From NCBI GenBank assembly GCA_900299355.1, contig OMJR01000125.1, positions 1-36,375 of the forward strand: a DNA stretch of 36,375 nucleotides, given 5' to 3'. The position numbers were made by a program, and so were the translations under genes. This document shows, piece after piece, positions 1 through 36,375 of this stretch; within the stretch, counting starts at the first letter, position 1, and the number at the start of each line of letters is the position of its first letter. The DNA comes from Anaerolineaceae bacterium (GTDB lineage: Bacteria > Chloroflexota > Anaerolineae > Anaerolineales > UBA11579). The notes beneath the pieces are model-generated. The model was given only the letters and a program-made list of their open reading frames with translations. It did not search any database and was not told the DNA's origin.

Positions 1-39
1 ACTCAGGCGTTGGTGGACCAGCTTGTCTTCTGCTTTCAT
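1..39 (-). CDS. IS481-family transposase, N-terminal 13 codons (partial)
   Basis: MKAEDKLVHQRLS resembles the N-terminus of IS481 transposases (..HQRLSVLELA..); strong RBS; only 13 aa visible. Confidence 0.6.
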   Translation of the reverse strand, partial: MKAEDKLVHQRLS

Positions 40-98
40 GGTTGTCTCTCCTTGGTGGCAATAACACCATTGTGTTAGGAGAGAAACTTAGTTGTACA
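1..98 (-). mobile_element. Left end of an IS481-family insertion sequence (continues off the window)
   Basis: Minus strand reads TGTACAACTAAGTTTCTCTCC... from 98 (TGT terminus typical of IS481), then AAGGAGAG RBS and ATG at 39. Only one end is visible. Confidence 0.65.
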
Positions 99-107
99 TG
101 TAAACCG

Positions 108-926
108 TTAGGCGGGCAGCAAAGCCGCCAGCAGGGCGACCCATAAGGGCAGCAAATCCAACCCACCGGTGGAGCTGCCAAAAGTGGTCAGTAGGCTAAT
201 CCCCAGCGCCAGGACTACGGCGGCCAGCAGCCGGCGGCGGTTGAAGTCGCCCCCGCGATCATCGGGGCCCAGATCGCGGCGAGGCAGGCGCCAAAGCCAA
301 ATCAGGAAAAAGGTCAACGTGATCCCGGCAGCCCACAGGATCGGCGGCTCGGGTGTCTGCCAAGCCGGCCAGTCGCTGCGCCACCAGGTGACGAGGGCCG
401 CCGACCAGGCGAGGGCGGCGAAGGCCAGGTTTTCGGCCCGGTCGGTAAAGACTGCATCCAATATGAAAGCCAGCGCGGCGGCGATACCCAGCCAGCCATT
501 GCCGCTGACTAGCAGAGCCAGCACGGCGCCCAGCAGCAGCACGCTGCGATCGGCGCGCACCAGGCGCAGCCCGGCGGCGCGGTTGACCAGGCGCAGCAGC
601 AAGAGCATCAGTACCGACCCGGCAAAGGCGACTGGTCCCCAGGCGATCGCCGAGCCGCCCGCCACCAGGGCCGCCAGCCAGCCCGTCCATGGGCGCGGTG
701 GATCCAACTCGCGGGCTAACACCCAGGCCACAAAGGCGGCGCCCCCGCTGTTCAGGCCGCTGAACACGGCCGCCATCAGCCCTTCGCCAGCCAGCAAGCT
801 GAGCAGCCCGGCGAGCACGCCAACAGCTAGTGTGATTCCGGCGATTAGGCGGTGGGCCGGGTAACGGAAACTAAACTCGCGGCCCAGACCCGAGCGGACA
901 ATCGATGTATTTTTAGATGAACTCAT
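108..926 (-). CDS. Hypothetical multi-pass membrane protein
   Basis: 272 aa with about 8 hydrophobic segments; WVLARELDP motif; TGcTATAAT 9 nt upstream of ATG. Confidence 0.8.
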   Translation of the reverse strand: MSSSKNTSIVRSGLGREFSFRYPAHRLIAGITLAVGVLAGLLSLLAGEGLMAAVFSGLNSGGAAFVAWVLARELDPPRPWTGWLAALVAGGSAIAWGPVAFAGSVLMLLLLRLVNRAAGLRLVRADRSVLLLGAVLALLVSGNGWLGIAAALAFILDAVFTDRAENLAFAALAWSAALVTWWRSDWPAWQTPEPPILWAAGITLTFFLIWLWRLPRRDLGPDDRGGDFNRRRLLAAVVLALGISLLTTFGSSTGGLDLLPLWVALLAALLPA

Positions 927-954
927 AGCGTGGCGATTATAGCATTGAGATTAA

Positions 955-989
955 ACAAAAACGCCGCCCGATAAGAGCGGCGTTTTTGT
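955..989. terminator. Intrinsic terminator hairpin (bidirectional-type)
   Basis: ACAAAAACGCCGC ... GCGGCGTTTTTGT inverted repeat just downstream of the 1003..1407 gene. Confidence 0.8.
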
Positions 990-1002
990 AGCTCGGCGTG
1001 GG

Positions 1003-1407
1003 TTATTCGCGGGTAAACCAGCCGATGATGGTGCGGATGGCCACTGCCAGGACGGCGACGCCAAGGAAGTTGCCCAACTCGGAGAGGGTGTCGATTACTC
1101 CGGTAGCGAGGCTGGGCGGCAAATCGCCCAGCAATTGGGCGAAAAAGAGCACGGCCAGCGTGATCAAAATGAATTCGGTTTCCTCACCTTCGGGGATGAA
1201 GATCCAACCGCCAACCAGGGCGAGCAGGATAAGCAACCAGGTGACCCACTCGCTGATGCTGGCGGCGGGCACGATGCCGATGATGACGGCCAGCACAATA
1301 CCGGCCAGGAACATGTTTTTGCCTACGGTCTTAATTTCCACGGTGTTTCCTTTTTTGGTCTGGGTGCTCGATTTGCTGCTGCTTTTCTTGGGCTTGGCTT
1401 CCGCCAT
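1003..1407 (-). CDS. Small membrane protein (Lys/Ser-rich N-terminus, ~4 TM)
   Basis: ATG at 1407 (MAEAKPKK) preceded by GGAGG; four hydrophobic helices. Confidence 0.8.
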   Translation of the reverse strand: MAEAKPKKSSSKSSTQTKKGNTVEIKTVGKNMFLAGIVLAVIIGIVPAASISEWVTWLLILLALVGGWIFIPEGEETEFILITLAVLFFAQLLGDLPPSLATGVIDTLSELGNFLGVAVLAVAIRTIIGWFTRE

Positions 1408-1419
1408 GGCCACCTCCAA

Positions 1420-1563
1420 TTAGATAAAACGAAAGATCAACAGGATGAGGATAATGGGCAGGATTAGATTGAGCAAGCCATTTCGGCCACGAAAGTTCAG
1501 GCCGCGGGTGGGGATCACCCCCAGTAAGATCAAAACGATCACGACAAGCAAAATGGTTTCCAT
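1420..1563 (-). CDS. 47-aa two-TM small protein, DUF3309-like
   Basis: Below the ORF-track cutoff; translated by hand: METILLVVIVLILLGVIPTRGLNFRGRNGLLNLILPIILILLIFRFI*; GAGG RBS; stop abuts the RBS of the next gene. Confidence 0.7.
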   Translation of the reverse strand: METILLVVIVLILLGVIPTRGLNFRGRNGLLNLILPIILILLIFRFI

Positions 1564-1678
1564 AGCATCCTCGCTTCTTAGAACCCAATGAGGCAGGGCG
1601 GGTTACGAGTTTTGATTGACCTTGCAACTATATCAAGTTGAAACGATTAAAATGGTCGCAGACCTGGAGGCTTGAACG

Positions 1679-2242
1679 ATGATTGAGATCTTTCCGTTAT
1701 CACCTGAGCGCATGGATGATATGACCACCTTGTTTGACGGCCAGGCGATGACCGGGGATTGCTGGTGCATGTGGTGGCTGATTCCGATGAAAGCTTTCCA
1801 CGAAGCCGGCGCGGCGGGCAACAAGGCCGCCTTCAAGGACGTGGCGCACGCCAGCGAGGAACCGATGGGCTTGCTGGCCTACAAGCATGGCAAAGCGGTG
1901 GGTTGGTGCGCCGTCGGTCCACGGGAGCGCTACGCGCGCGCCATCAAGACGCCGACCTACCGCGGGGCGGATTTAGAAGAAGAAGGGGTGTGGCTGGCGC
2001 CCTGTTTCTACATTCTGCCGGAGGTGCGCGGCGAAGGCGTGGCCACCGCATTGCTGAAGGCCGCCGTCGAACTGGCTCAGCAGCACGGCGCCAGCGCTCT
2101 GGAGGGTTTTCCCTATGAGGGCGACAAGCGCCGCAGCGGCGGCAGCATCCAGGTGGGGGTGGAGAGTTTGTTCAATGCTTGCGGCTTTGAGCGCCTGCGT
2201 AAATCGTCCGGCAGCCGGGTGATTATGCGTAAAGAGGTCTGA
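1679..2242 (+). CDS. GNAT family N-acetyltransferase
   Basis: CWCMWW N-terminal motif, VGWCAVGPR, motif A (VRGEGVATALL), LEGFP; GGAGG RBS. Confidence 0.9.
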   Translation: MIEIFPLSPERMDDMTTLFDGQAMTGDCWCMWWLIPMKAFHEAGAAGNKAAFKDVAHASEEPMGLLAYKHGKAVGWCAVGPRERYARAIKTPTYRGADLEEEGVWLAPCFYILPEVRGEGVATALLKAAVELAQQHGASALEGFPYEGDKRRSGGSIQVGVESLFNACGFERLRKSSGSRVIMRKEV

Positions 2243-2244
2243 GC

Positions 2245-3423
2245 TTATTTGCGTGGGGCGTAGCGCGAGGCTTCTTTAGACAGCTGTGCATCGCGCCAGG
2301 CAAAGCGGCGGGTGTAATCGCTGGACTGGCCTTCCAGCACATCAGCGGTTACCGGCCCGAGCATGGGGGTGAACTTGAAGGCGTGGCCGCTGCCGCCGGT
2401 ACTGATAAGTAATCCCCACCGCTGGGGATGATAATCAATCCAGAAATCGCCATCGGCGGTATCGCAATAGAAGCATAAACGCTCATAGGTCTTGGGCGCG
2501 GACGCCACGGACTTTAACGATTCGGCAAAGAAGGCCCGGAAGCGTTCCTCGGTGCCGGCCGGCATGCGCCGTTCGCCGCTGGGGTCCATCGCCCACCCCG
2601 GGCCGTGGTTGGCGACCTTGACGGTGCCATCCGCCTGGGCGGGGAAACCGTACCAGCCGGTCTGCTCCACGTCGGCGGTCCAGACCGGGAAGGCCGGCGG
2701 GCGCAAGGCATCCGGATGCTCAGGCATGAAGTGCATCACCGGTTGGGCCACCGGCCACATGTATTCGCTGAGTTCGGGCAGCAACTGGGCGGTCCAGGCG
2801 CCGGCGGCCAGTACGACCACATCGGCGTGATAACGATCTCCCTTGCGGGTCTGCACGCCGGTTACGCGGCCATCGCTTTCGATGAGTTTGGCAAAGGCTG
2901 CGCCGGGCACCAGGCTGACGCCTTCGCGTTCGGCTTGCTGCGCCAGCAGGGTAACGACGCGGCCGCTGGGCGACCAGCCGCCTTGTGGGTTGTAGTAACC
3001 TTCGGGATAGTGCTCAGCCGTCCAGGCTGGAAAATGTTCGGCCAGGCTGGCGCTATCCAGGCGCTGAGTGGCGTGGCCGCGGGTGGCCAGCACTTGCAGG
3101 CTTTTGTGTTCAAAGGATGCGGGGGTCAACGGCTTGCGCGACAGATAGAGCACGCCGGTTTCGTGATAGACCGCTTCGCCAAACTCCTCGCTCCACTGTT
3201 TCCAGAGGGCAATCGAGTCTTCGGCCAGGCGGGTGTAGAGTTCGTCGCTGCCGTAATCCAGGCGTACGACCTTGCTGATGTCGGTGGAGGCGGCGTCGGG
3301 GTGCGGCAGCGGGCCGGGGTCCAGCACGGTGACGCCATGGCCGCGGCGGCGCAATTCCAGGGCGCTGCTCAGGCCAAAGGCGCCGCCACCAACGATGAGG
3401 ACGGATGATGTTGGGGCAGGCAT
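2245..3423 (-). CDS. FAD-dependent oxidoreductase, sarcosine oxidase / fructosyl-amino acid oxidase-like (DAO family)
   Basis: GGGAFG Rossmann motif, AASTDISKVVR, RLCFYCDT (Cys at the covalent-flavin position of this family), GGSGHAFKF. Confidence 0.88.
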   Translation of the reverse strand: MPAPTSSVLIVGGGAFGLSSALELRRRGHGVTVLDPGPLPHPDAASTDISKVVRLDYGSDELYTRLAEDSIALWKQWSEEFGEAVYHETGVLYLSRKPLTPASFEHKSLQVLATRGHATQRLDSASLAEHFPAWTAEHYPEGYYNPQGGWSPSGRVVTLLAQQAEREGVSLVPGAAFAKLIESDGRVTGVQTRKGDRYHADVVVLAAGAWTAQLLPELSEYMWPVAQPVMHFMPEHPDALRPPAFPVWTADVEQTGWYGFPAQADGTVKVANHGPGWAMDPSGERRMPAGTEERFRAFFAESLKSVASAPKTYERLCFYCDTADGDFWIDYHPQRWGLLISTGGSGHAFKFTPMLGPVTADVLEGQSSDYTRRFAWRDAQLSKEASRYAPRK

Positions 3424-3483
3424 GTGGACATTATAGATGGAGAAAGGGGAAGGGGAAAGGAGAAGGGAGAAAGGTCAGGAAGG

Positions 3484-3570
3484 GTAATTGGTAACTAGTA
3501 ATTGGAAACTGAAGCTGCCGAACTGAAGGGAAAGCCTTGAAGCCATTACCATTTACCAGTTACTAATTAC
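3484..3570. repeat. Inverted heptamer array (GTAAYTR x4 ... reverse complement x4)
   Basis: gtaattg gtaacta gtaattg gaaactg (3484-3511) and ccattac catttac cagttac taattac (3543-3570); preceded by a purine-rich, roughly 7-periodic tract at ~3440-3483. Confidence 0.75.
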
Positions 3571-4075
3571 TAGCCTTGAAATTCTTCTCTCCGGCTGGGA
3601 TGGCGACCTTGAGGCGATTTTCGCCGGGGGGCAGGGGGCAGTTCCAATTCTCGTTATAGGCGCAGTAGGGGTTGTAGGCTTCGTTGAAGTCAATCAGGAA
3701 GCTACCGTCCTCCTGCTGCTCCGGGTCCAGATAGCGGCCGGCGCCATAGGTTTCGTTGCCAGCGTTGGCATCCACAAAGGGCAGGAAGTAACCATGCGGG
3801 CTGGCGAAGAGCGTCAGTTCGACCTGCTGGCCGTACACCGGGAAGCTGAAGCGGCCGTAGCGTTTGTAGGTTTTGATGTCGCCGGTGCTGGTGGTCAGGT
3901 CGACCAGCTCCTGGTCTTCGTAGGGTTCGATATCAATTTCAAAGCGCAGGGCCTCATTCTCCGGATAGTAGTTGAGACCCTCGAAAGATTCCTTTTGTTC
4001 CTGCTCCAACGGGCTGTGAGCGTCGTTGGCGAAGAATTCATCTTTGAACTTGCGAGCTTGTTCCAATTCAGTCAT
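3563..4075 (-). CDS. DUF1684 domain protein
   Basis: FLPFVDANAGNETYGAGRYLD, IDFNEAYNPYCAYNENWNCPLPPGENRL, AGEK signatures; ATG 4075 with GAGG RBS. Confidence 0.92.
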   Translation of the reverse strand: MTELEQARKFKDEFFANDAHSPLEQEQKESFEGLNYYPENEALRFEIDIEPYEDQELVDLTTSTGDIKTYKRYGRFSFPVYGQQVELTLFASPHGYFLPFVDANAGNETYGAGRYLDPEQQEDGSFLIDFNEAYNPYCAYNENWNCPLPPGENRLKVAIPAGEKNFKASN

Positions 4076-4126
4076 AGTGCACCTCTTCAATCAGGACGGC
4101 CTGGCGGCGGCACTCCTTACAACGCA

Positions 4127-4158
4127 AACGGGCGCGGCCTTGTTGCGCCGCGCCCGTT
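4127..4158 (-). terminator. Hairpin/terminator downstream of the prenyltransferase
   Basis: AACGGGCGCGGC (4127-4138) / GCCGCGCCCGTT (4147-4158), 12-bp stem, short U tract. Confidence 0.6.
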
Positions 4159-4176
4159 GAATTTAAGCCATTGTGC

Positions 4177-5218
4177 TTAGAACAGGTTAGTGATGAAGGG
4201 GCTGGTGATATTCAGCCAGTTGAGCACATAGGGGGTGGCGATGTTCAAGAGCAGGCCGATGACGAAGAATTCGCCCGCCTGGCGGTTGAAGTGCATCGCC
4301 CAACCCACGTACCACAGCGGCCAAACGGTCCAGCCTTCGGGGGCTTTCTTGGGCTTGGGCTCGCTGTAGACCTTCCAGGTTTCGCGCAAGCGGCCGACGG
4401 CCAGGAAGGTGAGCAGGATCCAGGGGCCGGTGTAACCCAGCACAACCAGGGCGATAATGATCACATAGAAGAGGATGAAGCTGATCTTGTTGAGCACCTT
4501 GGAGCGCTCAGCGCCCAGCAGCACCGGCACCGACTTCACGCCGATCTTCTTGTCCGGGTCGATCTTGTCGATGTGCTTGCCGACCAGCACCGAAGCGACG
4601 ATCAAGCCGTAGGGCAGGGTCAGCAACCACAAGGCGGGGGTCAGGGCAGCGCCGGCGGCGTAAGCCGTGCCGCCAATCATCAGCGGACCCCACACGATCA
4701 GGGCGGTCAATTCGCCCAGGCCGTACTTCTTGAGGATCGTGGTGTAGGTCAGGCTGAGCAGCAGGCCGCCAACCGCGAAGCCAATGATCGCCGGGCCGCG
4801 CACGTTGAAGATCACCAGCATGATTGCCAGATCCACAATGTTGAGCAGCAGCGCGGCAAAGAGCAGGCCGTTGGGCGTGGTCAGGCCGCCCAGCAGCGGG
4901 TGGGTGCTGTACTGCGCGCGGGGATAATCCTCGGTGTCCACGCCCTGGCGCACATCGCTCCAGTCGTTGAGGATGTTGTTGGACGCGTGGGCAATCACAA
5001 CCCCGATCACGGAAAGAATGCCCAGCAGCCAAGTTCACCGTGCCTTGCTCAGCGGCGATCAGCAGGCCGATCATGCCGGAAGTCAGCGACATGGAGAATA
5101 CGCAGGCGCGCGAGATCACCAGCCAGCGGGTCACGCCGTCCGCGATCTCAATCTGGGGCACGTTGCAGCCATCAATGGCCATCTTCCAGCGGCGGAAGAG
5201 TTGCAGATCAATGGCCAT
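4177..5218 (-). pseudogene. UbiA/MenA-family prenyltransferase with a +1 frameshift near 5031 and an uncertain 5' end
   Basis: 5' part (FRRWKMAIDGCNVP..WLVISRACVFSMSLTSG) lies in the frame of ORF 4508..5389; 3' part (AHASNNILNDWSD..GVDT; KHIDKIDPDKKIGVKSVPV) lies in ORF 4177..5010. Removing one base of AAC TTGG gives continuous VNWLLGILSVIGVVIAH. May be a sequencing error. Confidence 0.8.
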
Positions 5219-5392
5219 CGGGCGGCCTACATACAGGGTGGACACTTGCTGGTCGTGCAGGGCTTTCACCAAGCCGGCGTATTGGTGGCCGGCCCCGCGC
5301 TGATTTGGGAAGGCGGCAACGGCCTGACCTATCGGCTTGAGTCCGACCGCCCACTGGACCAACTTATCCGTATCGCCGAATCGATACAATAG
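5195..5392 (+). pseudogene. C-terminal fragment of a DUF4367-like (anti-sigma-type extracytoplasmic domain) gene, 5' part missing
   Basis: EELQINGHRAAYIQG...ALIWEGGNGLTYRLESDRPLDQLIRIAESIQ* resembles DUF4367-type C-termini; upstream in-frame sequence is only the antisense of the prenyltransferase; stop overlaps the RBS of the next gene. Confidence 0.6.
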
Positions 5393-5394
5393 GA

Positions 5395-6015
5395 GTGATG
5401 ATGACCTTCAAAAGGATAGTAACCTTCGTGCTGTTGGCAGTTGCCTTGCTGGCGCTAAGCGCGGTAAGCGCCGTGGCGAAGGGGCCACCCGGATATATCG
5501 ACTTTGAAGTACCCGGCATGTGGCGCAACTTCCGCTTGGAAAAACCGGACGTGCCGATGGAACTGAGCATGGGCCAATTCTCAGATTTTTTGTCACCGGT
5601 GGAAGGCCCCGATAACCTGGGCGCTGGTTTTATCATGACCCGCGGCTGGTTTGATGAGGATGGCGAAGCAGTGCCCTGGGACCGGCTGTTCTTCTTTGCT
5701 AATCTGGATGGCGACCTTGGCTATGTCTACTACTTTGGGTTGGTCAACGGCAGCAGCGAATATGATGGGCGCTGGTTCCAGGTGTCTGCGGAAGGGCAGG
5801 CGAAGTTAATTGAAGTGCTCAACGAGGAAGGTGTGCACTTTGCCGGCCTGAATCCGGGGGAATACTACACCTTTGGTGAGGGGCGATCAGCCATGGCTAC
5901 TGATCCCGTGGTGGAGGAAAGTGCGCTGGAGGTGGCTGGTCTGCCAACCGCCATGGGCGCGCTGGCCCTGGCTGGTCTTGGCCTGTGGTGGGTCTCCCGC
6001 GCTAAGCGTGACTAG
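5395..6015 (+). CDS. Secreted protein with signal peptide and C-terminal membrane anchor
   Basis: Signal peptide ending AVA-KGPP; C-terminal hydrophobic helix followed by RAKRD; AGGAG RBS. Confidence 0.8.
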   Translation: MMMTFKRIVTFVLLAVALLALSAVSAVAKGPPGYIDFEVPGMWRNFRLEKPDVPMELSMGQFSDFLSPVEGPDNLGAGFIMTRGWFDEDGEAVPWDRLFFFANLDGDLGYVYYFGLVNGSSEYDGRWFQVSAEGQAKLIEVLNEEGVHFAGLNPGEYYTFGEGRSAMATDPVVEESALEVAGLPTAMGALALAGLGLWWVSRAKRD

Positions 6016-6052
6016 CAAAAAAAGCGGGCGAGATATCTCGCCCACTTTTTGC
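6015..6052. terminator. Bidirectional intrinsic terminator
   Basis: GCAAAAAAAGCGGGCGAGAT/ATCTCGCCCACTTTTTGC between convergent genes. Confidence 0.85.
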
Positions 6053-6068
6053 TTAAGTAATGGAGCGG

Positions 6069-6728
6069 CTAAGCGCGTCGCCACACCGCCTGGACCAGGA
6101 AATAGCCGCCAACCAGAATCAGCAGGCTGGGCCAGACCACTTCCCAATTGGCCAGCTCGCCGAGGTTGATATAGAGCCCGAAACCGATTAGGAAGATGGC
6201 TGGGAAGATGCCCCAGCTCATCCGCTCCCCATTGACGCGGATGAAGCTGAGCGCGAGGAAAGTGAGGCCCATGCCCAGGAAGAGCACGCCGCCGCCATCA
6301 ATCGGCGAGTTACCCAGCACATCGTCCACCACTGTTACCGCGGCGAGCGAGTACATCACCCCGGCGGGGATGATTGCCCACCAGTTGATGCTGTTGCGCA
6401 GGTAGGCCAGCAGGAAGGCGGTGCCCAGGAAGATAAATAACACTGCGCCGCCAATCGCACGGCCTACTGCGGGCAGGAAGAGGTTCAGCAAGCCTTCCAC
6501 CGCAAAAGCAGCCAGCACAAAAGCGATCAGGGCCAGCCACCAACTATCTAGGTCTTCCCGGTAGCGGCCATAGAAGTTCAGCGCTCCGAGTGCGAAAAGG
6601 CCGGTGAAGATCGCGTCGCCGGCGCCGCCGCCGAGGTAGCCGAGTTGTTGCAGCAGGATCAGCACGCCGGCCGCAATAAGCAGCGTGCCGAAGATTGTGC
6701 GTGAATTTTGTGTGATTTGTTTAATCAT
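6069..6728 (-). CDS. LiaF/LiaI-like multi-pass membrane protein (paralog of 7637..8281)
   Basis: GTLLIAAGVLILL start, WWAIIPAGV, WPSLLILVGGYFL; visibly colinear with 7637..8281. Confidence 0.8.
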   Translation of the reverse strand: MIKQITQNSRTIFGTLLIAAGVLILLQQLGYLGGGAGDAIFTGLFALGALNFYGRYREDLDSWWLALIAFVLAAFAVEGLLNLFLPAVGRAIGGAVLFIFLGTAFLLAYLRNSINWWAIIPAGVMYSLAAVTVVDDVLGNSPIDGGGVLFLGMGLTFLALSFIRVNGERMSWGIFPAIFLIGFGLYINLGELANWEVVWPSLLILVGGYFLVQAVWRRA

Positions 6729-6753
6729 GGTTGCTCCAAACGAGTGTCTGAGA

Positions 6754-7545
6754 TTAGCTAATGCGCACCGAACTCATGCCGGTGTCGATCTCAATCTGGG
6801 CTTTGTTGGCGGCGCTTTCGTAATCGGGGGAGGTGTAGTGCTTGCCATTGCGCGGGAAACGGGTGGTGTTGATCGCGATATCGGCCATGCCGGAGGACAC
6901 GCGGATGTCGGCCGCTACACCCTCGGGGACTTCGATCTCGATTGAGGAGGCACCCGAATCGATATCCACATGAGTGAAGCCCGCCTTAGCCGGCAGCACC
7001 AGCTTGGTGGAGGAAGCGCCGGTCTCCAGACGGAAATCTTTTACCTGCAGGTCGCGCAGGTCCAGCTCATTGCTGTTGGCCCCGGATTGCAGGCGCAAAC
7101 TGATCGGCACCTGGTCGGTGAGGCCGAAATCCCAGCGCAGCGGGCCGCCGCCCCACATCCACGGAAAGGCCATCCAGGCCTCCGAACTGGTGCTGATCTT
7201 CAAGATCGCTTTTCCCTTGCTTTGGCGGCTGTGGATGTCCACAGCGCTGAAATCGCCTTCGACCAGTTGGCCGAACGGGGCGGGACCGCGCAGGATGAGC
7301 TGGCCAGCGCCGTGTTCGATGCTGACGTTGGCTTGGCTGGCGTCTTCCAGCGGGAGGGCAATGTGCTCCATGTCCGCCGTTGCGCCACCCAGGCGCGGCC
7401 CGAGCAAGACAAAGATGCCCAAGAGAATAAGCAGGAAAGGCCAGATCATCGCGAAGTTGAAATCGATCAGGCCCAGGTTGTCAGCCAGGAAGAGGCCGCC
7501 GACACCGATCAGTACCAGGCCCCAGAACAATCTCCATGTTGTCAT
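6754..7545 (-). CDS. LiaF-like protein: N-terminal TM hairpin plus C-terminal beta-repeat (toast-rack/adhesin-like) domain
   Basis: LFWGLVLIGVGGLFLADNLG..IWPFLLILLGI followed by repeated xGAS/xGMA beta units. Confidence 0.8.
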   Translation of the reverse strand: MTTWRLFWGLVLIGVGGLFLADNLGLIDFNFAMIWPFLLILLGIFVLLGPRLGGATADMEHIALPLEDASQANVSIEHGAGQLILRGPAPFGQLVEGDFSAVDIHSRQSKGKAILKISTSSEAWMAFPWMWGGGPLRWDFGLTDQVPISLRLQSGANSNELDLRDLQVKDFRLETGASSTKLVLPAKAGFTHVDIDSGASSIEIEVPEGVAADIRVSSGMADIAINTTRFPRNGKHYTSPDYESAANKAQIEIDTGMSSVRIS

Positions 7546-7636
7546 ATCAAACTCCTAGATCCCAAACCTGAAGAGGAAATCCACATTGATTATAGGGCTT
7601 GCCCAGCAACGGCCCAGTGTCAGATGTCCGCTGTGC

Positions 7637-8281
7637 TTAGCCGCGGCGCAGCGAGGAAACCAGGAAATACAAGCCGCCCAGCACCAGCAGCGAAGGCCAG
7701 ATGTAATCCCATAAAGCTTGCTGGCTGAAGCCGATAAAGAGGCCAAACACCAGCAAGGGCAGGGCTGGGAAGATGGCCCAATTCATACGTTCGCCATCCA
7801 CCGTAAGGAAATTGATGATCAGAAAGGTCAAGCCCATGCCGATGAAAAGGATGCCAGCGCTATCAAAGGGCAGAGGGTCGACGAGTTCCTCGACTACCAG
7901 CATGGTGGTCAGCGAAAACAGCACGCCGCCGGGAATCAGGGCCCACCACATCGCACGGTCGATCGCGAATACCACCAGGAAGGCCAGTGCTATTACACCC
8001 AAGAGCAGCGCGCCGCCGAATTGATCAGCGAAGCCCAGCAGGGCCATCTCCGAGACTTTGAGCAGGGTCAGTGCGAGCAGAATGAGACCGGCGAGGGCGG
8101 CCCACCAGCGGCGGCGGTCCTGGGCGAAGCTGCTTAGAAAGAAGATCATGCCTACGCCAAATGAGAGGGCAAAAATTGGGTCCTCTAATTCGCCGCTGAT
8201 CAGATTCAGTTCCTGCAAGCCAAAGAGTACGCCAGCCAAAATGAGTAATAAACCAATCACGGTGCGCGGGTCGCGTCGCAT
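7637..8281 (-). CDS. LiaF/LiaI-like multi-pass membrane protein (paralog of 6069..6728)
   Basis: GLLLILAGVLFGL, WWALIPGGV, WPSLLVLGGLYFL. Confidence 0.8.
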   Translation of the reverse strand: MRRDPRTVIGLLLILAGVLFGLQELNLISGELEDPIFALSFGVGMIFFLSSFAQDRRRWWAALAGLILLALTLLKVSEMALLGFADQFGGALLLGVIALAFLVVFAIDRAMWWALIPGGVLFSLTTMLVVEELVDPLPFDSAGILFIGMGLTFLIINFLTVDGERMNWAIFPALPLLVFGLFIGFSQQALWDYIWPSLLVLGGLYFLVSSLRRG

Positions 8282-8340
8282 AAATGTCTCCTCGCTAGTG
8301 AGCCGTCATGATTATATTCGTAAAACAGGGGTCAAAAGTT

Positions 8341-9090
8341 TCACCGAACCCGGCCCCAGGCGTAATGCGTGGGCACATGCAACACGCGCTCGCCGCTCTG
8401 CCAGGCTTGCCGGTCGCGCTCCAGGAGCCCTTCGAGCGTGGCGGAATCGACGAAATCCTGCAGGTCATCGCGTAGCACGGAGTGCTCGATTTCAAGATCT
8501 TCCTCGGACAGTTGGGCAGTGGAAAGCATTTCCATCCGGCCGGTTTCGATCTCGGCCAGACCGGCGGCGCGGAAGAGTTGGCCCAGCCGCGCCCCCAGCA
8601 TCGGATCGGCGCCGCGGGCACGCAGCGCGGCGGTTTGCAGCGCGCCCAGTTCGGCCAAGTTGTCGGGCTTATCGATGCGTGCGCCATAGTCGGGCTCCGC
8701 GAAGGCGGCCACCACTCCGCCTGGGCAGGTGACGCGCGCTATTTCGGCTAACGCTGCGGCGGGATCCGCCAGCCAGAGCAGCACATAATGCGTGAAGGTC
8801 AGGTCGAAGGAATTATCGGGAAAGGGTAGCTGATGGGCATCGCCGCCCGCCAGGCGTAGCTGCGGCTGCTGGCGGCGGGCAATGCGCAGAGAGGGCAGAT
8901 CAATGTCCAGGCCGACGGCGGCGTTTGGGGCGGGGTAGGCGCCTAAGACAGCGCCCGTGCCGCTGCCGACCTCCAGGATCGGGCTGCGGGGTGTGATGCG
9001 AGCCTGCACGAAAAGGTGGTCGCGCAGGCGGGCAGTCCAGGTGGCCTGTTGGCGATAGCGGCGGTGGAGGGCGTCAAAGCTGGGGGGCAT
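8341..9090 (-). CDS. Class I SAM-dependent methyltransferase
   Basis: Motif I ILEVGSGTG, VGLDID, GDAHQLPFPDNSFDL, RVTCPGG. Confidence 0.92.
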   Translation of the reverse strand: MPPSFDALHRRYRQQATWTARLRDHLFVQARITPRSPILEVGSGTGAVLGAYPAPNAAVGLDIDLPSLRIARRQQPQLRLAGGDAHQLPFPDNSFDLTFTHYVLLWLADPAAALAEIARVTCPGGVVAAFAEPDYGARIDKPDNLAELGALQTAALRARGADPMLGARLGQLFRAAGLAEIETGRMEMLSTAQLSEEDLEIEHSVLRDDLQDFVDSATLEGLLERDRQAWQSGERVLHVPTHYAWGRVR

Positions 9091-9096
9091 GGGGCG

Positions 9097-9126
9097 ATTA
9101 TACGGCGGGTCACCAAGCGGTATACT
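9097..9126. promoter_or_regulatory. Back-to-back -10 elements for leaderless divergent genes
   Basis: TATAAT (minus, 9097-9102) 6 nt before ATG 9090; TATACT (plus, 9121-9126) 5 nt before ATG 9132; no SD on either side. Confidence 0.7.
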
Positions 9127-9131
9127 TAGGC

Positions 9132-10751
9132 ATGGCCCTCACATTGGAACCGCAATCGAAAACGTCTCTGACTCAATCGCTGCGCGATGGCGCGGCGGGT
9201 TTGTTTGGTGCGCTGGCGCCACGGCCGCCGGCTGCCCTCGGCTTGCACCACTACGATGTGGTGTTGCCGGATGGGCGCGAGATGCGCATCCATTTGCGCA
9301 TTGAGCCCAGCGGGGCGGGAGTGCTCTTTGTGGATGTCACCGATGTGGTGCATCTGAATCCTACTGCGGCCTATATGGCCCAGTTGGCGCTCGAAGAAGT
9401 GCCGATCGCGTCGGCGCGCGCCCAGGTGGCGGCACGCTACCAGGCGGTGCCCTTGGCCCAGATGGAACGCGAGCTGCGCCAGGTCTACGACATGATTGAG
9501 GAGTTCCGCCACCCGGAGGGCGATTGCCCCACCTGCCAATTGAGCAGCACGGTGGAGATGTCGCCGCTGTTCAGTGTGGAGGTCAACGCGCCCTACAAGG
9601 TAGATGTAGCCCTGACCTACGGCTGCAATAACGAGTGCCCGCATTGCTACAACGAGGCGGACCGGCTGGAGATGCCTTCACTGCCGCTGACCGAATGGTA
9701 TGCCGTGATCGACCGCTTGTGCGAACTGGGTGTGCCGCACCTGATCCTGACAGGCGGCGAGGCCACGCTGCATCCCGATTTGCCCGAGATCATTCGCTAT
9801 GCCGATGGCAAGGGCATGGTGGTGGGCCTCAACACGAATGGCCGGCATATCGCCCACAAGCCGTATATGGACGAGTTGGCCGCCGCGGGCCTCAACCATG
9901 TGCAGGTCACCCTGGCGTCCAATCGGGCTGAATTCCACGACGCGATGATGGGCACGACGGCCTTTGAGCAGACCGTGGCCGGGATCCAGAACGCGGTGGC
10001 CAGCAAGGTGCACGTGATTACCAACACGACCTTGATGCGCAACAACATGGATCACGCCGAGGAGATCATTGAATACATCTATGATTTGGGCATCCGCACC
10101 TTTGCGATGAACGGCATGATTTATTCCGGCGGCGGCTTTGCCCATCCGACTGCGATCCCGGAAGAAGATATGCCGCCGCTGCTGATCCGCGTGCGCGATA
10201 AAGCCAACGAACTGGGCATGCGTTTCCTGTGGTACACGCCCACCGAGTACTGCCGCATGTCGCCAGTGGAACTCGAGGTAGGCGCCAAACGCTGCAACGC
10301 GGGCGAATATTCGCTGTGCATTGAGCCCAATGGCGATGTGCTTCCCTGCCAGAGCTATTACGTCTCGGCCGGCAATATCCTGCACGACCCCTGGGAACAG
10401 ATTTGGGATGGCGAACTGTTCCGCTCGTTCCGCTACCGCGAAGAGGATCCCAAGGGATACGGCCTGCCCGAGAAATGCTGGACCTGCCCGGACCTGCCGC
10501 TATGTGGCGGCGGCTGTCGCATTGAGCGCGAGGCGCGCGACGGGGTGCGCGTAGCCAGCGACGGCGGCGGAGGCTGCTCAGGATGCAGCGGCAGCTGCGG
10601 CACCGGGGCGGCGGCCAGCCATGTGCGCAGCCATGCGCCCACCGCGGGCTACATTCCGCAGGGCGGCTTTGTGCCCAGCCCCAGCGCCACCAGCACCAAG
10701 GTACGCGCCAGCGGGGACATGAGTTTGATCGGGTTGGATGAAATTGGATGA
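9132..10751 (+). CDS. Radical SAM/SPASM enzyme with N-terminal PqqD/RRE-like domain and Gly/Ser/Cys-rich C-terminal extension
   Basis: CNNECPHC (CxxxCxxC), LTGGEA, SPASM Cys array CNAG..C..PCQ..CWTC..CGGGC; N-terminal VHLNPTAA..ARY..ELRQVYDMI winged-helix pattern; tail GGGGCSGCSGSCG. Confidence 0.93.
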   Translation: MALTLEPQSKTSLTQSLRDGAAGLFGALAPRPPAALGLHHYDVVLPDGREMRIHLRIEPSGAGVLFVDVTDVVHLNPTAAYMAQLALEEVPIASARAQVAARYQAVPLAQMERELRQVYDMIEEFRHPEGDCPTCQLSSTVEMSPLFSVEVNAPYKVDVALTYGCNNECPHCYNEADRLEMPSLPLTEWYAVIDRLCELGVPHLILTGGEATLHPDLPEIIRYADGKGMVVGLNTNGRHIAHKPYMDELAAAGLNHVQVTLASNRAEFHDAMMGTTAFEQTVAGIQNAVASKVHVITNTTLMRNNMDHAEEIIEYIYDLGIRTFAMNGMIYSGGGFAHPTAIPEEDMPPLLIRVRDKANELGMRFLWYTPTEYCRMSPVELEVGAKRCNAGEYSLCIEPNGDVLPCQSYYVSAGNILHDPWEQIWDGELFRSFRYREEDPKGYGLPEKCWTCPDLPLCGGGCRIEREARDGVRVASDGGGGCSGCSGSCGTGAAASHVRSHAPTAGYIPQGGFVPSPSATSTKVRASGDMSLIGLDEIG

Positions 10752-10756
10752 GTCTT

Positions 10757-10862
10757 GAGATTGGTGATTAGAGACTGGCGATTAGTAAGTGGTAACTGGT
10801 AATTACTAATCCTGCACGGTCAATCTCCAGTCCCGTGTCTCCAATTACTAGTTACGAATTAC
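10757..10862. repeat. Inverted heptamer array filling the intergenic space
   Basis: gagattg gtgatta gagactg gcgatta gtaagtg gtaactg gtaatta (10757-10805) and caatctc cagtccc gtgtctc caattac tagttac gaattac (10821-10862). Confidence 0.8.
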
Positions 10863-10872
10863 TGTCTTTTCC

Positions 10873-11727
10873 ATGGACACCTTAATCTGGATCATGCTGG
10901 CCTTGTTGCTGCTGTTCAGCTGGCTGCTGCTGGCTTGGCGGCGGCTGCATGGGCGCGAGTGGCAGCCCTACGTGCCGGCGCGGGCGCGTATCGAGGGCGG
11001 CGGCGTCAAACGCGGGCTGACCCCCGCCGAGGGAGCGATTCTGCTGGGGCGGCCGCTGCACGTGGCGCTGACCCTGGTGGTCTTCGACCTGTTGCGCAAG
11101 GGCTTGGTTGTGCAGGTTGAAGATGACCCGCTCATTGTGGAGGTGGTTGAGGCCTTCCGAACTCGCGGCAGCGGGCTCAGTGCGCAGGCGCGCGGCGACC
11201 AGCGCCGCCGGGCGGCCCAGGCGCTCAGCAAGCCGATGCATATCTACGAAGAAGCCTTCATCGAAATTTTGGAAGCAAACCCTGGCCAGCCGGTGCATAC
11301 GGTTGATTACAGCATCGCTATCCAGCCGCTGTTGCGCTATGTGGCCGGGAGGGTGGGCGGCTATGACCTTGAGGACAGCCGCGCCTACTACCGCTTGATT
11401 ATCGACCGGGCCCCACGTGAGGCACGCAGCGACGGCGTGCTGACTTTTGAGCGCCAGAAAGTGTTCGACCGCAATTTTGGCTGGGTGCTGCTGGGCGATG
11501 ATTTTGAGGCCGTGCTGGACCAGGAAGATTACAGCTATGAGCCGGTGTGGTGGAGAACGTCCGATGTCCTACGTCCAACGTCTTTTGCGCGGTGGGCGCA
11601 GGATGTGTTTGCGGCGATGCAGGCGGCGGTGCCGGAGGACCTGGTGGACGCTGGTTTGCAGCGCGAAGCCGACGGTACCACGGTGACCTTGATGAACGAT
11701 ATCGCCCGGGCGACGTTTAGAGGATAG
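10873..11727 (+). CDS. Single-TM membrane protein, paralog of the cytoplasmic half of 14825..16507 but without the Cys tail
   Basis: GGGVKRGLTPAEGAILLGRPLHVALTLVVFDLLRKG aligns with GHGIKRGLTAPEAAILLEQPMDKILTMILFSVVKKG; YYRLII/YYRNII; PVWW/PRWW. Confidence 0.85.
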   Translation: MDTLIWIMLALLLLFSWLLLAWRRLHGREWQPYVPARARIEGGGVKRGLTPAEGAILLGRPLHVALTLVVFDLLRKGLVVQVEDDPLIVEVVEAFRTRGSGLSAQARGDQRRRAAQALSKPMHIYEEAFIEILEANPGQPVHTVDYSIAIQPLLRYVAGRVGGYDLEDSRAYYRLIIDRAPREARSDGVLTFERQKVFDRNFGWVLLGDDFEAVLDQEDYSYEPVWWRTSDVLRPTSFARWAQDVFAAMQAAVPEDLVDAGLQREADGTTVTLMNDIARATFRG

Positions 11728-11772
11728 GGGACTGTTTGGCAGGCGGGGTCCGTGGTCTGATTATCGTTTCAG

Positions 11773-11820
11773 GGATTTGTCGCTGCGCTTGGCAACGCCA
11801 AGCGCAACGCTCGGAATGAC
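11773..11820. repeat. Solo palindromic repeat (GGAT..TCGC-hairpin-GCTCGGAATGAC family)
   Basis: ggatttgtcgc tgcgcttggc-aac-gccaagcgca acgctcggaatgac; same ends as the arms flanking the GIY-YIG gene. Confidence 0.7.
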
Positions 11821-11884
11821 GACCGATAGCAAAGCAATCGGATTCAGGAGAATGCGTTTAAAAACTAACGCGTATTCTCCACAA

Positions 11885-11914
11885 AAAAGAGGACTGCAAT
11901 TGCAGTCCTCTTTT
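11885..11914. terminator. Bidirectional intrinsic terminator
   Basis: AAAAGAGGACTGCAA/TTGCAGTCCTCTTTT perfect palindrome between convergent genes. Confidence 0.85.
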
Positions 11915-11916
11915 GC

Positions 11917-13077
11917 TTAGCAAGTCGGTTGGCTTTCGCCCGCTTCTTCGCGTTCGGCGGGGAACTCGTCCTCTTCTATGGGGGCGTCGATAACGGCCTG
12001 GATGGTCCACTCCGGCGGGTTGCTGATAAAGCGGCGGCGCTGGCGTTTCACATCCAGGATGTGGACGCCATCGCGCAGCGCGTCCACGGCGGCGAAGAGC
12101 ATGCGCTCCTCGTCGAGGAGGCTGACGGTCTGCAGCCATTCACCGAAGCCGGTGCGCTTGTCGGCGTCGGCTGGCAACTGGCTGAGGTCCACAACGTTGT
12201 GCGGCTGGAAATCGGCATCCAGCAGCAGCAGACGGCCCTGGCCGGTGCTGGCCACCTGGTAGCCGTCGCCCAGCCGGCGCAGGCTATGGGGGTGCAAGAG
12301 ACCCAGTTCGTGCTGGACGAACCTGCCGTCGCGCTGGATTTCGAAGGCCTCCGAGCGATGGAAGCCGGTAGCGATGATGGCGCCATCACGGCCGTAGTGC
12401 ACCCCATTGAGGTTCATCGGCGTGCGGTTGGTGGCCAGGCCCTCGCGCGGCAAATTGAGCGGGTCTGCGACCAGCTTGACTTTGGCTTCGGGGTGCTCAG
12501 CCTGCAAGGCGGCGGCCTGCTGCGGGTCACGGCTGACGTAGCTCTTGTTGGCTTTGACGTAGTTGAAGCCGTGGTCCCAGGCGTTCCACTGCCAGATGAC
12601 CTTGCCGGTAGCCAGCTCAATTTCCAGGATAGTGTCCAGGCCGGTAGAGGCGGTCAAAATCCGCTCGCCGTCCGCCGAGAATTCGATGGTGTGCAGGTAG
12701 CTCATCCAGGGGTGCTCAAAGGCTTCGCTCACCTTTTCGTCCAGGTCATGCAGCACAAAACCGGGGCCGGCGGTGTAGGCCAGTTGCCCTTCATGCAGGT
12801 CAATCTCAAACGGTTCGGTGCTATCCAGGGCCAGCTCCAGTGTGTCTTCACCGAATTCGTCGGTGTCGAGGCTGGTGAAGGCGATGTGGCCGTCGGAATA
12901 GCGCCGCTGGGAGACCTTGTCCACCGAAGTGAGGCCGTAGCTTTTATTGCCCTTGCGGCGGATGATTTTGGCGACGATGGCCAACTGGTTGAACCCCTTG
13001 ATGACGACAAAGGCGTTCAACCGCCGGCCGAGATGGTTATCGTATTCGAATTGGGATAAGTCTAAATGTTTGCTCAT
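11917..13077 (-). CDS. Hypothetical cytoplasmic protein, probable beta-propeller
   Basis: 386 aa with GC3-biased codons; repeated blade-like units (LHTIEFSADGERILTAS; LNGVHYGRDGAIIAT; PHSLRRLGDGYQVAS). Confidence 0.75.
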   Translation of the reverse strand: MSKHLDLSQFEYDNHLGRRLNAFVVIKGFNQLAIVAKIIRRKGNKSYGLTSVDKVSQRRYSDGHIAFTSLDTDEFGEDTLELALDSTEPFEIDLHEGQLAYTAGPGFVLHDLDEKVSEAFEHPWMSYLHTIEFSADGERILTASTGLDTILEIELATGKVIWQWNAWDHGFNYVKANKSYVSRDPQQAAALQAEHPEAKVKLVADPLNLPREGLATNRTPMNLNGVHYGRDGAIIATGFHRSEAFEIQRDGRFVQHELGLLHPHSLRRLGDGYQVASTGQGRLLLLDADFQPHNVVDLSQLPADADKRTGFGEWLQTVSLLDEERMLFAAVDALRDGVHILDVKRQRRRFISNPPEWTIQAVIDAPIEEDEFPAEREEAGESQPTC

Positions 13078-13299
13078 GTCCTATCAGTATTCCTTGAGCG
13101 GGTTAACGCCTAATTGTGAGGCGGCGTGAATGGCGTAAAGGTCGCATGAAGGGTTAATCAACCTCCTGGGTAGCTGGGCGCCGCCAAGCGCAAAGCCCAC
13201 CGCGGAGCCCGTCATCGGGGGGTGCCTGCCGGCTTTGCCTATTGAGTTGAAGTGGTTAGGATTTTTGCCCGGGCGGATGGTGCTGGCCGCGTTGGGGCG

Positions 13300-13371
13300 A
13301 AAAAAATGCGCCTCGTCCGGTAGGGGAGTCGCATTCGGGTTGCTGCGTGTCTATGTAAAGGAATTATACCA
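13300..13371 (-). promoter_or_regulatory. Extended -10 promoter followed by a terminator hairpin (possible attenuator/sRNA) upstream of 11917..13077
   Basis: TGGTATAAT at 13371-13363; AATGCGACTC-loop-GAGGCGCATTTTTTT at 13335-13300. Confidence 0.55.
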
Positions 13372-13435
13372 TAGGCTTACAGCTAAAGCCAAACGCCAAT
13401 GTTGCAGATTTCATTTCTTGCCAATCGTTCTGAGA

Positions 13436-13592
13436 GGGGTTCCTTCCCTCGGCTTGGCTCGGAATGACGAGCAAGGTCACGAATACGCCAACGAAGGATA
13501 CCTGTGAAGCCTATTCGAAGGTCTGGCTTGTTTGCAGGCAGGAATATATGGAGGATTCTTCGGTCGCCACGATGTGGCTCCCTCAGAATGAC
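13436..13592. repeat. Cluster of palindromic repeats of the ...CTC(G/A)GAATGAC family
   Basis: ggggttccttccctcggcttggctcggaatgac (13436-13468) and ggattcttcggtcgccacgatgtggctccctcagaatgac (13553-13592). Confidence 0.7.
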
Positions 13593-13595
13593 GTA

Positions 13596-14825
13596 CTAAT
13601 GGGGCGCCTTCCCCCACACCTTCTCCCATTTATCTTTGACCAGGTTGCCCAACTTCTTCTTGGCGCCCTGGCCGGCGAGCACGTCGCCATCCGGCTCCAC
13701 GTAGAGCCAGGCCTTCCCAGTACCTGACTCAACCGCTCGTTGAGCGGTTGAGTTTGGAGTTTGCGGAGCAAACTCCATCTCACTTGGCGGATTTTCCAGC
13801 TCTAATCTAACCGGATTGAGTTCGGAGTAGGGCACCGGCAGGTCCCAAACCAGCGGCAAATCGATGTAGTCGGCGTGGTCGCGGGCGGCCTGCAGCCTAT
13901 CGGTGAGACCTTTGTCGGCCTCACTGAGCGAGACGGCGGAGACGCCGGCTTCCTTCAAGCGGTCGAGCAGTTGATTGGCTTGTTTGGCATTCTTCTCGGT
14001 CAGTGTCAAGTGTGCGGCGACGAAGATATCGTCGGCCAGCACTTCTTTCCAATAGGCGAAGCCCGCCAGGGATTCCCAGGTCTGCTTCTTGCCGGGTTGC
14101 AGCACGACCATCACGTGGTCCAGCCCCGCGTCCAGCAGGCTCTTGAGGTATTTGGTGTCGCCCAGTTTAAGGCCATCAGTAATCAGGCCGGTGACCATCC
14201 CGTGCGCTTCGCAATGGTCAAGCAGTTCGATCAGGTCTTTGCGCAAGGTCGGCTCGCCGCCGGTGAAGACCGCATGCGGCACGCCGGCCGCCCAGGCCTT
14301 ATCAATCACTGTCTTCCATTCTTCGGTGCTCAACTCTTTATCCACGCGCTTGTGGGGGGCGGCCTCGGCGGGCGCACCCTTGGGCAGCTTATAGGTCAGG
14401 GCGCAATCCAGGCGATAGGGCGCGCTGAGCGCCTCGCTGTAGGGGCGGTGGCGTTCGAAATCCAGGTAGGTTACCGGGTCCAGGTCGGGCACTTCAATCA
14501 AGGCCTGGATTTTCTCGGCGAAGGCGGCGTAATCGGCGGCCGCCTGGGATTTGCCCACCCGGTAGCGCTTGGCGATGGTCTCGGCCACCGTATCGGGCGG
14601 TGTCAGATGAATGAAATGGTAGGCGTATTCGGCGGCGGTCTGGTTGAGATGCAGCACGGTGGCGGCGTTGACCACCAGCACGGCGAAGCCATCCGGCTCC
14701 ACGCGCAGGTGCAGGCGGTAATTGAAGGGATGGCTGGGCGGGGCGGTGTAGGAATACATGCCCGGTTCCAGGCGGCTGGGCCGCTCGGGGTTTAAGCGTT
14801 CGCGCAAGCTATCTAGGATGCCCAT
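13596..14825 (-). CDS. Pseudo-radical SAM protein (RRE-like domain + rSAM fold, Fe-S cysteine motifs absent), paralog of 9132..10751
   Basis: Start ATG 14825 overlaps the upstream TAA (TAATG). RLHLRVEPDG..LHLNQTAA, APYRLDCALTY, FTGGEPTLR, YVEPDGDVL all align with 9132..10751, but CxxxCxxC is replaced by LPKGAPAE and the SPASM Cys are absent. Confidence 0.88.
   Translation of the reverse strand: MGILDSLRERLNPERPSRLEPGMYSYTAPPSHPFNYRLHLRVEPDGFAVLVVNAATVLHLNQTAAEYAYHFIHLTPPDTVAETIAKRYRVGKSQAAADYAAFAEKIQALIEVPDLDPVTYLDFERHRPYSEALSAPYRLDCALTYKLPKGAPAEAAPHKRVDKELSTEEWKTVIDKAWAAGVPHAVFTGGEPTLRKDLIELLDHCEAHGMVTGLITDGLKLGDTKYLKSLLDAGLDHVMVVLQPGKKQTWESLAGFAYWKEVLADDIFVAAHLTLTEKNAKQANQLLDRLKEAGVSAVSLSEADKGLTDRLQAARDHADYIDLPLVWDLPVPYSELNPVRLELENPPSEMEFAPQTPNSTAQRAVESGTGKAWLYVEPDGDVLAGQGAKKKLGNLVKDKWEKVWGKAPH
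13727..13777. repeat. 51-bp tandem double hairpin inside the pseudo-rSAM CDS
   Basis: ACTCAACCGCTC-GTT-GAGCGGTTGAGT and TGGAGTTTGC-GGA-GCAAACTCCA, both perfect stems. Confidence 0.85.
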
Positions 14826-23384: not shown

Positions 23385-24158
23385 ATGGATGTGGAACGGG
23401 TCAGCCTGCTGGGCGTGGGTGTGGACGCGGTCGATATGGCCGCCACGCTGGCGCTAATGGCGGATGCTATCAAGAAGCGCCAAGCTGGCTATATCTGTTT
23501 GGCGCCGGCGCACAACCTGCTGGCAGCCCATGACGACCCGCAGGTCAACGCGGCCTTTGCGGATAGCCTGCTTACCGTGCCGGATGGTATGGGCACGGTC
23601 TGGTTTCTGAAGGCGCTGGGCCAACGCGGCGTGGGGCGGGTCTACGGCCCGGAGCTGCTGCAGGCGGCCTGCCTGGCGGGCTTGGATGCCGGTTGGCGGC
23701 ACTTCTTTTTAGGCGGCAGCCCTGAGGTCAGTGAGACCTTGATAAATCGTTTGCGCGGGCAGCATCCAGATCTGCAGGTGGCCGGCAGCGCCACGCCGCC
23801 TTTTGGCGCCTGGGATGCCCACGAAACGCGTACAATCGTGGCAATGATTAATCACAGCCAAGCTGATATTGTGTGGGTGGCCTTGGGTAGCCCGCGACAG
23901 GAACAGTGGATGGCGGCCCAGCGCGCCAACCTGGATGCGCCGCTGCTGGTGGGCGTGGGCGCGGCCTTCGATTTCCTGGCGGGGGCCAAGCCCCAGGCGC
24001 CACGCTGGATGCAGCGCAGCGGCTTGGAATGGCTCTTCCGCTTGCTCAGCGAGCCGCGCCGTTTGTGGCGGCGCTACGCCCAATACCCGCGCTTTGTGTG
24101 GCTGGCGCTGGGCCAAATCCTGGGCTTGAAACGCTATCCGCTCAACGAGAACTCTTAA
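23385..24158 (+). CDS. WecB/TagA/CpsF family glycosyltransferase
   Basis: VPDGMG, RVYGPEL, VALGSPRQE, GVGAAFDF, GLEWLFRL..EPRRLWRRY; start ATG 23385 follows TATAAT by 7 nt. Confidence 0.93.
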   Translation: MDVERVSLLGVGVDAVDMAATLALMADAIKKRQAGYICLAPAHNLLAAHDDPQVNAAFADSLLTVPDGMGTVWFLKALGQRGVGRVYGPELLQAACLAGLDAGWRHFFLGGSPEVSETLINRLRGQHPDLQVAGSATPPFGAWDAHETRTIVAMINHSQADIVWVALGSPRQEQWMAAQRANLDAPLLVGVGAAFDFLAGAKPQAPRWMQRSGLEWLFRLLSEPRRLWRRYAQYPRFVWLALGQILGLKRYPLNENS

Positions 24159-25541
24159 ATGCTGCGACGTTTTTCAGTCAACTTTGCTTTATTTTCCATC
24201 GCGCTGGACGCCCTGCTGGTGGCCGCCGCGCTGCGCCTGGCAGTCCTGTACCGTCCAGCGTTGAATGCCCTATCGTTTGCGCAGACCATTGAGGCTGGCG
24301 GCGCGCTGCTGCCGGATGTGCTTTATATCGTCTTCCCGATATTGTGGGTGGCGGTGCTGCTGCTCTTCGCGGTCTACGATGGACGCCGCAACCTGCGCGT
24401 GGTGGACGAAATGAGCAGCCTGACCCTGGGCTGCCTGCTGGCGGCGATTGCCTCGGCAGGGGCGCTCTATCTCAGCTTCCGGGATGTCTCGCGGCTGCTC
24501 TTTGTGCTATTCGCGCTATTTGCGGTGGTCAGCTTGGGCGGCTGGCGCTTGCTCTACCGACTGGGCCAGCGCTGGCTGGGCTTCCGCGCCGAGCAGCGCC
24601 GCGTACTGGTGGTGGGCGCCGGCGAGATTGGCCGCCAGGTGCAGACCCAGATTCAACAGCACGGCAAGCTGGGCCTGCTCTTTCTGGGCTTCCTGGATGA
24701 CGAGACCAGCGGCGATGAGGTGCTGGGCTATTTGAATGATGCGCGCCAGGTGGTGATGGCGCAAAAGCCCGACGATGTGGTGATTGCCCTGCCGGGTTGG
24801 GCTTACCAGCGTGTGAACACCCTGGCGGCCGAGTTGCATGATTTGCCGGTGCGCACTTGGGTGATTCCCGATTACTTTGCGCTGGCCCTGCACCGTGCCC
24901 AGGTGGACGATTTCGCTGGCCTGCCGCTGCTGGATTTGCGCGCCCCCGCGCTCAGCGACTACCAGCGCCTGACCAAGCGCGCCTTTGATGTCGCGCTGGT
25001 ACTGCTGCTGGCGCCGCTGGCCTTGCCGGCGATGGGCTTGATTTCGGTCGCCATCCTGCTAGCCGACGGCGCTCCGGTGCTGTTGCGCCAAAAGCGGGTG
25101 GGCGAAAATGGCCGGGTGTTTGATATGCTCAAATTTCGCACCATGGTGCCGTATGCTGAACTGTTGCTGCCCGAGGATGACAGCCTGCTGCACAAGCGCC
25201 GCGACGACCCGCGCGTGACGCGGGTGGGCGGTTTTCTGCGCCGCACCAGCCTGGACGAATTGCCGCAGTTCTTCAACATCCTGCGCGGAGAGATGAGCCT
25301 GGTCGGCCCGCGCCCGGAACTGCCCGAGCTGGTGGAACGTTACGAGACCTGGCAGCGCAAGCGCTTTGCGGTGCCGCAGGGGCTGACAGGTTGGTGGCAA
25401 ATCAATGGGCGCAGCGATAAACCGATGCACCTGCACACGGAGGATGACCTGTACTACGTGCAAAATTATTCCCTGGGACTGGACTTGTTGATTTTGTGGC
25501 GCACCTTGTGGACCGTGCTGAGCGGGCGGGGAGCGTATTGA
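24159..25541 (+). CDS. Polyprenyl-phosphate sugar phosphotransferase (WcaJ/WbaP-like priming glycosyltransferase)
   Basis: N-terminal TMs, VVGAG, KRAFDV, KFRTM, DDPRVTRVG, SLDELPQFFN, GEMSLVGPRP, GLTGWWQINGR. Confidence 0.95.
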   Translation: MLRRFSVNFALFSIALDALLVAAALRLAVLYRPALNALSFAQTIEAGGALLPDVLYIVFPILWVAVLLLFAVYDGRRNLRVVDEMSSLTLGCLLAAIASAGALYLSFRDVSRLLFVLFALFAVVSLGGWRLLYRLGQRWLGFRAEQRRVLVVGAGEIGRQVQTQIQQHGKLGLLFLGFLDDETSGDEVLGYLNDARQVVMAQKPDDVVIALPGWAYQRVNTLAAELHDLPVRTWVIPDYFALALHRAQVDDFAGLPLLDLRAPALSDYQRLTKRAFDVALVLLLAPLALPAMGLISVAILLADGAPVLLRQKRVGENGRVFDMLKFRTMVPYAELLLPEDDSLLHKRRDDPRVTRVGGFLRRTSLDELPQFFNILRGEMSLVGPRPELPELVERYETWQRKRFAVPQGLTGWWQINGRSDKPMHLHTEDDLYYVQNYSLGLDLLILWRTLWTVLSGRGAY

Positions 25542-27967
25542 TGCGGCAGACCGATTGGAAATACCTGGGACGCGAGGCGCTGCTGATTGTGCTGCTGGGC
25601 TACCTGGTGGTGGCGGGCGGTACGCTGAGTGGGATGATTGCCTACCCGTTGCGCCTGATAAACGCCGTGCTGGCCGGGCTGCTATTTGGCGGCTGGTTGC
25701 TGTGGAAGCTGCTGCGCCGCGAGAAGTTACTGGTCACCGGCCTGGAACGGGCCTGGCTGTTCTTCCTGGGCAGCCAACTGCTGGCCACGGTCTTCTCGGA
25801 CGACCCGCGCCGCAGCTTGCCCTGGCTGGCCTTGTGGCTGAGCTATGCGCTGCTGTTCTATTTGATGTACGAGCTGCTGCGCAAGGGCTGGCCAGCTGAA
25901 TTGGTTGAGAAGACCTTGTTGATTGCCGGCGCGATTGTGATTGGCCTGGGGCTGTACCAGGTGGGTACTTTGTATCTGGATTGGCGCGCGGCGGTGGATG
26001 AACTGGCGATTGCCCCGGGCTTCAGCTTCCGTATTTCGGGCCTGCTAGGCGACCCCAACCTGCTGGCCGCTTTCACTAATCTGCTGCTGCCGCTGGCCTT
26101 GGCCCGCGCTCTGGCCAGCCGCAAAGGTGCCGGTCAGGTACTGCTGGGGCTGTTGTGGCTGGCGGGTCTGGCGGTGGTCTATTTCACCGATTCGCGGGGC
26201 GGCCTGTTGGGCCTGGCCATGGGCCTGTTCATCGTCAGCCTGGGTTGGATGCGGATTCTGTCAGACAGGGCGCGCCAGGTATCGAGCCAGGTGTGGGCCT
26301 GGCTGCGCGCCCGGCGCTGGCTGTTCTACGGCCTGTTGCTGGCGCTGCTGGTGTTGGGCGCTTACGCGGCTTTGTTGGCCCTGGGCGGGGGAGGGGATAC
26401 CACCCATGCGCCGGTGGCCAGTGCGCGCGATATTTACTGGCAGGCCGCGGCGGCCGCCTTCCTGGCCAAACCGGTTAGCGGCACCGGGCCGGGAATCTAT
26501 CCCAGCTACCTGATGCAAATCTGGAGCACGCCGCCCGCGCGACCCTACCTGCACGCCCACAGCACGCCCTTTAACATCGGTGCGGAGAGCGGCCTGCTGG
26601 GCTTCTTTGCGTTTTTTGGCTTGCTGATTGCGATTTGGCGGCGGGCCGCCGGCGGCTGGCGCGAGCAGGATGCCGCGGGCCAAGCGCGTTGGGTCGGCAT
26701 CGCCGCCAGCCTGGCAGGTTTCAGTGTGCACTCGTTGGTGGATGATTTCCTGCCCTTTGGCGCCGCGGGTGGCGTGTTGATGATATTGTTGGCCTTATGG
26801 CTGGCGCCGATTCCACGCGAGGAGCAAGCGGAAGCCGCCGAAGGACTTAATCCGCTCTGGCTGCTGGTGCCGGCCTTGTTGACCGCCGTGCTGGCCATCA
26901 ATCCACTGCGAGCGCAGGGCGTGGCGGAAGAGGCTGCCCGGTTTGGTAATGGCGGTGATTGGGTTGCGGCGGCGGAGGGCATGCAGGCCGCGGCCGAGCG
27001 CGACCCGGGCTATGCGGTCTATTGGCAGCAGGCGGCCTACGCCTATGGGCGTGCCGCGGCGGACAACCCAATTTATCACGACCTGGCTTTGCAGAGTTAT
27101 GTGCGCGCCACGCAACTGGAGCCGGTCTACAGCCTGCCCTGGGCCAATTGGGCGGCGCTATCGGCTGCCAATGATTTGTTTGACAGGGCAGCTGAGGGGA
27201 TGCAGGCGGCGGCTGACCGCGCGCCGGAAGCCGGGCTCTATTGGCTGAATCTGGGTAGTTATCAAGAAAACCTTGGCAATGTGAAGGCGGCCAGTGAAGC
27301 CTACATGCAGGCTCTAAGCCTGGAGCCGGATTGGAGCGCCAGCGCCTTCTGGACCCGCAGCGCCTTGCGCCAGGAAACCCTGGCCGCTTTTGAGCCACCG
27401 CCGCCCGACCCGGGCCGGCCGGTGGAAGAGGGCCGCATCCTGGCTGGTGAAGCGCGCGCTGCGATTGCCAATGGCGACCTGGAGCAGGGCCGCAGCTTGC
27501 TGGAGCAGGTCTACGCCATCAACAGCCAGGATGCGGAGCTTTATTTGGGCCTGGCTGAAATTGCTATGGCTGAAGATGAACTTGAATTAACGGAACGTAA
27601 TATCCAGGTTGGATTGCTGGTGCAGGCCACCAGCAACCAGCACAAGGCCGAGATGCTGCTGCTCTGGGCGGAAATCGCAGCTCAACAGGGCGACGATGAG
27701 GCGACCCTGGAACGCTACCAGGGCGCTTTTGAAGCGATTACGACTGAGAATTTATATGGCGGGGGCAGCCGCGGTTGGGTGCCCTACAATCTGTTCGTGT
27801 TCCAGCGCCAGGGCTTGGCGGAGGATTTGCTGCCGCAATTGGAGCGGGCCGATATCCCGGCCAGCGTGGCCCTACGGCTATTGGTGTTGGCGGATTTGTA
27901 CGAGGAGATGGGCCAGCCAGACCAGGCTGAAGTAGTGCGCGCGGTACTGGGGCCTTATTTGCCCTAG
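25541..27967 (+). CDS. O-antigen ligase-like (Wzy_C) membrane protein with C-terminal TPR repeats
   Basis: GDPNLLA, TDSRGGLLG, GTGPG, HAHS..AESGLLG; Ala-rich TPR-like C-terminus; ATG overlaps the upstream TGA. Confidence 0.87.
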   Translation: MRQTDWKYLGREALLIVLLGYLVVAGGTLSGMIAYPLRLINAVLAGLLFGGWLLWKLLRREKLLVTGLERAWLFFLGSQLLATVFSDDPRRSLPWLALWLSYALLFYLMYELLRKGWPAELVEKTLLIAGAIVIGLGLYQVGTLYLDWRAAVDELAIAPGFSFRISGLLGDPNLLAAFTNLLLPLALARALASRKGAGQVLLGLLWLAGLAVVYFTDSRGGLLGLAMGLFIVSLGWMRILSDRARQVSSQVWAWLRARRWLFYGLLLALLVLGAYAALLALGGGGDTTHAPVASARDIYWQAAAAAFLAKPVSGTGPGIYPSYLMQIWSTPPARPYLHAHSTPFNIGAESGLLGFFAFFGLLIAIWRRAAGGWREQDAAGQARWVGIAASLAGFSVHSLVDDFLPFGAAGGVLMILLALWLAPIPREEQAEAAEGLNPLWLLVPALLTAVLAINPLRAQGVAEEAARFGNGGDWVAAAEGMQAAAERDPGYAVYWQQAAYAYGRAAADNPIYHDLALQSYVRATQLEPVYSLPWANWAALSAANDLFDRAAEGMQAAADRAPEAGLYWLNLGSYQENLGNVKAASEAYMQALSLEPDWSASAFWTRSALRQETLAAFEPPPPDPGRPVEEGRILAGEARAAIANGDLEQGRSLLEQVYAINSQDAELYLGLAEIAMAEDELELTERNIQVGLLVQATSNQHKAEMLLLWAEIAAQQGDDEATLERYQGAFEAITTENLYGGGSRGWVPYNLFVFQRQGLAEDLLPQLERADIPASVALRLLVLADLYEEMGQPDQAEVVRAVLGPYLP

Positions 27968-28476
27968 TCCTCGCCGAACAGGTCGAAGCGCCAATCGTTG
28001 CACACAATCGGGTTCCCGGGCGGGTACTCGTACTCAAAATTGCCTAACAATTCGAAGCCAGCCTTGCGGCTGATGGCGATTGACCCGGCGTTATCAATGC
28101 GGGGGTAGGCGTGCATCCAGCGATGCTTTTTCTCTTTGCGGGCCTCTTCAATCACCAGCAGAGTGGCGGCGGTCGCCACCCCTTGGCCCTGAAATTCGGG
28201 CACCACGCTGTAGCCGGTTTCCCAGGCCAATCCATCGCGGGCATCATGTTCCCAATAGCCAATCGTGCCAGCCGGCTCGCCATTCACAGTGATGACGAAC
28301 ATCCGGCCTTTACCGATATCGCCGATCTCGGCGTACTTCTGGTTGCGGGATACCAATTTTTCCTCGGGTTCGGGGCCGCCGAGGAACTGGGTCATGGCTG
28401 GGTCGCCCATGGTGCGCTTCAGCATGCCCAAATCGTCGGCGGTCCAGGGGCGGATATCAATCACTGGTTTCTTCAT
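27964..28476 (-). CDS. GNAT acetyltransferase, RimJ/RimL-like
   Basis: ETGYSVVPEFQGQGVAT, NAGSIAISRKAGF. Confidence 0.9.
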   Translation of the reverse strand: MKKPVIDIRPWTADDLGMLKRTMGDPAMTQFLGGPEPEEKLVSRNQKYAEIGDIGKGRMFVITVNGEPAGTIGYWEHDARDGLAWETGYSVVPEFQGQGVATAATLLVIEEARKEKKHRWMHAYPRIDNAGSIAISRKAGFELLGNFEYEYPPGNPIVCNDWRFDLFGED

Positions 28477-30038
28477 CGTACCTCGCGTAGTAGTTGTCCA
28501 GCGGCATTGTAGCCCGGCAGCCCGCTGACCCCGCCGCCGGGATGCGCGCCATCCCCGCCCAGGTAGAGGCCATCGATGGGGGCGCGGTAACCGGCGAAGC
28601 CCGCGATGGGCCGCATGGTCAGCAGTTGGTCCAGGCCCATTTGCCCGTGGGTGAAAGACCCTTCGGGCAGGCCGTAATCGCGCTCATAATCCAGCGGGGT
28701 AATCACTTTGCGGTGCAATACCAGTTGGCCGAGGCCGGGCGCATAGCGCTCCAATGTCTTCACGACTAAGTCGCCCAGCGTTTCGCGTTTCTGGTCCCAA
28801 TCACCATCTCGCAATTGATAGGGGGCGTAGCGCACGGTGACACTCATCGCGTGCTGACCCGTCGGGGCCAGGCTGCTATCCAGCAGGCTGGGGATGCGCG
28901 CAATCAGAATCGGTTCCGCTGACAGTTGGCCGTACTTGGCGGCGTCGTAGGCGCGCTCGGCGTAATCCGGGCTGGGGCAGAGCACGATATCGCCGCTGAG
29001 CTGTTCCTCGCGCGCCTCGAAGGCGGGCAGGCCGCTGAGTGCCAAATGTACCGTGGCGGTGCTGCCTTGATATTTAATGTTGCGCAGGCGGCGCACATCG
29101 CGCGGTTGCAACTGCGGCCCGCCGGCCCAATCCAGCAGGGTCTGTTCTGGGCTGGTGGTCGAGAGGATAGCCCTGGCGGCAATGCGCTCGCCACCGGCCA
29201 GCTCGACGCCGGCCACTCGGTAGTTTTCAATCAGGATGCGCTGGACCTGCGCGCCGGTGCGGATGTCACCGCCAGCACCTTTGGCGGCCGAAGCCAGCGC
29301 GCGGTTGAGCGCCGCCAGGCCGCCCTTGACGCGCTGGGCCGAGCGATAGCCGCCGCTGTCGCCAGCTAGTTGCCCATAGACCAGCTTGAAGCTGGTGCCC
29401 GCCGCGCGCGGCCCCTGCATCAATTCGCTGACGCTGGCTGCGGCCAGCACACCTTTGAGCGCCTCGCTTTGGAAATGGCGCTCCAGATAGTGCTGGGCGC
29501 TCATCGGCAGCACGCGCAGAAAATCCATCAAACCGCGGGGACCCAGGCGGCGGGCGGCCAGGGCCACGCCGGCCCAGCGGGCCAATAGGCGCAGCGGGCG
29601 ATGGGCCAACCCGGGTGGCTCGAGGCGGGCCATGCGTTGCAAGATGGCAGCATACTGGGCCGCCTCTTGCGCATAGCCAACGAAGGCCTGCGCGTCGGGA
29701 ATCGAATGCTCGTGTAACTCGCTGGCGGTGCGGAGTACATCGCGCCAGAGGGTGATGCCGCTATCCAGTGCGTAAGCCGCCACCGGTATGTCGCTAAAGT
29801 CCAATCCGTGGCTGGCCAGGTCGAGCTTGTTCACCAGGGCGGCATCCAGCAGGCCGGCATCCGGCCAGCCGGTATTGAAATGAAATCCGGGAAAGAGTTC
29901 CTCGCTGGTGGTGGCCCCGCCGAGGGCGTCGCGGCGCTCAAGTACCAGCACCCGGCGTCCAGCCCGTGCCAGGCGGGCTGAGGCGGCTAGGCCGTTGGGG
30001 TCGCCGCCCAGCACGATGATGTCGTAGGCGCCGCTCAC
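28473..30038 (-). CDS. Phytoene-dehydrogenase-like (CrtI/PYROXD2-like) FAD oxidoreductase, subunit B
   Basis: GTG start overlapping the upstream TGA; YDIIVLGGDPNG, LERRDALGGA, YRAPIDGLYLGG..HPGGGVSGLPG. Confidence 0.87.
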   Translation of the reverse strand: MSGAYDIIVLGGDPNGLAASARLARAGRRVLVLERRDALGGATTSEELFPGFHFNTGWPDAGLLDAALVNKLDLASHGLDFSDIPVAAYALDSGITLWRDVLRTASELHEHSIPDAQAFVGYAQEAAQYAAILQRMARLEPPGLAHRPLRLLARWAGVALAARRLGPRGLMDFLRVLPMSAQHYLERHFQSEALKGVLAAASVSELMQGPRAAGTSFKLVYGQLAGDSGGYRSAQRVKGGLAALNRALASAAKGAGGDIRTGAQVQRILIENYRVAGVELAGGERIAARAILSTTSPEQTLLDWAGGPQLQPRDVRRLRNIKYQGSTATVHLALSGLPAFEAREEQLSGDIVLCPSPDYAERAYDAAKYGQLSAEPILIARIPSLLDSSLAPTGQHAMSVTVRYAPYQLRDGDWDQKRETLGDLVVKTLERYAPGLGQLVLHRKVITPLDYERDYGLPEGSFTHGQMGLDQLLTMRPIAGFAGYRAPIDGLYLGGDGAHPGGGVSGLPGYNAAGQLLREVR

Positions 30039-31621
30039 CGCTTGCCGTCCTTGAGAATCTGCAGGGCGGCCAGACGTCCGGGCGCACCGGTGATACCGCC
30101 GCCGGGATGTACGGCCGAGCCGCACTGGTAATAGCCCTCAATCGGTGTGCGGTATTGGGTCCAGCCGGGCGCAGGGCGCAGGAAAAATAGCTGGGACAAG
30201 CTCAGTTCGCCCTGGAAGATATTGCCGCCGCTCAGGCCGATGCTACGCTCAATGTCCCAGGGGCTGAGCACCTGGCGATGCAGGATGCGCTCCTTGATGC
30301 TTGGGAAGTACTCGGCCAGGGTGTTGACCACTGCGTCGCCGAAGGCCTCGCGCTGGCCGTCCCAATCACCAGTGGCTAACTGGTAGGGTGCGTACTGCAC
30401 AAAGCAGGACATGACGTGCTGGCCGGGTGGCGCCATGGAGGGGTCAATCATCGAGGGGAAAATAATATCGATGTAAGGTTTTTCTGAGAACTGCCCATAC
30501 TTGGCCTGGTCGTAGGCGCGCTCAATGTAATCTACGCTGGGGCTAATTGAAATCGCGCCGCGCATGTGCGCTCCGCCGCCGGGCAGGGCAGCCAACTCGG
30601 GCAGCGAATCCAGCGCCAGATTGACCTTGCCCGACGAACCATACGTGTCGAAACCCAGAATGTCCTCGACCAGTTCACGCGGCAGCTCGTCCGGGTCGGC
30701 CAGCTTGAGGAAAGTCAGTTTGGGGTCCAGGCTGGAGACGACCACATCGGCACGGTACTCGTCCCCGTTTTCCAGCACTATGCCAGTGGCGCGGCCGTTG
30801 TTGGTGAGCAGCTTGGCCACCCGCGCCTCGGTGCGGATTTCGGCCCCGAAGGCGCGCGCGCTGTTGGCGATGCTCTCCGAGATGGCGCCGGTGCCGCCGC
30901 GGGCGAAGCCCCAGGCGCGAAAGACGCCGTCGATTTCGCCCATGTAATGGTGCAGCAGCACATAGGCCGAGCCCGGCGAGCGCGGCCCCAGGAAGGTGCC
31001 GATAATGCCGCTGGCGGAGAGGGTGGCCACAAGCGGGTCGGTCTCGAACCACTCCTCCAGGAAGTCGGCGGAACTCATCGTCATCAGCTTGACCAGCGTG
31101 TACAGATGCTCTTCGCCGATGCTGAGGAAGTGGCGGCCCAGCTTGAGCAATTGGAGCAGTTCGCGCGGATGCAGCGAAGTGGGATCGGGCGGGCGGATGC
31201 CGAGAATGTACTTGACCGCCTTAGCCATGTGGTACATAGCATGCCCGTATTCGCGGTAGGCTTCGGCGTCACGGGTGGAGAAGCGGCTGAGGTTACGGAA
31301 GGTTTCGTGCGGGTCGGCGCCGCGGTAGATGTAATCGCCATCCGGCAGGGGCGTGATGGTGCTCTCCAGCGGCAGGATGGTCAGACCATGTTTGACCAGC
31401 TTTAGGTCGCGGATGATTTCTGGCCGCAGCAGGCTGACCACGTAAGAGAAGACGCTGAACTTGAAGCCGGGAAAGACTTCCTCGGTGACTGCCGCGCCGC
31501 CCAGCACATGACGCTGCTCCAGTACCAGCACCTTCCAGCCCGCGCGCGCCAGGTAGGCGGCGTTGACGAGGCCGTTGTGGCCGCCTCCGACAATGATTGC
31601 ATCGTAATTGTTAGCCACCAA
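30035..31621 (-). CDS. Phytoene-dehydrogenase-like (CrtI/PYROXD2-like) FAD oxidoreductase, subunit A
   Basis: YDAIIVGGGHNGLV, LGGAAVTEEVFPGFKFS, YVLLHHYMGE, HPGGGITGAPG; start TTG 31621 or GTG 31618. Confidence 0.92.
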   Translation of the reverse strand: MVANNYDAIIVGGGHNGLVNAAYLARAGWKVLVLEQRHVLGGAAVTEEVFPGFKFSVFSYVVSLLRPEIIRDLKLVKHGLTILPLESTITPLPDGDYIYRGADPHETFRNLSRFSTRDAEAYREYGHAMYHMAKAVKYILGIRPPDPTSLHPRELLQLLKLGRHFLSIGEEHLYTLVKLMTMSSADFLEEWFETDPLVATLSASGIIGTFLGPRSPGSAYVLLHHYMGEIDGVFRAWGFARGGTGAISESIANSARAFGAEIRTEARVAKLLTNNGRATGIVLENGDEYRADVVVSSLDPKLTFLKLADPDELPRELVEDILGFDTYGSSGKVNLALDSLPELAALPGGGAHMRGAISISPSVDYIERAYDQAKYGQFSEKPYIDIIFPSMIDPSMAPPGQHVMSCFVQYAPYQLATGDWDGQREAFGDAVVNTLAEYFPSIKERILHRQVLSPWDIERSIGLSGGNIFQGELSLSQLFFLRPAPGWTQYRTPIEGYYQCGSAVHPGGGITGAPGRLAALQILKDGKR

Positions 31622-32813
31622 CCACCGCCTTCTTCCAGGGTGGATTGTAGAAGGGCAGCTTGCTCACTGTAGCGTTGGCCCGCTGGCGCTTGTATTCGAC
31701 GGTGATCTCAATCTCGAGCGTTTGGCCGCGGCGGGCATAGCGGCTGTCTACCGTGGCGAGTGCAATGTACTCTTTCAAGATGGGGGAGAAGAGCATGCTG
31801 GTGGCCTGGCCGACATGGCGGCGGCCGACATATAGCGGCAACGCGCTGCGCGAGGCGCGCCCGGCCACCTGGGGCGGCAGGTCCATCGCCCCAAACAATC
31901 TTTCCAGGTCGGCCCAGGGCACGCGCAGGCCCACAAAGGAGCGCGGGGCACCGCGCTCCTTTTCGCCCAGCAGGGCGCGCTTGCCCACGAAATCGGCGCC
32001 CTCCAGGTCCACGGCCCAGCCCAGGCCCAATTCGTAGGGCGAGGAGGTCTGGCTTTCAATGTGCGCGCTGCGTACAGAGCTGTAGTCCACATCGATCAAT
32101 AACAGTCCGGCCTCCACGCGCAGCATATCCAACGCAGCCAGGCCCACCGGCTGCAAGCCGTAGCCCGCCCCGGCCTCCATCAAGCGATCCCAGACCATCT
32201 CGGCATGCTCGGCGGCGATCCACAACTCGTAACCCAGGTCGCCGGTGTAGCCGGTGCGCGTCACGGTCAGGGGGATCTCGCCAAGCTTAGCCTCCGCCGC
32301 ATGGTAATAGGGCAGGCGGTCTAAATCGATTTCCTTGAGACAGGCTTGCAGAACGGCGCGGCTGCTGGGGCCCTGGATTGCCAGCGCCGCCAGCTCGCGG
32401 CTCACATCGCGCACCTCGGTGTCCAGGCCGAAGCCGCTATCCTGGAACCAGCGCAGGCTGGGGTCGGCGGCGGTGATGCGGAAGCGCTGCGCTTCAAGCC
32501 GAGTCACGGTGCCATCATCGATTACCTTGCCGTTCTCATCGCACCAGGGCGTGTACAGCACCTGGCCCACGGCGCACTGGCTGACATCGCGGGTGATGAT
32601 GCGATCCACCAGGCGGCTGGCGTCCGGGCCGCTGATCTCGTACTTGTACAGCGGCGAAACATCGATCAGGCCGGCCGCGTTGCGCACAGCGTAATATTCA
32701 AATTCATGGCTGGGCTGGTAGCTTATCGCCGACAGATAGCCGGACCAATCGCGCCATTCCTGGGTTTGGCAGAGAGCCGCCGCGCGGCTATGAAAAGCGG
32801 TGGGAATGGGCAT
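31611..32813 (-). CDS. GcvT-like aminomethyltransferase (folate-binding)
   Basis: EYYAVRNAAGLIDVS, GKVIDDGTV, AIQGP, TRTGYTGDLGYELW, LRVEAG, PFYNP. Confidence 0.92.
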   Translation of the reverse strand: MPIPTAFHSRAAALCQTQEWRDWSGYLSAISYQPSHEFEYYAVRNAAGLIDVSPLYKYEISGPDASRLVDRIITRDVSQCAVGQVLYTPWCDENGKVIDDGTVTRLEAQRFRITAADPSLRWFQDSGFGLDTEVRDVSRELAALAIQGPSSRAVLQACLKEIDLDRLPYYHAAEAKLGEIPLTVTRTGYTGDLGYELWIAAEHAEMVWDRLMEAGAGYGLQPVGLAALDMLRVEAGLLLIDVDYSSVRSAHIESQTSSPYELGLGWAVDLEGADFVGKRALLGEKERGAPRSFVGLRVPWADLERLFGAMDLPPQVAGRASRSALPLYVGRRHVGQATSMLFSPILKEYIALATVDSRYARRGQTLEIEITVEYKRQRANATVSKLPFYNPPWKKAVVGG

Positions 32814-32845
32814 GGCTGCCCGATTATACAGGTGAAGTAAACAGT

Positions 32846-35061
32846 TTAATCGACGCTGATCAGTACCGCGGTGACTACCCGGCGCTGGCGGTAGTCCCCG
32901 CTAAGCGGGTCGAAGCTTTCGCAGGTGATCAGGGTCAAGAGGTCGTACTCACTGTGCTCGAATTGGGCGGCGCCACGCGGCGTGATCAGGCGGTTGCTGC
33001 GCACCTCGTAGGTATAGGTTTGGCCGAAAGCACTGATTGTGATCTGGTCCCCATGCTGCAGGTCGTTCAGCCCGTAGAAGGGCCCTGGCTGGTTGTCGGC
33101 GCCCCACACGTGAGCCGTGATCACGGTGTTGCCTGCCCAGGTGGGGAAGGCGCTGCCGTAGAGGTAGCCGGCCTGGTCGCCCAGCCAGGTCACATCCCAG
33201 CCGTTGGGCGATTGGGGCACACCCACGATGCCGGTGGCGATGTCCAGGTTGGGGATCGATAAGACCATATCGGTGGTGGCGTAGGCCGCCTCGGCGGGCT
33301 GGATCCCTAAATCGGTGACCATATCCGGGGCGAAACCGGTCAATGGATAATCGGGCAAGCCTACAATGAACAACGACAGGCGGCTGGTGGTGCCACACAC
33401 CATGCCGGCTTTGGCCGACACGCGCGGTAACGGCGTCCATTGGGTTTCATTGCCATGGCGCGAGTATTGCTGCTTGCCGGTGGTCACGCCGTCCTTGGGT
33501 ACCAGGCAGATTGTGATTGGCTGCAGCAGCAGGCTGACCAGTTGTCCGTCGCACGCAATGGTGATGTCCCATACGTTTTCATCCAGCTGGATATTGAACA
33601 GGCTCGCGTGGCCGACCTGGCTGATGTTCAGCGTGCAGGTGTTGGCGTTGGCATCCGGCCCACTGGGAATGGCACCCGCCGAAATAATGATCGAGCCGCC
33701 CTCAAAGTTGTATACCCCGCCGGTGACGCCGGTGCTGAAAGGCACATCCTCACCGTAGAAACGCGCGAGACAGAAAGCGGTGAAATCCTGGCAATCGGAG
33801 GAGGCGATAATCTTGCCGTCCGATTGCACGATCACGTCCTGGCCGACATCATCTTCATCAGTGAATTTGTAGATCACCCAGCCGTCATCGCCAAAATCGG
33901 TATCAATGTCGCCATCGGCTTCAACGCGCAGCAGGCAAGTGTGCGCCCCTTCGCGGCAACCACCGCTCAGGATGATCTTGCCGTCGGCTTGCACGGCCAG
34001 GCCATAGGCCGCGTTCCAATCCGGGGCCACATCGGCCAGCAGGATGCCGTCGCCGTTGAAGGCCGTGTCCAGTACGCCGCTGCTGGTGTAGGCTAACAGG
34101 CAGAAATAATTGACATCGTTGCACTCGCCAGCCACCAGGATGCGGCCGCCAGTCGTAATCGCAACTTCCTCTACATAATTGAAGCCGCCCAGGATCGGCG
34201 TGCGGGTCCAGTTGACGCCGGCGCCGCCGAAACTGTTATCCACCGTGCCGTCGGCATTGAAGCGCGCCACGCAGACATCATCACGGTCGTCGCAGGAAGC
34301 GGCAATCACGATCTTGCCATCCGATTGCAGGATCACTTCCGGATCTTCGTCATCATCACCCGCGCTGGGGTTGATTTCCGTGAAGCCAGCGCCGCCGTTA
34401 AAAGTGGCATCCTCGCTGCCGTCGCTGTTACGGCGGCTGACGCAAATGTAATTGTCGAAATCGCATTCACCGGCGACAATGATCTGGCCGTTGGATTGAA
34501 GCGCCAGGCTTTCGCCTTCATCGTCGTCCCCTGGGTGATAGCCAAAAATGACATAACCATCCGGTGCGCCAAAGCTGGTGTCCAGCGTGCCGTTTTCGTT
34601 GTAGCGCACCATGCAAATGCGTTGAACGGCATCAATGCAATCGCCAATCATCAGGATCTTGCCGTCCGGCTGCACGACCACGTCGCGTGGACTATCATCT
34701 TCGCCGGAGACGATATCGGTGGTCACGTAGCCGTTGGGTGCGCCGAAGCTGGTGTCAAGCGTGCCATCTGGTTTAAAGCGCGCCAGACAAAACATTTCGG
34801 CGTTGCCGCAGCCGCCCGCCACCAGGATGCTATCGTCGGGCAGCAAAACCATCTTGGGTTCAAAGTGGTCTTCGCCGGGAATGATTTCCAGGAGCACCTG
34901 GCCATCGACGCCAAAAGACGTATCCAGGTCACCTGCCTCATGCAAGGTGGCATGGGGGAAAGAAGCGGCTTGTGCATCCGGCGGGGGGTCAGTGAAAGCA
35001 GCAGGGCCAGGGCCAGCAGTGCCTGTGCCAGAGCACGGGAAAGACCGGTAAATCTCCTCAT
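32846..35061 (-). CDS. Secreted delta-60-repeat protein fused to a C-terminal sortase domain; frameshift in a C6 run at ~34985 separates the signal peptide
   Basis: Seven G.LD.SFG/DGKI repeats; YPLTGFAP motif; sortase H (TAHV), TLITC, R (YRQRRVV). ATG 35061 gives MRRFTGLSRALAQALLALALLLSLTP; one extra C joins it to PPDAQA-ASFP..HEAGDLD. Confidence 0.85.
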
Positions 35062-35104
35062 CACTAAGCCCGCATTATATGTGATAAATGGCCTATCAAA
35101 AATG

Positions 35105-35130
35105 AAAAGCGCCCACCAAAGTGGGCGCTT
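35105..35130 (-). terminator. Terminator after tRNA-Asp
   Basis: AAGCGCCCAC-TTTG-GTGGGCGCTTTT on the minus strand. Confidence 0.8.
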
Positions 35131-35134
35131 GCTG

Positions 35135-35209
35135 CGGTCCCGACGGGACTCGAACCCGCGATCTCTGCCTTGACAGGGCAGCGTGTTAAACCGACTACAC
35201 CACGGGACC
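35135..35209 (-). tRNA. tRNA-Asp (GTC), CCA not encoded
   Basis: GGTCCCGTGGTGTAGTCGGTTTAACACGCTGCCCTGTCAAGGCAGAGATCGCGGGTTCGAGTCCCGTCGGGACCG: acceptor stem, CTGTCAA anticodon loop, GGTTCGAGTCC T arm. Confidence 0.96.
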
Positions 35210-35321
35210 TTGAATAGCCTGCGGAGTATACCAGAGCGATTCGGGCCAGTCAAGCAATGCCCGCAAATCTGCAATCACCATCTTGCTAGGGCTCTTTTGG
35301 CTGGCTATACTACAGAGGCAG

Positions 35322-36375
35322 ATGGATATCGCCAATCTTGTTCAGGTTCTACCCGAGCGCTATACCCCTGTCGACCAGGAGCTGATTCAACGTGCCTTCA
35401 AGTTCGCTCAAAAGGCGCACAAAGGGCAGGAACGTGTTTCCGGTGAGCCCTATGTAAATCATTGTGTCGCCGTAGCGGTTATTTTAGCTGAATTACAAGT
35501 CCCGTCCGAGGTTGTTGCGGCGGGACTTTTGCATGATACCGTCGAGGACACCAAGGTAACCCTGGAAGACCTCCGAAAGGAATTTGGCGATGAGATCGCC
35601 AGCCTGGTGGACGGGGTCACCAAGCTGACCCAGCTGCCGCGGGTGTCGCGGATCGAGTCGCAGAACGGACGCAATGGCCGGGGCAAGATCAGCCCCGACG
35701 AATTGGAAGACAATCTGGCCCGCAGCCGAGGCGCCGACCTGGCCTCCGAAACGCTGCGCAAGACCTTCCTGGCGATGGGTGAAGATGTGCGCGTGGTGCT
35801 GATCAAGCTGGCCGACCGACTCCATAATATGCGCACCCTGGGCCACTTGCCGGAGGAGAAACGCCGCCGCATCGCCCGCCAGACCCTGGACATTTTTGCG
35901 CCCCTGGCAAACCGACTGGGTATCTGGCAATTGAAGTGGGAGTTGGAAGACCTGGCCTTCCGATACTCTGAACCGGACGAATACAAAGAGATCGCCGCCA
36001 ACCTGGCTGAGCGCCGCTCATTGCGCGAAGATCAGCTCAAAGACATCATCTTCAATCTGAATTCCTTGCTGGGCCAGGATGGTATCAAGGCCGAGATTAC
36101 CGGGCGCCCAAAGCATATCTATTCGATCTACAACAAGATGCGCCGCAAGGGCGTCGCCTTTGAGATGCTGCATGACGTGCGCGCCGTGCGCGTGTTGGTG
36201 GATGATGTGCCCACCTGCTATCGTGCGCTGGGCTTGATCCACACCCATTGGCGGCCAATCCCGGGCGAGTTTGATGACTATATCGCCGCACCCAAAGACA
36301 ACTTCTACCAATCGTTGCATACCGCCGTAATTTACGACGACGGCAAGCCGCTGGAAGTGCAGATCCGCACCGCCG
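35322..36375 (+). CDS. relA: RelA/SpoT (p)ppGpp synthetase/hydrolase, 5' part (runs off the window)
   Basis: Hand translation from ATG 35322: AHKGQERVSGEPYVNH, LLHDTVEDT, IKLADRLHNMRTL, APLANRLGIWQLKWELEDL, GRPKHIYSIYNKM, DYIAAPKDNFYQSLHT, EVQIRT. Confidence 0.96.
   Translation, partial: MDIANLVQVLPERYTPVDQELIQRAFKFAQKAHKGQERVSGEPYVNHCVAVAVILAELQVPSEVVAAGLLHDTVEDTKVTLEDLRKEFGDEIASLVDGVTKLTQLPRVSRIESQNGRNGRGKISPDELEDNLARSRGADLASETLRKTFLAMGEDVRVVLIKLADRLHNMRTLGHLPEEKRRRIARQTLDIFAPLANRLGIWQLKWELEDLAFRYSEPDEYKEIAANLAERRSLREDQLKDIIFNLNSLLGQDGIKAEITGRPKHIYSIYNKMRRKGVAFEMLHDVRAVRVLVDDVPTCYRALGLIHTHWRPIPGEFDDYIAAPKDNFYQSLHTAVIYDDGKPLEVQIRTA

Follow-up and report, generated by a model that had tools for sequence, protein, structure and literature searches.

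A radical SAM-like protein devoid of cluster cysteines in a conserved Anaerolineae cassette and its predicted docking on a Cys-tailed membrane protein

Genes at the locus

The window, which is the whole analysed stretch of 36,375 nucleotides from an Anaerolineaceae bacterium, contains a pseudo-rSAM gene (13596..14825, minus strand) encoding P0001. The gene was assigned on the basis of its ORF and translation, Pfam matches, paralogy with the active enzyme P0002, and a structural model. P0001 is made up of a predicted RRE domain, a partial barrel of the radical-SAM type, and a shortened SPASM remnant, and it has none of the cluster cysteines. The ORF is free of stop codons over 409 residues, and its ATG (14825-14823) overlaps the TAA (14827-14825) of the upstream gene, P0003, by one base (TAATG), in agreement with the first-pass annotation, which had described an open 409-residue frame starting in this overlap after a six-Cys tail. 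A GGAGG sequence (14839-14835) located within Gly codons of the P0003 tail, followed by the TAATG, constitutes a putative coupling signal (14823..14839, minus strand). An alternative, longer ORF begins at 14900, and its extra part is the Cys-tail DNA read out of frame.

P0003 (14825..16534, minus strand; assigned from its translation and model) is a membrane protein whose true start is likely the ATG at 16507 (MKRIW). In its model, an N-terminal helix and an outer beta-sandwich precede a transmembrane helix, after which come a cytoplasmic domain of winged-helix-like and helical character, an amphipathic helix, and the tail. The protein ends with SSCACACAGCACACAGGGR, in which six Cys residues with CxC spacing are placed on a flexible Gly/Ser linker. 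In the alignment, the C-terminal tail CACACAGCACACAGGGR (residues 553-569; 14828..14878, minus strand) is invariant at 17 of 17 columns in all 26 aligned relatives, the overall identity of which is 40-63%. Hmmscan gave no significant Pfam match for P0003 or for any of the 26 relatives, and no NCBIfam match was found for P0003 or for L082, the relative that was scanned. Membership in DUF2207 was suggested by a language model (clusters at 0.93-0.97) and was rejected, the best hmmscan E value being 0.99, in one of the 26 sequences. A fold search returned generic beta-sandwich matches for the outer domain only (M1 aminopeptidase N-domains and an OST subunit; TM 0.22-0.24) and provided no functional lead.

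The small protein encoded at 16561..16914 (minus strand), identified from its translation and from upstream homologs at other loci, is the product of the first gene of the cassette described below. It has two hydrophobic segments, which we read as transmembrane helices, and a C-terminal CxxC...CxxC ribbon; its Pfam and NCBIfam matches are weak and below the cut-off. The active RRE-rSAM/SPASM enzyme P0002 (539 residues; 9132..10751, plus strand), assigned by Pfam, NCBIfam, and the tree, carries CX3CX2C and the SPASM cysteines and is extended at its C-terminus by a Gly/Cys-rich segment; no other active enzyme of its type was found in the genome. P0002 is followed by P0004 (284 residues; 10873..11727, plus strand), which is paralogous to the cytoplasmic half of P0003 and lacks the tail (25% identity, E = 3e-18). 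A class I SAM-dependent methyltransferase (8341..9090, minus strand; Methyltransf_11, E = 1.2e-20) is encoded divergently from P0002. No RNA contigs cover 8000-9050, 10808-12900, or 17126-18500, and we put no weight on these gaps.

Loss of the cluster motifs in P0001

P0001 is 27% identical to P0002 (BLASTP, E = 8e-48, residues 11-404 aligned). P0001 is thus a full-length paralog of P0002, the paralog of the first-pass annotation, but the two are not direct sisters in the tree; P0002 represents the active enzyme of the cassette in the window's family. In the BLASTP alignment, ALTYKLPKGAPAE of P0001 lies opposite ALTYGCNNECPHC, and GTGKAWLYVEPDGDVLAGQ lies opposite CNAGEYSLCIEPNGDVLPCQ. The former radical-SAM cluster loop, YKLPKGAPAEAAP (residues 145-157; 14355..14393, minus strand), replaces CNNECPHC in the alignments; the position after strand beta-1 where CX3CX2C, or a variant with three Cys, would ligate the [4Fe-4S] cluster reads YKLPKGAPAE, and the cluster motif is absent. 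In the vestigial SPASM hairpin, GTGKAWLYVEPDGDVLAGQ (residues 368-386; 13668..13724, minus strand), likewise located by the alignments, every Cys has been replaced. P0001 stops 23 residues past this hairpin, approximately 60 residues short of the CxxC...CGGGC block of P0002. It contains only two Cys residues, C141 and C205. The TGGEP sequence is kept at residues 188-192, as had been noted before, and its TGGE part (residues 188-191; 14253..14264, minus strand) does not vary among the 112 aligned orthologs; we take it to be the GGE motif through which active enzymes contact SAM.

Radical_SAM (PF04055) matches P0001 with 44.2 bits (cut-off 29.5), over profile positions 22-120 of 166 only. There is no Pfam match of P0001 to SPASM (PF13186), a domain marked by seven Cys residues that hold two auxiliary clusters, and the aligned Cys residues are all replaced and the C-terminal CxxC...CxxxC block is missing. 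The alignments with P0002 and the Pfam results thus bear out the reported loss of CxxxCxxC, of the SPASM cysteines, and of the second SPASM half. PqqE (TIGR02109) is the top NCBIfam match (86.3 bits, cut-off 381.35), restricted to residues 132-256. The predicted RRE (PqqD-like) domain spans residues ~20-112 (14490..14768, minus strand), as judged from the model, the invariant residues, and a PqqD (PF05402) score of 21.7 bits, which is slightly below the cut-off of 23.4.

Conservation and origin of the pseudo-rSAM family

The cluster ligands have been lost throughout the family. None of the 120 best homologs of P0001 (51-100% identity) has CX3CX2C at the rSAM site, which argues against the alternative, raised in the first-pass annotation, that orthologs retain the motif. 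The lone regular-expression match, in P0062, falls on residues 4-11 of a mis-called N-terminus. At most two Cys residues are present in 117 of the 120. In a library of 50%-identity representatives, 70 of the best 150 matches are near-full-length, and 42 of these 70 are without the motif; all full-length matches down to approximately E = 1e-83 lack it. Open full-length orthologs occur in many families of the order, and the pseudo-rSAM clade is monophyletic in the tree with a support of 100. In the free tree, a second Cys-poor lineage (pseudo2; L044 and L097) is placed beside the active rSAM2 clade. Two independent origins were considered, and a tree constrained to one clade of pseudo1 and pseudo2 was 2.96 lnL units better. 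Because the AU test did not reject this single clade (p-AU 0.617), we do not claim convergence.

The family is under purifying selection. Within the sister genus, NG86 dN/dS lies at 0.08-0.31 in pairs of pseudo-rSAMs, and pairs of active enzymes and of membrane proteins give 0.02-0.19 and 0.04-0.32, respectively; these values, taken from within-genus pairs only, are rough because dS is near saturation for many pairs. The order-level comparisons of the window with its relatives were set aside because dS was saturated or undefined for many of them. Neutral evolution, the other possibility named in the earlier annotation, is not consistent with these values.

On the evidence of the alignments, the RRE is the most constrained and best-kept part of P0001. 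Its residues H39, L40, R41, T56, H59, L60, N61, A64, and E66 do not vary across the 112 aligned orthologs, and motifs of the HLR/HLN type are common to the pseudo and active enzymes. In some remoter members, the GGE motif is degraded (VGSDPQ, YGDEPT, and LDVPEE), and the HLR/HLN of the RRE survives in them. The hairpin residues Y375, E377, P378, D379, G380, and D381 are also invariant among the aligned orthologs, in which 59 columns are invariant altogether.

Organization of the cassette

The pseudo-rSAM belongs to a conserved five-gene cassette of Anaerolineae, for which no specific family was matched in Pfam or NCBIfam. The order is a zinc-ribbon membrane protein, a membrane protein ending with CAGCACACAGGGR, an active RRE-rSAM/SPASM enzyme, the pseudo-rSAM, and a methyltransferase. 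All 23 loci with a pseudo-rSAM also have a homolog of the 16561..16914 protein directly 5' of the membrane protein. At 15 of 15 loci from families other than the window's, the membrane protein is followed by the active rSAM and then by the pseudo-rSAM. Normally, an active rSAM gene comes after that of the Cys-tailed protein and the pseudo-rSAM is third, which the first-pass annotation had missed. At seven of these loci, inserted genes take up 1-3.5 kb between the active rSAM and the pseudo-rSAM; the gaps are no longer than approximately 25 nt, or the genes overlap, at the other eight. The methyltransferase, which is the final gene of the cassette in families other than the window's, has a homolog downstream of the pseudo-rSAM at 14 of the 15 loci (the fifteenth is at a contig end); it mostly adjoins the pseudo-rSAM and is ~1.5 kb away at two loci.

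In the window's family, the pseudo-rSAM comes immediately after the membrane protein at eight of eight loci, with the one-base stop/start overlap at seven and a 22-nt spacer at the eighth (G235). The active enzyme has been relocated next to the tail-less paralog of P0003, and P0003 itself is directly coupled to the pseudo-rSAM. In the sister genus, the P0004 orthologs come after the active rSAM. A match was found in 58 of the 101 genomes of the order-level sample, with two matches in 51. In the two genomes of the same family with a single match, the active type is ~180 kb away. The genome of the window contains a single pseudo and a single active copy, and exactly one active paralog accompanies the pseudo-rSAM in each genome examined. 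A single-protein search of the genome contigs for related loci yielded one unrelated match (29%).

Predicted fold and docking

The AlphaFold2 model of P0001 has a pLDDT of 84.2 and a pTM of 0.86. PqqD/RRE domains are winged-helix-like units with three strands and three helices, to which a peptide is added as a further strand; the predicted RRE of P0001 has its strands at 37-42, 48-52, and 56-60, and its helices at 62-72, 77-88, and 92-111. The top Foldseek matches are SkfB (6efn, E = 7.6e-12), SuiB (5v1s), PqqE (6c8v), and CteB (5wgg), and the matches to SkfB, SuiB, and PqqE have E values of 1e-10 to 1e-12.

Complex prediction for P0001 and P0003 gave ipSAE values of 0.72, 0.83, and 0.83 (median 0.83), whereas the best of three controls gave 0.00; in the calibration of the tool, 58 of 80 solved complexes attained this mark, as did 2 of 110 mismatched pairs. 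At least 54% of the contacts agree between runs, and the pLDDT of the partner is at least 65. The lowest-error pairs, with pair errors of 0.6-1.0 Å, connect residues 58-64 of P0001 with residues 288-292 of P0003, and invariant columns are found on both sides of this contact. In the predicted complex, the RRE strand 56-64 (TVLHLNQTA) docks on the juxtamembrane motif YLPPKISxxGxG of P0003, not on the Cys tail. This putative docking site, YLPPKISIAGHG (residues 285-296; 15647..15682, minus strand), is defined by the pair errors and the alignment. Y285, P287, P288, G294, and G296 are invariant in 26 of 26 sequences, and P0004 bears the same motif (YVPARARIEGGGVKRGLT). Residues 285-295 are disordered in the monomer model of P0003, as would be expected for a docking peptide. 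The predicted interface is located approximately 260 residues upstream of the Cys tail, which is outside the confidently placed residues, and the prediction is thus uninformative on tail contacts either way. Because solved RRE-leader complexes exist, including SuiB with SuiA among the fold matches, the docking score may reflect likeness to these structures rather than true affinity between P0001 and P0003.

Discussion

We consider it somewhat probable (roughly 55%) that P0001 functions without catalysis, as a docking or adaptor subunit on the Cys-tailed membrane protein. It would descend from the RRE-rSAM/SPASM maturase of the cassette. Because it is unable to bind the radical-SAM cluster and both auxiliary clusters, it would perform no radical chemistry on its own. 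The RRE and most of the barrel appear to have been retained, and P0001 is predicted to dock through strand 56-64 and the surfaces 114-128, 313-325, and 351-360 on the juxtamembrane segment 285-296 and the cytoplasmic helical domain of P0003. Through such docking, P0001 would be stably attached to the membrane protein as an adaptor or holder. The active paralog and the methyltransferase would carry out the chemistry on the CA-repeat tail; in the window's genome, this paralog would be P0002, whose gene lies 3 kb away next to a copy of the docking domain that lacks the tail. We infer that the tail is the substrate and that the active enzyme docks through the same motif, and the gain provided by the adaptor may be presentation, protection, or timing. 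The proposal in the first-pass annotation of a non-catalytic scaffold or substrate-presenting subunit fits well with the best-kept RRE, the maturase fold, and the predicted docking (0.83 as against 0.00 for the controls).

The similarity of the RRE motifs in the pseudo and active enzymes implies that the two proteins would compete for one site wherever one membrane protein faces two RRE proteins, each membrane protein having a single docking motif. Such competition would be avoided if the membrane protein is an oligomer, and a shared site suits a regulator as well as an adaptor. P0001 could therefore be a competitive regulator or decoy, which holds the juxtamembrane site needed by the RRE of the active rSAM and thereby blocks, times, or ends modification of the tail, or caps the product once it is finished. 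Being translationally coupled in the window's family, the pseudo-rSAM would reach a new membrane protein first, and the active enzyme is encoded apart (180 kb away in the two genomes mentioned above). We nevertheless regard this role as unlikely, since at the 15 loci outside the family the pseudo-rSAM is preceded by the active enzyme and followed by the methyltransferase, as expected of a biosynthetic subunit.

A still less probable alternative is that P0001 is a neofunctionalized enzyme or ligand binder, the barrel of which, with TGGE and newly acquired invariant aromatic residues, binds SAM or another small molecule for non-radical chemistry or sensing. The barrel core is modelled with high confidence, and W250, Y258, W259, H272, and the DLPVPYS..NP block are, like TGGE, invariant in 112 of 112 orthologs; the retained TGGE suggests that some ligand binding in the barrel may persist. 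However, other positions of the active consensus are altered in the pseudo consensus (TNG to TDG, TleS to lqP, and TNTT to vHlT) and a loop of ~14 residues is deleted. Moreover, the remoter members with a degraded GGE retain the RRE, and the cassette already includes a separate methyltransferase.

The speculation in the first-pass annotation that the Cys tail supplies cluster ligands in trans found no support. The tail would enter the empty site, perhaps together with C141, to form an inter-protein Fe-S site. Six Cys residues with CxC spacing on a flexible linker would suit this role, and C141, which is typical of the family (91 of 120 orthologs), is positioned in strand beta-1 just ahead of the lost cluster loop. 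However, an equally invariant tail is present in L039, L040, and L042, where no pseudo-rSAM was found beside the cassette, and the conservation of the tail is therefore independent of P0001. C141 is absent from 29 of the 120 orthologs, and 14 have no Cys whatever. The ortholog P0067 has a CxxC...CxxC insert at the lost loop, indicating that this site tolerates very different contents, and the predicted interface is juxtamembrane. We judge a trans-ligated cluster to be very improbable. Finally, there is practically no chance that P0001 is a decaying pseudogene or a recent strain-specific loss, as the missing cysteines alone might suggest, given the full-length open orthologs across many families, the clade support of 100, the dN/dS values far below 1, and the 59 invariant columns.

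We tentatively suggest, as a possibility that we do not favor strongly, that the cassette is an undescribed protein maturation system acting on a full-size membrane protein. The membrane protein would carry a RiPP-like recognition peptide just inside the membrane and a CA-repeat "core" at its C-terminus, and the RRE-rSAM/SPASM enzyme and methyltransferase would remodel the tail; a thioether-laddered or metal-binding knot is one conceivable outcome. The pseudo-rSAM would derive from the maturase and now serve permanently to read or hold the membrane protein. In the window's family, the cassette would be split into two pairs, the Cys-tailed protein with the pseudo-enzyme and the tail-less paralog with the active enzyme. 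Because the same docking motif would join both pairs, catalysis on the tail could occur in trans within a hetero-complex in the membrane.

In the titles and abstract openings that our literature search covered, we found no description of this pseudo-rSAM family or of the cassette; nor did these titles and abstract openings yield a described mechanism for any catalytically dead radical SAM relative. Such relatives are catalogued (TIGR04347), and P0001 is an unusually clear case, having a dated origin, a fixed operon position, an active paralog in all genomes examined, and a specific predicted docking site. It also exposes a five-gene system that is widespread in Anaerolineae and in which the apparent "precursor" is a membrane protein of 550-600 residues whose 17-residue Cys/Ala tail is absolutely conserved. 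Should the tail be modified, the RiPP-type recognition logic (RRE and leader) would extend to the maturation of large membrane proteins, and P0001 would be a natural example of an enzyme that became a binding subunit for its own former substrate.

Comparison with known systems

The concept of a pseudo-rSAM has already been curated in NCBIfam as TIGR04347, a pseudo-SAM/SPASM family that is haloarchaeal by name. Its members are not known to carry the cluster cysteines. P0001 is outside this family (54.3 bits, cut-off 525), and the active paralogs outscore it on the same model (95-123 bits). Among membrane proteins, those with a TIGR04222 domain are approached by L101, a distant relative of P0003 with a CHSAC-repeat tail, whose match to TIGR04222 spans the juxtamembrane domain (E = 1.1e-9, 38.3 bits, cut-off 43), whereas P0003 itself has no significant match.

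A division of labor between an inactive and an active subunit is known from azoline formation. In the pair of McbB and the YcaO protein McbD, the inactive E1-like/RRE subunit binds the leader and works beside the active azoline-forming subunit. As a catalytically dead relative of an enzyme, P0001 may resemble such cyclodehydratase scaffold subunits in role; both fold and chemistry differ.

RRE-bearing rSAM/SPASM or twitch maturases are the best structural and sequence-family matches of P0001. SkfB, SuiB, CteB, PqqE with PqqD, and AlbA have the domain order that is predicted for P0001, consisting of an RRE, a partial TIM barrel, and a SPASM-type hairpin. As in these maturases, a partner strand is predicted to dock on the RRE sheet of P0001. 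Unlike the maturases of the SkfB/SuiB/PqqE type, P0001 has no radical-SAM or auxiliary-cluster ligands and lacks the second SPASM half. In addition, its predicted docking peptide is located inside a 569-residue membrane protein, whereas SkfB/SuiB-type maturases recognize a small leader peptide.

The stand-alone RRE chaperones, PqqD and the PqqD-family proteins of lasso peptide systems, hold a precursor non-catalytically through the RRE, as proposed here for P0001. A P0001 ortholog scores 28.5 bits on the lasso PqqD chaperone model, which is below the cut-off of 70. In contrast to these chaperones, P0001 retains ~300 residues of a vestigial enzyme body with invariant residues, and this body also touches P0003 in the predicted complex.

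Reading frame and loss of cluster ligands

The pseudo-radical SAM (rSAM) gene P0001 (13596–14825, minus strand) has 409 codons without a stop, and its ATG (14825–14823) overlaps by one base the TAA (14827–14825) of the preceding 569-aa gene P0003, which encodes the Cys-tailed membrane protein. A GGAGG sequence is located nine bases 5′ of the ATG, within the Gly codons of the CAGGGR end of P0003. A longer reading frame from 14900 gains nothing but the Cys-tail DNA read out of frame; this N-terminal artefact is also present in one database ortholog, P0062.

In Pfam, P0001 matches Radical_SAM with 44.2 bits (cut-off 29.5), over profile positions 22–120 of 166 only, and PqqD with 21.7 bits, slightly below the cut-off of 23.4, and there is no SPASM match. 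The active enzyme of the window, P0002 (9132–10751, plus strand), shows complete matches to Radical_SAM (93.4 bits) and SPASM (45.8 bits). The two proteins share 27% identity in a full-length alignment (E = 8e-48), in which ALTYGCNNECPHC of P0001 is aligned with the rSAM cluster site ALTYKLPKGAPAE of P0002, and CNAGEYSLCIEPNGDVLPCQ with GTGKAWLYVEPDGDVLAGQ at a second site. The C-terminus of P0001 falls short of the CxxC...CGGGC block, and the protein contains two cysteines, compared with seventeen in P0002. P0001 cannot provide ligands for any of the three ancestral clusters.

The first-pass annotation, made from the sequence only, had described an intact 409-codon frame that starts in a TAATG overlap after the Cys tail, keeps an RRE-like (PqqD-like peptide-recognition) domain and the TGGEP motif, and has lost the CxxxCxxC and SPASM cysteines together with the second SPASM half. 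Every element of this description is borne out.

Gene order in relatives

Thirty-eight loci from relatives were retrieved and compared with the window. A single gene order is found at all 15 pseudo-rSAM loci outside the window's family but inside its order: a small zinc-ribbon protein for which two membrane helices are predicted (homologous to 16561–16914), a membrane protein of about 550–620 aa with the C-terminal end CACACACAGCACACAGGGR, an active rSAM/SPASM enzyme that carries an RRE at its N-terminus, the pseudo-rSAM, and a class I methyltransferase (homolog of 8341–9090), which lies downstream at 14 loci, the contig ending at the fifteenth. In other orders of the class, no pseudo-rSAM was found adjoining this membrane protein and its active rSAM; these two occur in L039, L040 and L042, and the rSAM with the methyltransferase in L041 and L043. 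No cassette member reached a specific NCBIfam or Pfam family.

Within the window's family, the pseudo-rSAM directly follows the membrane protein at 8/8 loci (window counted), with the one-base overlap at seven, and the active enzyme is located elsewhere, divergent from the methyltransferase and, in two genomes, about 180 kb away. Both in the window and in the sister genus, the gene after the active enzyme is P0004 (10873–11727, plus strand), a 284-aa tail-less paralog of the cytoplasmic half of the membrane protein (25% identity, E = 3e-18). The window's genome (2.11 Mb, 89.8% complete) contains a single pseudo copy and a single active one. Of 101 genomes sampled from the order, 58 gave at least one match with E ≤ 1e-30 and 51 gave two, the cysteine status of these matches having been checked at the retrieved loci only. 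P0001 is co-inherited with both the Cys-tailed protein and a single active paralog.

Short metatranscriptome contigs identical to the window, from two libraries of two studies, fall on P0002 (five pieces), P0001 (13614–13797), the membrane protein (15005–15317 in both libraries, and 16167–16441) and the zinc-ribbon gene (16704–16881), a weak hint of expression that may include DNA carry-over.

Several further features were observed around these genes. In the 9132–11727 region (plus strand), P0002 carries its own Gly/Cys-rich C-terminal extension (GGGGCSGCSGSCGTG...) with a conserved end (...SGDMSLIGLDEIG), and the C-terminus of P0004 (...NDIARATFRG) is kept in the sister genus. The sequence CGTCATTCYGAG occurs three times (11810–11821, 13458–13469 and 13582–13593, all minus strand; chance expectation 0.28), and the copies flank a 386-aa ORF at 11917–13077, which looks like an insertion because it has no Pfam or NCBIfam match and because none of the relatives examined has an equivalent between the two cassettes. 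Three membrane proteins (6069–8281, minus strand) adjoin the methyltransferase; the 6754–7545 protein matches LiaI-LiaF-like_TM1 and LiaF-TM over the Pfam cut-offs, the 6069–6728 protein matches LiaF-TM only below cut-off, and homologs lie near the cassette in L074, L078, L080, L081, L083 and L086. At four loci of one family of the order (L083, L086, L089 and L090), a conserved insert of three genes for lipid metabolism (CDP-alcohol phosphatidyltransferase, lipid A-type acyltransferase and PAP2 phosphatase) separates the active rSAM from the pseudo-rSAM, with an additional nitroreductase at two and an M20 peptidase at one. A 70-aa ORF at 19737–19949 (plus strand) scores 20.1 bits for a GIY-YIG domain, slightly below the Pfam cut-off of 22.6.

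Predicted structure and docking

Three parts make up the AF2 model of P0001 (pLDDT 84.2, pTM 0.86; low confidence only at 348–365): a three-strand/three-helix unit (37–111), a beta/alpha barrel portion (138–320) and a short hairpin region. Its best PDB matches in Foldseek are the RRE-bearing peptide maturases SkfB (E = 7.6e-12), SuiB, PqqE and CteB. Comparison of the family consensus sequences illustrates that the RRE motifs YRLHLR and NAsTvLHLNqTA are common to the pseudo and active families, whereas TNG, TleS and TNTT of the active family are changed to TDG, lqP and vHlT in the pseudo family, which also lacks a loop of ~14 residues. All close orthologs have an unchanged TGGE, but the motif is degraded in some distant members that retain HLR/HLN. 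Because its motifs are shared with the active family and HLR/HLN outlasts TGGE, the RRE is the feature that the pseudo-rSAM family cannot lose.

Complex prediction of P0001 with residues 285–569 of P0003 gave ipSAE values of 0.72, 0.83 and 0.83, and the best of three controls gave 0.00; contact agreement was at least 54% and partner pLDDT at least 65. In the calibration of the tool, 58 of 80 solved complexes and 2 of 110 mismatched pairs reached the mark, counts that apply only roughly here because custom alignments were supplied. The lowest-error contacts connect P0001 58–64 with P0003 288–292, in the segment YLPPKISIAGHG immediately past the membrane helix, which has five invariant residues and is disordered in the P0003 monomer model. 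Additional contacts are predicted between P0001 114–128, 313–325 and 351–360 and the helical domain of P0003, and the Cys tail lies outside the confident interface. The prediction supports binding of P0001 to P0003 without showing it, and may partly reflect memory of known structures because strand addition to an RRE is an already solved motif.

Based on this model, the RRE of P0001 would dock on the juxtamembrane motif of the membrane protein and also contact its cytoplasmic domain. The active rSAM and the methyltransferase would act on the invariant tail, held on Gly/Ser linker tethers, as their substrate, and the active enzyme probably recognises the same kind of docking motif. P0004 has this motif too (YVPARARIEGGGVKRGLT). 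The window's family encodes two proteins with the docking motif and two with an RRE, which gene order sorts into pairs; this arrangement suggests that the active enzyme reaches the tail in trans, within a hetero-complex. We infer that the pseudo-rSAM is a non-catalytic adaptor or holder. Alternatively, by occupying the same docking site, P0001 could act as a competitive regulator or decoy, which we regard as rather unlikely; that the barrel portion still binds a ligand seems less likely again.

The cysteine tail

All 26 aligned membrane-protein sequences share the same final 17 residues and are 40–63% identical elsewhere. The first-pass annotation had speculated that this tail supplies ligands for a cluster in P0001 in trans. 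The tail is equally invariant at loci without a pseudo-rSAM, and the family-typical Cys141 of P0001 is present in only 91/120 orthologs, which makes such a cluster highly improbable.

The tail (14828–14878) has six cysteines (CACACAGCACACAGGGR) in the window and sister genus and seven or eight (CACACACAGCACACAGGGR) in the other 21 sequences of the 26-member alignment. In the same alignment, a small sample confounded by phylogeny, the docking motif around P0003 residue 295 reads GHG in 21 of the 23 sequences from pseudo-rSAM genomes (GNG and GQG in the remaining two) and GAG, GVG or GTG in the three from loci without a pseudo-rSAM. Distant membrane-protein relatives at L099 (8719–9957, minus strand) and L101 (4310–6061, plus strand) carry C-terminal CHSAC repeats (…CHSACHSACHSACV…) in place of CA repeats and likewise adjoin an rSAM/SPASM gene; the L101 protein scores 38.3 bits for the TIGR04222 domain, slightly below the cut-off of 43.

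Conservation of the pseudo-rSAM

The first-pass annotation had pointed to cysteine conservation across orthologs and to dN/dS as checks. CX3CX2C is present at the rSAM site in none of the 120 best database homologs of P0001 (51–100% identity, 277–431 aa), of which 14 have no cysteine, 88 have one, 15 have two and three have more. The last three are P0062 (mis-called start), P0095 (extra-Cys variant) and P0067 (CxxC...CxxC insert, lost loop); the P0067 insert (residues ~158–185) is zinc-ribbon-like and lies precisely at the former radical-SAM cluster loop. When 1.84 billion representatives at 50% identity were searched with a profile, 167 proteins were returned at E ≤ 1e-30. Among the best 150 of these, the motif is absent from 42 of 70 near-full-length proteins, and all full-length matches down to about E = 1e-83 lack it.

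A tree was built from 59 rSAM-like proteins of the cassette, and it unites the 23 pseudo-rSAMs in a single clade (SH-aLRT 100, stem 0.93). A second cysteine-poor lineage was observed in another family of the class (L044, 4832–6208, minus strand; L097, 222–1541, plus strand), with a deletion at the CX3CX2C loop, loss of GGE, retention of the last four SPASM cysteines, and the gene order zinc-ribbon protein, active rSAM, pseudo, Cys-tailed protein and methyltransferase. It is placed beside the active clade in the free tree, and a shared origin with the window's family was not rejected by the AU test (p = 0.617).

The NG86 dN/dS values in the sister genus, which are rough because dS is high, are 0.08–0.31 for the pseudo-rSAM, 0.02–0.19 for the active enzyme, 0.04–0.32 for the Cys-tailed protein and 0.10–0.32 for the tail-less paralog. 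The constraint on the pseudo-rSAM is looser than that on the active enzyme, yet far from neutral, and 59 columns are invariant among 112 aligned orthologs. Given these columns, the low dN/dS, the single clade and the missing motif, a decaying gene can be practically dismissed; P0001 is maintained by selection.

Comparison with known systems

A literature search at the title and abstract level found no description of the pseudo-rSAM family or of the system of the Cys/Ala-tailed membrane protein. The cassette system around the pseudo-rSAM possibly departs further from described systems than the pseudo-enzyme does. P0001 is homologous to the radical SAM and SPASM families without being a functional member of either, and it does not belong to TIGR04347, the sole curated pseudo-SAM/SPASM family (54.3 bits against 525). 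It can be likened to an RRE chaperone with the shell of its former enzyme still attached.
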